The notes beneath the pieces were generated by a model. That model did no database searches. It was not told the origin of the DNA and was given only the letters and a program-made list of their open reading frames with translations. Positions 1-64,000 of a stretch of 64,000 nucleotides of DNA are shown in pieces. The position numbers were made by a program, and so were the translations under genes. This DNA is from a virus. Numbering within the stretch: position 1 is the first letter of the stretch; every line of letters starts with the position of its first letter. The stretch is taken from the IMG/VR virus record IMGVR_UViG_3300035703_000025, positions 1 through 64,000 of that record, one strand, 5' to 3'.

Positions 1-289
1 AGTCTGGCAGAATAATCTCTGAGCACGGATTCGTACCAAAGTTATTTGATGTATCACGACGATCCTCCTCAAGCATGGTGATTCGTGCTTCTAGATCGCA
101 AGAATATCTCCTCGCCTCGTCGCGCTCTGCTTTCATTTTTGCAAGATCGTCCAATGCTTCGTGAAACTCTTTGCGCTCAAACTCAAAGGCTTCTATGTAT
201 TCCTCAAGTTGCATTTGGAGTGAGTGTCGTTCGTCTTGACACTTGTCCAGTTGACCTTCGTAGGTTGGCTCGTATTGCTTGTCGCTCAC
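1..289 (-). CDS. ERDEARR-family coiled-coil protein with RNR-like peptide (3'-truncated by window)
   Basis: Not in ORF track. The GTG at 289 overlaps the stop of 286..516. Translation: MSDKQYEPTYEGQLDKC...AERDEARRYSCDLEARITMLEEDRRDTSNNFGTNPCSEIILPD. Confidence 0.75.
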   Translation of the reverse strand, partial: MSDKQYEPTYEGQLDKCQDERHSLQMQLEEYIEAFEFERKEFHEALDDLAKMKAERDEARRYSCDLEARITMLEEDRRDTSNNFGTNPCSEIILPD

Positions 290-465
290 TTTACACCTTT
301 CTTCAATACCGAATACAGGACACTCTCACAGAATTTCCGAAACTCTTCTGGATAAGTTTCGTGATCATAGTACGGTGTTTCCTCGTACCACAGGTCACGC
401 AAAACGTTTTCCAAGGCATCCACAACCAGTTTTCGTTCGGTCTTGGGATCAATGTCATCCATTGT
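286..465 (-). CDS. hypothetical protein
   Basis: MDDIDPKTERKLV..., preceded by AAGGAG; stop coupled to next gene. Confidence 0.6.
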   Translation of the reverse strand, partial: TMDDIDPKTERKLVVDALENVLRDLWYEETPYYDHETYPEEFRKFCESVLYSVLKKGVK

Positions 466-630
466 GTGTCTCCTTGTCGGTAGAGTATAGCAGGTAAATA
501 GTGTGGTGTCAAGCAAACATCTTGCGAATCTGCTTGTAGCCGTAGTATGCCATCACGGACACTCCCATGACAATGGCTGCAGCTTTGATGTACTTCCAAA
601 AGTTATTCATGGCTTTCTCCTTTCTGTGTT

Positions 631-1005
631 TCAGTTGATGACTTCTGCTGTGACGGGAACGGGCTTTGAGTGCTGCTTGTACTTCTTGTACAGGAAGTAA
701 GCAAGGTAGGCAAACGCTGCCAAGACACCCATCTTCAATAGGGACGAGAACCATCCGCTGCTGGGCTTCTCATTGGGCTTACTACTATCCGCTTCCTCGG
801 TGTGTGCGTGGTTCTTCTTGCAAGCGCATCCCGAAAAGTAGAGACTGCTGTAGTGGCGCAACTCGGATTCAAGGTGACGAATCTTGTTGTCCTTGCTCAA
901 GAGTTTCCACTTGGTGTCATGCAAGTGAATCATGTAGAGCAGGGACACCACGACGAATCCGACTGTGGAAAGTCCAAGCAAGATGTTGAGATTGTGTGGG
1001 GTCAC
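631..1005 (-). CDS. membrane protein with two TM segments
   Basis: Hydrophobic N- and C-terminal segments; ATGA overlap with upstream ORF. Confidence 0.6.
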   Translation of the reverse strand: MTPHNLNILLGLSTVGFVVVSLLYMIHLHDTKWKLLSKDNKIRHLESELRHYSSLYFSGCACKKNHAHTEEADSSKPNEKPSSGWFSSLLKMGVLAAFAYLAYFLYKKYKQHSKPVPVTAEVIN

Positions 1006-1223
1006 TTGCTTTTCTCCTTGTGCATGTCGGGAAGCACATCCATCACGACGAGATCATCAAGGTCAGTCCAAAAACAGGTGTTGGCAAGTTCGTTGCGGAA
1101 CTTCCCCACCTTGCCGTTTAGAGAGATTTCAAGCAGCGTCCATTCGTTGCGTTGGATTCTTGTGATCCTGTCCGTCAGCAGTAGCCGCTTGCCTATTAGT
1201 TCTTCCCATTTGTATTCAATCAT
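1002..1223 (-). CDS. hypothetical protein
   Basis: Translationally coupled ORF in operon. Confidence 0.6.
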   Translation of the reverse strand: MIEYKWEELIGKRLLLTDRITRIQRNEWTLLEISLNGKVGKFRNELANTCFWTDLDDLVVMDVLPDMHKEKSK

Positions 1224-1555
1224 TTGGTTTCCTCCTCGTCCTGAAAATCATCGGGGTAGCACATCACTAGTGCGTCCGTCCAGTTCTCGCACACCATGCA
1301 TGTAGCGATTTCGGGGCAGTAAATGAAGTCGCACACATGCTTCGGATGCATGGCATCTGGAGCCATGTTGTCCCGCATCATGTCTACGACAGCCTTCAGA
1401 AGCCGCCTTACCTCGTCGCGCTCTTTGCGGAGTTGTTCCATCTCGCGTTCAAGTTCACGGGCAAACTCTGCACGAACAATGAACGCCGACCGCAGACCGT
1501 CCTCACTCCACCAGTTTGTTTCTGCTGCGTCGGTGCGTGGGGTGTCGTTTATCAC
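1220..1555 (-). CDS. DTPRTDA-motif / ERDEVRR coiled-coil protein
   Basis: GTG start; NDTPRTDAAE...FARELERE...ERDEVRR; Cys-rich C-terminus. Confidence 0.65.
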   Translation of the reverse strand: MINDTPRTDAAETNWWSEDGLRSAFIVRAEFARELEREMEQLRKERDEVRRLLKAVVDMMRDNMAPDAMHPKHVCDFIYCPEIATCMVCENWTDALVMCYPDDFQDEEETK

Positions 1556-1892
1556 GGCTGACCTTCCTTCTTCGGGCGTCTTGGAAACAGCACGCTTATC
1601 CCGATCCCTGCGAGGCAACACAGCATCGTCAGGACGATGCCGACAATCACTCCGATTCCGAAATCGTCGCTCACTTGCTTTCCTCCTTCCGTAGCCCCTG
1701 CACTTCCTTCATGTTTTCCTCCAACGCCGACCGCAGTTCTTCGATGAGTTGCGTGGCGTTCGGTGTCGCTCCGCTCAAGCCCCGCGTCTGGGCGAGGATG
1801 CGGTCGGACTTCTGTGCAAGTGTCATGGCGCAGGTGTTACTGAACATGGCGAATCTCCTTCTGTGTGGTGTTGTTATTCTTCTTGTTGTCGT

Positions 1893-2192
1893 TCATTCGT
1901 CTACACACTCCATCCATTCCGCTGCCCTGTTCAGAGCCTCGGCAAGGATTCGCAAGTCTCGTGGATTGTCCATATAGACAGTCGGTGCAGCGGGATCATC
2001 AGGATCGCCCCAATAGTCGGCACGAACACCCGCCATGCGCCGATTCATCATGGGGTCGTATGAAGGAACAATCTCCACCTCGTATTGTCCTCTCACAGTA
2101 ACAGTCACACCCTTGGGGCGACGATTCTCTGCCGTCATACGCAATTTCTCTGTCTTGGTATTGCGCTTGATCTTCTTCTTGGTCTTAGTCAT
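1893..2192 (-). CDS. hypothetical protein (paralog of 3543..3821)
   Basis: Shared EIVP...R.D...P..LR...A.WME pattern. Confidence 0.65.
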   Translation of the reverse strand: MTKTKKKIKRNTKTEKLRMTAENRRPKGVTVTVRGQYEVEIVPSYDPMMNRRMAGVRADYWGDPDDPAAPTVYMDNPRDLRILAEALNRAAEWMECVDE

Positions 2193-2739
2193 TGTTGTGT
2201 TCCTTTTTGTCAAACCTTCTTGGGCAGAGTGAGGGGATAGGAAGGTCCGCTGACAATTTCATTGTGGATGAGAATGTTCTTCAGAGTGTCAAACGCATCG
2301 CCCATCTTGTATGAGATATCAGAAAGCGCCTCTTCAATATCACGACCACTGATGTCTCGGGAAGAGATTTTGTTGTCAAGATCGTTAATTTTTTTGAACA
2401 TACCTTCCATCGTCTTTGCGATCTTGTAAAGGTCATCAGAGTGAACGGTAACGATCTCATCGGAATGAACGGTGATATTCTTGGTCTTGGTTGCGGTCTT
2501 AGTCATTGTTGTTCTCCTTGTTGGTGTAGTGTAGCAGTTAGGGGTGCTGGTGTCAAGCCTTGTTGGTAAGAATTTCGATCTTCTCGTTTGCCTCATCAAG
2601 CATTTCCTCAAGACGGTTATTCGTCTCAAGCAAACGGTTGTACTTTTCCTTGTACATGTCGGCAAGTTCAGCCAGCGTGTCATAGTCAAGCATTGTCAAT
2701 CTCCTTGTTGGTATAGTATAGTACAGTCTATTGGTATTG

Positions 2740-2991
2740 TCAAGCATTATCTTTGAAACAGTCCCAGCCACGCTTGTCTGCATAGTACTGTTCGGATGAG
2801 GTCTTATCCCAATGGTGTTCCCATTCGCAAACTTCCATCCGTGCCTCGTCACGCTCCTTGCCAAGCCGCTCAATCTCATCGGCTGCGTCAAGCAACAATC
2901 TTTGGTATTCGCGGCTTGCGTAAGTCTGAAATTCGCCAAGCCCATTGGCTTCAAGCCGCAACCGTCTAACCATTGAAATCTTTTCGCTCAT
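2740..2991 (-). CDS. ERDEARR-WDCF family protein
   Basis: ERDEARMEVC...RGWDCFK. Confidence 0.75.
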   Translation of the reverse strand: MSEKISMVRRLRLEANGLGEFQTYASREYQRLLLDAADEIERLGKERDEARMEVCEWEHHWDKTSSEQYYADKRGWDCFKDNA

Positions 2992-3368
2992 TTGTCATAA
3001 TCTCCAAGTTCAAACTTTGGCGGTATTGCCTTGCCTTTGGAAACAACTACGCCATTTAGAGTCTTGACGACTGGTGTGTTCTTGAAGCAATCCCATTCCA
3101 AAGAGTCAGCAATCTCTTCGGGCTGCTTGTCCTTGATGCAATATGCTCGGCTTCTGCATACCTCTCGCCGTGCTAGATCACGCTCTTCGGTAAGTTCCAG
3201 AATCTTTTCAGAACGCATGTCACACATATGAATACGCTCGGTCAATTCATCACGAAGAAGTTCCATGTACTCATACGCCTCACAGATATCCCGAAGAACA
3301 TCAGGGGGCAGATCGGTACGCTTGCTATGGCAGCGTAGCCGGTAGTCTAGGGGTTCGTAGTTAGGCAT
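2988..3368 (-). CDS. ERDEARR-WDCF family protein
   Basis: ERDLARREVC...LEWDCFK. Confidence 0.75.
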   Translation of the reverse strand: MPNYEPLDYRLRCHSKRTDLPPDVLRDICEAYEYMELLRDELTERIHMCDMRSEKILELTEERDLARREVCRSRAYCIKDKQPEEIADSLEWDCFKNTPVVKTLNGVVVSKGKAIPPKFELGDYDK

Positions 3369-3542
3369 TACTTTCCAAATGTAATTGTGATCTTCTCAGC
3401 CAACTGAACGCACAGCATTATCATCATGAACGTTGTACCAAGAAACATTGCAGTGATGGCAATGTCCATAAGGAGGCCAAGCACACCCTGATCAGGAAAA
3501 AGTTTTAGAGTCTTAGTAATTGTCTTAGTCTTGGTTGCTTTC

Positions 3543-3821
3543 TTAGCCATTGTCATCCTCCTTGTTTGCATTCTTATCTTCCATCCAGTCAGCTAGACAC
3601 GAAATTACTGATGAGATTCTTCTTAGGCGCTCTGGTGAATAAAAAGAAACCGCTAGTCCTGCGGAACCGCTGTTTGACAAAATATCTGATCTTATGTCAA
3701 CCACCTTTTCTTTTCTTGTAGAGCTGTACCACGGAACTATTTCCAACTCACCATCGTAACCGTTTCCAACAATTGTTGGTTGATATTCGCTGCAGTCTTT
3801 TGTTTTTTTAGCCTTTGGCAT
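3543..3821 (-). CDS. hypothetical protein (paralog of 1893..2192)
   Basis: ELEIVPW...IRSD...PERLR...ADWME. Confidence 0.65.
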   Translation of the reverse strand: MPKAKKTKDCSEYQPTIVGNGYDGELEIVPWYSSTRKEKVVDIRSDILSNSGSAGLAVSFYSPERLRRISSVISCLADWMEDKNANKEDDNG

Positions 3822-4248
3822 CTTGTTCCTTACTAAAAAATCCTTTGCCACCAGCCTCTTTCCAGGCTTCGTACGCTGGCCTAATTTCGTGAATATTTGA
3901 ACTGACGTGGTTAGATCCAGCCATCAACCACGCAAACTGCTCTGATTCAAGTACCTCCATTGCGATTTTGTATTTGCGAGGTATGCCATCTGCAAGGCAG
4001 TTTCTGTCTGTCTGAAGATGATCACAAGTATTTTGAAGCACCTCTATTTCATCCACAAGACGATTGTGCTGTAGATCTGCCGTGTGCATCAAAAGGTATT
4101 CGTGGTTAAATGGAAAGTGCTTTGAAACACGCCGCGCCCTTTGCCTTATTTCTTTTGGAACCCTTGGGGTTTTTCCAGGGTTCATAAGATCTAGCAAAAA
4201 GCTGTATGCGCTATCAATCGCCCTCATCATTTCTTCTGTTGTCGTCAT
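3808..4248 (-). CDS. hypothetical phage protein
   Basis: FLLDLMNPGKTPRVPKEIRQRARRVSKHFP, a motif typical of small phage proteins. Confidence 0.65.
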   Translation of the reverse strand: MTTTEEMMRAIDSAYSFLLDLMNPGKTPRVPKEIRQRARRVSKHFPFNHEYLLMHTADLQHNRLVDEIEVLQNTCDHLQTDRNCLADGIPRKYKIAMEVLESEQFAWLMAGSNHVSSNIHEIRPAYEAWKEAGGKGFFSKEQDAKG

Positions 4249-4749
4249 TTTTTAGAAAAAGGGTTGGTATGACAGTGTCTTCTTTATCGGGTCTTGAGCT
4301 TGTAAGAGTTGATGATCTTTCAAGTATTCCATTAACCATCGCCTGTGTCTTTTCAAGACCAATTATTTCTGCAATGGCGTCTGCGGAATCAAGAAAGCAC
4401 TCCTTAGATATCTGGGAGCAGTAGAGAATCTTATACGCGATTTCGTCTGATATCTCTGATTGATCGTCGTATTGTATATCTGTCGATGAGTCGCCTTCAT
4501 CAAGCGTAAACTGAATAGTTATCATCTACTGATGCTCCATTAGAAACAATACAGTGGGCAATTACTGTTTCTTTATAGTTGATGTCTACCCATTTGTGCA
4601 CTGGATTAGCGCTATAGCTTTTGCCGATCTCTGGCGCAATTCCATCAAAAATACAGTACAGCTCATGATGTCCGTTGTTGTACTTTGCTGGCTGATCCAC
4701 ACAGAACACGCTTGGGTTTTCTGTCTCGCTCTTTACCTTGATGATCATT

Positions 4750-5370
4750 TTATTCTCCAAAAATTGATGATGAATTAAGTGCTGAATACTTATACGGCTT
4801 ACTGAGCTTATCACTCCAAAACTTTGGCAATCCCATTTTGACCTTCTGCGGTCTGTCTATTTGATTTGGGCAATACAATATAGCCTCCTCTTGGGCTAGC
4901 TTAAAAGTAGAAGGCATGATATTGTGGTTCTTTTGGGCAATAATTTTCTTGATTATGCTTCCCTGCTTTACCATATTGAAATCAAGGTTTTTGATAAGCC
5001 AGGTATCAACATACGACTCCATTCCTTTGTTGATCCAACGAGTATCGCTAGTTGAAAAAACAAGAGTAATGTCTCGCTGTCGTGCAAGAGAGCACATCAT
5101 TAGCAGCGCGTCATTGTTTCTTCTTTCGTATTTTGGAAACACGAGCTGTGGCTCATCAACCCAGATCACGCAATCTGAAAGCTCCTCAAATGATATTGAT
5201 GGTATGTTTTCAACGCCCGTACCGTCTAGCGCTTCTGGAAATGGATGGTCTACTATGTACGTCTTTTTGTCTTTTACAGACGCCAAAATATTAAAACAAG
5301 CAGCGGTTTTTCCGCTGCCTGTGTTTCCAACAACCGATACGACTTTGCAATTTTTCCAGCTGAAGTTCAT
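4750..5370 (-). CDS. P-loop NTPase
   Basis: Walker A GNTGSGKT, Walker B IWVDE. Confidence 0.8.
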   Translation of the reverse strand: MNFSWKNCKVVSVVGNTGSGKTAACFNILASVKDKKTYIVDHPFPEALDGTGVENIPSISFEELSDCVIWVDEPQLVFPKYERRNNDALLMMCSLARQRDITLVFSTSDTRWINKGMESYVDTWLIKNLDFNMVKQGSIIKKIIAQKNHNIMPSTFKLAQEEAILYCPNQIDRPQKVKMGLPKFWSDKLSKPYKYSALNSSSIFGE

Positions 5371-5837
5371 GTTACATTGTAGGCTGAGGGACTGCGGACT
5401 TAAATCGAACTCCACCGTTCTTGCCGCGCTTGAATTCAATCTTATCCCCGTACTTTGCGATAATCATGTCTCGCATATCATTAGGATAAACGTTGTGTGA
5501 TTGCGCAAGAGCGACAAGCTTTGCGGTTCCATTGGAAACCATTGTTTCAAACTCTGACCAATTGATCTGTACAGAAGCGGGATCGTTCTTTGATGTTCTC
5601 TTCTTCATCTTAATCTCCTTTGTGTTATTAGGTGACTCAACCCAAGCGATATCGCGTAAACACTTTACGCATATTGGACTTACATACTTTCCATAAGAAA
5701 ACGGTAAATGGTCCAGTTTCTGAAAGCAGTGCCTGCACAAACAGCCCTCTGGCTTGCCTTCGTCGTTGGTAGTGACGAGTACCGTACTCCCGTCACCTTT
5801 GTTCATATCAGTATAGCTAAATTGCTGAGCAAGTTTT

Positions 5838-6356
5838 TTATTTTCGCTTTTTCTTTGCTCGAATTCTTCCAAGATTTGGTCCAGTGAACGGTATATCCAC
5901 GCGGATTTTGTGCCTAGAATGACTGTCATTTATTGAAATCTCGCTTGAGATATGGCTAACGGATTCCCACGAAAATAAATACCACGAGTCCGTGATCGGA
6001 TTGTATACGGCCAGGAAATCAAAATCGCCGTCTTCATAAGGTACTTTCTTGTTGCCGGATGACTTTTTGCGGACATCGCACCTGAATGATTCTTTTTTTC
6101 TGTCATAATAGCACTGCTTCACTTGAACTGTTGAAAACTTGTCTCCGTCGAATCCGCGAACAACAAAGTCGTAATGAAGCTCCTCTAGTAGGGGCCTTGC
6201 GCACTCCCACCCATTTAAGTGGCAGATGGATGGGAAAAGCATTTGCGCGTACATACCGCTATTGAATTTTAGCTTTTTGCTTTTCGCTTTGGTTTTTGCT
6301 GTTTTGATTCGCTGCTTACTTCGTCTAGTAGAAGGAAAATTAGTGCTGCTCGCCAT
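5838..6356 (-). CDS. PD-(D/E)XK endonuclease (PDDEXK_5-like); start uncertain
   Basis: YDFVV...VQVK...Y..GDFDFLAVY. Confidence 0.7.
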   Translation of the reverse strand: MASSTNFPSTRRSKQRIKTAKTKAKSKKLKFNSGMYAQMLFPSICHLNGWECARPLLEELHYDFVVRGFDGDKFSTVQVKQCYYDRKKESFRCDVRKKSSGNKKVPYEDGDFDFLAVYNPITDSWYLFSWESVSHISSEISINDSHSRHKIRVDIPFTGPNLGRIRAKKKRK

Positions 6357-6736
6357 TTGTATCCTGGTTTATTGGCACGATATGTGCCACTCTTATATTG
6401 TAGAGCGGTCCAGTCCAAAATGCATTCAATATCTTTCGCTTTTTCCTCCGAAATGCCTTCTTGCTGAGACATGGCGAATGCTTCCACCGCAAGCATTGCT
6501 GCGGATACCGTGATCTGCTTTTCCCATTCCTTGTTGAACAACACTATCGACTCAAGCACCGTGTAAATGAAAGAGAAGTTCTTTTTGAGCTGCTTGCTGA
6601 TAAGGCCGTATTCTCTTTCGGCAGCGCTCATTGTGGTTTTATTGCTAACAACTGACTGCATCTGCATAGCAAGGTTCGTTGTGATATGAACAAACAAAAC
6701 CTCGGTTGGTACGGATTTGTTGCATCGCTCAATCAT
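6269..6736 (-). CDS. hypothetical protein
   Basis: 155-aa ORF in operon. Confidence 0.6.
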   Translation of the reverse strand: MIERCNKSVPTEVLFVHITTNLAMQMQSVVSNKTTMSAAEREYGLISKQLKKNFSFIYTVLESIVLFNKEWEKQITVSAAMLAVEAFAMSQQEGISEEKAKDIECILDWTALQYKSGTYRANKPGYKWRAALIFLLLDEVSSESKQQKPKRKAKS

Positions 6737-6737
6737 T

Positions 6738-7145
6738 TTAATCTCTTACGTCTTTCTTGAGTCTTTTCGAAACCTCTTTACCTTTGTCCGTGAGGTTTAT
6801 TACGGTTGTGCCGTCCTGGTTTCTTACAACAGAAGCCAGCCCGTTTATCTCAAGGTCATGTATCTTACTCTCTATCAGAATTGCTATGGCAAGCTCGTTG
6901 TCTATCTCAGTAAGAACTATATCAAGGTTTTGCTTGATAAACTTCTCAATTGACGACACCATCGGAGAAACGCCATCAAGGTATCTCCATACAACAGTAT
7001 AATATGCTGCCTTTGCTGATATTTGATCTGGGCTTAGATCATTTTCTTGAAATTCAATCTGGGTACAAATGAGGCTATACGCAGACATAATGTTTTTGTA
7101 GTCTGCGAATAGTATTTTTTTTGCATCATTGTACCGTTTCATCAA
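6738..7145 (-). CDS. hypothetical protein
   Basis: 135-aa ORF with GTGTAT motif just upstream (7152-7157). Confidence 0.6.
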   Translation of the reverse strand: MMKRYNDAKKILFADYKNIMSAYSLICTQIEFQENDLSPDQISAKAAYYTVVWRYLDGVSPMVSSIEKFIKQNLDIVLTEIDNELAIAILIESKIHDLEINGLASVVRNQDGTTVINLTDKGKEVSKRLKKDVRD

Positions 7146-7696
7146 ATATTAATACACCTTTTACTCTCTTCGCAAGCCCTAGAAATTACCTGATAGACTT
7201 TTTGCTTGCTGCAATTAATCCTCTTGGCGATTGCATCAATTGTCATGTCTTCAATAAATCGCATTTTCATTATTTGAGCGTACTCTGGTCTGATCTTTTT
7301 GAGTATTTTTTCTACTTGCTCAACCTCTTCCCTGCCGTTTTTCGAAACATAGTAGCTCTTTGGCTTTTCTTCAAAAATCTTAGAAGCAACACGATACGTC
7401 TTGTTCTTTTTTGTCATCAGATCTTTGACGACACCGCGACCGCGATTAAAAGCATAGGTAGAAAAATCTGCCTTTGTAGGGTCGTATGAAAATCTGTTTT
7501 CCCAAAGGTCAATGTAAATCTCTTGAACGGCGTCATCTCTTTCAGATACTGGCAGCTTTCCGATTAGTGGGCCACTTCTTGGAAATCTGTTTTCAATGTA
7601 GCAAACAATATATTCATTTGCCTGACCATCGTTCATTTCAGAAAACAAAGGCCTTCTCTCAAGTGCCGGCATTTTTTTGCCCTTCTTTCTTTTCAT
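7142..7696 (-). CDS. ECF-type RNA polymerase sigma factor
   Basis: Region 2 DDAVQEIYIDLW...YDP.KADFSTY; region 4 HTH MTIDAIAKRINCSKQKVYQ. Confidence 0.8.
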   Translation of the reverse strand: MKRKKGKKMPALERRPLFSEMNDGQANEYIVCYIENRFPRSGPLIGKLPVSERDDAVQEIYIDLWENRFSYDPTKADFSTYAFNRGRGVVKDLMTKKNKTYRVASKIFEEKPKSYYVSKNGREEVEQVEKILKKIRPEYAQIMKMRFIEDMTIDAIAKRINCSKQKVYQVISRACEESKRCINI

Positions 7697-8142
7697 CGGA
7701 TTCTTTTTCTAGCTGCAAAAACTAAAGCCCCAACCGCAAGTGCTGAAATTACTGATGGTCCTGGTACTGGCGGTCTGACAGGTCCGTCATATGGAATTGA
7801 TTCTGCAGCAAAGGACATGGAGACGCTTTCCACAAAATCGTGCTGTATTGCGATAAACAGCTGTTGATTAACGCCCTGTGTTGTATAAACTAGATGGCCG
7901 TCTCTGTAAATGTTATGAACCCAAAAACCAGAAAAGTTGCCCATGAAGTAATTATTTGAAGGGGTGGAATAATTAACTACTGTTGGAGGGTTTAATGCTG
8001 GCCCTCTTGGTTCAGTGATAGAGTAATTGTAATTAAAGTTAAGTGGTGATGTGAAAGAAAATCCAAGATATGTCGATCCTTGGTCGATAGTTGTGTAGAA
8101 GTGCTGTCCTTCGCCATAAATTGTAGAGAATGAGTAGTCCAT
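7693..8142 (-). CDS. PEP-CTERM-like sorting-signal protein
   Basis: C-terminus VPGPS + TM (VISALAVGALVFAA) + RKRIR. Confidence 0.7.
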   Translation of the reverse strand: MDYSFSTIYGEGQHFYTTIDQGSTYLGFSFTSPLNFNYNYSITEPRGPALNPPTVVNYSTPSNNYFMGNFSGFWVHNIYRDGHLVYTTQGVNQQLFIAIQHDFVESVSMSFAAESIPYDGPVRPPVPGPSVISALAVGALVFAARKRIR

Positions 8143-8159
8143 TTTTTTCTTTGGTTTAG

Positions 8160-8233
8160 CGTTCCCGGAGGGATTCGAACCCGCGACCTAGTGCTTAGAA
8201 GGCACTTGCTCTATCCAACTGAGCTACGGGAAC
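8160..8233 (-). tRNA. tRNA-Arg(TCT)
   Basis: GTTCCCG acceptor, anticodon loop CTTCTAA, GGTTCGAATCC; no encoded CCA. Confidence 0.95.
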
Positions 8234-8585
8234 ATTGTTTTAGTACGCTACTACGCGGCAGCTGTCAAAAGTATTTCTCCAAAAATCTCTTATTCTTGAC
8301 AGTTCTCGCTTCGTGCAATTGTATGAAACGGTTGAATAACCGTAGCTTGATGAAACATTTAGATGCTCAATATCAAACTGCTTTATTGCATTTCCAAAAG
8401 TAACCATGTCCTCTGGTGTGTTTATTTTAACTTCTACTATTGCTGTCATACAATCCGTCCAGTCATTTTGTTAAAGATGATGCAAAATAAGACAACCTTG
8501 CCAACAAATATTGTTGTATGAAGAAGAAAAGCGGTGAACATTTCAAGACCAGTCCACTTCTTACCGTTTTGATCAGTAAACTCCA

Positions 8586-9152
8586 TTAGCTGTTCTCCAT
8601 TCCAATTTTGTCCATAACCTGCATAAGAGAAATCGGCATGTAATTATTACTATCGACACCAACGTCGTATCTGTTTTTGATCGTTGAAAAAAGCTTTCCG
8701 TGCGTGTGCCCGTGAAGATGAATTGATCCGTAGTTTTGGCTACTCCAAGACTCAATTGGGTAGTGCATCAAAATAATTTTTGTGTTTCGCCTATTTTCTG
8801 GCATTGATAGAAATAGGTGCTTGGCTGATAGCTCATGATAATCAAAAACGTCCTTGAATCCAGTCATACGATTTTTTGCGTATGATGCGGAAGGGTCGTG
8901 GTTTCCACAAACCAGATAAACGTTTTTGCACTTGATCTTGTCGAGAATCTTGTTAACCTCTGTTTCCCACTTCTTGCCGTTAGAGTAGAAACAAAAATCA
9001 CCAAGATGGTAAAGCTCATCTCTTTCACCAACCATTGAGTTGATGTTGTTGATGATGACTTCTTCCATTTGCTCGGCTGAAGAAAATGGTCTATCGCAGT
9101 ACTTAATAATATTTGCGTGACCAAAGTGTGTGTCGGATGTAAGCCAGATCAT
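8586..9152 (-). CDS. calcineurin-like metallophosphoesterase
   Basis: DTHFGH, LGD, GNHD, HGHTH motifs. Confidence 0.9.
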   Translation of the reverse strand: MIWLTSDTHFGHANIIKYCDRPFSSAEQMEEVIINNINSMVGERDELYHLGDFCFYSNGKKWETEVNKILDKIKCKNVYLVCGNHDPSASYAKNRMTGFKDVFDYHELSAKHLFLSMPENRRNTKIILMHYPIESWSSQNYGSIHLHGHTHGKLFSTIKNRYDVGVDSNNYMPISLMQVMDKIGMENS

Positions 9153-9262
9153 GTTATTTTGGAAATTTAAAACTAGCAGCAATAACCGCAGCAGCAACAA
9201 GCAGCAGTGGAATTATTGCAAACAGTAGTGTGATGATTATAGCAGTATAAGACACAAAAGAT

Positions 9263-9466
9263 TCAGCGATTTCTGATTTTGTCTTTTTTCTTCGGATATC
9301 CTGGATATCCCCAGTCTCGCGGTTCTGTAACTCCCTTTTCTTGATCACAGAATCCACATATTCCTGTATGGTATGTTGATACTCGTATTGCTTTTTTCGC
9401 ATTCATTTCTTTCGCACAGTCGTTGCAGATCCATGCTGGATAGTTTTCTTCTGTAAATTTTTTCAT
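9263..9466 (-). CDS. small zinc-ribbon protein
   Basis: CNDC...CGFC. Confidence 0.55.
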   Translation of the reverse strand: MKKFTEENYPAWICNDCAKEMNAKKAIRVSTYHTGICGFCDQEKGVTEPRDWGYPGYPKKKDKIRNR

Positions 9467-9469
9467 AAA

Positions 9470-9542
9470 TAGGGCCGGTGGGATTCGAACCCACACTTTA
9501 TTGATTTTGAGTCAATTGACTCTGCCGTTGGTCTACGACCCC
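9470..9542 (-). tRNA. tRNA-Leu(CAA), short variable arm
   Basis: ATTGA-CTCAAAA-TCAAT anticodon arm, GGTTCGAATCC. Confidence 0.9.
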
Positions 9543-9825
9543 ATGTGGCTGTAATTTACAGCCTTTGGTTTTTAATCTGCGTACAGCTCTTCTTCAGTAT
9601 ATCTGGTTACTTTGAATTTTGTGTAGTTTCGTTTTGTAAAAGCCTTGATTACTTTAAATTGGTCTGATGTGCAATACCAGTGAACATCAATTCCACTAAC
9701 TCCAAGACCGCATCCGTAAAAGTGATTTGGATATTGATCCTCAAGTCCGCGAGTAATCTTAAAGTAATCACCTCTTTTAAAGTCCATAAAGTAATGGTAT
9801 TTCTTTTTACTAATAGTCTTCTTTT

Positions 9826-10386
9826 TCATGTTATTACCTTTGAGCAATAGTCGTACATGGCAATTCCACTTGCCGTGCCGACATTTAAGCTTCTTACTGA
9901 GCCGTACTGCTCAATATAGATCAAATCGTGACACATTTCAAGGACTTCTTTGTCAATACCAATTTGTTCTTGACCAAAGATCATGATAACGTGTTCGTTC
10001 TTGGGCCACTGGTATTTGTTTACTGGACGAGCGTTAGAAACATTGTCAACTCCGACGATTCTGATATGTTTCTTGTTTTTGCCAAGTAGATTTATTGTGT
10101 TTTTAAGATCGTCAATTTTTGCTACATGATTAAAATGAGTATACAGATGAGTGCCAACAGTTCCTCGTCTGTCGTATCTTTTGTTTCCGTAGATAAAAAC
10201 TTTTTCTGCAAGGAAGGCATTTGAGTTTCGTACAACTGTAGCGATATTAAAGTCGTTTGCAAGATTGCAGCATAGGACACTGAAGTTATTCCTTCTTGTA
10301 TCCAGGTCTGTCATTATTGCTTCATGCGTCCAGTACTTGTAGTGGTCGATCAGATTTCTTGTTTCCGAAGAGGTTTCTGTAAGCAA
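9826..10386 (-). CDS. SpoU/TrmH-family (SPOUT) RNA methyltransferase
   Basis: NIATVVRNSNAF, FGQEQIG, YGSVRSLNVGTASGIAMY. Confidence 0.9.
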   Translation of the reverse strand: MLTETSSETRNLIDHYKYWTHEAIMTDLDTRRNNFSVLCCNLANDFNIATVVRNSNAFLAEKVFIYGNKRYDRRGTVGTHLYTHFNHVAKIDDLKNTINLLGKNKKHIRIVGVDNVSNARPVNKYQWPKNEHVIMIFGQEQIGIDKEVLEMCHDLIYIEQYGSVRSLNVGTASGIAMYDYCSKVIT

Positions 10387-11281
10387 TCAATGCCTCGTCT
10401 TTCATCTTGGTTTCAAGCATTACATCGTATTCAATCGTTTCACTGAGCACTGGAATTTTTGAAGCAATCCAGTTGCTGTGAGCCTGTGGTCTTTTATCTG
10501 TGGCGCTTTCAGAGTAGTGAATTTTTGGTATTTCGCAAAAGCCATCCCATGTACTGAAAGCCATTTGCGCCGCGTCAGTAAGGCTTTCTTTTTGGCAGAA
10601 TCGGTGATGATGGATGTCAAGAACAAGCTTGACGCTGCAACGAGACGCAATCATCTCGTAAAGCTCTGTGATGCTCCACATACTTTCTTTGTCATCGTTT
10701 TCAAGAGTAATTCTATTTTTTAGTTTATCGTCTAGCGACTGAAAGTTTTCAACAAAACGAGTAGATGTCGATTGCTTGTCTCCGTAAACACCGCCAACAT
10801 GGATGTTAATTGCAAAGTCATCACCAAGGCCAAGCAAATCACCTATAAGGCTGTGCATATTAAGGCACATTACGCTTTTTGCAACAACCATTTGGCTTGG
10901 AGAACAAATGCAAGTATACGGACCTGGATGGCAAGAAAGACGCATTCCTTTATCTTTTGCGAATTCTCCGGCCTCCTTCATGCTTTCTTTGATTGAGTGT
11001 TTGTGCGATGAATCAATATCATCAAGTGTCCAGCCAAGTGTTGGGTGATCCATGAACGGAAACATCCCGCTTCCAATCCTAAAAAACTTTATTCCGTTTT
11101 CTTCATTCCATTTTAGGATCTTGATGAGGTCTGCTGCATTTTTAGAGGCTAGATCACCAACCCTAGACAAAGAAAACCCGTCCATTCGGAGGGTTCTATC
11201 TGTAAAGATCTTATCTTTCTTTTTTGCGATAGTATTTTGAATGCCAAGGCACTGGCAAGCGTATCCAAGATGTCTAATCAT
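10322..11281 (-). CDS. uvsE: UV damage endonuclease (UVDE)
   Basis: LGYAC, FFRIGS, RLSCHPG, LENDD, LDIHHH, KIHYSE, LETKMKD. Confidence 0.92.
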   Translation of the reverse strand: MIRHLGYACQCLGIQNTIAKKKDKIFTDRTLRMDGFSLSRVGDLASKNAADLIKILKWNEENGIKFFRIGSGMFPFMDHPTLGWTLDDIDSSHKHSIKESMKEAGEFAKDKGMRLSCHPGPYTCICSPSQMVVAKSVMCLNMHSLIGDLLGLGDDFAINIHVGGVYGDKQSTSTRFVENFQSLDDKLKNRITLENDDKESMWSITELYEMIASRCSVKLVLDIHHHRFCQKESLTDAAQMAFSTWDGFCEIPKIHYSESATDKRPQAHSNWIASKIPVLSETIEYDVMLETKMKDEALIAYRNLFGNKKSDRPLQVLDA

Positions 11282-11669
11282 TAATTAGCCTTGTTTCGTA
11301 AGTATCTTTGTGGACTGTGTGGTTTTTTCTAAAAGACTCGGCTTCTTTTTCACTTGACCAAGACGCGATTGTCTTTCTGTCTTCCATTAGCCAGTCATTT
11401 ATTGTCTTGCACCAAAGACCCCAGCTTTCACTTGATGTCTTCGATTGAGTGTGATGCATACAGATGAATCTCTTCGTTTTGCGGCATCAAACAAACATCA
11501 ACGTCAATGAATGTAGTTTTGTCAAGCCAACCCATTTGCACAGTATAAGCATCTGAGTTTTCAACAACAACCTGATGCCTGTCCTCGTCATAATACGCAC
11601 TAGGCTCATTGTCTGCGGTTGAGGACGAACAAATGCACGTTGCTGCTAGTAGCAGTAGTTTTTTCATAA

Positions 11670-11742
11670 TGCCTCCAGTAGGGATCGAACCTACGACCTA
11701 TCGGTTAAAAGCCGAATGCTCTACCATCTGAGCTATAGAGGC
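11670..11742 (-). tRNA. tRNA-Lys(TTT)
   Basis: GCCTCTA acceptor, CTTTTAA loop, GGTTCGATCC. Confidence 0.95.
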
Positions 11743-11746
11743 GTAA

Positions 11747-11817
11747 TGCGTAGTCCCAGTGCTGCCCTGGTTTGAGCCGATTATAAGTCGGCCTGCGAAG
11801 CTGTCCGCCCACTACGC
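11747..11817 (-). tRNA. atypical tRNA-Ile(TAT)
   Basis: GCGTAGT/ACTACGC acceptor, GCCGA-CTTATAA-TCGGC anticodon arm, non-canonical T loop GGCAGCA. Confidence 0.7.
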
Positions 11818-11831
11818 GAAGTAACTATTAA

Positions 11832-11927
11832 AGCGCACCGGAGGTCTTGCACCTCTTCTCAATTCTCGGCCCTAGGAGCCTTAATCCATATAAGCCTGGC
11901 CTTTTATCTTTGGCTGCTTAAGTGCGC
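11832..11927 (-). ncRNA. tRNA-like RNA of unknown function
   Basis: GCGCACT/GGTGCGC acceptor-like stem and GAGG-TGCAAGA-CCTC T-arm; no canonical D or anticodon arm. Confidence 0.5.
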
Positions 11928-12367
11928 TTGTGTTCTATTTTAGATGTCTGCTTCAGGACTTTCTTCATCAACAAGGACAATCTTGCTCTTTTTGTTGTTT
12001 ACGTGTCCGCTAGCATTGGTCATGAAGTAATTTGACTTTTGTCGATCCTCGTCATGACCAAGACGATAGTTGATTTGATCAATTCCCATAGCTTTGATAG
12101 ATTCCTTATCAAGCATTTGGATGATTGACAAAGAAAGCGACTTTGCGTCGCTCTCTGTAAACGGCATCGGAATATCAATATGAAGTCTATACATTTTGCT
12201 GTGTTACAAAAGATACAGTAATTGGACCAATACGAGTCTCGAATACGCCATTCGACTTGGCTACATTCAGACCCCAAACGAAAGGCCATACCTGGATAGT
12301 GCAAGCAAAAACCTTATTACCAAAGCCAATACCAAAATTAAAAGTTGCTATGTGTTGCATTACATTA

Positions 12368-12880
12368 TTAAGCGGCTTGATCATTTTCCATCTCCTTTGT
12401 TAGTTCGTCTATCTCTTCTTCTGAAGACACCACATCTTTTACGGCCTGCGCTGTAGCGTTTACCATTTCAGTTTGCTCGTCTGGGTTTGACACCCCAGCG
12501 GCCTCAGCTAAAGTTGCCTTTGTAAACGCAACAAGTTGCTTGATTTTGCCACCAATTGGCGCATAGTTACCTGTGCCTTCTTCGTCTTTATGAAGACCCT
12601 TCGGGCAATTAGACTTTGGCATCCAAAGCCTAGGGCTGTAGTCTTTTTCAAGATCTACCGTTGGATCGAATAGTGCCGCCAAATCTCTTGTTCCGCAACC
12701 ACAAGAACCACAGAACATCTTGCCGTCGCGTGGTCTCTTTTGAACCTGGTCACATGTTTCGCAAGCCTTTCTTCTGTCTTGGTAGACTTGAAGTGAAACA
12801 CATCCATTTTTCATTAGTCCAGAAAAAGACTGAAGAAGTTGTGTTGCTTTGGCAATACTAAACTTTGTATCATCTGACAT
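12368..12880 (-). CDS. Cys-rich (metal-binding) protein
   Basis: RRKACETC...CGSCGC...CPKG. Confidence 0.65.
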   Translation of the reverse strand: MSDDTKFSIAKATQLLQSFSGLMKNGCVSLQVYQDRRKACETCDQVQKRPRDGKMFCGSCGCGTRDLAALFDPTVDLEKDYSPRLWMPKSNCPKGLHKDEEGTGNYAPIGGKIKQLVAFTKATLAEAAGVSNPDEQTEMVNATAQAVKDVVSSEEEIDELTKEMENDQAA

Positions 12881-12891
12881 GACAGCTTATT

Positions 12892-13953
12892 TTAGCAACT
12901 AGAGCACGCCTTTAGCAACGACCAAAGGAAAAATTTATTTGCTTCGTAAACATTTAGACCAGAATATTCTGCTGCAGGGCCTGTAAAGCAGTCAATTGTT
13001 GTTGGGAATGTTGTATTTGAAACTCCGCATGGTGTTAGATTTGGAACGATAGCAGCTCCCTCAAGACTTCTCTGCCAAGCAAACATATTTCTGTCTCCAA
13101 TATAGATAATGTATCCCTTTTCGATTTTTTCGTAAGCAAATGGTCTTAGTGTTGCGGATGTGGATGTGCAAGTATTTGGTGATAGGTTTGTAAATGATGC
13201 TGAAATATCAGAAGTTAGTGAAACCCCTCCAGACGAATGACCAACACCGAATGCGGATATCCAGTGCTCGCTTGCGTCTTCGGAAGACTTAAATATATCT
13301 CCTTCAGGATCACCTGAAGGCACTGAAACCCTTCCCGTCCAGTATCTATTAATCTGTTGTGCGCCGCAAGAACAACCAAGATTTGCTTGGGTGCAGCTTG
13401 TAAGATTTGCACTAGCCACATCTGGTAGAATTGTAAGACCAGTTGAGACACCACCTCTAAAAGCGGTGAATGTGCTGTTCATTGTATTGAGGTTTGACTC
13501 TAATGTACCAGCAGCAGTGCCAGATGTAGTTCTAGATACTGTGTCTCCAATAGCCACAACTTTTCCACCGTTTTTAACGTACTCATTAAGCTTTACGTTT
13601 AGTGCAGCAGCACTTCCCGTGCCAAGGTGATTATCGTAGCTGGGATAAAGTGAAGCGATCTGGCTTGACGCCCCTTGAAGTCTTACAACTCCAAAGAAAA
13701 CAACAGAACAAGAGTTCAGGGCCTCAATGCTATCAACCCGAATAACATTGGCCTTTCCCTCGTACATCTTTTCAAAGTCTGTTTTACATGGCGCAGTAAC
13801 AGAACCATTAAAAGTTGTTAGGTCTGTAAGAATGCCAATATTGTTGCAACAACAAACCCTGTGAGTGCTCATGCTATTGTATACACTGTTATATTGTGGG
13901 CATGAGCTTGCCAATACTAAACTAGTCAATCCAACGATTGCCTTAATAAACAT
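12892..13953 (-). CDS. secreted/lipoprotein-like Cys/Ser/Thr-rich protein
   Basis: N-terminal signal MFIKAIVGLTSLVLASS-C, then CCC motif. Confidence 0.6.
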   Translation of the reverse strand: MFIKAIVGLTSLVLASSCPQYNSVYNSMSTHRVCCCNNIGILTDLTTFNGSVTAPCKTDFEKMYEGKANVIRVDSIEALNSCSVVFFGVVRLQGASSQIASLYPSYDNHLGTGSAAALNVKLNEYVKNGGKVVAIGDTVSRTTSGTAAGTLESNLNTMNSTFTAFRGGVSTGLTILPDVASANLTSCTQANLGCSCGAQQINRYWTGRVSVPSGDPEGDIFKSSEDASEHWISAFGVGHSSGGVSLTSDISASFTNLSPNTCTSTSATLRPFAYEKIEKGYIIYIGDRNMFAWQRSLEGAAIVPNLTPCGVSNTTFPTTIDCFTGPAAEYSGLNVYEANKFFLWSLLKACSSC

Positions 13954-14359
13954 CTGATTTCCTCGCGTAAAGTCCGTATTGCGTAAAGTATACAACGCTT
14001 GCACCTTTTAGTGCAATCCCTTTTGGGCTTCCAAAGATGTAGAATCCTTGGCTAATATATGGATCGTAAGTTATCTTTACGATATCATCTGGTAGAGTAA
14101 ACCCACTAGGGAGCTTTTCAAAATAACCACGAATACCAGCGTGTACGTTCTTTTGTCCAGAACGAAGAACGCGATTTCTGCCAGCCTGAGAAACTTTAAA
14201 CTCAGCAGCGTTTATGGCAAACTGACCAGTGTCGTAGCCAACAACTCTCTTTGTTCTCTCATTTCTTACAGAGAAGCACTTTCGGTGTAGATTTCTGTAG
14301 ATAAAAACTAGCTCATCTTGTGGAATTGTTTTGTTATTAACCGCTGAAGTTAGTGTCAT
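13943..14359 (-). CDS. conserved phage hypothetical protein
   Basis: YRNLH.KCFSVR...GR.RVLR..KNVHA...YDPY. Confidence 0.7.
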   Translation of the reverse strand: MTLTSAVNNKTIPQDELVFIYRNLHRKCFSVRNERTKRVVGYDTGQFAINAAEFKVSQAGRNRVLRSGQKNVHAGIRGYFEKLPSGFTLPDDIVKITYDPYISQGFYIFGSPKGIALKGASVVYFTQYGLYARKSDVY

Positions 14360-14562
14360 GGTCAACTCCAAGCTCAATAGTAAGAACAAGGTGTGCAACC
14401 TGGCTCATTTCAACAGGAGTATCGCCGTAATTCCTCATCACCCACTCAAAGACATCTTTTACCGATGAGAAATAATGGCTTTCATTTCCTGTGAAAGGCT
14501 CTCCAATCATAAGAACATATTTACCATCACCAAAGTAATCAATTTGTAGTGATTGTTCTGCA

Positions 14563-15048
14563 TTAAGCATATTCGTACCATCCATTGTCTGTGCTGTAAA
14601 TAACCTTCTTTATTTCAGGACAAGCCAGAATAAGCCTTTGGCAAGACTGGCACGGCTTTGAGTTTCGCAGTATTGGAGTTCTAGCTGTTAGAGATGACGA
14701 GCTAAGTCTAACATTAACAAGTGTTGCGTTGTAAAACTCGTTTGACTTCTTTGCTTTCAAAATTGCGGAAAGTTCGGAGTGCATTGTTCCAAATCTGCAA
14801 TTCAGCTTGAATGCAAGAGGGTGTGTCTGCATACTTCTGTTGACGCCAAGAGCAATGATCTTGCTGCGCCTAAGAACAAATGAAACATGCTTTGAGTCAG
14901 AGTCGATGTCTTCAATCAGAGACATTGAGAGGTCAACGCACTTATTCAGCCTTCTGATCATAGCAGAATCAAGAAGTAGCGATCCTTTCGCGGTTTTGTC
15001 GCGGTTTTTGTCATCAGAATTCAGGGTATTCAACATCTGGTGGCTCAT
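14563..15048 (-). CDS. cytidine/dCMP deaminase-like zinc-binding protein
   Basis: HSE...SKPCQSC deaminase motif. Confidence 0.75.
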   Translation of the reverse strand: MSHQMLNTLNSDDKNRDKTAKGSLLLDSAMIRRLNKCVDLSMSLIEDIDSDSKHVSFVLRRSKIIALGVNRSMQTHPLAFKLNCRFGTMHSELSAILKAKKSNEFYNATLVNVRLSSSSLTARTPILRNSKPCQSCQRLILACPEIKKVIYSTDNGWYEYA

Positions 15049-15513
15049 ATGGCTTATATTCGTCTATGAAGTCAGGGTCTTCATTAATAAAGTTATAGTC
15101 TTCGCTAGTCTCTCCAGCATTTTGAAGCTTGTAATGCTCCCAAACAGGAACTGCTGAGGGGTTCCACTCCCACAAAAGTTCACGCATCACCCTGATCCTC
15201 TTTTCAAGATCGGTGATTCTATTAAGTACAGAATTTGGATCTGCTAGATTAATGTTGAACTTTCTGAGATCTAGTGGTTCGTTTTCGCTCATTTATCGCG
15301 CCTTTAGGAATTGTAGACCAACAATCACATTATTGTCAAGAACCGCAGAACAAAGCCACTTTTTGTTTCCAACAGTTATTTGCTTTTCGCTAATGTAATC
15401 AGCAACATTAGCGGTGATCCAAGTGCCGTCTGGAAGATTGAATCTTGAATCTTTAGATATGTTTGTTTTATACCAGACACCATCCATTGACATAACGTGT
15501 CTTAGATAATTCA

Positions 15514-16122
15514 TCATAGCACCTTTCCCCATTGTTCAGCCATTGCCTTTGCGATTCCTGGAAAGGTTTTAGATCTGAGCTTTGCTCTTTCGAAAGGGGA
15601 AAGCTTAGCTGCGTCAGAATACCACTTAGGCATGGTTTTTCCGCTTTTGAACTTAACGCGCTCTCCTGATGAAACAATATTCGTTGGTTTTAGCAATGGT
15701 AGATTTTTCAACCAAAGGCATGTTCTTTTACTAAATGAATCACCGAACTGGTATGGCTGAATGATTTGGTCTGGCTTTCGCCAAACTCTAGACATTACAC
15801 CAACAGGATTCTCAATAGCGATTTTGTCGCACTTTGCGTTGGCAAACTGCATGAAGAAGTTTATACCATCCTGCTGCCTTCCGTCTTTGCGCTTTTGCTC
15901 AAACCACGCAGCACCAGAAACAGCCAAATGTGTGCAAGGCGGAAACGCAATGATCATATCCCAATCATCTTCTAGAAGAGGCAGAACGTCCTGCTGAAGA
16001 TGCCACTCGGGATTTGGTCCGCTGCACGGAGCAATATCACATGAAAAAGCTTCGTGACCAAGAAGCCTAAGCTCCTTTGTTACGGCCTGACTTTCTTCGC
16101 AAGCTACAAGGATTTTAGCCAT
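15514..16122 (-). CDS. DNA cytosine-C5 methyltransferase-like protein
   Basis: AFPPCTHL (motif IV), IENPV (motif VI), KRTCLW. Confidence 0.8.
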   Translation of the reverse strand: MAKILVACEESQAVTKELRLLGHEAFSCDIAPCSGPNPEWHLQQDVLPLLEDDWDMIIAFPPCTHLAVSGAAWFEQKRKDGRQQDGINFFMQFANAKCDKIAIENPVGVMSRVWRKPDQIIQPYQFGDSFSKRTCLWLKNLPLLKPTNIVSSGERVKFKSGKTMPKWYSDAAKLSPFERAKLRSKTFPGIAKAMAEQWGKVL

Positions 16123-16315
16123 TTACCACCCCATAAAAGGTTCTTTTTTCTGAAGCTCAACAAAGTATTCTTTTTCTGGAAACTCTCTAGTTGCTGAAGC
16201 TATCGCTTTCTTTAGTCCTTTATCATCAAGAACCATCTCACAGTATATCGCCTCTTTTTGTTTGCTTACTTTTCTGTAAACAACAAGCCAAGCTGGATAT
16301 TTTTGGTTTTTCATG

Positions 16316-16348
16316 AAAAATCTAGCCGCAGTTTCCTGCGACTAGACT
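16316..16348 (-). terminator. intrinsic terminator
   Basis: tctagtcgcag/ctgcggctaga hairpin followed by U-tract on minus strand. Confidence 0.6.
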
Positions 16349-16352
16349 GTTA

Positions 16353-16763
16353 TTATAGGCTTTCGTAGTGCTGATCAATGATACTGGCAATGTAATCAAA
16401 AGATTTGCCAGAGTCATTCATGTCTGCAAGATGTTCGTAATCAACATCAAGCTCGCAGTCAATCAGAGATCCGATTTCCGTAGACATACCAGCCCATCTC
16501 ATAACCTCATCTGGAAGAACATCGTCCTTGCCGTTGTATGAAATAACATTTTTTCCGTCTGATGCACGATCTTCAATGTTTTCTGTGCTAAGTGTCTTCT
16601 TTCTTGACTTCTTTTGATTTAGATTATAAAGCTCAGTCAAGACACCAAGGCAGCAATAGCACATAGTACCATTGCTTTCAACAGAACACAGGGCGTCTCG
16701 TCCCTGCTCCCATCTTCCAGACCTAAGTTCTTTAGTCCACTTCTTTGCGATATCTTTCTTCAT
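16353..16763 (-). CDS. conserved phage protein
   Basis: KWTKELRSG..EQG...CCLGVL...LA.MNDSG.SF..IA. Confidence 0.7.
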   Translation of the reverse strand: MKKDIAKKWTKELRSGRWEQGRDALCSVESNGTMCYCCLGVLTELYNLNQKKSRKKTLSTENIEDRASDGKNVISYNGKDDVLPDEVMRWAGMSTEIGSLIDCELDVDYEHLADMNDSGKSFDYIASIIDQHYESL

Positions 16764-17017
16764 ATCAGGCTTCCTTAATATCAAAAACGATATAAGAGCC
16801 TTCTGGCATATCGGCAAGATCGCAGCTTTCTTCAAGCCAAGACTGCTTCATCCTGACACTTTCTGCGCTTCGACCAGGCTCAACAGTGTCGTGATGATGC
16901 TGATCTTCGGTGTAGGCGTAATAGCAATTGTTTGTTTTTTCAATAATGAGCTTCATGTGTAAATCCTTTTGAGGAGTTTTGGGGACTGGGCAACGCACCC
17001 GGCCCCCATCACTAGAT

Positions 17018-18016
17018 TCAGATAAGCGCAAGCGCAGCATTAAACGCTTCACGCTTCTTTACGGCTCCTGAAGACATGAGGACGCTGTACATCCTGTTGT
17101 TTGCGCGATCAGCGTCATCAGTACCCTTCGTGCTGCGCTGGTGATCAACAAACTTAGTCACCGCATTGAATGCAGCCCAGGCAGTACCTTCAATCTGAGC
17201 GAATTCCGTTTCTGCCCAGTTCTCGTAAATCTGCTCGCGCATGTTTTCAGTGCGAGTATTGTTCTTTGCGTTTTCGTTATCAGGGAAAAGAGACTCAATA
17301 TAGGACTTGAGTTCAGTCTTGTTGATATTGCGCTTTGCGAGAGCGTTCATCTGCTCATTGTACTCTTCAACCTGAGAGTTGACAATACCAAGACGCTCAC
17401 GAGCAATGTCAATCTTCGTTGACATGTTCTTCGTGTGGCGCATCTTGATGCCTCGCTCAATTGAGAATCCGTTGATGGCAAGAGTGAAGGTGTTGTTGCA
17501 AACGACACGAACAAGAGTCGGCATCATAGTAACACTCATACTTCCATCGTGAGAAGTAGCAAGCATGACGTATGCATTGGTTGCATCGTCAGTCTTGGCA
17601 ACACGCAGCTCAGCAGGAAGCTTGGCAAGAATCCAAACAATCTTTCCTCCGTGAATAGCACCTGCAGTTTCGTAAATTGCGAGCTTTTCACCAACAACGC
17701 TGTCAAAGAACTCAAACGCTTCGCTGTTCTGGAAAATCTTGTAGTTCTTGCCGACAACACCAAGAACAGCATTGGTGTCTCCGCGAACAACAGCAAAGTT
17801 CTCTGGAACATCAATCTTGTTACCGTCACCATCAATCGTCCAGAGATTGGTCTTGAACAGAGAGTAATCAAGACCAGCATACTTGATGGCGTCTGCTGAA
17901 GTTGCTGCGTCTTCCTCAATCACAGTCCCAAGACCGTGCCACGGAACCATTCCGCGAGAGGAGAACATAGCAGCCTTGCCAGTCGTCATGTCAATCTTGT
18001 GGCATTCGTTGCTCAT
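17018..18016 (-). CDS. DUF932 / TIGR03299 phage-plasmid protein
   Basis: PWHGLG, YETAG, SHDGS, RVVCNNT, GTAWAAFNAVT..DH. Confidence 0.9.
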   Translation of the reverse strand: MSNECHKIDMTTGKAAMFSSRGMVPWHGLGTVIEEDAATSADAIKYAGLDYSLFKTNLWTIDGDGNKIDVPENFAVVRGDTNAVLGVVGKNYKIFQNSEAFEFFDSVVGEKLAIYETAGAIHGGKIVWILAKLPAELRVAKTDDATNAYVMLATSHDGSMSVTMMPTLVRVVCNNTFTLAINGFSIERGIKMRHTKNMSTKIDIARERLGIVNSQVEEYNEQMNALAKRNINKTELKSYIESLFPDNENAKNNTRTENMREQIYENWAETEFAQIEGTAWAAFNAVTKFVDHQRSTKGTDDADRANNRMYSVLMSSGAVKKREAFNAALALI

Positions 18017-18034
18017 CGTAAGTCCTTAGTGTTG

Positions 18035-18076
18035 TGGGGGAGGCAGAAACAGCTACACGCCGCTCTACCTCCCCCA
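18035..18076 (-). terminator. stable hairpin between rIIB and DUF932
   Basis: tgggggaggcaga...tctacctccccca inverted repeat. Confidence 0.5.
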
Positions 18077-18123
18077 TCCCGAAATGATTCTAGCGATTAT
18101 TCAGTTGCTTGTCTACAGTGTTT

Positions 18124-18981
18124 TCAGTAATTGTAGTAATCGTACTCGTCACCGCGAGTCTTTGGGGCCTTGCTAGTGCAGCAGTCGTTGCCGCAGCAGT
18201 CATCGTCTTCATCCTCAAAATCGTCTTCCCAAGAAAAGTCGCTACCATCGACACCGTAGCAGGGGTTGTTCAGCTGCTCCTTGAACTCGGAAAGAACAAC
18301 ATACTCGCAGCAGCGAAGCTTGCGACTGTCCTCCGAAGGAACAGAAACAACATCCTTTGGGTTGATCTTGACGATCAGGAACTTTGAGTCAGAGTGACCA
18401 TATCCGCGAACATAGTCAAGACTACCAGCATGGAGGCCATGAGAGCATCCACGATTGCAGTCGTCATCCACGTTACGGCGAGCAAAGGAAACGCGAGTGC
18501 CGATTCCGTTGTAGATCTTGCCGCTGTAGATGTCGTAATAGTCATTACGAACAGCCTTGTAGGCCAGGAAATGGCCGTCTTCCGTGATAGGAAGACCTTC
18601 ATGCTCAAGGAATCCGTAAAGCTCGTTACGAGATCGGAATGACGGATTTTCCATCATGTTGTTGATGAAGTTGATGAGAGGCTCAAACGGAAGATTCTCT
18701 CGCATAAACTGGAAAACACGATCAACAATAAGGCCGTGAAGCTGCTCACCCTTGTAGTAAATCGTTCCGTTGGCAACGGTGATATTGCCGCTGTCGGAAA
18801 CATAGGAGCGAACCGCCTCTTCAACATTGATCATCTTGTGAAGAGACTGCCAATCACGGTTTCGGATTGCTTCACGGCACTTCTGGAAGTTCGGGTGATT
18901 CGAATTGATCACTTTCGGTGACTCGCCAGAGAAGACAACGGTCATGCTGATATCAGTGCAGATGATGGAAGGAGTGTTCAT
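18124..18981 (-). CDS. rIIB: rIIB-like protein
   Basis: NPS.RS..ELYGFL, DGHFLAYK.V, CSHGLHAG, VKINPKDVVSVP, K.RCCEY. Confidence 0.88.
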   Translation of the reverse strand: MNTPSIICTDISMTVVFSGESPKVINSNHPNFQKCREAIRNRDWQSLHKMINVEEAVRSYVSDSGNITVANGTIYYKGEQLHGLIVDRVFQFMRENLPFEPLINFINNMMENPSFRSRNELYGFLEHEGLPITEDGHFLAYKAVRNDYYDIYSGKIYNGIGTRVSFARRNVDDDCNRGCSHGLHAGSLDYVRGYGHSDSKFLIVKINPKDVVSVPSEDSRKLRCCEYVVLSEFKEQLNNPCYGVDGSDFSWEDDFEDEDDDCCGNDCCTSKAPKTRGDEYDYYNY

Positions 18982-19000
18982 TGCGTAATTTCCTTTAGTC

Positions 19001-21139
19001 TCAGAGCTTTGCGATGTAGTTAACGATGTGGTTATTCAGTTCAGTATTGTTGCTGCTAGACCTGTTGATGATAGAAAGAAGGGGGTATTCTTTTTCCATG
19101 TTTTCAATTTCTTCTCTGAGCTGCTCTGGCTCATTCTTGTTATTGGTATCAGCGTTGATTGTGAAGAAGCGGCCAATTTCTCTGATCTTTTCGTACATAC
19201 CGCCCTTCATCTGCTTTTGGTTTTCCTCCATGAAAGATTTGATGTTTTCCCAGAGACGAATAAGGTTTGCAACTCTTGGCTTATCTGAGAATTCGCTAGA
19301 CCGTGAAGAAATGGCGTTCAATAGGCTCTTGTTGAAGATTCCGATACCGTAATAGCCACCAAGAGACTCGTAAAGATCAGAGTATGATTGCAGATTGGAG
19401 TATTTTACGATTGTACTGCAACCGTTAAGCTTCTCAATCATGTAATCATTTAGATCAGTCCACTTATCACTGAGCGATTCAGCTTCGCTTGTTCTAAAAA
19501 CTGGAGTCTTGTTTACGTCGATTGACTCTCCAGTAATCTCATTGAAGAGCTTTGCAACACGAACAAAGTCCTTTGCTGCAATTCTGCTTCCGTTAATCTT
19601 GACAAGGAAGTGGTCTGCCTTGATATAAAGACCGCCAGCTTTCTTGTCACACTTTCCAGACTCGTAATTTTCAGAAGCTGTTCCCCATGACTTGAGCGAC
19701 TTCTCGTCCTTGATGAAGTGGCAGTTGCAATAAGACTGACCCTTTACTCTTGGGAGACGAACAGACTTCGGTGGATCAGCAAGGGTGCTTGCGTTTCTGA
19801 AAAGACTCCTTTCAAGCCCGTTTGCCTTCATCCATGCGTCAGGCGGTGTGGTTCCACCATCATCGTTGGTTCTGTCGTGGAACTGGATAAGGCAGTAGAA
19901 GCAGTTCTTGGTCTTTGCGAGGTGCGCTACCTTTGCGTAGTTTCCACGCTGACCGTCATGGTAAAAGATCTCTTCAACATTCCTGTGGTTGTCGCCCAGG
20001 AAAATGTGGTGCACAACTTCGCTTTTGCCGTTAGGATTGTACAGTCTTGCGGTACAGAATGTGGTGTTGATATCAAGGCTACTGCTGTTAATCGTGATAC
20101 CGTTCCACTTTACCTTACCGTTGATAATCCAGCTAAAATGCCTGTTGAAAGAACCAAACTTCTTCTTGGCTTCAATGATGTTCTTGCAGGCCTTTAGCTG
20201 CTTTTCGGTAGATTCGATGATTTCAGCTTCGATCTCCTTTACCCGATCAAGGATAGCCTTCTTTGTTGCCTCATTGTACTCAAGCTCTTCTCTATTTGCT
20301 GAGATGCTGAGCTTTCCAATTTCAAAATCAATGCAGATTGGCGATGTTAGTGCGTTTACAGCGTATGTGTTGTTGGTCAGGGTCTGAACATTGATGGGAT
20401 AACCAATGTTTCCCATAACTGCGACAGCCCTGCTCTGATAGTAGGAGCTTACTCCATGTCCGTAAACCTTCCAACCGTTTCCAGAAAGGATCTCTTTTTC
20501 GTCAGACTGAAAAGAGATGTCGCTGATATTAAGAACGCTTGGCTTGACCTTGAAATACTTGACAGCGGTTGCGATTTCGCTCTCGAAAGAGCGAATGTCT
20601 GAAATGTTTACGGGAATGACAATCTCAATACCGTTATCTTCCTTGGTCTTGCTTTCGTCAACCTTTGCAATAGAGCCAAGCCTGGTTTCGTCAATGTACG
20701 CGGTATACGTGTGCTTTACGCCGTCCTTGTAGGAAATGATTGTGAACGAGTCACCGTAAGCAAATCCGCTCTTTGAGCCAAGACCAAGCTGACCAGTATA
20801 GTCATTGCTGTTTCGCTTGGTGCTTCGACCGTACATACAGTAGACATTCCTGATCTCTTCTTCAGTAAGTCCGCGACCAAAGTCACGAACCTTGAATTGT
20901 GGGACCATTCTTGTCGGAGCTGTAATTACGATTGGCTTATCGCGCAGACCGTTTTCTACATTTGCATCAGCGGCATTTGTAGAGTACTCTCTGACAACAG
21001 CAGCGATCTTGTTTGAGTAAAGCTTGCTGCGAAGAATGTCAAAGATGTAGACAAGATCCTCGCTTGAAGAAATACCGAACTTTGACTCTGTAAATGAACC
21101 GAATCGTTCAACGGTGGGAGGGGTGATATTTGAAATCAT
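19001..21139 (-). CDS. rIIA: rIIA-like protein (GHKL ATPase N-terminus)
   Basis: LYSNKIAAVVREYSTNA.DA, RDFGRGL, STKRNSN, GLGSKS; adjacent to rIIB. Confidence 0.88.
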   Translation of the reverse strand: MISNITPPTVERFGSFTESKFGISSSEDLVYIFDILRSKLYSNKIAAVVREYSTNAADANVENGLRDKPIVITAPTRMVPQFKVRDFGRGLTEEEIRNVYCMYGRSTKRNSNDYTGQLGLGSKSGFAYGDSFTIISYKDGVKHTYTAYIDETRLGSIAKVDESKTKEDNGIEIVIPVNISDIRSFESEIATAVKYFKVKPSVLNISDISFQSDEKEILSGNGWKVYGHGVSSYYQSRAVAVMGNIGYPINVQTLTNNTYAVNALTSPICIDFEIGKLSISANREELEYNEATKKAILDRVKEIEAEIIESTEKQLKACKNIIEAKKKFGSFNRHFSWIINGKVKWNGITINSSSLDINTTFCTARLYNPNGKSEVVHHIFLGDNHRNVEEIFYHDGQRGNYAKVAHLAKTKNCFYCLIQFHDRTNDDGGTTPPDAWMKANGLERSLFRNASTLADPPKSVRLPRVKGQSYCNCHFIKDEKSLKSWGTASENYESGKCDKKAGGLYIKADHFLVKINGSRIAAKDFVRVAKLFNEITGESIDVNKTPVFRTSEAESLSDKWTDLNDYMIEKLNGCSTIVKYSNLQSYSDLYESLGGYYGIGIFNKSLLNAISSRSSEFSDKPRVANLIRLWENIKSFMEENQKQMKGGMYEKIREIGRFFTINADTNNKNEPEQLREEIENMEKEYPLLSIINRSSSNNTELNNHIVNYIAKL

Positions 21140-21845
21140 GTCTTCCTGTAAATCTCATCTTGGGACAAAAGTTCAACTTTGACTGACGCTGTTTTCTTTC
21201 CAACTTCTTGAGTTGCCTTGTATTTTACAGACTGTAGATCTGCATCATTTTGATTTGAGACAGAATCAACAACCTCTGTTTGTACACCAAACGACACGGA
21301 TATTCTAGCGCTTTCAATAGCCGCAGACCTGAATGATGTGAATGTTTTTGCAGAACCAACAGCAGCAAACGTGTTTCCGTTCCAGAAAAGTCCTAGGCTT
21401 TTATCGGACTTGATTTGACGTATTTGCAGTGCCATATTTGTAATACACTAGAGCATACTTTTGATCTTTTCGGAGATAATCACAGAAGCAAGCTTGAATT
21501 CTTCAAAACTATCTTCTGGATTCTCTAGTCTTAGACCGTAAGAACTACAAATTTTGAAATTGATCGGTTCAGTCTTGTGGTCTTGAGAATGCCAAAATGA
21601 TGCACGAAGAATGGTTGGTCTAGAAACTTGGTTTTTTGACCAGGGATTAGTGTACTTGTAAACGCTGTCGCAGACAAAAATTTCGCAACCAACAGTCAGA
21701 GTTCCATAAGACCTTGACCAAAACTTTACGTAAGTTTCAAATGGAACCATATCTGCTGGTCTTCGTCTTGTGATGTTCTCAAAGCCATCAAGTGAAGCCA
21801 CAGTCTTGTTGTTGAACATGAATCTGTTAAATGCCATGATTCACC

Positions 21846-22019
21846 TCAGTCAATCGGTTCGATTTGCTCGTCACAGTCGTAATTAGGATTATTCAAAACA
21901 TCTTGTCTGTACTTGCGAAGCTTTCGATCCTTGCATTCCTTGCAGGTTGAACAGAGAAAAATTCCGCGAGCGTCAAACTGGCGATTTTTCTGAAGTCCGC
22001 TTCCGCAATCACATTCCAC
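21846..22019 (-). CDS. small Cys4 zinc-binding protein
   Basis: Below ORF-track cut-off: MECDCGSG...DARGIFLCSTCKEC...YDCDEQIEPID. Confidence 0.6.
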   Translation of the reverse strand: MECDCGSGLQKNRQFDARGIFLCSTCKECKDRKLRKYRQDVLNNPNYDCDEQIEPID

Positions 22020-22716
22020 TTAATCCTCCAATCGACTCAAGACCAATCTCAACAATAGGCTCGAAATCCTTTGCGTCACCACCAGAATCAACAACACTAT
22101 TGTATTGTTCTTCTGGAACAACACAGATGGAGCAGCCACGGATATCGGTAAAGGTTTCGCCGTCGTTAAGAACAACAATGGTGACAAAGTTTGACATAGT
22201 TTCTCCTATTAGGCCTCGGTTGCGTCTTCAATATGCCAGTTGTAGCCAACATTATCTTCAAGATTCTTAAGGTCTGCGCTCAGCGCATCAATCCAAAAAT
22301 CAGCCTCATTTGACTCAACGTCCTTGATGTCAGGAAAATCAAAAACGACTATAACCTTCATAGCCAGTAGTCTCCGTAAATGATTTCAGATCCTGTGTTT
22401 CCAGATGCGATCCTGTCGTAAACCATCTCTGCAAAATCAAATGAGCTTACAAAATCAGCAACCTTCTTGTATTCGCTATTGTCAACAAGTGAAAAACCAA
22501 CGCCCCAGGATGTCTGAACACTAGCCTTGCTGTGTCTAGTGTAGTCAGTGAGTCTGATTTCCTTGATATCCCAGACTGAAGAAACAAAGTCCATGTGACA
22601 ATCGTCGTCGTCTTCGTCCTCGTTCAAGAAGTCAACAGAGGCCTCAATTCTGATCGTGTACGGAACTGAGTCGTTTGGAACGTAAACGTTCTTGAAAATA
22701 AGAGCAATGTCTTTCA

Positions 22717-23478
22717 TTAGTGCCTCACATAAGCAATGGTTGGAATAGACCTGTCCCAGCAGTTTCTGCAGTCTTCGCAGTTTTTACGGTTTTCGTCTGT
22801 TGTCACAGGGCAAACATGTTGGTGACCAGAGGGGTCATCTACAACTATTGATGTGTTAGCGAATCGTCTTGGCGCGTTCTTTCCGACAATATGTGCAGAA
22901 ACACGAACACAAAGGTTGTCAGGAATGCTGAAATCAACCGAATCAATGATTTCGTACTCTCTTGTAGGAAGCCAGTGAATTGTATTTGGTGTGTGCTCGC
23001 AAACCTTGCAGATATTGAAGAAATGATTAAGTGACTGCAGGTCTCCGCTGTCGTGCCACCTGAACTCCTTACACTTCCTCTTGAGGATGGTGAAAACGAT
23101 TGATGGAACCCATTGCTGGTTAGTCAAAGACTCAAATCGCCTTGCGTTCGCTGACTTTACATTGCTCCAGGGATAGTTTGAGTGATGGCCTCCTTGCTTG
23201 GCCCAAGCCCAGTCGTCAGCTGCATAGCAAGAAAAGCAAACAGAACCAGCAACAAACCTCAGCTTTCCACCTGTTTTGCACTTGCTTGACGGCAAGGCGT
23301 ATCCCCATCCAGGCATTTTTGATGGGGACGAAAACTTACCGTGAACTAGATCAGCTTGCTTGATTGTCTTGAACTTCTGTAGATCCGTTGAGATTTTGCC
23401 CTTGTACCTCTGAATCACTCCTGTCGTTATCACTGGAAGGCTTAGCACAGACTCTGAAAGTTTGCTCGTAGGCATCAA
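22717..23478 (-). CDS. GP88-family protein (Cys-rich, putative Fe-S)
   Basis: SKMPG..LP...C, CYA, FRWHDSGDL, HWLPTRE, CP...C..C..CWD. Confidence 0.8.
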   Translation of the reverse strand: MMPTSKLSESVLSLPVITTGVIQRYKGKISTDLQKFKTIKQADLVHGKFSSPSKMPGWGYALPSSKCKTGGKLRFVAGSVCFSCYAADDWAWAKQGGHHSNYPWSNVKSANARRFESLTNQQWVPSIVFTILKRKCKEFRWHDSGDLQSLNHFFNICKVCEHTPNTIHWLPTREYEIIDSVDFSIPDNLCVRVSAHIVGKNAPRRFANTSIVVDDPSGHQHVCPVTTDENRKNCEDCRNCWDRSIPTIAYVRH

Positions 23479-23559
23479 AGACCTCCTTGACTGGCTTGTT
23501 TGTGAAAATGGCGGTAGAGAGATCAGAAATAAACATATGCATGATTGCTTGCTGATCCA

Positions 23560-24033
23560 TTAGTCAGCACCTTCCTTATGAGTACGATTATTTGAGTCTG
23601 TTCCACTAAGTCTCCTGAAAACGTCTTCGTATTTATCGAAAACCTTATTCATTGAGCTTTTTAAATCACTACTGCCGACATCATCATCCAAGTCCTCATC
23701 TTCTGCTTGGTCATAATCGTCGCGGTCATCAAAATCCATTCCATCTGGACCGTAAGTATTATCATACCAAGCTTGTCTAGCCTCTTCTTGATGGGCTAAA
23801 CTCAGGTGCTCTTCTCCAGTCTTTTCGCTGTTCGCAGGAGTGTTTTCGATTTTAAAACAATCCCAGTTTCTGTCTTCTGCAATTCTTTCTGGTTCTCTGT
23901 AATGCTCCAAAGAATCAGCTGTTTGTCTGCAGTACATCCGCCTCGCCTCGTCGCGCTCTCGCAACGCATCAACGAGTTGACTGTTGAGGCCTCGGATCAT
24001 TTCGTTCAGGTATTCACGCTCTTCGTCGTTCAC
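23560..24033 (-). CDS. ERDEARR-WDCF family protein with acidic tail
   Basis: ERDEARRMYC...RNWDCFK. Confidence 0.75.
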   Translation of the reverse strand: MNDEEREYLNEMIRGLNSQLVDALRERDEARRMYCRQTADSLEHYREPERIAEDRNWDCFKIENTPANSEKTGEEHLSLAHQEEARQAWYDNTYGPDGMDFDDRDDYDQAEDEDLDDDVGSSDLKSSMNKVFDKYEDVFRRLSGTDSNNRTHKEGAD

Positions 24034-24296
24034 TTGCCGTCCTCCTGTGGGAAGCAGTCCCAGCCTTCATCCTTTGCTACATCCTTCTGCGTGTAAGGGC
24101 CAGCACCATCAAGTTCTGCGTTGCACGCATATTCATAGTGATCGGCAACGGCTTTGCAATACATCCGCCTCGCATGGTCGCGCTCGGCGGTGAGGGTTGC
24201 GTTCTCCTGCCGAAGTCGCTTGATCTCTGCGATTGCCTTGTCCATCAGCGATACCGCGTCAGGAGCAATCGCCGCAATGATGTCTGTGTCTTTCAC
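24030..24296 (-). CDS. ERDEARR-WDCF family protein
   Basis: ERDHARRMYC...EGWDCFP. Confidence 0.75.
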   Translation of the reverse strand: MKDTDIIAAIAPDAVSLMDKAIAEIKRLRQENATLTAERDHARRMYCKAVADHYEYACNAELDGAGPYTQKDVAKDEGWDCFPQEDGK

Positions 24297-24625
24297 TTGC
24301 CGTCCTCCTTGAAGCAGTCCCAACCACACCAACGGGCGTAATCGGAAGCAAGCGTGGTCGGTTCACCATCGCTCAAACAACTAGCCGATTCGACTCTCTT
24401 ACATACTTCCCTTCGTGCTTCGTCCCGTTGCCGCCTCATCTCGTCACGCTCGGCGGTGAGGCGTTCCGCCAATTCCTCCAGCGCGTCGATCCGTCTTGCC
24501 ATGCTCTCCAGTTCGTCCACGGCTGTTCGAATGTCGCGGGGGTGCGCTTTTTGTCCGTCCTCCCGCAGCGTTTCGATAATCTGCGGTAGGTGCGGATTGA
24601 GTTTCATGTATGGCATACAGTTCAC
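24293..24625 (-). CDS. ERDEARR-WDCF family protein
   Basis: QRDEARREVC...CGWDCFK. Confidence 0.75.
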   Translation of the reverse strand: MNCMPYMKLNPHLPQIIETLREDGQKAHPRDIRTAVDELESMARRIDALEELAERLTAERDEMRRQRDEARREVCKRVESASCLSDGEPTTLASDYARWCGWDCFKEDGK

Positions 24626-24840
24626 TTGGTTTCCTCCTTGTAGCAATCCCACGCTCTGCGCTTGGCTTCAGCGCGGGCGCGTCGATACATGTCATCCACG
24701 GATAGGCAGTTACCAACGACTTCGGCTTCACACCACATACGGCGTACCTCATCTCGCTCATCTGTCAGACGCTCAATCCGCAAAAGCAACTCCTTTCTCT
24801 CGTCATATTGATGTGGCTTGTAGTGATATGGTTCACTCAT
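24622..24840 (-). CDS. ERDEARR-WDCF family protein
   Basis: ERDEVRRMWC...RAWDCYK. Confidence 0.75.
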   Translation of the reverse strand: MSEPYHYKPHQYDERKELLLRIERLTDERDEVRRMWCEAEVVGNCLSVDDMYRRARAEAKRRAWDCYKEETK

Positions 24841-25091
24841 TGTTCGTCCTCCTCAAGCAGGTAGCACCACCCACGGGCGGTGGCATGAAACTCTGGGGTG
24901 TCTCCGTCACATCCATGTGTGACGTTACGAGACAAAAGAAAGCAAACTTCCTGTCGTGCATTATCACGATCGGTGGTAAGGCGTTCAATTTCGATATTTA
25001 GATCTCGAATTCGATTCGAAGCAATCATATTGATGCTCTGCGATCTTCCGTCAATTCGCATCAATGAATTCATGATTTCGGCGTCATTCAT
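24837..25091 (-). CDS. ERDEARR-WDCF family protein (divergent)
   Basis: DRDNARQEVC...RGWCY. Confidence 0.7.
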   Translation of the reverse strand: MNDAEIMNSLMRIDGRSQSINMIASNRIRDLNIEIERLTTDRDNARQEVCFLLSRNVTHGCDGDTPEFHATARGWCYLLEEDEQ

Positions 25092-27339
25092 TTTGTGCTC
25101 CTTTTCTTTACAGCCCAAGATCTCTGTAATAATTTGCAGTTTGCTCATCAAGAAGAGACTGGGCTTCTTCTTCCTCTTCAGTCATTGAGTTCTTGTAAAT
25201 GTATTGCATAAGACCTTCTGCAGCCATCTCAATGCTAAAAAAGTCCTCCTCAGACATCTTGTGGCTTGCCATTCTCAGAATCTTATTGACTTCACGAGAA
25301 ATGTGGTCTGCACAATTCTTATCAATCTTTGGTTCCATGTCAAGCTTCCTCGTATCTGTCGGGCTGGTTCCTATTGCGAGCCTCTTCAACAAACTCCACA
25401 ACTACATTTGGGTTTTCTGAGCATTCGTTAAAACACAGACCAATTATGTGCCTGTATCCGTTTTCGCTCAGTGCGTCCTGTGGATCTTCGTATTCAACGT
25501 AATCGTCTGTTTCGGTATTTGTGGCATAAACACTGTGAACAAGGATTTCCTTTGCTTCGTATGTGTAATGCCTTGGAGACTCAAGGAAAGAACGCCATTT
25601 AGTAACAGAAAACTGAACGGTGATCTTGTTAAAGTCCCCAAACTCACGCCGCATCACATCACAGAATGGTTTGTTCTTGAGGGTCTTCGTATCAAATTCA
25701 ACTTCGTGTGTAAGCATCAGAAAACCTCCGGCTCTCGCCGCCAAAAGATACCGTCATTAACAATTCCTTCGTGGTCGATCTCAATGAAGTCCCAAACATT
25801 ATCAGATGGCTTTTCTCCAATGATCTTTACTAGAAGTCCCTCTATCTTTTCGCGCTCATCGCCAAGTTTCCAGGTACGCTCCATGTCTTCGGGTGTGCTG
25901 CCCCACTTCAAAAGTCCGTGAAGCTCACGCACAATGCACTTCCTGTGATAGATGAGAGAATCACAAATGTCCTTAAGTTCTTCTTTAGTGAGTTCAGTCA
26001 TTGTTTGCCTTGTCTGCAAACGTGAAATGATCCTTTCTGTTTCCGTACATAGCGCGAATAACAAGAGATGCCTTTGCGCTATCCGTAAGTCCCCCAAGAA
26101 GCTTTCTCTGAACAAAGTCCAACTGTGCATCCGTCATGTTTCCGTCACGCACCATCATCTCAATGAACTCGGAAATCGCCTGACATTGCGTGGCGTAAAG
26201 CAGCTCGTAAATAGACAACTGCCTGTCATCATTGGGAGGTCGGACGTCAGTAGACATTAGCTTAACCGTGGACTTTTGTTCAGCCTTTTTGTTGCCAGTC
26301 ATCTTGAGTCTCCAATCAAAATAGAAACCACGAACACGATCCCACATACGAGACAAAAGGGCGTTTCTGAGCAGCCAGGGCTGCTTTTTGAGTGAATTAC
26401 TGCACACAAACACATCCACACTACCTCTCCTAACACCATTAGTATATAGGGGAGAAGAGTGGAGAAGAAGGTCGGTGTATTGAGGAGTTTCACCAAGAGA
26501 ATTATTTTTCACAGAAGTCCTCATATCAGCGTGTGGTTTTTCGTGGTCTTGCATGGTGTTACCCCTGTGTACTGTATGGGGTGGTGTTGGGTTTCTGTGG
26601 TTTTTGATGGTTTTAGTTGGCTACGCGAATACGGATTGATTTGGCCTCTTGATACATGTCATAGGCCTTGTCACCGTACTTGAGACCCATTTTGAAGCCA
26701 CGAATAACCCAAGGAGACGCAGAAATACCAGTTTCTATGCCAGGAAGTTCAAAGTTCATCATGGCACAGTAGATTCCGCGCTCGTAAGCCCTCATATCAA
26801 GAAGTTCCTGGTTTTCAAGGTACATCGTAGATTTGCTCCCATCCCTTTGGCGAGATCCTACTAATGATGAACTCACGATCTTCCCTGCTGAGATAGGGAA
26901 ACGCGTTTTGAGCAAGGACTTTTCGGTTTTTCCATGCAATGTAATCAGGTGTGTTCACTGTGACAGCATAGTCCTCGCCAGTGATTACACACCTACCAGA
27001 GATGGTTGTTTTGCTCTGTTCCATTAGGCCTCCGTGATTGCTTTACCAATGACTCTAGCTACTCCACCCCACAAAGTAAGTCCGAACGCTCCACAAAGTC
27101 CCCAATACTGACCCTTCCAGGCCATGTAGTAGCAAAGCCCTGTGATGCAAAGACTTACAACGAAAAGAACGATGATAAGAATGAGCTTTTGTCTGCTGAG
27201 GTTTCGCATTTTCTTACTTTCTTTTAGAATCTGGACATTTTCTTGTAGAATGCCCATTTTCAGTATCCATCATGTATTGGGGTTTGTCGTGTTGAGTAAC
27301 GCTTTGTGTGAATAATTCTTCTTCTAGAAAGAAATGTAT

Positions 27340-27726
27340 TCACCACCAAGAAGTGTAGAAGATTCGCTTGTCTTCCTCAACGATTAACTTCTTAGCTCTT
27401 TCTACAAAGTCAAGATCTTCCTTTCTCTGTTCTTCATCTCTGTAAGACTGACCAAAGAAGAAACCAGAGGTCTCAGGAAGTCTATCTTCACGAATGAAGT
27501 CTTCGAGATTTTCAAGGTCACTCAGTGTCAGCTCCACAGCAGCGCAGTTAAACTGCTCATCAACACCACCGCGTTCCCTGTAGAGACTCTCCATCCAACC
27601 GTGAAGATTCGGATGCTTTCGCCAGTAAGCAACTTCAATACTGGTATCTGGCCTACAGAAGTCAACACGAACCCCATCAGGAATCTCATCGCAGTCACAC
27701 GCGTAGCACCATTGATCAAGTCCCAT
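27340..27726 (-). CDS. conserved phage protein (MGLD...YWRK family)
   Basis: MGLDQ, YWRKHPNLHGWM, LP.TSGFFFG, YTSWW. Confidence 0.75.
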   Translation of the reverse strand: MGLDQWCYACDCDEIPDGVRVDFCRPDTSIEVAYWRKHPNLHGWMESLYRERGGVDEQFNCAAVELTLSDLENLEDFIREDRLPETSGFFFGQSYRDEEQRKEDLDFVERAKKLIVEEDKRIFYTSWW

Positions 27727-27748
27727 TGATGATCCTTTCTAAAAAGAT

Positions 27749-28384
27749 TCAGAGGTGAACAATACCGGGGTAGGGCAAGTAAAAGTCCCTATTGTGATTT
27801 ACGACACCACATGCAGCCTCTTTGGTGAACTTCTTGCAGATTGGGCCTCTCGCGTAAATGCTTTCGTTTCTATTGCCAGTGATGTCTTGATGGTCCATCT
27901 TCCCACGAAGAAAGAACTGATCAATTTCGTGCATGCAGTCAATGTACTCGTGAGCCTCATCACTAGGAGGCATGATTGCACACTCTTCGTCCAGGATCTT
28001 GTAGTACAGACGGCAGTACAGATCGATGTCTGAAAGGTGGTTTGTGTTCATCAGGAAAACTCCACACTTTGCAAGACACTCAATGGCTGTCCACAGCTCA
28101 TCATGAAGCTGGCTGTGTCTGCCAATGATATTCGGTGGAGTCGGAACAAAGTCCATAGTAAGCAAAAGCTCACGACCTGTAGTTCGCAGATGGGATCTCT
28201 GGTCGTACCTAGAACGAATCAGAGCAAGATTGTCTGGGTTAGTTTGTGATCCAGCGATTTCTGCAATCGCCCTGCTTCTCTCTGCTAGATCGTTACGACG
28301 CTTTTCCTTTGCACGATTGAAAGAATCGTAAAACTGCGGATCGTTCGTGTAAGGAAGGTGACGAGTGCCAAAAGTGATGTTCAT
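27749..28384 (-). CDS. hypothetical protein
   Basis: 211-aa ORF with AAGGAG SD. Confidence 0.65.
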   Translation of the reverse strand: MNITFGTRHLPYTNDPQFYDSFNRAKEKRRNDLAERSRAIAEIAGSQTNPDNLALIRSRYDQRSHLRTTGRELLLTMDFVPTPPNIIGRHSQLHDELWTAIECLAKCGVFLMNTNHLSDIDLYCRLYYKILDEECAIMPPSDEAHEYIDCMHEIDQFFLRGKMDHQDITGNRNESIYARGPICKKFTKEAACGVVNHNRDFYLPYPGIVHL

Positions 28385-28411
28385 GAGTGATCTCCTTGAG
28401 GAGTTTTCGTG

Positions 28412-28633
28412 TCAGCGTGACCTAGAGTTTGCACGATCTGCGATTCTTATTGCTTCGGAGTCTTCTGTTGGTACGCAAATGAGATCAGGCGCAGTCTTAT
28501 GACCAAAGACCATGTAACCCTTCATCGGTTTTTCGTTTGAACACTTGACACACCGGGATGTGTTTGGTAAAGCCTCTATACGTGCCTGAGGTATGAGAGA
28601 CCCGCATCCAGCGCAGTTTCTAACTGTGTCCAT
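28412..28633 (-). CDS. TraR/DksA C4-type zinc finger protein
   Basis: CAGCGSLIPQARIEALPNTSRCVKC. Confidence 0.8.
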   Translation of the reverse strand: MDTVRNCAGCGSLIPQARIEALPNTSRCVKCSNEKPMKGYMVFGHKTAPDLICVPTEDSEAIRIADRANSRSR

Positions 28634-29519
28634 AGTGCAAAAGAATCGTTGTTAGTGTTGCGAGAAAAAACCAGGCCCTATTCCGATTCCTTGTCTCTTT
28701 TTCTAGCTTTGTCATATAGAGCCAAAGCCAGAAACATTGCGGTCCTTGCTAGTTCCTGTTCTTGTTTCGAGGAGCTATTGTGCACACAATCCATGTACGC
28801 ACGAACACACGACGCCAGTTTTTCTGCTTCTGATTTCAATCGGCATCATCTTCTGTTTCTTGGACTCCACCAGTCAATTGCTCCAGCGCGTCGTCTAGAA
28901 CAGCGTCTAGATCAGGGCTACTTGAGTTGTCGCTCTTCTCGTTAAGAGGATTATCGTGAACTGCGTCCAAAACGACAACGTCTCTCATGAGCCTAGCAAC
29001 TGAGTCAGTAGAGAGATTTGAGGCAACACCAAACTCATCAAACACGTATTGCCAAGTATGGAAAAGAGAACGCGGGAAAGCCTTTACAGGAACTGGCTCT
29101 CCCTTCCACATGATCAGTATTTCTGCAGTCCTGGAGTTGAACGGAGTCTCCATTCTGTCTTCGTGTCTGCTTACGTGGCTATGATTTGAACAGTAGTTCA
29201 TCCAGCCCCATTGAACTGACAAAGACCAGCCGTTCGAGAATTCCATATGAAATCCTCTGTGGCCAATCACACTCTGATCAGTTGCTGTGAAACCAGGATT
29301 CGTTCCAATTCTCATCTGCGTCTCCTTGCCTGTTTTGGCAAAGCGTTTCGTTTGCACATCTGACGTCGTTCAAAATCTTATTTAGTTTTGAGGACAAAAC
29401 AGGATCTTGTGTTTCCTCGCACAGCATCAACAGACTCATGCCTGCACGAGAAACAGAGCAAACAACTCGATCACGATCTTCGTCTGTAAGCTTTTTGGAC
29501 AACAGAAAACCTCGAAAGA

Positions 29520-29554
29520 GAAAGGGGGTGGCGCCCACATTGAACGCCACCCCC
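29520..29554 (-). terminator. intrinsic terminator
   Basis: GGGGGTGGCG/CGCCACCCCC stem with U-tract on minus strand. Confidence 0.65.
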
Positions 29555-29574
29555 ACACTACTCGTCAGCTCAAA

Positions 29575-29988
29575 TCAGGCGCGAACACCAGCAGCCTTGA
29601 GAGCTGCCGTGTTGTTCTCCACAGCCTGAGACTTCTTCTGAGCGGCGAACAGCTCAGTCACAACGTCGTCGCGGTGGATGCCACCCTTGCCAGTGGTGCC
29701 ACGTGCGATGCTAGCGAGAGCAACAGCCCTCTCCATCTGGCGATCGATAGCTGCGATAGCAGCTGCCTTCGCGGACTCACCGAAAGCACGCAGGGCCTCT
29801 TCGGTGACCGGAACGGACGCGTTCAGGAGCGACGCGACCTGGGCGTTGAGCTGAGACATGGCCTTCGACGGGGTCGCCTTGTCGTCACGGTACTCCGTCA
29901 CCAGGGTCGTCAGCTTGGCTGCGCCCTTCTTGGTGGCGTCGATGGTGCTGGAGGCGAGGGTCTCGACGGAGGTGTTGAGAGTGGTCAT
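29575..29988 (-). CDS. Ala-rich helical protein (paralog of 31181..31609)
   Basis: GTTGKGGIH..DV.TELFAA.KK...ENN..AL..AG. Confidence 0.75.
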   Translation of the reverse strand: MTTLNTSVETLASSTIDATKKGAAKLTTLVTEYRDDKATPSKAMSQLNAQVASLLNASVPVTEEALRAFGESAKAAAIAAIDRQMERAVALASIARGTTGKGGIHRDDVVTELFAAQKKSQAVENNTAALKAAGVRA

Positions 29989-30094
29989 GGTTCTAAGTCC
30001 TAAGTGAAAGTTGCGTGTGAATCAACACTAGTAACACGGTATGGTGTTGTCTCTTTGTTAGGCTTTTGAGTTGCCTAAATGAGGAGTTTGAGTG

Positions 30095-30382
30095 TCAGTC
30101 CTTGATAACGGTGAACGTAACACCGTTCATGGTGACACGAGTGATGGTGTCTTGGTTGATGTGGCGAAACTCGCCCTTCTGCATGTCGAAGACGGTGACA
30201 AGGTTCTTGGATGCAGGGTCGTACTTCATGCCCTGTCCAGTCACACCCTTCTTCACACCGCCACGACAGTTCATGTCACGCACAGATCCATCGGTGCGCT
30301 TGACGAAGGTGACTCCGAAGACCCGGCCAGACTCCTTGGCCTCTTCGATTTTCTGCACAGCCTCTGACAGAGTGATCTGCAT
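30095..30382 (-). CDS. SH3-like beta-barrel (WYL_2/DUF2693-like) protein
   Basis: FGVTFVKRTDGSVRDMNCR...VFDMQKGEFRHIN. Confidence 0.7.
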   Translation of the reverse strand: MQITLSEAVQKIEEAKESGRVFGVTFVKRTDGSVRDMNCRGGVKKGVTGQGMKYDPASKNLVTVFDMQKGEFRHINQDTITRVTMNGVTFTVIKD

Positions 30383-31180
30383 TTTGGTCTCTTTCTCAAC
30401 TCATGGAATGGGCAGGAATCTCGAAGGAACGCTCCTTCACGATACGATCCTGCCATGGCTTGTCACCGACAATCCCACTCGGGCCTGTCGAGTTCATGTA
30501 TCCCTGGATCACGATCTCGACACAGTAACCACGCGGAACGTGTCGGAAGGTCTTGCGTGCGGAATCGCAGTAGGAGTAGTAGAAGTCCTGCGCCGCAGCA
30601 AAGTTGCTGCCTGCGTACAGAACCTCACTCAGCTCAGGAATGACGCTTGAGTAAAAGAACCTACCGTTCGAGTCCCTGTGCACACGGTGCACGAGCTGCA
30701 TAACCTTGACAAACTGCATTTTGACCTCCTTTGGTCAAAGTAGACACTCCCAGTAGTGTCCAAGTCATTCACTTAGCGGACTGGGCCGCTTTGAGGAGTT
30801 TTTATGAGACCGTCACTGCTGGTATGGAAGCATGCCGTGATCTTCCATCTTCTGAACCAAGCGCTCTGCCATGATTCTGGCAGCCATGCGAATCAAGTCG
30901 TCCGGTGTCAGTCCGATCTTGTTCACGAACGTGTTCATGTCAACCAGCTCTCCTTCTGAGAGCATGTCTGGATGAGAGACTGTCATTAAGGTGTGAACAA
31001 TGATCTTGCCCAACAGAATTTCACTGCTGTTGAGCGTTGACTTGGCGTTCATCTCACGCATGGTCGCAACCATGGCAGAGATCTCTTGATTTCCTTGCTT
31101 CATGTCGCGTTCTCCTGTTCCTGGAAGGCCAGGGGTGAGGCGCTTCGGCCCCACCCCCGAACCCTCGTGCGAAAGTGAAA

Positions 31181-31609
31181 TTACGCCAGCATTCCAGCCT
31201 TGCGGAGCGCAGAGCTGTTGTTCTCCGTTGCCGTCTTCTTCGAGGCGGCAGCGAACATCTCCGTCTTCACGTCAGCGATGTGAATGCCGCCCGGACCGGT
31301 GGTTCCGTCCGGGATCTGCGACAGCTCCAGCGCTGCCTGAGCCTCCTGCTCCACGAGCGCCACGATCTGCGCCTTCAGCGCCTCGTAGCCTGCCGTGATC
31401 GCGGTGACGCGGTCCTCAGCGCTCATGGTGCGGGTGTTCAGCACCTGGCCCACGACGCGGCGCACCTGGGACACCGCAGACGACGCGGTGCCAGCCTTGC
31501 GGAACTCGACCAGGATCTCGGCCACACGCGAGGCCTCCTTCTTGGTCGCGTTGCGGGCGACGTTGGCGGGCGAGGTGGTAACGGACGACGAAACGGTGGT
31601 GTTGGACAT
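31181..31609 (-). CDS. Ala-rich helical protein (paralog of 29575..29988)
   Basis: GTTGPGGIH..DVKTEMFAA..KK..ENNSSAL.KAG. Confidence 0.75.
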   Translation of the reverse strand: MSNTTVSSSVTTSPANVARNATKKEASRVAEILVEFRKAGTASSAVSQVRRVVGQVLNTRTMSAEDRVTAITAGYEALKAQIVALVEQEAQAALELSQIPDGTTGPGGIHIADVKTEMFAAASKKTATENNSSALRKAGMLA

Positions 31610-32043
31610 TGCCAACCCTTTCTGTGTGAACTAGTCACACAATGCGTATAGATACCATCTACCTGAGACATTTCAGGAAAGAGTGGTTACTGCAGGCGCC
31701 CCTGCAGAAATTGCCCACGACCCGTTTCCGGAGCGTGGGCGCTTGTTAGTCGTTGTACAGTAAGAACAGACTGATTCCCTGCTGAATCTTGTAGATCTCC
31801 CAGTACAGATCACTCTCAGACAGACCAGTCGCAACATAACGACAGTTGTCAGAGCGATTCTGCTCTGGGCTTTCCAGAGTCCATCTCTCCTTGTCCTCGA
31901 AGCAGTTGTCACGAGTGACACTCACCCACATGTAGCCACGTGGAAGTCTAAGGCTTCTGTGAAGAGTGTTGATTGCGCGCTCCAACTCAACATGCTGAAT
32001 CACTCTGCCACAGCGAGTAGTCATCTTCTGAAGAACGCTCATG

Positions 32044-32517
32044 TCAGATCCTCTCCCACCGGTTGCGCATGCGTTCAACGGCCTCGGTGGGTACGCCGTG
32101 AACACTACCAAAGTCGTTTTGGCACTCAATCACACACACAACCCAGTCAGCGAACTCCTCACGCTTGACAAGGTCCATGTACGGTTCCATCTCCCATAGC
32201 TGAGAGAACGTGTTTGAGACTGCGACTGGCCGCAGATCGTGAAGAACGTTTCTGTAGACGTCGTTGCCATCACGATCGGTCTCACCGAAACACTCCTCCC
32301 TGTATCGGCTGCGCATTGCGTCTATCGTCCGAAGAAGACAGTCGTGATGCGCGCTTCGCAGATTGAATGGATCGAACTTGTAATCGCCGCTCACTGGATC
32401 AGTGAAGTACTGATCAGCCTCAAAGAAGCTGTCTCTGCCAACGAGACGCTTTGCGAGTGTGGACTTTCCAGATCCTGGAAGACCACGAATCAGGTACAGA
32501 GTCATGACCTTTCTCAC
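32044..32517 (-). CDS. AAA_33 / polynucleotide-kinase-like P-loop protein
   Basis: LIRGLPGSGKST, EADQYF, VSNTF, HGVP...MRNRWE. Confidence 0.85.
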   Translation of the reverse strand: MRKVMTLYLIRGLPGSGKSTLAKRLVGRDSFFEADQYFTDPVSGDYKFDPFNLRSAHHDCLLRTIDAMRSRYREECFGETDRDGNDVYRNVLHDLRPVAVSNTFSQLWEMEPYMDLVKREEFADWVVCVIECQNDFGSVHGVPTEAVERMRNRWERI

Positions 32518-32861
32518 AGCTCGCCCTCCTTCTTGCTGAAGCAGTCCCAGCTCCACCTTTTTGCGATGTACCGTGCGTCTCTCTCATTGCCGTACGCAGT
32601 CATGTTGCAGTACATCTTTCTCGCCTCATCACGCTCTTCCGTGAGGCTGCTGATCTTCTTGTCGAGGCGATCGATCACTCCCTGCATGTCGTGCATGTGG
32701 CGATCGCACACCTGCAGAGCCTCGACCGCCTTTGCTGCTTCTTCGAGCATCAGCACGAGCTTGCCCCACTTGCCCTCCTCGAACCCCGGCAGATCTTGCC
32801 CGCCCTCACGATAGTCTTTTGCGGTGGACATCAGGGCCTCAACCAATTCCTTAGCGTTCAT
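32514..32861 (-). CDS. ERDEARR-WDCF family protein
   Basis: ERDEARKMYC...WSWDCFS. Confidence 0.75.
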   Translation of the reverse strand: MNAKELVEALMSTAKDYREGGQDLPGFEEGKWGKLVLMLEEAAKAVEALQVCDRHMHDMQGVIDRLDKKISSLTEERDEARKMYCNMTAYGNERDARYIAKRWSWDCFSKKEGEL

Positions 32862-33402
32862 ACAAGCACCTTCCTTTCTGAAGGATCTAATGGCACCATG
32901 CCAAAAGAAAAAGCTCGTACCGGATTTCTCCGATACGAGCCGTTGAGCTAGAGACAGCGAACTGTCACAGGGCCGAAGCCTTTTCGCAGGACTGAAGCAC
33001 GTCCACCCTCGTATACACGATACGACAGGCTTCCGCGAAACTGATGTTCTTACGCCGCATCAGGCATCGAACTACCTGATGGATGAGCTTGTCAATGTCT
33101 GACATGGTCACTCCTTCTCGTTGAGGATCTTGTGGACCTCAGTGCTCCAGAAGAACATGTCTTCGATGATCGACTTCATGCGGAGCAAGATGAGCAAACC
33201 AATTGCAAAAATGGTGAACTCATTGACTGTCGCCTTGTGCGGGATTGGAAGCCACAGCTGAGCCACACCGTAGATGGCCCCAATAATCATCCACGCCAAA
33301 AAGAGAAACCGTGCAACGGACGAGAAGAAACGCTTGACCATAACAGATCCTTTGCCATTGGCAAAAGAGTAGAAAACCCGTGGCGTACATACCACGGGTG
33401 AA

Positions 33403-33476
33403 CACCCCAGACAGGATTCGAACCTGTAACCTGCCGCTTAGAAGGCGGCTGCTCTATCCGTTTGAGCTACTGGGGT
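33403..33476 (-). tRNA. tRNA-Arg(TCT), second copy
   Basis: ACCCCAG acceptor, GCCGC-CTTCTAA-GCGGC, GGTTCGAATCC. Confidence 0.95.
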
Positions 33477-33484
33477 TGAGGAGT

Positions 33485-33838
33485 TTAACGGTCCATGAAC
33501 GTCAGGAGCGCCTGCATCGCCTCCTCCGTGGCGCCGATGCAGAGGTCCATGGTGCGCGGCTCACCGTCGCTGTCGGGCGAGATGCCGGAGTAGTACAGCT
33601 CCTTGATCGCGTCCCACTTGTTCACGACGTCCTCGAAGTCGATGTGGCTCCCGCTGAGCGACTCCGAGAGCGCCACGATCGCGTTGCGCATCTCGCAGGG
33701 CTTGCTGTCGGACTCGTCGGCGCCCGTCATGAGCACCGCCTGGAACGCCAACTGGTCCACCTGGATCGACATCATCGCCAGGGACGTGAGCGCCGCGTTG
33801 CAGCACAGGAAGTGAACCGGGGTCTTCTTCTGACGCAT
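33485..33838 (-). CDS. hypothetical protein
   Basis: GC3-rich ORF with AGGAG SD. Confidence 0.6.
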   Translation of the reverse strand: MRQKKTPVHFLCCNAALTSLAMMSIQVDQLAFQAVLMTGADESDSKPCEMRNAIVALSESLSGSHIDFEDVVNKWDAIKELYYSGISPDSDGEPRTMDLCIGATEEAMQALLTFMDR

Positions 33839-33941
33839 AGTGAATCTCCTATGAATGGAGAGAGTGAAACCGGTGGCATACGTACCACCGTAAATCCCAC
33901 CACAGCACTTAAGCCATGGTGGGAGTGTTGAGGCTGATCAC

Positions 33942-34466
33942 TCAGCCGTGGAAACCAGTGGCCCTGCAATTCTCTAGAAACTGGAAGAGCGCTGCAGTGA
34001 CGTGCACATCACGCACACAGTAGTCCTCCATTTCCTGCGACCACTGAGACCAATCAGTGTGCTTGCAGAAGTCGCCCTTGTCCATCCCAAGGCGAAGCCC
34101 CCACGCCTCCAGACTGTGTCGCCCGCGCAACGCCTCTGGCACCCTGTACTCGTTGAACCCATTGGGGAACAAGGACTTTGCGGTTCGCCGCGTGTCGTTC
34201 AGCGTCACCCACGATGGCAGCACGATCTTGTTGTGGGTGCACATCACCCTGCGGTCGAACTCCACGTTGAACCCGATGATCTCCTGCGCGTTGAGCGCGA
34301 TGAAGTTGATCCCGCTCCGCACTTCCGACTTGCGGAACCGGAACTCCCGACCAGTGTCCACGTCCAACGCACACACGCAGTGCACGGTGTGCAGCGACGA
34401 CGTGTCTCCAGCGTTCCACGACGCCCAGTCGATTGCGTTCGTCTCCGTATCAACGACGAGTCTCAC
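33942..34466 (-). CDS. stand-alone DEDDy 3'-5' exonuclease (T7 DNA polymerase exo-like)
   Basis: ExoI DTETN, ExoII FNVEFD, HSLEAWG.RLG, ExoIII YCVRDV. Confidence 0.85.
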   Translation of the reverse strand: MRLVVDTETNAIDWASWNAGDTSSLHTVHCVCALDVDTGREFRFRKSEVRSGINFIALNAQEIIGFNVEFDRRVMCTHNKIVLPSWVTLNDTRRTAKSLFPNGFNEYRVPEALRGRHSLEAWGLRLGMDKGDFCKHTDWSQWSQEMEDYCVRDVHVTAALFQFLENCRATGFHG

Positions 34467-34886
34467 AGGACACCTCCTCTTGCGGCGAGTGCCGCCTTGA
34501 AGTCATGCACCAGAGCAGCGCTTGCCCTGCGTGCTACCGCCTCCACTCTACGAGAGGGAAGCGGACGCCACTGCTGCGCAGCGTCGCGCAGCTTCACGTG
34601 GCGATTGCGAGCCTTCACTTTTCTTGGCAGACGACCAGGAAGTGGTAGTGGTTCAGTGGGTCGCACCACTGTGTGACCGAGCGCGATTGCCCTGCGCTCT
34701 AGCCCCACATTCGGGATGCGATTACCACCCTGCTGGTCCACCTGGAAGCCATTGGCTGCAGAGCGCATGAGTGTGCGCCCTGGGGTCTTGGGCTTCGGGA
34801 ACCGGTTCATGGTCAAGCCACCGCTCCACTCGTTGGTGCAGTAGTGACCTCGTAACTGCCATTTCTGGTTCATGTGAGTCCTCCTT

Positions 34887-35267
34887 TCAGGACTGCATGC
34901 TGTTGAACTCGTTGGGGTCGTAGGCCAGGGACTCATCCACGATGGGCGCCTCGCCCCTCAGTCGCACAGACGACGGCAGCGGCACACCAGACAGGTGCTC
35001 CTTCTTTGGTTCCTCCACCGTGAACGGCTCCACCGTCACACGCGATGGCATTCGCTGAATCAGCATCATCACCTCCGTCAGCTCCTTGGTGCCCAGGTAG
35101 TCAAAGACCTCATCAGCGGACGGCTGCACGTACGTCCGATCCTCCGACACCCTGTAGAACACCTGACGAGGCCCCATCACGCTGATCTTCACGCAGTTCC
35201 AAGACGGAACAATCGTCAGGCTCCAACCATTCACCCAAGTGAACGTCGTCTGATTGCTGATCTTCAT
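34887..35267 (-). CDS. hypothetical protein
   Basis: TW.NGWSL.I motif, also seen in 28836 ORF (FSNGWSLSV). Confidence 0.6.
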   Translation of the reverse strand: MKISNQTTFTWVNGWSLTIVPSWNCVKISVMGPRQVFYRVSEDRTYVQPSADEVFDYLGTKELTEVMMLIQRMPSRVTVEPFTVEEPKKEHLSGVPLPSSVRLRGEAPIVDESLAYDPNEFNSMQS

Positions 35268-35284
35268 ACCAAGATCCTACCTTT

Positions 35285-36530
35285 CTGCACTTTACGAGTG
35301 CAAGTAACATGAGGACTTTGAAACCGCACGCTGCGGTCCATAAGTGAATGCCCACCGCAGCCAGTCAAGGCTGGGTGAGACTGTGTGCCCATAGCGGATG
35401 TTTGACCGCCAGGGTCTTGCCGGTAGATCCGGGAAACCCACAGCACAGCGTTTCCGCCGTGCTGGGGTAGGGAAACGGGGCGTGATAGCACGCTAGCCCC
35501 GCCCATCTGCAGCCATGCGTGCGGCTGCGGGTTACTGGTGACTGTGACTCGGCTACTGCAGTAGAATCGTCCGCTTACCCCACTACTGTGTAGCCTACAG
35601 ATACCGCCGTGTCATGCGTGGCTGGTCGCTAAGCAACCCCGCATGATCGACTCCCTGGTGCGCATGCCGCGCGTATGCAACCCCGTAGCCGTTGGCTACC
35701 GGACATAGCGCACCGTTGTCGTCAGCCCGGAGGCTGACCGCCCTGCAGGTTAGTGATCATCATCGGGAAGCCATCCCATCAGCGCAAGCGCGTCACTTGG
35801 GAATATGTCCGGATGATCGGATCAGTCGCCGCAGTATTGGATCTAGGTCGTGGGCATCATCGACCGTGGCATATCCTCGCTGGCTACTTATCAGGGTCAC
35901 GAGCACCCCAGCCGTAGCGAATCCGTTAGGAAACTTCGCAGCCGCTGCGTAGATATCAGACCGCCTGGCACGCACACTATCACGCCTTGACGCGATAGCG
36001 AACGCACCCACGTATCACCACAGTAGGACCGCCGCGCACCTGCCGGCCTAGCCGGGGAGCACGCGACAGCCGCCCTACGGTATCTGTCGGTGGAACTAGC
36101 CTATCGTACCCTTCGACCGTTGGCGAGCATGGCCTAGCGCTACTCGCTGTATCATATGGGTACTGTACTTCGCAGCGCCATCCATGACGCCACTACTTGC
36201 CCTGCAGGGTACAGCGTCCACACGCTGTCCGTCCCGCTCCGCTAGCGCACTACGCGCTATCGGCAGCGAAGCATCCAGGATAACCGACCTCCGTTGAGGG
36301 GACCGCTACGCTTGCGCGTCTCGGTCGGGCCGGCTCGGCGCGCCCTAGCGCACCGTTCCCGATCTTGGAAACCAGGGGTTCCGCGACTCCCGCGCTTCGA
36401 TTGCCCGTGTTCCGGGCGGCGGGGCCTCACCAGGCGCCTCTTTCGTTCCCGCCACGCGGATTCCGGTTTCGGCTCGGGGCCGAGCGGCAAGCCGCGCGCA
36501 CGGGGCGTAGGTCGCTACTAGTGCGCGGTA
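35285..36530 (-). ncRNA. candidate large structured ncRNA; boundaries approximate
   Basis: No convincing ORF; more than 20 hairpins and long-range helices; G-U pairs mostly favour the minus strand. Confidence 0.55.
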
Positions 36531-36576
36531 CTATGTAATCCCCGGCGCCCGCCGTTAGGCGGGGCCGGAGGGGGGG

Positions 36577-37053
36577 TCACTCGGCGGAGGCCAACCACGC
36601 GGCCACCTCGGACTTCGAGGGGGGCAGCGTCAGGCCGTCGATGAGGTCGCGGACGGTCAAGGCCCGGTCGGCGGCCACGCCCGGGATGCGGCCGATGGTA
36701 ACCCCATGCGGATTCGGGATGGCCGCGAGGAGGTCGACCGCGCCCGCGAACCATGCCATGGCCTCGGCGGTCCGAGCCTGGGCCTGCAGCCACGGGGCCT
36801 GGGTCGTCGGGCACGGGGTGCGGGCGTACACGCCGGCGGCCTTGGTAGCGTCGCGCATGGCCTGGGCCGGCAGGCGGCGGGCCTTGCGGCGGTCGGTGAG
36901 GTCGCCGAGGACGGCCTTGCCGAACGTGGCCGGCGCGGCCAGCACGCGGTCGAGGCCCCAATCGGCCACCTCGGTGGTGACGGTCGAGGCCGCGAGCCGC
37001 AGGACGGCAGCGGGCGAGGCGGGGGCGGTGCGGGCGGAAGACTTGGTGGGCAT
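36577..37053 (-). CDS. first gene of GC-rich arm, hypothetical
   Basis: ATG 37053 with AGGAG SD; followed by CCCGCC/GGCGGG hairpin. Confidence 0.65.
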   Translation of the reverse strand: MPTKSSARTAPASPAAVLRLAASTVTTEVADWGLDRVLAAPATFGKAVLGDLTDRRKARRLPAQAMRDATKAAGVYARTPCPTTQAPWLQAQARTAEAMAWFAGAVDLLAAIPNPHGVTIGRIPGVAADRALTVRDLIDGLTLPPSKSEVAAWLASAE

Positions 37054-37226
37054 GAGACAACTCCTGGCGCTGTGCGCCGTGGGGGGTGATTGTCGGGCAC
37101 GCGCCCGACACCAATGGGTGCTCCGGAGGGCGCGGGGGTTCACCCAATTTCACAGGCGAAAAACCAAATATGAGGACTTATTACACCAGCGAATCGTTTT
37201 TGAAAAGGCTGGGCGCTCGCCATAAA

Positions 37227-37748
37227 TCAGGACTTTGCCCAGCTTTTTCCGTTTCGTATGTTACGTATTGCGCCTGCGCCAACACCAAATCTGTCGGCAA
37301 TTACACTGTCCAGGAATCCAATCTCTATCATTTTTCGTATTTCGTCCACGTCTGCCTGGGTTAATTTGCTGAAGCGCGAGTTTTCCCCCGATATTCTGCT
37401 TAAATCTCTGTTTTCTGTCTGTTCTGCCTTTGTTGCGTACCGTAAATTGGAGAGTGCATTATTTGTTCGCACTCTGTCAATGTGGTCAACAGTCATTTCG
37501 TCTGGACACTCTCCCTGGTAAACCTCCATAACCAGTCTGTGCACAAATATCTTTTCTGCTCCTGTTCCCATGGGTTTTCTCAAAACAACAAAAGCGTAGC
37601 CTTCTGTGTCGATAAAAGGTTCAATAGTTCTAGGGGGCTTTGAGTGAATTCTGCCACGGTTAAAAACAGGCCGCGCCTTTTCACGGACGCGACCTTCGGT
37701 GCTGACTTCGTAGTTGGGGTTTCTAGCTAGGGGCTTCCAGGTTTCCAC
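37227..37748 (-). CDS. NUMOD4-HNH homing endonuclease
   Basis: ETWK...YEVSTEGRVR, VHRLV, VDHID..RTNN.LSNL, SKLT HTH tail. Confidence 0.9.
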   Translation of the reverse strand: METWKPLARNPNYEVSTEGRVREKARPVFNRGRIHSKPPRTIEPFIDTEGYAFVVLRKPMGTGAEKIFVHRLVMEVYQGECPDEMTVDHIDRVRTNNALSNLRYATKAEQTENRDLSRISGENSRFSKLTQADVDEIRKMIEIGFLDSVIADRFGVGAGAIRNIRNGKSWAKS

Positions 37749-37764
37749 CCATTATTATAGGTTT

Positions 37765-38448
37765 TTATCCTAATACAGTACCACCAAAGCACTGTGGCGC
37801 ATAGCCCTCAAACCATTGGTGTGCCAAAGACATTAAATTTGCCCTGAGTACGTCTTCAGACCAGATCGGATTTAGTCTTCTTAGTTCTTCCGTTTGGTTT
37901 TTTAAATACCTCATAAAATCTGGCTTCCAATCTCCTCTTTTACCACTGCTCCAAACAGTAAGATCACCAAGCGCCTTCATCACGCATTCGTTGCTAGAAT
38001 ACAAACTCCCGATTATATCGTAAACCTCCTGAGTAGCTGGATCCATTTTTTGCTTTATTTTTTCCGCTGACTCATCCATTCGAGTTCGCATTCTTTCAGA
38101 AGCGCCAACGGCTGCGGACAGCTTGTTTAAAATATCAACAAACGAGTTGGCCTTTTTACTGTTTTTCTTTACCCAGTTCAGGTATATTTTCCTTGCTCGT
38201 GCCTGCAGTCTGTCCTTTTGGGCCTGAGACAGGAATTTAGCCTGTGGGATTCGCGCAATCGCATTAAGAATGTGCGCGCGGTCAACTTTGCCGTCCGCGT
38301 CCTTGTACGGAAAGTGTCGTAGCGAACGAGGCTTGATTTTCCCCTCGGAGTCCCTTTTGCCGCCAGCCTCAATATAAAGAAAAGCACTGTCAGGGAGATC
38401 ATTTTTATACCTAGTTGTCCACTCTGCGCCTTGAGAGAAGTTTTCCAT
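37765..38448 (-). CDS. virion-associated protein (DUF6582-like N-terminus)
   Basis: NDLPDSAF...RHFPY.D..G.VD..H..NAIAR..Q. Confidence 0.65.
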   Translation of the reverse strand: MENFSQGAEWTTRYKNDLPDSAFLYIEAGGKRDSEGKIKPRSLRHFPYKDADGKVDRAHILNAIARIPQAKFLSQAQKDRLQARARKIYLNWVKKNSKKANSFVDILNKLSAAVGASERMRTRMDESAEKIKQKMDPATQEVYDIIGSLYSSNECVMKALGDLTVWSSGKRGDWKPDFMRYLKNQTEELRRLNPIWSEDVLRANLMSLAHQWFEGYAPQCFGGTVLG

Positions 38449-38468
38449 ATTTGTAAATACACAAGCCC

Positions 38469-39494
38469 TTAAACAGAGCCGTTCTGTATTGCCCTTTCTA
38501 TTGATTCACGGGTCCAGCCTTCAGTCTGTATGCCAAGCGCTCCCGCTAGAGCCAAAACAGCAACAGCTAGAGCTGGCGCTGCTGTTCCACCAGAAGCCGC
38601 TGCCGCAACCGCTGCAGCTATGGCCAAGCTTATAAGAACAGTTATTTTTATTGTTTCTTCATTTTCTCTTATGAAAGTGCTTACAGAAGACACAAAGGAT
38701 GAAATGGCGTTTCTTGCCCCACCTACGCTGTCTATCACAATGCCGCCAATTCCTAGCACGTAGGTTGAAAGCCGATCCCACAGTTCCTCACAGGCCTTTT
38801 CTCGCTGTTCTGGTGTCGCGTTTATAGTGTTAAGTAATTGATTCAGTTCACCCCACGTTGCGCACAAATCAACTAGTGCAGCATCGCTAAAACCACCAAG
38901 TCGTATTTTCATAAAACGAACTAACTGCTCCTCAAAACTAATGTTGTTAACTGGCGCAATACCCAAAGAGGAAAGGGCTTCAGAAAGAGCATTAGCCAAA
39001 ATAGTACCAAAATGATTTATAAAGCTTTCCATATTTGACGCCCAAAAATTACTAAGCCATCTAAATCTTCTAAATATTTCATCAACCTCACGGAAAAAAC
39101 TTTGAAGTGCGTCGCTACATAATACGTTTATAAACATAGACCAGGGGCCACTGTTATCAACAACCCTTTGTCCAGCTGTTATTAATGCGACTGCATCTGA
39201 AATCCAACCAATAGCAGATCTAGTTATTACTCTTTGAAGCGACTGAAGAGCGCTCATAAATCTAAATATGTCTTTAGGTATTTCTGCTCTAGCTTTAGTC
39301 TGGTCATTTATTGTTGGCACGCATTCCATAAAAGAAATAAGGGCCTGCTGCCATGTTGTGCTTGATTCAATTCTGCGCACACAGTCTTTTTCTGTTACAA
39401 CAACAGACTCTTTTGCAGACGGATCCGCCTGCTCGTAAACCTCTGCTTGTTTGTTTAAAGCGGATATAAATCTGTAATTTAGTTCTTTTTTCAT
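38469..39494 (-). CDS. putative internal virion protein with C-terminal TM hairpin
   Basis: Hydrophobic hairpin around ASGGTAAP. Confidence 0.65.
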   Translation of the reverse strand: MKKELNYRFISALNKQAEVYEQADPSAKESVVVTEKDCVRRIESSTTWQQALISFMECVPTINDQTKARAEIPKDIFRFMSALQSLQRVITRSAIGWISDAVALITAGQRVVDNSGPWSMFINVLCSDALQSFFREVDEIFRRFRWLSNFWASNMESFINHFGTILANALSEALSSLGIAPVNNISFEEQLVRFMKIRLGGFSDAALVDLCATWGELNQLLNTINATPEQREKACEELWDRLSTYVLGIGGIVIDSVGGARNAISSFVSSVSTFIRENEETIKITVLISLAIAAAVAAAASGGTAAPALAVAVLALAGALGIQTEGWTRESIERAIQNGSV

Positions 39495-39497
39495 TTT

Positions 39498-40328
39498 TTA
39501 TCCAATGGTTATTCCATAACCCGAAAGTTCCTCTTCCGATGGAGGCTCCATACCCAACACAATAAAAGCGGCAACTAATATTGCAAGTGTTGGCGCTGTT
39601 ATTGGTGTGCTCGTGCCGCCGCTCGCAATAGTTATTCCAAGCGCAGCAATCATTGCTATCACCAAAGCGGGACGCAAATCAATTTGGGTCAATCCGCGAG
39701 ACAAAACACCGTAAGCAGACGCTAAAACAGCTGAAAAAGATTCAAAATTGGCCATAATCGTATTAATCAATTCACCAACCTCTTCTTCGGTCATTTGAGC
39801 TACTGTTCTGCAAAAAGCAGAAATGTTGTTTGGTCCGCCAACCAAAAGATCGCGTAAAAAATTCTTAAAGTTTTGACTTCCAAAAACAGCACTGTTCATA
39901 CCGTAGAAAGTTTCGCCAAGAAGAAAGCCTAGCCTGCCAACAATTTGGCTAACCAGTATTTGAACTAGCGCTGGATTTGCCAAAAATTGAGACATCACCC
40001 CAATATCACGGAGTGTTTTTATTATTGTTTCTAGAAAAGAACACAGCATACTAAAAAAATCTTTCCAGTTTGATACTGAACTAGATCTTATTGTTGCTAT
40101 TGCGAGTTCACCAAGCTTAGTAACGATCATTCCAACGACAATAGCGGAGCTTATCACGCCGCCACCTGCAGTAAAACAAGATCGAACACTAGAAACCAGA
40201 TCTTCTATTGTTTTTGCAATTGATATTTCTGGACATGATTCAATATCAGTTTTTTTAGGCTGGTCGTCTAGACCTAAAACCTCTACCTGTTTATTAATAG
40301 CAGCCACAAACAAACGGTACGCGTCCAT
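39498..40328 (-). CDS. putative internal virion protein with C-terminal TM hairpin (paralog)
   Basis: ASGGTSTP hairpin; N-terminal YR.F..A.NKQ.EV shared with 38469 ORF. Confidence 0.65.
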   Translation of the reverse strand: MDAYRLFVAAINKQVEVLGLDDQPKKTDIESCPEISIAKTIEDLVSSVRSCFTAGGGVISSAIVVGMIVTKLGELAIATIRSSSVSNWKDFFSMLCSFLETIIKTLRDIGVMSQFLANPALVQILVSQIVGRLGFLLGETFYGMNSAVFGSQNFKNFLRDLLVGGPNNISAFCRTVAQMTEEEVGELINTIMANFESFSAVLASAYGVLSRGLTQIDLRPALVIAMIAALGITIASGGTSTPITAPTLAILVAAFIVLGMEPPSEEELSGYGITIG

Positions 40329-40336
40329 GGCTTAAG

Positions 40337-40368
40337 ATACACTTTAAAATAAAAAATATTCAGTGTAT
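40337..40368. promoter_or_regulatory. back-to-back GTGTAT late-promoter motifs
   Basis: ATACAC 40337-42 and GTGTAT 40363-68 face divergent genes 8-10 nt from their ATGs. Confidence 0.7.
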
Positions 40369-40378
40369 TAATACCTGT

Positions 40379-41062
40379 ATGAACCTGAAAACAGTCATAG
40401 CAAAGCATTTGGCCGTAAGTGCAGCACCACCGTCTACACCACCAAGATGTCGTGAGATAACTGCAAAGTGGGATTCAATTCGCCAAAAAATAAACCAGGC
40501 GTACGAGGCTGGCAGGCAGCAGATCGAAGGCCTTACTTACGGCACACTTGGTCAGGTTTGGGAGTTTGAAATATGGAATACGCAAAACGGAAATCCATTT
40601 CCGCCAAATATGTTTAAGTTTTCAGTTGATCAGGGTGTTTACGTTGCAACAAATCAATATCCTCCAGCTGCTGCCGCACAAAATCCACAATTGGCGGCCC
40701 CAGAGACCCAAAACGATCCAAATTTAGCAAAAAAAGAAAAGCTTCTTGCGTGCATAAAAACACTAAGAAAGTGCGCGCTTCTACGGGGATATAAAGACCC
40801 GAGATCAGGTAAATACATACGCGGAAAATTTGATCTGATGTATTCGGCAGATGTTCTTGAGGCTATAGAGCTAGCAACAAAGGGATGTGAGCCTTACGCG
40901 TCTGCTGGTGGCATGAAAAACGCAACCACGTCTCAAAAGCGAGACTTTTTTAAAGAGCAAATCCGTGGTATGGAGGCCGAGTTTAGATCTAACGTTAATG
41001 ATACGCCGGCGTGTAAACCGTGCACGCCACAAACAGCTCCAGCAGGAGTAAATCCACAATGA
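40379..41062 (+). CDS. hypothetical late protein (paralog of 41059..41688)
   Basis: C..I..KWD...EL...C.PY...KPC. Confidence 0.65.
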   Translation: MNLKTVIAKHLAVSAAPPSTPPRCREITAKWDSIRQKINQAYEAGRQQIEGLTYGTLGQVWEFEIWNTQNGNPFPPNMFKFSVDQGVYVATNQYPPAAAAQNPQLAAPETQNDPNLAKKEKLLACIKTLRKCALLRGYKDPRSGKYIRGKFDLMYSADVLEAIELATKGCEPYASAGGMKNATTSQKRDFFKEQIRGMEAEFRSNVNDTPACKPCTPQTAPAGVNPQ

Positions 41063-41688
41063 ATGACTCAATTTCAAAATTAATTTACGTTTTGGGTGCA
41101 GCTCCCACAGAGTGTCAAACAATAAGATCAAAATACGACAAAAAAATCAGCAGCGCAAACAGTTGCAAAAGTGATGGTACACGAGCTGCTGATCGTATAA
41201 CTTGGATAGATAACACTCATCCAGAAAGCGGAATGACGCCATTTAGCTGGAAATGGGAAAGCTGTGCTCCAGAAGGAGAGACGTCTTTCTTGCCAGAAGG
41301 CGAAAAGCATAAGCTTGGGCAAGCAGGTTCGGTTGGTCCAGACCAAGACGGTGGATCAATGAGACCAGGACGTGGAAGAAGCGCGGTTATGCCAACAGTT
41401 TTGACCCCTAACTCTATGGAGCCTGGAGACAAAGCGCCAACTAATAGAGACAGGCTAGACGCTAAAAAGAACGAAGAGAAATGTAAGATTCTAGCAAAAC
41501 ATAACGAAATACTGTATTCTCTTGAGGTGGAGCGAGAGACAGAGCTTTACAATGCTCAGTGCAGCCCATACGGAGCAACAGTTACAGACAGAAAAAAGAA
41601 ATTTGATAAAAAGAAAGAAGACATAAGAAATAGCTATTTAGAAAAAGCCGCAAGAATAGCGAGAAATAAACCGTGCAAGAAAAAATAA
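41059..41688 (+). CDS. hypothetical late protein
   Basis: C..I..KYD...EL...C.PY...KPC. Confidence 0.65.
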   Translation: MNDSISKLIYVLGAAPTECQTIRSKYDKKISSANSCKSDGTRAADRITWIDNTHPESGMTPFSWKWESCAPEGETSFLPEGEKHKLGQAGSVGPDQDGGSMRPGRGRSAVMPTVLTPNSMEPGDKAPTNRDRLDAKKNEEKCKILAKHNEILYSLEVERETELYNAQCSPYGATVTDRKKKFDKKKEDIRNSYLEKAARIARNKPCKKK

Positions 41689-42116
41689 TTGCCGCAATAA
41701 AAAAACTATCTCTTGCTGTTGATCAGCAAAACGCTGTGCCGTGCTCGTATTTAAAAATAAGTCCTTCAAGGCGTGCTCTTCCGTGCAAATGGAAACCAAC
41801 CGATATTTCTAAAATAGCGTCAGATATAGCCATCAAGGCGAAGACTCAGCAGCTTTCTTCCGAGTGCGTCGAACAAATAATTCGATCTTTTTCCGATCTA
41901 TTCAACCAAAAGTGTGGAAATCCAGGAAAAGGAATGTATTCAGGAGTTTATAAAGCTTTTCGCATGGAGCTAATTAGACGCGGTATAATTAAATTAAACA
42001 CAAAAACAACTAAGCCATCAATAAAGCCAACCGTTGTGAAACCAGGAGTTATTATTCCAGACAGACCAAACATTGAAATGATGATTGAGTACCCAAATCT
42101 TGATCCATTTAGATAA
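41673..42116 (+). CDS. hypothetical late protein
   Basis: N-terminal AIKKLSLAV helix. Confidence 0.6.
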   Translation: MQEKIIAAIKKLSLAVDQQNAVPCSYLKISPSRRALPCKWKPTDISKIASDIAIKAKTQQLSSECVEQIIRSFSDLFNQKCGNPGKGMYSGVYKAFRMELIRRGIIKLNTKTTKPSIKPTVVKPGVIIPDRPNIEMMIEYPNLDPFR

Positions 42117-42144
42117 TTAGTGTATAAAAAAATAAGGAACGACT

Positions 42145-42456
42145 ATGTCACTAGAAAAAGCAATACAAAAACTCACAAGCGCAATTACTGCCGCAAAAAT
42201 GCCATCTGTGATTTCTCCACAGCCATCAATGATTCCTGGTATGAGAAGACTAGGTGATTGCCCAATTGACCGTTTTGGTCAGCTTGATTGGAAAAAATTA
42301 CCTAAGGGCGCTTGCTGCTACACATCTACAAGTCAGGGCTGTGCAGTAACTTGTGGCGGGCAGGGTCCGGGCTTTAGAATAGTAAGCGAAGGCCCATGCC
42401 CACAAGACGGTGTTTTCACTGGTGATGATCTTGCTGGTATGCAACAGGCTGGTTGA
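42145..42456 (+). CDS. small Cys-rich late protein
   Basis: AIQKLTSAI helix; GACC...C...C...C. Confidence 0.6.
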   Translation: MSLEKAIQKLTSAITAAKMPSVISPQPSMIPGMRRLGDCPIDRFGQLDWKKLPKGACCYTSTSQGCAVTCGGQGPGFRIVSEGPCPQDGVFTGDDLAGMQQAG

Positions 42457-42519
42457 ACAGTAAAAGATTTTAAAACCCGCCAGTGATGGCAGGTTATTAT
42501 TTGTGTATCAATAGTTGAT

Positions 42520-43368
42520 ATGTTTAATTCTATCTCTAAACTTAGATTTATATTCGGCATTGAGGCCCCAACCCCAACAGTTTTAAACGTTAATCCAATA
42601 AGTGAGCCTAGCACTGGGAAAAAACCATCGGCAGCTCCTCCATGTTTCAAGTTAAGCCCATACTGGAAAAGCGTTCTTGCGTTTTGGGAGGGATATAGAC
42701 CATATCGCTATAGAGATAGTGAAGGATACTGGACTGTAGGAATTGGTACGCTAATTGATACAGACAGAGTTTCCCTAAGCAGAATTCAAAATAGACTCGG
42801 ACAACACTTTGCTAGTGTAATGGATGGAATAGAATCTGATCCAGATCCAGTAGCTGGCACGCCAGGATCAAGAAATGGCAATAGTCCAATGCCTGGCACA
42901 CAACAGTCGCCAGTCTCTGTTGATCTTGCATGGCAGTGGGCAGAAAGCGATGTTCAAAAAGCCTTTACTGCAGCTTTCAATTTTATTGGCCCAGAAAGCT
43001 GGGCTAGACTACCGTATCCAGTTCAGTGTGTTTTAGTAAGTTTAAGCTATCAAGCAAATATAACTGGATTTATTAAGTTAAAAAAAGCACTAACTAAAAA
43101 TCCACCCGATTATAATGAAGCAGCAAACCAGATGATGAGATCAACTTGGTATAATCAAACTCAAAGCGACAGAAAAGAACCAATGATTGCGATAATGAGA
43201 TCGGGCGGTTCGTATATACCAACAAAAATTGGTAAATTTACGCCATCAAATCCAGAAACAGCAAGAACAAACCCATGTGGTGTAAGTAACCCAGCCACAA
43301 ATCCACCACAATCACCAACTACAAAACCACCACATCCTTGGTCGCCAGGATATCATTGGTGGGAATAA
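42520..43368 (+). CDS. GH24 (T4-type) lysozyme with Pro-rich extensions
   Basis: WEG.R...YRDSEGYWTVGIG (E-x8-D-x5-T triad), AANQMMRSTWYNQT..R. Confidence 0.85.
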   Translation: MFNSISKLRFIFGIEAPTPTVLNVNPISEPSTGKKPSAAPPCFKLSPYWKSVLAFWEGYRPYRYRDSEGYWTVGIGTLIDTDRVSLSRIQNRLGQHFASVMDGIESDPDPVAGTPGSRNGNSPMPGTQQSPVSVDLAWQWAESDVQKAFTAAFNFIGPESWARLPYPVQCVLVSLSYQANITGFIKLKKALTKNPPDYNEAANQMMRSTWYNQTQSDRKEPMIAIMRSGGSYIPTKIGKFTPSNPETARTNPCGVSNPATNPPQSPTTKPPHPWSPGYHWWE

Positions 43369-43429
43369 AGTTTATTTTCACACCTTTTTTGTTGATAGGC
43401 ATGTATTTTTATATGCGCTGCATTAAAAT

Positions 43430-43804
43430 TTAAATAGTCGGAAAGCTTCTTCTTGATCCAGATCTTAACTTGAGATTTGATCCAGACCTAGATAGGCTGT
43501 TTGTTGTTATTCTTTTTTGTTTTGCGTCAGTCGCTAAATAAGCACTTACATTGAATGATTCAGTTTCCAAAATGCTTACAACCCCGCCCTTACTTGTTGT
43601 GTAAGTCGCAAAAATATAGCTTCCACCAGAAGAGGATACGCTTAATACTACAGTCCATGAGCTTAAAAGTAAATCTGGATTTGTCTGTTGTGTTAAAACA
43701 TCCAAAGCACCTGTTCTTATGTACGCCCCCGTGCCTAGCCCACTAAAGCCAGAGGCTGTTAGTGTTACTGTGTTTGACGTTCTGTTTGATAAAGTAATAG
43801 GCAT
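43430..43804 (-). CDS. beta-rich protein with basic C-terminal tail
   Basis: Ser/Thr-rich; ends SRRSFPTI. Confidence 0.55.
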   Translation of the reverse strand: MPITLSNRTSNTVTLTASGFSGLGTGAYIRTGALDVLTQQTNPDLLLSSWTVVLSVSSSGGSYIFATYTTSKGGVVSILETESFNVSAYLATDAKQKRITTNSLSRSGSNLKLRSGSRRSFPTI

Positions 43805-43805
43805 T

Positions 43806-44264
43806 TTAGAACTTTGGAATGCTGTTTCTTGTTTTAGCTTGAGATTTTAATGAATCATTTGCTGAGACTCTAGTTTTCTTTTTTCCAAATCCGTAAAACT
43901 TTGGAAAAGAAACAGTAGAAGACATGTAAATTTCACCTATTTCAACAGTATTAGTTACAACAACATAGTACTGTCCAGACTCTGATGATCCATGCAGATG
44001 AGTGTAAGTCCAGGCCTTATTTTTCAAAAATGAATTAGTTTCGCCACCACCACCAACACCACCTTGATAACTTAATATCTGCGTAAAAGAAGGAGATCCA
44101 AATTGTTTATAAAAAAGAGCATAAGAAAGCGTTCCTTCGCCATCACAACAAATAGAGTCTCCTAAATAGCACTCAATAGTGCTAGATGCCTCATTTCTTG
44201 AAACCCTGTACAAAAGAATTTCTGTAGAACCAGGACCCACTTCACCTGGTGGTTTATCTGCCAT
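43806..44264 (-). CDS. Ig-like beta protein with basic C-terminal tail
   Basis: SESGQYYVVVTN (Ig F-strand-like); ends TRNSIPKF. Confidence 0.55.
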   Translation of the reverse strand: MADKPPGEVGPGSTEILLYRVSRNEASSTIECYLGDSICCDGEGTLSYALFYKQFGSPSFTQILSYQGGVGGGGETNSFLKNKAWTYTHLHGSSESGQYYVVVTNTVEIGEIYMSSTVSFPKFYGFGKKKTRVSANDSLKSQAKTRNSIPKF

Positions 44265-44265
44265 T

Positions 44266-44469
44266 TTATGCCCCCGCTTGTTGTATTGGTCTTAGCTCTA
44301 CTCGTCCACGACCACACATTTTAACAAGACCCATTCGTCTTCTCATCTCCCTTACCGACTTAAGAGTTCTTCCAAGGGTTGAAGCTATTTCACAGTCTCT
44401 CATTTTTCCAGCCTCAAGCTTTAAAAAATTCTTGTGTTCCGCACTCCATCTTTCTTTTTTGTCCTGCAT
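44266..44469 (-). CDS. small HTH (Myb-like) protein
   Basis: RWSAE...FLK...D.EIA..LGRT.KSV...RRR.GL. Confidence 0.7.
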   Translation of the reverse strand: MQDKKERWSAEHKNFLKLEAGKMRDCEIASTLGRTLKSVREMRRRMGLVKMCGRGRVELRPIQQAGA

Positions 44470-44514
44470 AATATTCTCCTGTAATTAATACACCTTTCTA
44501 GTCTATAATAGAAC

Positions 44515-45111
44515 GTGAAAAGACCTCAGAAAGACGCAGTCGCAATCTTTTTGAAAAAAATCTCAAAAACATCTGGGGCGAAAATCTCAAGAGACGAAGT
44601 ATTATCATTGGTTGAAAAAATAGCCCAAACCCACATGGGTAAAACATTTGCTTACATGACAGTAGAAGACATAGCCTCACAGGCTCGTCTTATTTGCATG
44701 CAGCAGCTAAAGTTTTACGAACCAGAAAAAGGTATTGGTTGGGACGATATAAATTCGCTTGAGCGTTGGCTTAACAGGGTTGTTAAGAATAGACTTAAAA
44801 ACTTTTATAGAGATCATTGCGGCAGCTTAAATGAACAACACAAAAAAGCTAGAGTTTCACTTAGCGCAAAAGCAAGAAACTCAAAAGACGACGCTGTTTT
44901 ATACGAGCCTGCGACTGGAAAAAACGAAACAGAAAACTCAGTTGTTTTTGGGGAACTGAAAGACTTTGTTGAGGCTAGGCTATCTGAGGAGGGGCTTGAA
45001 ATATACAGAGCCTGTCTTTCCGAAGAGCCAGTAAATTCATACTATAAAAACAAGCTTCGTTTAGAAATAACACAAATAATGGGGGAGTGGCGAGATGGCA
45101 AAACGAATTGA
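44515..45111 (+). CDS. sigma-factor-like protein (candidate late sigma)
   Basis: Region-2-like EDIASQARLICMQQLKFYEP...LERWL..VVKNRLKNFYRD. Confidence 0.65.
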   Translation: MKRPQKDAVAIFLKKISKTSGAKISRDEVLSLVEKIAQTHMGKTFAYMTVEDIASQARLICMQQLKFYEPEKGIGWDDINSLERWLNRVVKNRLKNFYRDHCGSLNEQHKKARVSLSAKARNSKDDAVLYEPATGKNETENSVVFGELKDFVEARLSEEGLEIYRACLSEEPVNSYYKNKLRLEITQIMGEWRDGKTN

Positions 45112-45937
45112 CGAAGCTGACAAGATATACATAGAAAATAATTGCAAATACAAAACAGACGCTGACATAGCAAAACATATCGGTTGTTCAATTAAAACTG
45201 TAGAGCGATACAGAAAAAGTATTGGCATGATGAAAAACACAACCAAAGACCCGGTTGTGATGATTGAACAAAGAAAAGACTATCAAAACAGAGATATATT
45301 TGATTTTCACGTTCGCTCATTTGAGACAAGCCCAAGAGGGGCGAGAATAAAAAAACAATTACCAGAAGAAGACTGGATCTTGTTCTCCGAGGAGTGGGCA
45401 AACTATAAAATTCAGCTTGAAGATTTAACGCACACGGAGCAAAATACTGTCGAGCAGCTAATTTTTTTAAAGCTAAGAATAGACAAAAACCAAAAAGACT
45501 ATTATGACGCCATGAGAATACGTGACTCTCTTATGGCAAACAATGACATTGTTGATGTCAAGGATTTAGATCTGTCAGACCCAAAACAGGCTGAGCTATA
45601 TCAAAAAATATTCAATGCTTCTATGCGGGCAACAGATTTAAATAAAGAGTACAAAGATTTATTAGAAAAATCTACAAAGCTGAACGAAACACTCAATGCG
45701 ACCAGACGCCAAAGAGAAGAAAAAGGAAAAGTTGGTGGGGACACCTTCTTCTCCCTTTGTAAAAAGTTTGAATCTATGCAGACAAGGGAGAAAGAGGGTC
45801 GCATGGCAGAACTACTTCGGCTTTCTATGGAAAAGAAACAAGACAGCATGCGTAACGCCATAGAATATATGGACGGGGAACTAGCTCCGCAATTACTAGA
45901 TTCGGAAACAGTAAAGAAAACAAGAGAACAACAATGA
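45095..45937 (+). CDS. HTH/coiled-coil protein, possible terminase small subunit
   Basis: N-terminal HTH DADIAKHIGCSIKTVERY; lies upstream of terminase. Confidence 0.5.
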   Translation: MAKRIDEADKIYIENNCKYKTDADIAKHIGCSIKTVERYRKSIGMMKNTTKDPVVMIEQRKDYQNRDIFDFHVRSFETSPRGARIKKQLPEEDWILFSEEWANYKIQLEDLTHTEQNTVEQLIFLKLRIDKNQKDYYDAMRIRDSLMANNDIVDVKDLDLSDPKQAELYQKIFNASMRATDLNKEYKDLLEKSTKLNETLNATRRQREEKGKVGGDTFFSLCKKFESMQTREKEGRMAELLRLSMEKKQDSMRNAIEYMDGELAPQLLDSETVKKTREQQ

Positions 45938-46956
45938 AAACAGCAATAGTAACAGGTTGCCCAGGTCAAGACGCCTCATATTTGACAGAGCTTTTGCTAA
46001 GCAAAGGATACAAAGTATACGGAATATACAGAAGAAGCTCAACAGAAAAAAACGCCTCTAATATGTTTGAGGCAGAAAAAAACCCAAACTTTCATCAAAT
46101 AAACCTTGATATAACAGATGCCTCTGGTATATTTAGCATTATATCCCACATAAGACCAGATGAGTATTACAACCTCGCAGCAATGTCTCACGTTGGCCAA
46201 AGCTTTAAAGAACCAATATCTTGTGCATACGTTAATGGGACTGCTGTAACAATAGTTTTAGAAGCAATAGCAAAGCACTCGCCACACACAAGATTTTACC
46301 AAGCATCTACATCTGAGATGTTTGGTGGCGTAACTGAAAATCAATCCGAAAACACGCCTTTCGTTCCACGCAGCCCTTATTCGGCAGCAAAAATGTACGC
46401 ACACAACATGGTTGATATTTACCGAAAGTCTTACGGCATTTATGCGTGCTGCGGAATACTATTCAATCATGAAAGCCCAAGAAGAGGCTTTGATTTTGTT
46501 ACTAGAAAGATAACAAACGGCATAGCTAGATATAAACTTGGCCTTTCTGGTCCAATTGAGCTTGGAAATCTTGCCGCCAAAAGAGACTGGGGTCATGCGA
46601 AAGATTATGTTAAGGCGATGTGGATGATGCTTCAGGCGCAAACGCCAAGCGATTATGTTGTTGCGACTGGAGAAACTATATCAATTAAAGACGCACTTCA
46701 TTATGTCTGTGGATTAGCAGATGTTAATCCAGAAGATGCTTGCAAAATAAACCCATCATTTAATCGTCCATTAGAGGTAAACGTTCTTTGTGGCGATCCA
46801 TCAAAGATTAAAAGAGAGCTTGGTTGGCAACCAGAGTACACATGGAGAGACTTGCTTTACGAGATGTACAAGCACGATTACAGTATTAATTATGCCCAAA
46901 GTGTATTAAATAACGGTGGCAAAGAAAAGGCTGAGGAAACCCAAGTTCAGGCGTAG
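45934..46956 (+). CDS. gmd: GDP-mannose 4,6-dehydratase
   Basis: TGCPGQDASYL, NLAAMSHV, YQASTSEMFG, PRSPYSAAK, FNHESPRRG, RDWGHAKDYV. Confidence 0.95.
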   Translation: MKTAIVTGCPGQDASYLTELLLSKGYKVYGIYRRSSTEKNASNMFEAEKNPNFHQINLDITDASGIFSIISHIRPDEYYNLAAMSHVGQSFKEPISCAYVNGTAVTIVLEAIAKHSPHTRFYQASTSEMFGGVTENQSENTPFVPRSPYSAAKMYAHNMVDIYRKSYGIYACCGILFNHESPRRGFDFVTRKITNGIARYKLGLSGPIELGNLAAKRDWGHAKDYVKAMWMMLQAQTPSDYVVATGETISIKDALHYVCGLADVNPEDACKINPSFNRPLEVNVLCGDPSKIKRELGWQPEYTWRDLLYEMYKHDYSINYAQSVLNNGGKEKAEETQVQA

Positions 46957-47314
46957 AGACGGTAGATACTCACCAGAGTATTGGCGTTTCAGAAAAGAGG
47001 TTCTAAAAAGAGATGAGTTTTCATGCCAATTTCCAGGATGTTGCGAAAAAAGAGGACTTGAGGTACATCATATAAAAAAATATGCAAGCTCGGCAAGGCT
47101 AAGAACAGAGAAATTCAATGGAATAACTCTTTGCAAAAAACATCACGAGCTAGTAACAGGAAAAGAAGAGCAGTTTGAATCGGAGTTTTTCAAAATTATT
47201 TGTCAAAAAAACACCGAAGAAATACAGAGGATAAATGAACTCAGGAAACAAGGGTTCCCTAAAGAAGGCCAAAAAAACAGTAGAGAGCGCTATATACGCA
47301 AGCGTTATCATTGA
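46916..47314 (+). CDS. HNH endonuclease
   Basis: RDEFSCQFPGC...EVHHI...NGITLCKKHH. Confidence 0.85.
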   Translation: MAKKRLRKPKFRRRDGRYSPEYWRFRKEVLKRDEFSCQFPGCCEKRGLEVHHIKKYASSARLRTEKFNGITLCKKHHELVTGKEEQFESEFFKIICQKNTEEIQRINELRKQGFPKEGQKNSRERYIRKRYH

Positions 47315-47804
47315 CAACCAAGAAAAAAAGCCGTGGGACTTTTCAGAAAAGCTACCATCTAAATTTTTTGTAAAAAATGTTTTGGTTAAAAATCTAGAGT
47401 ACGGTGATTATACGCTAGAGGGCTATGATATGCCCGAGTTTAAAAACAGTATAATTATTGAACGAAAAGCGTCTGTTGAGGAGCTTCTGGGAAATATAGG
47501 AAAAAACTGGGAGCGATTTCAAAGAGAACTAGATGGACTACAAAAGTATGCAAAGCCACTCATAATAGTTGAAGACGATCTGCATGACGCTTACGCAAAG
47601 TACATGGGAAGAAATCCTAAAAAAGGAATGTATTTTACGCTGCCTCCAGATTTTGTTCTTTCAAGAGTTTCAGAGATTGATCATAAGTGGGGAATCAAAA
47701 CGCTTTTTCTAAGCAATAAATATTTTGCAAGAAGATACGCGTGCAATATTTTTAGATCAATTCTAGGAGAGGTTAAAAATGACACTGAGCCAAGAGTATC
47801 TTGA
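47235..47804 (+). CDS. ERCC4-type nuclease
   Basis: IIDNQEKKP, LEYGDY, IERKAS..EL, IIVE. Confidence 0.8.
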   Translation: MNSGNKGSLKKAKKTVESAIYASVIIDNQEKKPWDFSEKLPSKFFVKNVLVKNLEYGDYTLEGYDMPEFKNSIIIERKASVEELLGNIGKNWERFQRELDGLQKYAKPLIIVEDDLHDAYAKYMGRNPKKGMYFTLPPDFVLSRVSEIDHKWGIKTLFLSNKYFARRYACNIFRSILGEVKNDTEPRVS

Positions 47805-49749
47805 AAATCTTTATCTTGAGCTTGGTGATACAAGCGCCTTTGATATCAAAAACCCAATTGATATTTATTCGCCAAAAGAAAAAACGGCAGAAGAGCTTAT
47901 AAAAATTGGAATGGACCCAAGATACGTTGGATTTACCGCTAAGCATTTTCTTGGCGTTAATTTGTTCCCGTATCAGATGGCCGTATTAAATGAAATATGG
48001 AACAAAAGACTTCCAATACTTATTGCGACTAGAGGTGGTGCAAAAACAACAATGCTTGGTATTACAGCAATACTAAAGGCAATGTTTAACCAAGGCTCAA
48101 AAATAGTAATTGCTGGTGCTGGTTTAAGACAGTCTGGCCTCGTGTTCGAGTCTATGGAAAACATATGGAAGAACGCGCCTGTCTTGCAGGACATATGCGG
48201 ACCAAACAACGGACCAAAAAGAAGCGTTCTTGGTTTCAATTGGGATCTTGGTGACAGCAAGATCATGGGCATTCCAATAGGAACTGGTGAAAAAATCAGA
48301 GGTCTTAGAGCAAACGTAATTATCGTTGACGAGTTTGCTTCAGTTAACCCAGACATATTTGAGGTTGTAATCAGAGGCTTTGCTGCTGTACAGAGCCAAA
48401 ACACCTTTGAAAAAGTAAAGCAAGAGTATATAAGAAGAGCATTAAAAGAAACGCTTGGAGAAGACGCGATTGACGACAACCTAAAAAACAAAGGTAACCA
48501 AATAATACTTGCTGGTACTGTTAGCTATCAATTCAATCACTTCTACAAGTACTACCAAGACTACGCCAACATTATATCGTCTGAAGGAAAGGCTGGCGTT
48601 GATCCAAGTGAATACGCAATAGTCCGAATACCGTTTGATCAAATGCCTCCAGGGATTATGGATGAAACAATATTGAATCAAGGTAGGGCAACGATGGATT
48701 CAGTAATTTTCAAAATGGAATACGGTTGCGTTTTTGCAAAAGACTCAGAGGGTTTCTATCCAGCCTCAGCCATATACGCAGCCACAAGCCCAGTCAAAAC
48801 ACCAGACGGAGAAGTTTCTTTTACCGTTGAGTCTTACGGAGATAAGACTGCAAAGTACGTTCTTGGAATAGACCCAGCATCAGAAAGAGACAATCTTGCC
48901 ATAAGCATCATAAAGGTTACAGAAAACAGTAGACAGCTAGTTTTTTGCTGGAGCACAAACAGAAAACGATTTGAGGCGGATAAAAAGAAGTATCCAGATA
49001 GATACAAAGAGATCCCAGATTACAACACCTTTATTCTCAGAAAAATACATGATCTTTTCGCTAGATTCAATATTGTTCGAATGCATCTTGACTCTGGTGG
49101 CGGTGGTAGATCAATAATTGAAGGCTTAAAAGATCATACGAAACTGAAAGACGGAGAGTATTGTCTGTACGATATGGACGATGAAGACTGCTCTGACAAA
49201 GTAGGACTTCACGTAATAAAAGTAATTGAATTCTCATCTCGTGAGTGGTACGAGTCATCTCACTTTAACTTACTCAAAGACATTACAACGATGAAAATAT
49301 TATTTCCAGAATACGATGCCGTAGGAATAGAGCAGTCTAAAATATTGGGCCTTGATTCAGATGACGACTACAGTCACGACAATATTCTATCCGAAATAGA
49401 AGAGTGTAAATATCAAACAACTTTGATACAAGAGCAGACTACAGCAAAGGGTCAAAAAAGATGGGACTTGCCAAAAATAAAAGGCGTTGTAACAGAGGGT
49501 ATAAAACTTCGACTTAAAAAAGACCATTTCACAAGTCTGTTATTGGCAAATGACGCAGCAAGAAACTTAGACAATCAGCAGCAGCAAGGCATATCTACAT
49601 TTGGCGGCTACTCCTCAAAATACATTGTGCAAAACAACATAAGGTCAGACTCGATGTATCAGGGCAAGGGCATGAGAAAAATGAAAGGTACCCAAAGATC
49701 TTCAAATATATCGATGGAAGAAGGAAGACAGGGGAACATAGCGTATTAG
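47779..49749 (+). CDS. terL: terminase large subunit
   Basis: PYQ, TRGGAKT, IRGLRAN.IIVDEFA, nuclease LGIDPA, KD. Confidence 0.9.
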   Translation: MTLSQEYLENLYLELGDTSAFDIKNPIDIYSPKEKTAEELIKIGMDPRYVGFTAKHFLGVNLFPYQMAVLNEIWNKRLPILIATRGGAKTTMLGITAILKAMFNQGSKIVIAGAGLRQSGLVFESMENIWKNAPVLQDICGPNNGPKRSVLGFNWDLGDSKIMGIPIGTGEKIRGLRANVIIVDEFASVNPDIFEVVIRGFAAVQSQNTFEKVKQEYIRRALKETLGEDAIDDNLKNKGNQIILAGTVSYQFNHFYKYYQDYANIISSEGKAGVDPSEYAIVRIPFDQMPPGIMDETILNQGRATMDSVIFKMEYGCVFAKDSEGFYPASAIYAATSPVKTPDGEVSFTVESYGDKTAKYVLGIDPASERDNLAISIIKVTENSRQLVFCWSTNRKRFEADKKKYPDRYKEIPDYNTFILRKIHDLFARFNIVRMHLDSGGGGRSIIEGLKDHTKLKDGEYCLYDMDDEDCSDKVGLHVIKVIEFSSREWYESSHFNLLKDITTMKILFPEYDAVGIEQSKILGLDSDDDYSHDNILSEIEECKYQTTLIQEQTTAKGQKRWDLPKIKGVVTEGIKLRLKKDHFTSLLLANDAARNLDNQQQQGISTFGGYSSKYIVQNNIRSDSMYQGKGMRKMKGTQRSSNISMEEGRQGNIAY

Positions 49750-49780
49750 TGTATTGACCTTATAGCTAGAATAGGTTAAC

Positions 49781-51418
49781 ATGTCAGAGGAACAGAACTT
49801 TTATATATCGCCAGATCAGGGCAGGCAAGAAGGACTAAATAAACTTGGTCGAGCTATGGCTAGCCAGGATATGGCAGTCGCTGGATTCTATTCAAATCTA
49901 GAAGAAAATATATCTGTTCGACCACCTTTTACAAGAACGACATACGAAAGATTCAGACCGCACGAGCGGATTCCAGATAAAGACAACGACATAATGACGT
50001 CTTGCAGAAACGCTTATCAAAGCGTTGGCGTTATTAGATCTGTTGTTGATTTGATCACAGAAACAGCGGTTGAAGGTCTTGAAATAGTAAGCGAAAACGA
50101 AAACATAACAAACTTTTTCAAGGTTTGGTCAAGCAATGTGGCGCTCAAAGAAAGAAGTGAAAGATTTGCGAATTATTTTGTCGTTGAAGGCAATGTAGTT
50201 GTAAGAAGAAAAACATCGCAAATCGATACTCCAACAGTAAGAAGAATGAAAAGAGCTAACGCTGTTGAAAAAATAGACATACCAACTGAATACGTTTTTT
50301 ATGATCCACAAACAATAAGACTTCTCGGTGGTGAGCTAGCTATTTTTTCTGGAGTCAAGCGCTGGGGAATTAAAGTAAGCTCTGCGCAGGTTCAAGATCT
50401 TAAAGACGCTTACGCTCAAGACAAGAGCATACTTAAAAGTGTTCCAGAAGAAATTAAAAAACTAATTGGTGAAAAAACTAGCGTTGGAGAAACCGTAATA
50501 CCGATTCCAGAAGATGAGGTGTACGTAGCACACTACAAGAAAAAAGACAGCGAAATATGGGCTAAAAGTTTTATTTTTAGCATTTTACACGACGTAATCT
50601 ACAATGAAAAGCTGCGAATGGCAAAAATAAGCGCCCTTGACAGCTGGTACAACTCTGTTCGTCTTTGGAAGCTTGGTGATCACAAAGCTGAAATTTTGCC
50701 AGATACAGGCTCTATTGTAAAGCTTGCTAAAATACTCGAAAACCACACTGGTGGAACGTTAGATGTAATTTGGGATTCAATGTTAGATTACGAACAGTTT
50801 TTCCCGCCAATAGAGAAGCTACAAAACTTTGAAGAAAACTACGAATCAATGCTTCTTGGTCTTGGTGTCCACAAGAGCTTGATAGGTGGCGACAGCAATG
50901 TTCCAGGAAGCTCGGACTCATTCATAGGGCTTAGAAATCTTATGAAAAGAATAGATTGCGTAAGAAGAGCGATGTCTGATTGGATCATGCATGAGGTGAA
51001 TCAAATTTGTGACGACATGGGCTTTCAAGAAAGACCAAAGGTCAGATTCAATAACGACAATCTATTTGATCAACCAAGCTACTTTAAGCTACTTATTGAG
51101 CTTGCAGATAGAAACATCATTTCTAATCAAACCATTCTAGAGAAAATCGGGGAAATGTGGAACATTGAAAAGGCAAGAGTAAAGAACGAAAGCGAGATGA
51201 GAAAAGATGGTGAGGTTCTTGATAAGCTTAGCCCGTTCATTCAAACTATTATACCTGAAAGCAACCACAAAAAAGCAAAAGAGTTGCAACAGTTGCGAGA
51301 GCAAACGCCCGGATCGCAAGAGCCTCCAGGCAAAGCTGGAAGGCCAGATGGTGCAAAGGATACTGTTACGAGAAAAGTTAAGAAAAGAACTCGTGCTGAT
51401 AACAAAAAGAGCACTTAA
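49781..51418 (+). CDS. portal protein
   Basis: 545 aa directly after terL; Y...G.IRSVVDL..E, RLWKLG. Confidence 0.75.
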   Translation: MSEEQNFYISPDQGRQEGLNKLGRAMASQDMAVAGFYSNLEENISVRPPFTRTTYERFRPHERIPDKDNDIMTSCRNAYQSVGVIRSVVDLITETAVEGLEIVSENENITNFFKVWSSNVALKERSERFANYFVVEGNVVVRRKTSQIDTPTVRRMKRANAVEKIDIPTEYVFYDPQTIRLLGGELAIFSGVKRWGIKVSSAQVQDLKDAYAQDKSILKSVPEEIKKLIGEKTSVGETVIPIPEDEVYVAHYKKKDSEIWAKSFIFSILHDVIYNEKLRMAKISALDSWYNSVRLWKLGDHKAEILPDTGSIVKLAKILENHTGGTLDVIWDSMLDYEQFFPPIEKLQNFEENYESMLLGLGVHKSLIGGDSNVPGSSDSFIGLRNLMKRIDCVRRAMSDWIMHEVNQICDDMGFQERPKVRFNNDNLFDQPSYFKLLIELADRNIISNQTILEKIGEMWNIEKARVKNESEMRKDGEVLDKLSPFIQTIIPESNHKKAKELQQLREQTPGSQEPPGKAGRPDGAKDTVTRKVKKRTRADNKKST

Positions 51419-51461
51419 ATAAATAGCTATTAAAAAATGTGTATTAGCTCATGAGGTAAAT

Positions 51462-51896
51462 ATGCCGATTGAGCTTTTATCAATGATTGGTGGTAGCACT
51501 TTGGGGTTTATTTTTCGCTACCTAGCCGAAAAAAGGCAGGACGAAAAAGAACTCTTTGAAAGAGTAATTGAGGCGAACAAGCAAACAACCTCAAATCAAG
51601 ACCAGGCTGCTAAAAGAGTTCCAATAGACGTAGGAAAGGGAGTTAGACAGCTTATTGTCTTAACTGTTCTTTTTGGTTCTATAGCAGCACCTTTTATACT
51701 TCCATTTTTTGGAGTACCAACATTTGTTGAAGTTGACGCAACAAATCCAGAGGGTCTTTTTGGCATAATTCCAGAAACTAGCAAGAAATTTTTTGTTGAG
51801 GTAAACGGGTTTTTATACTCATCAGAAAATCGACAAATATTACTCAGCATAGTTGGATTTTACTTTGGCACGTCTGCAGCAGCGAGGAAGTCATGA
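51462..51896 (+). CDS. membrane protein, holin-like
   Basis: Three hydrophobic segments, ends IVGFYFG. Confidence 0.55.
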   Translation: MPIELLSMIGGSTLGFIFRYLAEKRQDEKELFERVIEANKQTTSNQDQAAKRVPIDVGKGVRQLIVLTVLFGSIAAPFILPFFGVPTFVEVDATNPEGLFGIIPETSKKFFVEVNGFLYSSENRQILLSIVGFYFGTSAAARKS

Positions 51897-52192
51897 AATT
51901 TATGTCTAAAATAATATGGCCATTGTTTTTTACGGTTTCTCTTTTTGGCTGCGACACAACACCAAAGATTATTCCAGACACAACTGGAGATAGTGCCGTT
52001 ATGCTCTCTATTAAAAAATCTATAGAGCACCAGTCTACAGACACAACTGGCTACGGTTGGCTTTTTTGGTACGCGCCAGTTGCACTAATAGCCTTGCTTT
52101 GGGCGTATAGAGAGTTTATAAGAAAGCCACTTCTTTGTGATGATGGTGACGTAAAAGACGAACTAGAAGACAAAAAGGAAGACAACACGTGA
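51893..52192 (+). CDS. lipoprotein with C-terminal TM helix
   Basis: Lipobox LFGC; TM WLFWYAPVALIALLWAY. Confidence 0.6.
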   Translation: MKFMSKIIWPLFFTVSLFGCDTTPKIIPDTTGDSAVMLSIKKSIEHQSTDTTGYGWLFWYAPVALIALLWAYREFIRKPLLCDDGDVKDELEDKKEDNT

Positions 52193-52448
52193 GAGCTTGA
52201 TTAGTATTCGGCGGGCCTAGGATGTATGCGCCTGCTTTTATGACTTATTCAAGCTTTCACTGTTTAATTTCTTCAATGTTCCGCCAGAGTACTGAAAAAC
52301 CAAAAACTCAGAAGGTACGTCTTCTTTATTTTTTACAGCTCTTGATTTTGCTCTTTTTAGCTCGTTTCTAGTCAAAAGAAGCGGATAAACGTCCCCGTCT
52401 GATTCCAAAAACGCGCAAAAGTAATAAAACTCAGCCTCAGTAGGTTTT

Positions 52449-53102
52449 TTATTCTTGTTGCGAATTGCATTCTTTTTCTTCTTCATCTAAATAAAATACA
52501 CCTTTTTCTTCAGAAACAGACCACCTATCGCAAGTTTCAGCACTCCACACTCTAGAAGAAACTTTATATCCCTCAGCGCTAGGATTTGGTTTGTTTCCAA
52601 TGAAGTAAGCATCCTTAAACGCTATTCTATTTGTTGGCAGCGCCGCAATCTGCCCGTTATCTAATTTTACTATATGAGCACATTTGTCCTGATCAGGAGT
52701 GTAAACAAATGATGTATCCGGATTTTCGTCTTTTAGCCATTCAACCGTAAACCAATACTCTCCTTGTACCACCTTTCTGTTTCTTAAAAAACAGTCGCAT
52801 TGGTGGCCAAGTAAATAGTCCCACTGTATTATTTGTATTTTTTCAGTAAAGCAATCCCATAACTGCAAATTCTCAAGGCTGTAGTGCTCGGAGCCTTCTT
52901 CTGGCTCGTACCACCACATTGAATGAAGTGGAAGACCACGCCAGTGCGCTCCAGTTTTAAGCATTACATGAAAAAGCAAACTTCTTGCTCGCATTGACCT
53001 AACACCAAAAACATGACCTTCAGTAAAGCCTTCCTTTTCTTCCATGTCGTACAAGAAATCGTTTTTTATGAAAACTTTTATAACTGGCGAGTTCGCGTGC
53101 AT
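52449..53102 (-). CDS. conserved phage protein
   Basis: QLWDCF, Y.FTVEW, KCAH..KLDNGQ.AALP.NR. Confidence 0.7.
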   Translation of the reverse strand: MHANSPVIKVFIKNDFLYDMEEKEGFTEGHVFGVRSMRARSLLFHVMLKTGAHWRGLPLHSMWWYEPEEGSEHYSLENLQLWDCFTEKIQIIQWDYLLGHQCDCFLRNRKVVQGEYWFTVEWLKDENPDTSFVYTPDQDKCAHIVKLDNGQIAALPTNRIAFKDAYFIGNKPNPSAEGYKVSSRVWSAETCDRWSVSEEKGVFYLDEEEKECNSQQE

Positions 53103-53151
53103 GAAATATTATAGAACTTTTACTCTTTAAAACTAATGTGTATATTAAAAC

Positions 53152-55074
53152 ATGAAAGTCTTTGAAGGCGAAAAAGAAATAGCTTCACTTTTAGTTAATA
53201 ACAAAACAAAGTGTGACTCAACTCTAGTCACAGACATTTCTGTAAAAACAGACTCTCTTAATAATGTTTGCAAGGGCAATGCTTGTGCAATCGCCTCAAT
53301 TGCACCGGATGGCTACAAGCCAACCGATGATGTAACTGCTCTATCATCAATACTTGTTAGTGACATATGGAACGCAAACGACGACGTTTTTACATCCGAA
53401 GAAATACTCTCAAGATACTCAACAGCGAAATTTAAACCAATTAATTGGATGCACAAGGGTTCCGAGGACACCGAAAATGAAAACATAGGTGTCATGCTTG
53501 AAACCACACTCGTTGAAGGCGACGTTCCAGAAGTTAACATAATTAAAGCTGATGAGTCTTCTTGCAAAAACCCACGCTCTTGCAGCGGGAAAATACACGT
53601 TAAACAAGACGGTATAATTTGGTCTGGTTACTTCCCGACCTATGCCCAGAAAATAAAAAAGGGCATTGAAGACGGAAAGCTATTTGTTTCAATGGAATGC
53701 TTCTTTGAGGACTTCGGATACGCGCTAAGAAAAGATGATGACTCTGAAATAATATTCCTTGACAGGTCCGACGCAAATTCAAAAATGTCTAAAGATCTTT
53801 TGGCCTTTGGTGGAAAAGGTATCACCCAATACAAAGGTCAGAGATACCAAATTGGAAGATGGCTAAAGAACATAACCTTTTCTGGCCAGGGCGTGGTTTA
53901 CGAACCAGCAAACAAAAAGAAGAACAAAATATACAGCATAATTTTTGCACAAACAGCACAGGACATTATGAACGCAAACTCTCCAATATCCACCCTTCAA
54001 GAGCCTGGGGCTATATTAAATCCCGCAGAAATGCCAGACGACACCTCAAATGTCTCTAGAACAGACACACCACAAGACCTCAAAAACAAAAGAGAAATGC
54101 CAACCTCATTCAAGCCGCCAGCTGATGGATTCTTGTTCTTCACAGCAAAAGAAGCCGAAAGCGTTGGCAAAATAAAGCTTGGCTGCACTGGATACCACCT
54201 TTATCAGGAAGACAGACACGGCGATAAGCCGCTTCTTTACTCTGCTTTAATTGCAGACCCAACAGATATTGAAAAACAAATGGCAATACCTCAGTATCGC
54301 CCATGCGAAGACGAGCGTGAGCTTCGTTTTGTTCTAAAGGAGCTTGGTATCTCCCAAGAATCAGAAACCTCTTATTATATAGACAAGCCAGAGGGCGATT
54401 CTGGTGATATTGAAGAGGGCACTTTTAATCCACAAGAAAACCAAAGCGGGCAACAAGCCACCCAATCAGCACCAGCCCCAGGATCTGCTGGCGAAAATGC
54501 TTTAAGCCAAGCAAACAAAAAAGACAGTAGTTTAGAAAATAAAAATAATTTTGTGTATAAAAACAAAGAGGAAAAAATGTCAGACACTAATACAAAAAAC
54601 GATAACGAGGTTCTTGATCTTAAAGAACAATTAGTTTACGCCGAACAAGCAATTGCTTTGGCTACAACTCATATTGAAAACATGAACCTTAAGCTTGCCC
54701 GTCTAGAAGAACTAGAAGACTTCAAGACACAAGCAGAACAGCTTATTGATCAAGCCTACGAAAACAAAGTGGGCGCTGACAGACTTGCCGAAATGCGAGA
54801 GATGGTTGGTGAAAGCTACACAGAAGAAGACCTTCCAGAGCTTAAGGCCATGTCAGAAGAGGCGTTTGCTGAGCTAAGAAAGGCTGTAAGCAAAGTAAGC
54901 AACAAGATTGAAAAAGTAATCACAGAACAAGAAATTGTTGCAAAGGCTTCACAGGCAATTGCAGCAGCAAAGAAACAACAGTCTCAAACTCCGAATTTTG
55001 TAGTAGCGACTAAGCGTGAAAACAAGGCCGACGTGGCGAAAAATCTCATAGCTCATGCGCTACGTAGAAAATAA
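53152..55074 (+). CDS. prohead protease/scaffold protein
   Basis: WNANDDVF, KPINWMH, FVSMEC, FSGQG.V..PAN; C-terminal coiled coil; upstream of capsid genes. Confidence 0.7.
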   Translation: MKVFEGEKEIASLLVNNKTKCDSTLVTDISVKTDSLNNVCKGNACAIASIAPDGYKPTDDVTALSSILVSDIWNANDDVFTSEEILSRYSTAKFKPINWMHKGSEDTENENIGVMLETTLVEGDVPEVNIIKADESSCKNPRSCSGKIHVKQDGIIWSGYFPTYAQKIKKGIEDGKLFVSMECFFEDFGYALRKDDDSEIIFLDRSDANSKMSKDLLAFGGKGITQYKGQRYQIGRWLKNITFSGQGVVYEPANKKKNKIYSIIFAQTAQDIMNANSPISTLQEPGAILNPAEMPDDTSNVSRTDTPQDLKNKREMPTSFKPPADGFLFFTAKEAESVGKIKLGCTGYHLYQEDRHGDKPLLYSALIADPTDIEKQMAIPQYRPCEDERELRFVLKELGISQESETSYYIDKPEGDSGDIEEGTFNPQENQSGQQATQSAPAPGSAGENALSQANKKDSSLENKNNFVYKNKEEKMSDTNTKNDNEVLDLKEQLVYAEQAIALATTHIENMNLKLARLEELEDFKTQAEQLIDQAYENKVGADRLAEMREMVGESYTEEDLPELKAMSEEAFAELRKAVSKVSNKIEKVITEQEIVAKASQAIAAAKKQQSQTPNFVVATKRENKADVAKNLIAHALRRK

Positions 55075-55120
55075 TTAAAGCAAATTTTTAATTTGTGTAT
55101 AACATAACAAGGGTAAAAAA

Positions 55121-55672
55121 ATGGCATTAAAACCTGATAGAAACGAACTAGACGTAGACATCTCTTATTTCTGGGCTACCGGTATTGGTTACGGCAGCGA
55201 GCGTGGTGGCTGGGTCAGCGCAACTGGCTCAACCGTTGCTTCTGGTGCCGCTATGGACCAAGCCGCTAACCAAGTTTGGTACGGCCTAAACGCGACAGGC
55301 GTTCGTCCGCTAGGCATTCTTCTAAACGACGTAGTAAACATCGACCTTACCAGACAGATCCTCAACCCATACAAGAGCGAGGTTCAGGTAGGTGACAAGA
55401 TTACAGTCCTTAAGAAGGGCTATGTAGTCACCAACAGAGTCGTAACTACTATGGGCGCAAACAGCGTAACTGTAGTTCCTGGCGCCCCAGCTTTCACTGG
55501 GCCAAGCGGCTTCATTACTAGCGTTGCATCTGGTACTCTCCATATGGCTCCTGGAGCTGGCGACGCGCTTTCACGCTCAATGCTTAACAGCGCTTCTGGC
55601 TCTTACGTAATCGGTAAGTTCCTCTCCAAGGTTGACGAGGACGGTTACGCCAAGGTTTACGTTGATCTATGA
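55121..55672 (+). CDS. capsid decoration/cement protein
   Basis: Small Gly-rich gene between scaffold and MCP. Confidence 0.65.
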   Translation: MALKPDRNELDVDISYFWATGIGYGSERGGWVSATGSTVASGAAMDQAANQVWYGLNATGVRPLGILLNDVVNIDLTRQILNPYKSEVQVGDKITVLKKGYVVTNRVVTTMGANSVTVVPGAPAFTGPSGFITSVASGTLHMAPGAGDALSRSMLNSASGSYVIGKFLSKVDEDGYAKVYVDL

Positions 55673-55714
55673 TTGAGTTAAAAGCTGAATAAAAACAAAA
55701 GAAATAGGTATAAA

Positions 55715-56779
55715 ATGAACAACGAAATCAAAGACAGCGTAGAAACACAAGAATTAACCGACGCAGCAAAGCAGCTGCTTTCCGATGCTGGCAGTAATGA
55801 CAAGGCGGTCTCCATGAGAGCGCAGGCTCAAATTGCAAAAGGCATTGCTTCCGCACTAAACGAGTTCAACTACTCTGAGGCCGTTGAAGGCCCAATCAGA
55901 GAAGGCGTGCTCAAGGGTGACGTTGTTTCTGATATCTTCGTAACCGAAGACTTCAGCACAACCAATGACCTTCGCATTCCTCTTGATCTCCTTGCCCCAG
56001 GCACTGAAAAGGATCACGTTGCCTACGTTATCCCAGATCACGGTAAGATACCAATGCGTAGAGTTGAGGCTGACTACATTCAATTGAACACCTACATGAT
56101 AGGCAGCTCAATTGATTGCACAAGAAAATTCCTCAAGAACGCTAGATTCGACGTTCTTCGTAGAATGATCGAAGTCCTCAACATGTCCTTCGTAAAGAAG
56201 AACAACGACGACGGTTGGCAGACACTTCTCGCTGCAGCCTACGGTCGTGGTATCGCTGCTTATGATGCTGACGCACCAGCTGGTTCTTTCACACCAAAGC
56301 TCGTTAGCCTCATGAAGACCATCGTTCGTAGAAACGGTGGCGGTAACTCCACTAGCACCAATCGTCGCAAGCTCACCGATCTTTACATGTCCCCAGAGGC
56401 ATTTGAAGACATGAGCGCGTGGGGTCTAAGCTTAGTCTCTGATGACATCAGAACCTCAATTCAAAGAAGTGAAGAAGGCGCTGTCCGTGGTATGTACGGC
56501 GTAAACTTCCACGACCTTGATGAGCTTGGTGTTGGCCAAGAGTACCAGCTCTACTACACAGGCGTACTAAGCGGCTCACTCGCTGCTTCCGACGAAGAGC
56601 TTGTAATCGGTCTTGACCTAACTCAGCCAGACAAGTCTTTCATCCACCCAGTATCTCAGAAGATTGAGATCACTGAAGATGAGAATCTCCACAGACACGG
56701 TCTCGTTGGCTTCTACGGATCGATGGAAGGCGGATGGGCTTGCCTAGACGTCAGATACATCCTCGCTGGCTCCTTCTGA
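55715..56779 (+). CDS. major capsid protein
   Basis: 354 aa, strongly biased codons, followed by terminator; position in head module. Confidence 0.8.
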   Translation: MNNEIKDSVETQELTDAAKQLLSDAGSNDKAVSMRAQAQIAKGIASALNEFNYSEAVEGPIREGVLKGDVVSDIFVTEDFSTTNDLRIPLDLLAPGTEKDHVAYVIPDHGKIPMRRVEADYIQLNTYMIGSSIDCTRKFLKNARFDVLRRMIEVLNMSFVKKNNDDGWQTLLAAAYGRGIAAYDADAPAGSFTPKLVSLMKTIVRRNGGGNSTSTNRRKLTDLYMSPEAFEDMSAWGLSLVSDDIRTSIQRSEEGAVRGMYGVNFHDLDELGVGQEYQLYYTGVLSGSLAASDEELVIGLDLTQPDKSFIHPVSQKIEITEDENLHRHGLVGFYGSMEGGWACLDVRYILAGSF

Positions 56780-56802
56780 TTTACAGTAACGCAAATACTA
56801 AG

Positions 56803-56835
56803 AATCCCGCTCCGTTTGGGGCGGGATTTTTATTT
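56803..56835 (+). terminator. intrinsic terminator
   Basis: AATCCCGC...GCGGGATT + T-tract. Confidence 0.85.
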
Positions 56836-56858
56836 GTGTATCTAAAATAGAGGAAAAA

Positions 56859-57341
56859 ATGCCATTAGCCCCAACAAATCCAAGCAATGTTAGCGGTGTA
56901 ACAAATCGCGCTATTGTTTATCAAAATCCCACAGTACAGCAAAGTATTACTTATGGTGTAATAGGTCTTGTTTCAGAAAATATAGTAGCCAATCAGTTTG
57001 TATACGATAAAACAATCAAGCCTTTTGCAACAGGATGGCCTTCAATAGACTCTACTGGAAGATATCTTTTTGCTTCAGAAAGTGGTCATCACGGAGAGCC
57101 AGTTGAGTCTATTCTAATTTACAATCCAGGCCCAACAGCAATGCGCGTTGGTTACAACATACCAGTTTCTGGCAGCTGGTCCTCTGAGCCTGGCTTTCCT
57201 CTTGGTTCTGGTGACAGCATACAGTTTGGTGGTCAAAATATAGGAACCGTAAGAAATGCTTGGGCAAAAACAGTATCTGGCGACTCTGGTGCTGGTCAAG
57301 TCATTTACGTACAAACATATCCAAAAGATCACTGGGTCTAA
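56859..57341 (+). CDS. structural protein, unknown
   Basis: GTGTAT motif + GAGG SD. Confidence 0.6.
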   Translation: MPLAPTNPSNVSGVTNRAIVYQNPTVQQSITYGVIGLVSENIVANQFVYDKTIKPFATGWPSIDSTGRYLFASESGHHGEPVESILIYNPGPTAMRVGYNIPVSGSWSSEPGFPLGSGDSIQFGGQNIGTVRNAWAKTVSGDSGAGQVIYVQTYPKDHWV

Positions 57342-57344
57342 AAA

Positions 57345-57872
57345 ATGCCAACAGTAAACAGCTGGACAGACGTTTTGCCAGAAAGATTGCGCTATTATAT
57401 AGGCGACTTAGATTCGCCACAGCGATATACTGACGCAATACTTGAAAGTTTTATTACTCTCGCTGCAGCAGCCGTAGTCACAGAAGTCAAGCTAATAAAC
57501 AACACTTTTACTATAGATACAGCAAACAATACAATATCACCAGATCCAATAATTAGCGGTGATGTAGATCCTGGCATTCCAGCGCTTTTTGTTTTTAAGG
57601 CAGGAGCAATTCTTGCAATGTCTGAAGTAAGAAGAGACGCTGCCAAATACGGTGTAAAAATTCGTGATGACGTTACTTCTTATGATGGAACTGCTGCGTT
57701 AAAAGTTCGTGGCGATTCGTACAAATTTTATCTTGAAAATTACGAAAAGGCACGATGGGCTTGGGAAAGAGGAAACAGAGCAACACTCAAGGCTATATTT
57801 GGCGCATACGAAAGCGCAAATATTGGTCAAACAAGCGTCGATTTCTACTGGCCAACAGTTCATAGGAGATAA
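57345..57872 (+). CDS. head-tail adaptor-like protein
   Basis: RLRYYIGD.D..Q.YTD..L; synteny. Confidence 0.6.
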   Translation: MPTVNSWTDVLPERLRYYIGDLDSPQRYTDAILESFITLAAAAVVTEVKLINNTFTIDTANNTISPDPIISGDVDPGIPALFVFKAGAILAMSEVRRDAAKYGVKIRDDVTSYDGTAALKVRGDSYKFYLENYEKARWAWERGNRATLKAIFGAYESANIGQTSVDFYWPTVHRR

Positions 57873-57874
57873 AA

Positions 57875-58405
57875 ATGGGAACCCTGTCAAGTTCAGAATT
57901 AAGCGCAATAAAATCAGAATGGCGCAGTATAGCAACTGACTTGACTGACAGCTTTGGTCTTTCTTGCAAGCTTATTTTTGCACATGCGGTTGAGGCCACG
58001 CCAGCTGTTTCACAAGATCCAATTGGTAAAAAAGAAGCCTACATGCCGTCTTTTGGGGGTAGATCGAACCCAAGACTTGTGCCAGGTATTAGTTTAGCCA
58101 ACCTTCCTGTTTCTCCAACTGGTTTGAAGATACAGGAAAACACAAAAACAATAACCGCTAGAGTTTATGGAGCCAACAAAGAGTTTAAAGAGCTAAATCC
58201 AGCAGCTGGCATATCTGAAAACGTCTGGAAAATGATATGCGCAAAAGAGTATTCCCCAGACCTACTAAGGTGCACAGACGCTGTATTTGACGCCTCTTTT
58301 AAGGGCAGAGAAATAAAAGTAAAACTAATTATGGCTCCTGTCCCGTATGGCCTTGGTGGATATCATCAAGTTAAGACATACTGGGTGGAGACATCAAATG
58401 GCTAA
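57875..58405 (+). CDS. head-closure/neck protein
   Basis: Synteny. Confidence 0.5.
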   Translation: MGTLSSSELSAIKSEWRSIATDLTDSFGLSCKLIFAHAVEATPAVSQDPIGKKEAYMPSFGGRSNPRLVPGISLANLPVSPTGLKIQENTKTITARVYGANKEFKELNPAAGISENVWKMICAKEYSPDLLRCTDAVFDASFKGREIKVKLIMAPVPYGLGGYHQVKTYWVETSNG

Positions 58406-59381
58406 ACCCGCCAAAGTCAGCACTACATTTCTAATACTTGATCAAACTGAGTACTCTTCTGCAATCAAGCAGCTCGAAAAAGACTTAAAGGGCCTTGGTG
58501 CAATATCAAGATTGATGAAGAGGGCTGTTAGTGTAGCCGCAAAGAAAACAGCTGCGTTTTTAGCAGACAGATTTCGCCAACACGTTATTAATGACCCAAA
58601 TATAAAACAGGCAATGACTGACTTAGAGCTTAGAGGCGCGCTTGGTTTAAGAAAAGATACCAAGGTTGAAGATTTGATCTTTAAAAAATCTAGAGCCTTT
58701 TTTAAGGTCGAAATAAACCAAAACGGATCAGATGGCACAGTAAGATTCAAAAACCAAACAGACCTCGACAAGATAGCGTCTTCTATATTTTACATCTCAA
58801 AAAAAACATTCTTAAACCCGTATTCAGACACAAAGGTTAAAAAATCAACATCACAAAAAATTAATTGGTTTGAGTGGCTATTAAGGCCATCAACTGGTAA
58901 CATTCAGGGCTTTAGTGTTTGGCCTGGTGTAAACGGAAATGAAAAACTAAACCCGAAACTAGAACCGCTTAAAGACACAATCAAGGCAAATATAGCAAAG
59001 CGCTCTAGGAGCGGAACGCACACAATGCTTTTTGGTGGTTCTTTTTCTATAAAGTCTTGGGTAAAAAGAAAAAGAGACGTAGATATCGATAAAGAGTTTA
59101 TTAGAACAATTAATGATGATGCTCGTGATTATTTTCGTGTTGCTTTACGCGAGCAAGTGCTAAAATACGGAGCCTATAAAAAGGGAGAGATTTCAGAAGG
59201 TCGCGCTGGTCCAATTTCCCAAAGAGCATCAAAAGAAGCTAGCCCAGAGGCTAAGGCTTCAGCAAGGGAGCTTGCAGAGAAAATAGTAGAAGCCGCGCAA
59301 AGGGGAGAAAAAACATTTATGGGTAAACCAATACAGGATCTTTTAAAGATCGTTAGTCAGATAGGGGGTTTGAGAATTTAA
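58398..59381 (+). CDS. neck/tail-completion protein
   Basis: Basic protein; synteny. Confidence 0.5.
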   Translation: MAKPAKVSTTFLILDQTEYSSAIKQLEKDLKGLGAISRLMKRAVSVAAKKTAAFLADRFRQHVINDPNIKQAMTDLELRGALGLRKDTKVEDLIFKKSRAFFKVEINQNGSDGTVRFKNQTDLDKIASSIFYISKKTFLNPYSDTKVKKSTSQKINWFEWLLRPSTGNIQGFSVWPGVNGNEKLNPKLEPLKDTIKANIAKRSRSGTHTMLFGGSFSIKSWVKRKRDVDIDKEFIRTINDDARDYFRVALREQVLKYGAYKKGEISEGRAGPISQRASKEASPEAKASARELAEKIVEAAQRGEKTFMGKPIQDLLKIVSQIGGLRI

Positions 59382-60319
59382 TGTTTAGAAACTTAACATA
59401 CCTTGGCCAATACAGTAATCGTGCACAGATACGAGAAAATCTTACATGGAGATTACGTGAGGCTTTTATAAACATTGGCGCTTATTACAACATAGAATCT
59501 GGCGTAAAATCTTTTGACGGAAGCGAGATGGGTGTTTTAAAACCGTCTTACAGACCAGAGCTTCACAACTCTTCTGGATTTAAGTTTTGGCAAGGCCTTA
59601 GCTCTGATTGGGTCTGGGAAAACGCATCGCCAACTTACACTGGAGGTACAAATCCAATACAGGTAAGTGGTATATTTATTAATGATGTTTTTTATCCAAC
59701 AGGAACTACTGGAATTTACGAATACTACGTTGATTACGCAAGAGGCGGTATAGTTTTTGCTAACGCACTTACAGAAAGCGGGAACGTAATCTACTGCAAT
59801 AGATCTGAAAGGGCAATATTTGTATATCCAACAAAGTCTAGTCAATACAAAATGCTTTTTACGGAGCATCTTAAAAGGTTTGAAAACTATACCCCAGGAT
59901 CAGGGGTTGACTCTGTTCCAAATGAACTTAGATCATTTATGCCAGCTGTTTTTATTGATGTCTCACAGTCAAACGGGGATCCTTTCCAGCTTGGTGACAT
60001 AAATAAACTGCAAAACTTCAGCATTTCTCTTGATATTGTTTCTGAAGACCCAGGTCTTCACGACACTATTGTTGATGCAACGCTAGCCCTAGCTGGACAG
60101 GGCACAAAGATGTTTGACGTAAATAAAGCAATAGAAAACAGAAAATACCCTCTTGATCACAAGGGTCAAGTTGAAAATAGAATAAGTGCTGATCAAATGT
60201 ACGCACTGTATCCATGGAAAACTGGAAGATTTGATTATAATCCAACTGAAATAGAGGGTTATACCGCTCTTCCTATTTACAAATCTACTGTTGTGTTTGA
60301 TTTTGAAATAGTTACTTAA
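59381..60319 (+). CDS. tail terminator-like protein
   Basis: MPAVFID...PFQLG; precedes tail tube. Confidence 0.5.
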   Translation: MFRNLTYLGQYSNRAQIRENLTWRLREAFINIGAYYNIESGVKSFDGSEMGVLKPSYRPELHNSSGFKFWQGLSSDWVWENASPTYTGGTNPIQVSGIFINDVFYPTGTTGIYEYYVDYARGGIVFANALTESGNVIYCNRSERAIFVYPTKSSQYKMLFTEHLKRFENYTPGSGVDSVPNELRSFMPAVFIDVSQSNGDPFQLGDINKLQNFSISLDIVSEDPGLHDTIVDATLALAGQGTKMFDVNKAIENRKYPLDHKGQVENRISADQMYALYPWKTGRFDYNPTEIEGYTALPIYKSTVVFDFEIVT

Positions 60320-60351
60320 TTGTGTATTATCAAACGGAGACTAAAACTTAA

Positions 60352-61509
60352 ATGGCTGACAACAAAAGACTATATTACGCAGCATACGGGGTTGGTATTG
60401 CAAGAAATACTGCAACTGGCATAGTTGGCTATACAACTGGCTGGATTCCCGTAAGCGGCCTTCAAAGTGTTGGTATAGACACAAGCTTTAATCTAGATAC
60501 CGTTTTCCAACTTGGTGAGCTTGAGCTTTTTGATCAGCCAGAAAATCTTCCGGCTGTAGAATGCACAATGGAGCAAGTTCTCTGCGGCGCAACCCTGCTT
60601 TCTTCTCTTGGAACACAGGGTGCGACAACCGGTACTCTAGTTGGCCGCTTCTCTAACGAGCAGTGCAACATCGCCGTTGGCTTCTGGGAAGACACAGTTA
60701 CTGTAATGGGCACAGGAACTGGATACGCTGCACTACCAAGCGGTACTTGCATCATGAGCGGCATGTACGTAAACTCCATCAACTTTAATTTGCCCGTTGA
60801 CGGAAACTTCACCCATAGCGTCACCTTTGTTGGTAATAACAAGCTTTGGACGCTCGGAACAGGTGTAGCTGGTGGAGCAGCAACCGGATTTTTCAATCCA
60901 AACAACTTTGGCGCTGATATCGACTCCACTGGAGTTCGCAGAAGATACAACTGGAACCCAACTGGCTCAATTCTTCCACGAAGCCTTGCTGGTGTAAGAC
61001 CAATAGCAGCAGCGACTGGAACACTACCAGCTTCTGGCCAAAGCGCAACTGGTGAAGACGGTGGATACTTGCCAAGAATACAGTCCATACAGATTTCTAC
61101 AGACTTTGGTCGCCCAGAGATCTTCCAGCTCGGTCGTCGTGCTCCATATGCGCGTTACATTGACTTCCCAGTCGAAGTAACTACAACTTTTGAAATTATC
61201 AACCGCGCTGGCGATAGGGTGTCTGCGCTAGATAACACCGCAAACTTGACAAACGAGCCAATTATCATTGGTCTGAATGACGGCACTCTTTTTGATATGG
61301 GTCTTAAGAATAAGCTTACATCAGTTTCTGATACTGGTGGCGATACTGGTGGTGGTAACAGAACAACAACTTATACCTACACTAGCTACAACACCCTCTA
61401 CATTAGAGACCCCAAAGACATTGCTGGCGCAGCAATTACAGGCCAGCTGCTTTCGACTGGTGGAGCAAACGTTGGCGTTGCAGGCGCGTTCTCAGGACCA
61501 CCAACCTAA
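60352..61509 (+). CDS. major tail (tube) protein
   Basis: GLQSVG..T.FNL..VFQLG.LE; internal repeat IFQLGRR.PY.R; biased codons; terminator follows. Confidence 0.7.
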   Translation: MADNKRLYYAAYGVGIARNTATGIVGYTTGWIPVSGLQSVGIDTSFNLDTVFQLGELELFDQPENLPAVECTMEQVLCGATLLSSLGTQGATTGTLVGRFSNEQCNIAVGFWEDTVTVMGTGTGYAALPSGTCIMSGMYVNSINFNLPVDGNFTHSVTFVGNNKLWTLGTGVAGGAATGFFNPNNFGADIDSTGVRRRYNWNPTGSILPRSLAGVRPIAAATGTLPASGQSATGEDGGYLPRIQSIQISTDFGRPEIFQLGRRAPYARYIDFPVEVTTTFEIINRAGDRVSALDNTANLTNEPIIIGLNDGTLFDMGLKNKLTSVSDTGGDTGGGNRTTTYTYTSYNTLYIRDPKDIAGAAITGQLLSTGGANVGVAGAFSGPPT

Positions 61510-61530
61510 TCTTAGTTTTAGTACTAAAGA

Positions 61531-61560
61531 AAGACCCGACCGAAAGGCCGGGTTTTTTCT
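61531..61560 (+). terminator. intrinsic terminator
   Basis: ACCCG.CC-GAAA-GG.CGGGT + T-tract. Confidence 0.8.
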
Positions 61561-61571
61561 ATACTATACTA

Positions 61572-62609
61572 GTGATATCCGACTCCTTGGTTTACTCAAT
61601 AATATCCGGTGAATTTTGTATTCATTGCGGTGACAAACAATACGTATTTAGACAGCCAGGAATAATTACTTCTTCAAGGATTTATAACTCATCCAATATA
61701 AATGAAAACCGCTTCAAGAAAGACGGTTTTTTATCTAGTGAAGAAGAAAAAGAGCTGCTATACAAGCACGGCCTTTGGAGTGATGATTTAGAAAAAGAGT
61801 TTGAAAACACAAAAACAATAATAAGAGAAATAACTAAATCACTACCAGAATTTGAGTACAAGACGATAGAAAAAAACATGCTTGTCTCTAGAAAAAAAAT
61901 GGCAGAGACAAAGCTTAAAGAGCTTCTTGAATTAAAGATGTCTTTCTTTACGCAGACAATAGATTATCAACTGAAAAAATATCAAGCCTCTTCTATTTTG
62001 CCGTATTCAATATACTTTAATGGTGCGCTTTTGTGGAAAGACCAAAAAGAATTTGATGAAGAAATGAGTGCAGATTTAATTAATTGCCTTACTGGCGAAA
62101 TCCTTAAAGACTTCTACTCAGAGAAAGAAATACGAAAAATTGCTAGATCCGAGCCGTGGAGATCAATATGGAAAACATATAGTAATTCTGGCGGCGATTT
62201 ATTTGGTAGACCCCTTGCAGACATGGCTAAGTCGCAAAGGGATTTGACTTATTGGTCAAACATATACGATAATGTATTTGAGAGTCACGAAAGACCAGAT
62301 TGGTCAGTAATAGACGACGATGAGGCGCTAGACAAGTGGTTTGAAGAACAGTACAACAAAACAAACAAAAAGAAAACGGCATTTACAACAAACCCAAAAA
62401 TAGCAGCAGCAAAAGAAGTATTTATAGTTGCACAAACGCCCCAGGACGCACAAAAAGTGTATTCATCAATGAATACCCCTCTTGGTCTCGCTAGTATACA
62501 AAGCAGAAACAGGAAATTAGAGACGAAGGGGGCAATAAAGGAACATGAGCTGCCCGATGTGCAGGTTGATATTCAAATTCAACAGAACAACTTGAAGGTT
62601 AAAAAATGA
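61572..62609 (+). CDS. tail assembly protein
   Basis: Between tube and tape measure. Confidence 0.5.
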   Translation: MISDSLVYSIISGEFCIHCGDKQYVFRQPGIITSSRIYNSSNINENRFKKDGFLSSEEEKELLYKHGLWSDDLEKEFENTKTIIREITKSLPEFEYKTIEKNMLVSRKKMAETKLKELLELKMSFFTQTIDYQLKKYQASSILPYSIYFNGALLWKDQKEFDEEMSADLINCLTGEILKDFYSEKEIRKIARSEPWRSIWKTYSNSGGDLFGRPLADMAKSQRDLTYWSNIYDNVFESHERPDWSVIDDDEALDKWFEEQYNKTNKKKTAFTTNPKIAAAKEVFIVAQTPQDAQKVYSSMNTPLGLASIQSRNRKLETKGAIKEHELPDVQVDIQIQQNNLKVKK

Positions 62610-62983
62610 ATTACAAAGAGGCTCGTGAACGGCTTCGCTTAATACAACAGCAAAAACTCCAAGAGGTAAACGAGCAAAAGTGTTCAGAAATACTGCAAAA
62701 AATCGCTTGCTCAAGAATGGAAACCGTTTTTGTTGGCGCTGTTTCAAAAATAGAGCATTTCTTTGGTTCTCTTTGGGGTGAGCTAGAAGGCGTAGACGAA
62801 TCTAAGATGACATCAGATCAGAAAAAGTGGTTTAATAAATTTCTTGATCTACGAGAGGCAATATTTGACCAAGGCAACACTGAAAAAAACAGAATAACAA
62901 AAGACATTAATAACTTTAAAATTTCTCTAAAAGAAACTAAAATACAACTAGGACAACAAAATGGAAGAAGTAAGAAAATTTGA
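62606..62983 (+). CDS. hypothetical tail-region protein
   Basis: Coupled ORF. Confidence 0.55.
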   Translation: MNYKEARERLRLIQQQKLQEVNEQKCSEILQKIACSRMETVFVGAVSKIEHFFGSLWGELEGVDESKMTSDQKKWFNKFLDLREAIFDQGNTEKNRITKDINNFKISLKETKIQLGQQNGRSKKI

Positions 62984-63626
62984 ATTTGAAGGCGCGCATT
63001 ACAGAATAATTAAGCCCACCAACAAAATAAGAAGAGAAAGCGATGCGATATACGCGAGAGCTTATCGTGAAGCAATCGCAAACGGTCTTTTTTTAGAGGC
63101 AGAAGTTGAAAAAATACTTAAAGAGCGTGGGCTTGACAGATATTCTCGTGAAGGCGAGAGAAAAGAATCCCAAGCGAAAATAGATAGACTTCTGGATAAG
63201 CTTGAAAAAACTGAAAAGAAATCCGATGGAATGAAGATCGTAGAAGAAATACGATCAGAGCGTAAGGCTATGGACGAAGTTGACAGCGCAAGATATGAGT
63301 TAAACTCACAATCCGCGACACTGTTCGCTGAAAACAGAAGATTTAACTACTATGCTTTTGCCTGCTGCTCTAGAGAAGACGGCACAAAAATATGGTCATC
63401 CTTCAAGGAGTTTGAGGACGATGATTCGCCGCTCGCAAACAGAGCCGCCTCTGAAATAATGTCCTTTATCTATGAGGGTACACAAGAAATCCTGAGACAG
63501 ATTGAAAAGCTTAGACCTGAAAATGAATGGCTAGAAAAACACGGTGAAGAAACACAAAATCCACCAGTTGTAGATAAGGCCACTAGCGAAGAAAAACCAA
63601 AGAAGAAAAAGACCTCAGTAAAATAA
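62961..63626 (+). CDS. tail assembly chaperone-like protein
   Basis: Helical, upstream of tape measure. Confidence 0.5.
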   Translation: MEEVRKFEFEGAHYRIIKPTNKIRRESDAIYARAYREAIANGLFLEAEVEKILKERGLDRYSREGERKESQAKIDRLLDKLEKTEKKSDGMKIVEEIRSERKAMDEVDSARYELNSQSATLFAENRRFNYYAFACCSREDGTKIWSSFKEFEDDDSPLANRAASEIMSFIYEGTQEILRQIEKLRPENEWLEKHGEETQNPPVVDKATSEEKPKKKKTSVK

Positions 63627-63661
63627 GGCGACTCTAGTGTATTTAATCTAGAGGACGCAAA

Positions 63662-64000
63662 GTGGCAGAGGACTTCTTTTTAAGGTTTGGCGCGCTTGTC
63701 AACACAATTAATGTAAATAAGTCTGCTGTTTCGCAAGCGGCAAAGGCTATACAGAGCGCCCTTAATCAAAGGGCTGCTGTTGATGTTGCTGTAAATTTTA
63801 GCCCAGGAGACGCAACCGAGCTTTTTGGCCAGATATCAAAAGTAGCAGACCAGGCAAGAAAGATCATAAATGATCCGAAACTGAAAGTTGGCGCAGCTGG
63901 TTCAAGGGACGTAGAGGGTCTTTTCAAATCAGTTAACGCCCTTAAGGGCGCTTCTGCTGGCGCAAGAGAAGCGATAAGATTAATTCAGCTAAACCCAAAG
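63662..64000 (+). CDS. tape measure protein, N-terminus (truncated by window)
   Basis: GTG start after GTGTAT + GAGG; MAEDFFLRFGALVNTINVNKSAVSQAAKAIQ..., Ala-rich; open to window end. Confidence 0.55.
   Translation, partial: MAEDFFLRFGALVNTINVNKSAVSQAAKAIQSALNQRAAVDVAVNFSPGDATELFGQISKVADQARKIINDPKLKVGAAGSRDVEGLFKSVNALKGASAGAREAIRLIQLNPK

Follow-up and report, generated by a model that had tools for sequence, protein, structure and literature searches.

The window analysed here is a 64,000-nucleotide stretch of DNA (positions 1 to 64,000 of IMG/VR record IMGVR_UViG_3300035703_000025) from an uncultured lake phage belonging to a clade with genomes of ~120 kb. The longest part of the window that has no ORF of at least 100 aa spans 35268-36576, in line with the gap noted in the preliminary description, and it holds a conserved, predicted structured RNA that runs on the minus strand from 36536 to 35301 (1236 nt in the window, 1120-1164 nt in the relatives). 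The edges of this RNA are the invariant ACATAG(T/A)AC at one end and the invariant CATGTTACTTG at the other, which are limits of conservation and not mapped transcript ends. The features of the locus are listed in the table below.

Features of the ORF-free gap and its neighbours, in window coordinates
Feature	Position	Strand	Basis or remark
Whole structured RNA	35301..36536	-	Alignments, boundaries, stop counts, 393-pair consensus fold
5' third, variable sequence with conserved structure, helices 2-18	36164..36536	-	51-74% identity to other lineages
3' two-thirds, conserved core	35297..36163	-	82-94% identity between lineages
Lineage-specific hairpin insertion, 76 nt, closed by covarying helix 35	35753..35828	-	Alignments
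Helix 23, 5' arm, 11 pairs, partner 35597-35607	36077..36087	-	Consensus fold
Helix 23, 3' arm	35597..35607	-	Consensus fold
Upstream gene, 188-aa helical protein, no known family, GC3 0.91	36577..37143	-	31-44% identity outside twin lineage
Downstream gene, 126 aa, no known family	34887..35267	-	58-73% identity between lineages
Ribosome-binding site (RBS) region of downstream gene, paired with 36089-36100 inside the RNA (helix 22)	35268..35281	-	Consensus fold
GC-rich hairpin after the stop of the upstream ORF, about 6 nt before the RNA	36542..36568	-	Read from alignments
AAAGTCCTCA at the 3' edge of the RNA, one-mismatch copy of AAACTCCTCA	35310..35319	-	Word match

The two genes that flank the RNA encode proteins for which no family was found. 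For the 188-aa protein, searches of Pfam, PHROG and the Atlas were empty and no PDB fold matched at E<=0.001; its AlphaFold model is helical with a pLDDT of 61. The 126-aa gene is preceded by a Shine-Dalgarno-like AAAGGTAGGA located 8 nt upstream of the start codon. A PDB profile search with its product returned only hits at E>=0.3, the Pfam and Atlas searches were empty, and its AlphaFold model (pLDDT 45) is unusable. Homologues of the 126-aa protein form 17 clusters with 51-97% identity, and the start codon is common to 16 of them.

The element lies inside an unusually GC-rich block beside replication genes, including a PolA-type exonuclease domain at 33942-34466. The hairpin that follows the upstream stop codon is present in each lineage with a different sequence and has no U tract after it. 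The word AAACTCCTCA occurs six times in the same orientation at gene junctions of the early arm, and one copy abuts the 5' end of a tRNA-Arg gene. The tRNA gene nearest to the element is Arg-TCT, 1.8 kb downstream, which is kept in L002 and L005 and absent from L021. No repeated promoter-like word matching the edge motifs was found.

By its stop codons and substitution pattern, the element is non-coding, in agreement with the preliminary description. Every reading frame contains 4-19 stops in all five rows of the comparative alignment, variable positions are spread as 136, 124 and 127 over the three positions modulo 3, so that no codon periodicity of substitutions is present, and the indels of 74-76 nt are not multiples of three.

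The element occupies the same position in all lineages found, which are four diverged lineages from the one clade of ~120-kb lake phages. In the alignments, the RNA core is better conserved than the adjoining protein genes, with 82-94% identity compared with 31-44% for the 188-aa protein and 58-73% for the 126-aa protein. A sub-block of the core (35467-35741) reaches 91-97% identity between lineages, and the invariant core loops include AAGCGGACG, CACGCA, AUACGC and a GAAA tetraloop. The 76-nt insertion is present only in the window and its 99% twin. It is missing from G001, G002 and L023, and an RNA-library contig that is also without it skips 35743-35834. In G003 and G004, an unrelated 109-aa ORF replaces the body of the 126-aa gene, whereas the RNA (at 99%), the RBS and the start codon stay, which favours an RNA independent of the gene behind it.

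The fold was assessed in a comparative alignment of five rows, representing four independent lineages of one phage clade, with two rows 99% alike. The consensus fold contains 393 pairs in about 50 helices, and 96.1% of its 1927 cells are paired. The check for covariation among relatives proposed in the preliminary description gave double-sided changes with pairing kept at 91 of the 393 consensus pairs, compared with 8-17 when the partner was slid and 49.1+/-4.3 in shuffles, none of which (0/500) reached 91; these counts are of sequences and not of events, and most of the changes divide the rows into the same two groups. The fold predicted from the window sequence alone behaved similarly, with 48 double-change pairs out of 438 against 9-19 in slid controls and 25.6+/-3.4 in shuffles (0/500 as many). 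By per-helix sums, 60 of the 91 double-change pairs are located in the 5' third and 31 in the 3' core. Thus, on comparative grounds, the alignment shows a single-stranded fold of a gene-sized non-coding element that is under selection, with about 50 helices kept by compensatory changes in four lineages. The element is very probably a real structured RNA.

All five local hairpins named in the preliminary description are helices of the comparative model, and each carries compensatory changes. These are the hairpins at 35721-38 (helix 36, 1 compensatory pair), 36211-28 (helix 17, 4 pairs), 35476-501 (helix 45, 1 pair), 36031-68 (helix 25, 3 pairs) and 35977-98 (part of helix 27, 8 pairs). The helices that would join the domains (22, 23 and the connection of the 5' third to the core) are invariant, as is the long-range helix 43; the joining of the domains into one molecule is therefore unproven, and the element could be made of two or more RNAs.

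The minus-strand orientation proposed earlier was borne out by several measures. RNAalifold gives an energy of -471.5 for the minus strand against -389.4 for the plus strand, and each of the five rows, folded singly, also has its lower energy in the minus-strand orientation. G-U pairs also favour this strand, with 253 G-U/U-G cells against 18 A-C/C-A cells, a count that is biased because the model was built on the minus strand. Comparison with shuffled controls, also proposed in the preliminary description, gave z = -4.08 for the fold of the 867-nt core on the minus strand (0/20 shuffles as good) and z = -1.88 on the opposite strand (1/20 shuffles as good). Of the 200-nt windows within the element, 11 of 12 scored below zero on the minus strand (mean z -1.8).

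The long-range contacts fared differently. The five complementary pairs quoted in the preliminary description and both copies of CCTGCAGG are present where it placed them. The 10-bp pair ACAGATACCG/CGGTATCTGT is contained in helix 23, which is invariant in all five rows and is hence compatible with the fold, with no compensatory change. The pair GTACCC/GGGTAC is retained as consensus helix 19, but it shows one one-sided change, leaving a C-A mismatch in two of the five rows. TGGGGTA/TACCCCA is broken in two of the five rows and was not upheld. One arm of CCGGACATA/TATGTCCGG and the arms of the supposed pseudoknot GATCATC/GATGATC fall within the 76-nt insertion (35753-35828), which is confined to the window and its twin, and neither proposal was upheld. 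No supported pseudoknot was found in the element. A candidate tertiary pairing of 36344-36350 with 35407-35413 (7 bp, 3 covarying) was rejected as not above background, the screen having yielded 4 non-nested against 8 nested candidates.

The palindromes had been proposed to drive multimerisation. Both copies of CCTGCAGG change in relatives, and no self-complementary hairpin-loop sequence kept in all lineages was seen; multimerisation by palindromes is therefore unsupported. The copy at 35742 is one strand of covarying helix 35. Inverted repeats by themselves did not confirm the earlier impression of a region tiled with helices, as the raw counts are no better than those of dinucleotide shuffles: 91 against 80.3+/-12.0 at k=7, 26 against 21.4+/-6.5 at k=8, 8 against 6.3+/-3.3 at k=9 and 2 against 1.4+/-1.6 at k=10, with 41-75 of 200 shuffles equalling the observed counts. 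Inverted-repeat counts at the shuffle level are therefore uninformative for or against structure.

The Rfam scan suggested in the preliminary description was carried out with Rfam 15 on the window and the loci of three relatives. No family matched at E<=10 except for three chance rows of 15-17 bits, which is consistent with a class not yet described. The covariance model of GOLLD (RF02032, gathering score 150 bits) matched none of the five phage records at E<=1. The ROOL model (RF03087, gathering score 99.1 bits) also matched none of the five, a result that is weak alone, the control genomes having been silent too. Neither GOLLD nor ROOL appeared among the rows of the Rfam-wide scans. The RNA is likely to belong to a family not yet described. 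Taken together with covariation far above controls, the absence of an Rfam family upholds the core of the earlier reading, namely a large structured minus-strand RNA of a class not yet described.

Several known RNAs can be compared with the element. GOLLD is also a very large, many-helix phage non-coding RNA that was first seen in lake and marine metagenomes. In the excerpted text of Kretsch et al. 2025 (PMC12286853), the 3' region of GOLLD is described as conserved and the 5' region as less so, and its size is given as 'many members exceeding 800 nt'. The present RNA likewise has a conserved 3' core (82-94%) and a variable 5' third (51-74%), but at 1.1-1.24 kb it is about 1.5x the size of GOLLD and does not match the covariance model. 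ROOL is presented in the same excerpts (PMC12286853) as a large ornate phage or prophage RNA with no known protein partner or function. The element resembles it as a large ornate RNA in a phage, but is about twice the length of the ROOL model (574 positions), with no model match and no supported pseudoknot. Like GOLLD and ROOL it is located in a phage, but the tRNA islands that often adjoin those two RNAs are matched here at best loosely, by the single tRNA 1.8 kb away. OLE, raiA, HEARO, RNase P RNA and tmRNA are large multi-helix RNAs recognised by covariation, but no match to any of them was obtained at E<=10, either in the window or in the loci of three relatives. These RNAs reside in bacterial chromosomes and are not known from the early arm of a lytic-type phage.

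The distribution of the element was surveyed in several collections. A blastn search with the region found no match among 50,697 phage records, and the genomes of 185,579 species gave 0 matches to the element. The terminase and the exonuclease domain retrieved by tblastn only distant relatives (24-37% identity) and no cultured close relative. Exact-word scans of IMG/VR with four different conserved blocks all led to one set of five contigs and no others, with one match per probe among the contigs listed. The metagenome scan yielded five contigs, two of them new. A profile search of IMG/VR with the downstream protein gave no new locus. Deeper relatives of the RNA probably exist. Thirteen lake-water runs hold 81-83% of the sampled words of the element. 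Contigs from four RNA libraries of four studies lie on 35259-36278, at a depth of about 2 and in runs chosen for holding the element, and such contigs cannot show transcription, strand, processing or timing. The uncovered parts of the 10-kb stretch and three element-only runs are not evidence, the runs having been selected with the element's own words.

The best explanation overall, to which a probability of about 0.6 is given, is that the element is transcribed with the early arm and afterwards becomes, by release or stabilisation, a stand-alone RNA acting through its fold. Transcription would proceed in the same direction as the flanking genes of the early or replication arm, an orientation that fits the expression among the first genes suggested in the preliminary description. 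The RNA is probably part of the polycistronic transcript of its neighbours, because no sigma-70-like promoter and no intrinsic terminator were called on the minus strand. From this transcript, an RNA of about 1.1-1.2 kb would be released or stabilised, bounded on one side by the hairpin after the upstream stop and the invariant ACAUAG and on the other by the invariant CCUCAUGUUACUUG tail. Its action would lie in its three-dimensional fold, which would form a particle, a scaffold or a decoy with or without a protein partner, and would not consist of coding or of simple antisense pairing. In this respect it would be similar to GOLLD and ROOL, ornate RNAs carried by phages that are likewise without a known function. 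The best guess is a GOLLD- or ROOL-like stand-alone RNA in which the 5' part varies and the 3' core is conserved, and the balance tips slightly towards action in trans rather than as a cis leader.

The strongest alternative, though an unlikely one, is a giant structured leader (5' UTR) whose fold would govern translation or stability for the 126-aa gene and for the replication genes that follow, for example by hiding or exposing the RBS. The element has the orientation of the operon and ends 34 nt before the downstream start codon with no terminator between them, and one RNA-library contig continues past the 3' edge of the RNA into the downstream gene. In the consensus fold, helix 22 also joins the RBS region (35268-35281) to the conserved segment at 36089-36100 and may thereby occlude the site. 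However, 9 of the 11 pairs of this helix never vary and none covary. A leader of this length (1.1-1.2 kb), holding about 50 helices and a core at 91-97% identity, would also be exceptional, as the bacterial and phage leaders known to us are far smaller. The exchange of the downstream gene body behind an RNA kept at 99% in G003 and G004 argues against feedback by the product of that gene.

It is very unlikely that the element is a ribozyme or a mobile RNA, whether a group I- or group II-like intron lacking an ORF or some other self-processing RNA located between genes. Phage group I and II introns are structured RNAs of 0.3-1 kb and more that often occur with HNH homing endonucleases, and the size, the multi-domain fold, the highly conserved core and the invariant sequences at both edges of the element would fit. 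An HNH/NUMOD4 homing endonuclease gene is located 0.7 kb upstream, beside a spot where relatives carry differing insertions. Unlike these introns, the element interrupts no gene. The upstream ORF is complete up to its conserved stop and the downstream ORF from its start codon, which follows an RBS; there are therefore no exons to join. No row for group I (RF00028) or group II introns was obtained at E<=10 in the Rfam scans of the window and three relatives, and the group II model RF01998 matched none of the five records, whereas controls matched in three genomes. Neither an intron-encoded protein nor a gene for a reverse transcriptase or maturase is present, the neighbouring ORFs being without an RT domain, and no domain-V-like hairpin was found by eye. 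The element is present in every lineage found, hence no empty site or intron-less allele was seen.

Even less probable is an element acting as DNA, be it an origin of replication, a packaging site or a structure formed by single-stranded DNA. It would suit the adjoining replication genes and the unusually GC-rich block, but the pairing is strand-specific in its G-U content (in a model built on this strand) and in the energies of all five rows, and only a single-stranded form of the minus strand would fit. Moreover, each probe had one match in the listed contigs, and we know of no origin or pac site resembling about 50 helices over 1.2 kb. A region without function, made of decaying gene remnants or GC-rich filler with chance helices, is hardly credible, for although inverted repeats equal dinucleotide shuffles and GC-rich sequence folds well anyway, compensatory changes are 5-10x those of slid controls where a pseudogene would lose pairing, and the core folds with z -4.08 and is more conserved than the neighbouring genes.

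Beyond the stand-alone RNA favoured above, a bolder proposal may be put forward tentatively, although it is doubtful in its full form. The element would be the first representative of a new class of giant ornate phage RNAs (1.1-1.24 kb), larger than GOLLD, and its ~870-nt core would fold as an autonomous particle, either an RNA-only multimer or cage or the core of a new ribozyme or RNP, made early in the infection of a freshwater bacterium.

To our knowledge, besides ribosomal RNA, very few bacterial or phage RNAs longer than 600-800 nt have an elaborate fold. The element is present in phages of many lake metagenomes and offers a concrete, clonable 1236-nt target, with natural variants that supply covariation. 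In the excerpts of PMC12286853, GOLLD, ROOL and OLE are each described as having given an unexpected RNA-only architecture once solved. The present element is suited to cryo-EM and chemical probing, and to asking what role giant phage RNAs play. The ORF-free gaps of uncultured phage genomes can conceal RNA genes that are missed by current annotation and by Rfam.

The largest ORF-free gap of the window is occupied by a minus-strand element that has a conserved fold and no protein gene. No longer stretch of the window is free of ORFs of at least 100 aa. The complementary pairs quoted in the preliminary description lie where they were reported, and so do both copies of CCTGCAGG. The helices in the window sequence alone are not remarkable: dinucleotide shuffles yield about as many inverted repeats of 7-10 nt (91 in the sequence vs 80+/-12, 26 vs 21+/-6, 8 vs 6+/-3 and 2 vs 1.4+/-1.6). 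Folding energy is more telling than these counts. The minus-strand z is negative in 11 of 12 200-nt windows within the element, and for the 867-nt 3' part z is -4.08 on the minus strand, a value that none of 20 shuffles matches, vs -1.88 on the plus strand.

Relatives were identified by flanking-protein searches and exact-word scans. Five contigs from IMG/VR and five from JGI metagenomes carry the element, and they reduce to four lineages plus one short fragment. These are the window with contigs G003/G004 (98.7% identity over the aligned stretch), contig G001 (86%), contig G002, which is locus L021 (72%), and locus L023, near-identical to L019 (74% to the window, 89% to G002). The element is 1236 nt long in the window and 1120-1164 nt in the relatives. 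The gene order common to all lineages is 276-aa gene, 341-aa gene, 227-aa gene, HNH endonuclease, variable insert, 188-aa family gene, element, 126-aa gene, 157-aa gene and exonuclease.

A protein-coding role is excluded because each of the five rows of the element alignment (A3) contains 4-19 stops in every frame, variable sites are spread over the three codon positions without periodicity (136/124/127), and the indels include lengths of 74-76 nt. The RNAalifold consensus contains 393 pairs in 51 helices, with standard pairs in 96.1% of 1927 cells. Changes on both sides with pairing kept occur in 91 of the 393 pairs, a count of sequences and not of events, since the independent lineages number only four and the same two groups are split by most changes. 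The controls give 8-17 pairs when the 3' partner is slid by 1-3 columns and 49.1+/-4.3 when partners are shuffled among sequences (91 reached in 0 of 500). As RNAalifold itself uses covariation, the count was redone on the minimum-energy fold of the window only, which gives 48 of 438 pairs vs 9-19 (slid) and 25.6+/-3.4 (shuffled; 0 of 500). Helix 17, for example, changes from ACAGCGU-GUGG-ACGCUGU to ACGGCCU-GUGG-AGGCCGU in G001, and helix 45 from CGGGGC...GCCCCG to CCGGGC...GCCCGG in G002/L023. The probability that the element is a real structured RNA is put at about 0.9.

Positions of the element, its parts and neighbouring features (window coordinates unless a relative's locus, L, is named)
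Feature	Position	Strand	Remarks
Whole element	36536->35301	minus	invariant ACATAG(T/A)AC (36536) to invariant CATGTTACTTG (35301)
5' third	36536-36164	minus	51-74% identity between lineages; 60 of the 91 double-change pairs
3' two-thirds	36163-35297	minus	82-94% identity; 91-97% over 35741-35467
76-nt hairpin insertion	35828-35753	minus	private to window lineage; closed by covarying helix 35
Candidate long-range pairing	36344-36350 with 35407-35413		7 bp, ~940 nt apart
ORF-free gap	35268-36576
AAACTCCTCA, plus-strand starts	16970, 26481, 28397, 30080, 30792, 33477; near-copy 35310	minus	33477 copy abuts 5' end of tRNA-Arg; near-copy at 3' edge of element
126-aa gene	34887-35267	minus
109-aa replacement ORF	L005 7879-8208		G003/G004
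174-aa exonuclease ORF	33942-34466	minus
HNH/NUMOD4 gene	37227-37748	minus
Relatives' HNH/NUMOD4 hot spot	L002 2284-4152; L019 7612-10946
tRNA-Arg(TCT)	33403-33476	minus	1.8 kb downstream of element
tRNA-Arg(TCT) in relatives	L002 7859-7932; L005 9627-9700
Second tRNA-Arg(TCT)	8159-8233
GC-rich block	29400-37200

The central idea of the preliminary description, a large structured RNA, is upheld, whereas several of its details are not. All five local hairpins are borne out, with covariation. Among the long-range pairs, the 10-bp pair and GTACCC/GGGTAC are compatible with the fold, but the others are unconserved: TGGGGTA/TACCCCA is broken in two of five rows, CCGGACATA/TATGTCCGG has an arm in the private insertion of the window lineage, and the arms of the supposed pseudoknot GATCATC/GATGATC lie in the same insertion. 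Both CCTGCAGG palindromes, proposed to mediate multimerisation, are altered in relatives, the 35742 copy being one strand of helix 35; among the hairpin loops, no self-complementary word is kept in all lineages.

The 3' two-thirds contain the invariant loops AAGCGGACG, CACGCA, AUACGC and GAAA, and the flanking proteins are less alike (31-44% identity for 188 aa, 58-73% for 126 aa). The constraint on the core is stronger than pairing alone would need. In the model the domains would be joined by helices 22 and 23 (the latter is the 10-bp pair) and by most of helix 43, all invariant and so only compatible with the fold. The element may comprise more than one RNA. A candidate pairing with three covarying positions involves UAGG (GGGA in G002/L023), a hairpin loop of the 5' part, and CCUG (UCCU in G002/L023), with a signal no higher than background in four lineages; if real, it would connect the core with the 5' third.

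Neither a sigma-70-like promoter nor an intrinsic terminator was found on the minus strand of the element, which is therefore probably transcribed by read-through from upstream genes. A GC-rich hairpin, different in sequence in each lineage, directly follows the upstream stop codon and precedes the invariant ACAUAG. The 3' edge is the invariant AAAGUCCUCAUGUUACUUG, which contains a one-mismatch copy of AAACTCCTCA. Six exact copies of AAACTCCTCA, all oriented alike, lie at gene junctions of the early arm, and TGACAC precedes two copies. Both edges could be processing signals, and AAACTCCTCA itself a processing or regulatory signal.

Six RNA libraries contain 7-15% of the element's words. Contigs of 151-263 nt from four RNA libraries (four studies) match 35259-36278 at 99-100% identity or as close variants, and one matches the insertion-less form. 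With depth ~2, possible DNA carry-over and runs picked by the element's own words, these contigs are only compatible with transcription.

The somewhat favoured reading is an RNA like GOLLD or ROOL that stands alone and acts through its fold, because of size, core conservation and independence from the identity of the downstream gene, which is swapped in G003/G004 while the element is kept. The main rival, a giant leader, is considered unlikely; in its favour, the modelled fold would pair the downstream RBS region (35268-35281) with 36089-36100 (helix 22), and one RNA-library contig spans the junction between element and gene. A ribozyme or intron is less likely. The element lies between genes and interrupts neither, the upstream ORF ending at a conserved stop and the downstream ORF beginning at a Met preceded by an RBS; 16 of 17 database homologues share that start. 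A targeted search with the group II model RF01998 gave no match in any of five phage records. A DNA-level element is also less likely: the consensus fold has an energy of -471.5 for the minus vs -389.4 for the plus strand, and minus-strand folding is better in all five sequences. The neighbouring genes are all coded on the minus strand as well. The model contains 253 G-U/U-G vs 18 A-C/C-A cells, a biased comparison, since the model itself derives from the minus strand. Chance helices, for which the inverted-repeat counts leave room, are less likely in view of the covariation.

The neighbouring genes give no clue to the element. Neither Pfam nor PHROG assigns a family to the 188-aa, 126-aa or 157-aa protein, and the structure models are poor or without a match. 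The 126-aa protein of the window lacks a CxxC...CxxC zinc-ribbon segment present in 15 of 17 database homologues (alignment A4); one homologue is labelled 'ribosomal protein L37E' in one source, probably on account of the zinc ribbon. In G003/G004, an unrelated 109-aa ORF without Pfam family replaces this gene from just past the start codon, with RNA, RBS and ATG retained. The 174-aa ORF stands alone and encodes the 3'-5' exonuclease domain of a family A (T7-like) DNA polymerase (PF01612, phrog_17 positions 672-825); as a polymerase domain does not come after it, the polymerase seems split. Directly after the HNH/NUMOD4 homing endonuclease gene, insertions differ among relatives (~1.9 kb in G001, ~3.4 kb in L016/L019, none in the window), which makes this site, 0.7 kb upstream of the element, a mobile-gene hot spot.

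The IMG/VR phage record is 125,471 bp long with direct terminal repeats; its first 64 kb form the window, and the element lies in the leftward (minus-strand) arm from a divergence point at ~40.35 kb. GC is ~40% overall and 50-77% in 29.4-37.2 kb, dropping to ~45% within 100 nt at ~37200. Genes inside this block are real (GC3 0.81-0.91 for the 188-aa, 126-aa and exonuclease genes). The block and its sharp edge suggest acquisition from, or adaptation to, a high-GC source.

Rfam 15 (4227 models) at gathering thresholds detects only four tRNAs in the window. At E<=10, the window and three relatives' loci yield three chance rows of 15-17 bits and no known family, in keeping with the new class that the preliminary description had considered possible. 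Targeted searches found GOLLD (RF02032) and ROOL (RF03087) in none of five phage records, the ROOL result alone being weak because the control genomes were silent too. GOLLD and ROOL are described by Kretsch et al. 2025 (PMC12286853) as hosted by phages and prophages, often close to tRNA islands. For GOLLD, the same paper describes a 3' region that is better conserved than the 5' region, a layout also seen in the element. The tRNA-Arg(TCT) downstream of the element is retained in two relatives' loci and missing at the corresponding place in L021; the window has a second one. Abstracts retrieved by a full-text literature search describe no such RNA.

No close cultured phage was found among 50,697 phage records, the terminase and PolA-type exonuclease domain reaching only 24-37% identity, and genomes of 185,579 species contain no copy of the element. 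Of its sampled words, 81-83% are present in each of thirteen lake-water metagenome runs. The element is a real structured RNA of very large size, which belongs to a clade of lake phages and had not been catalogued before.
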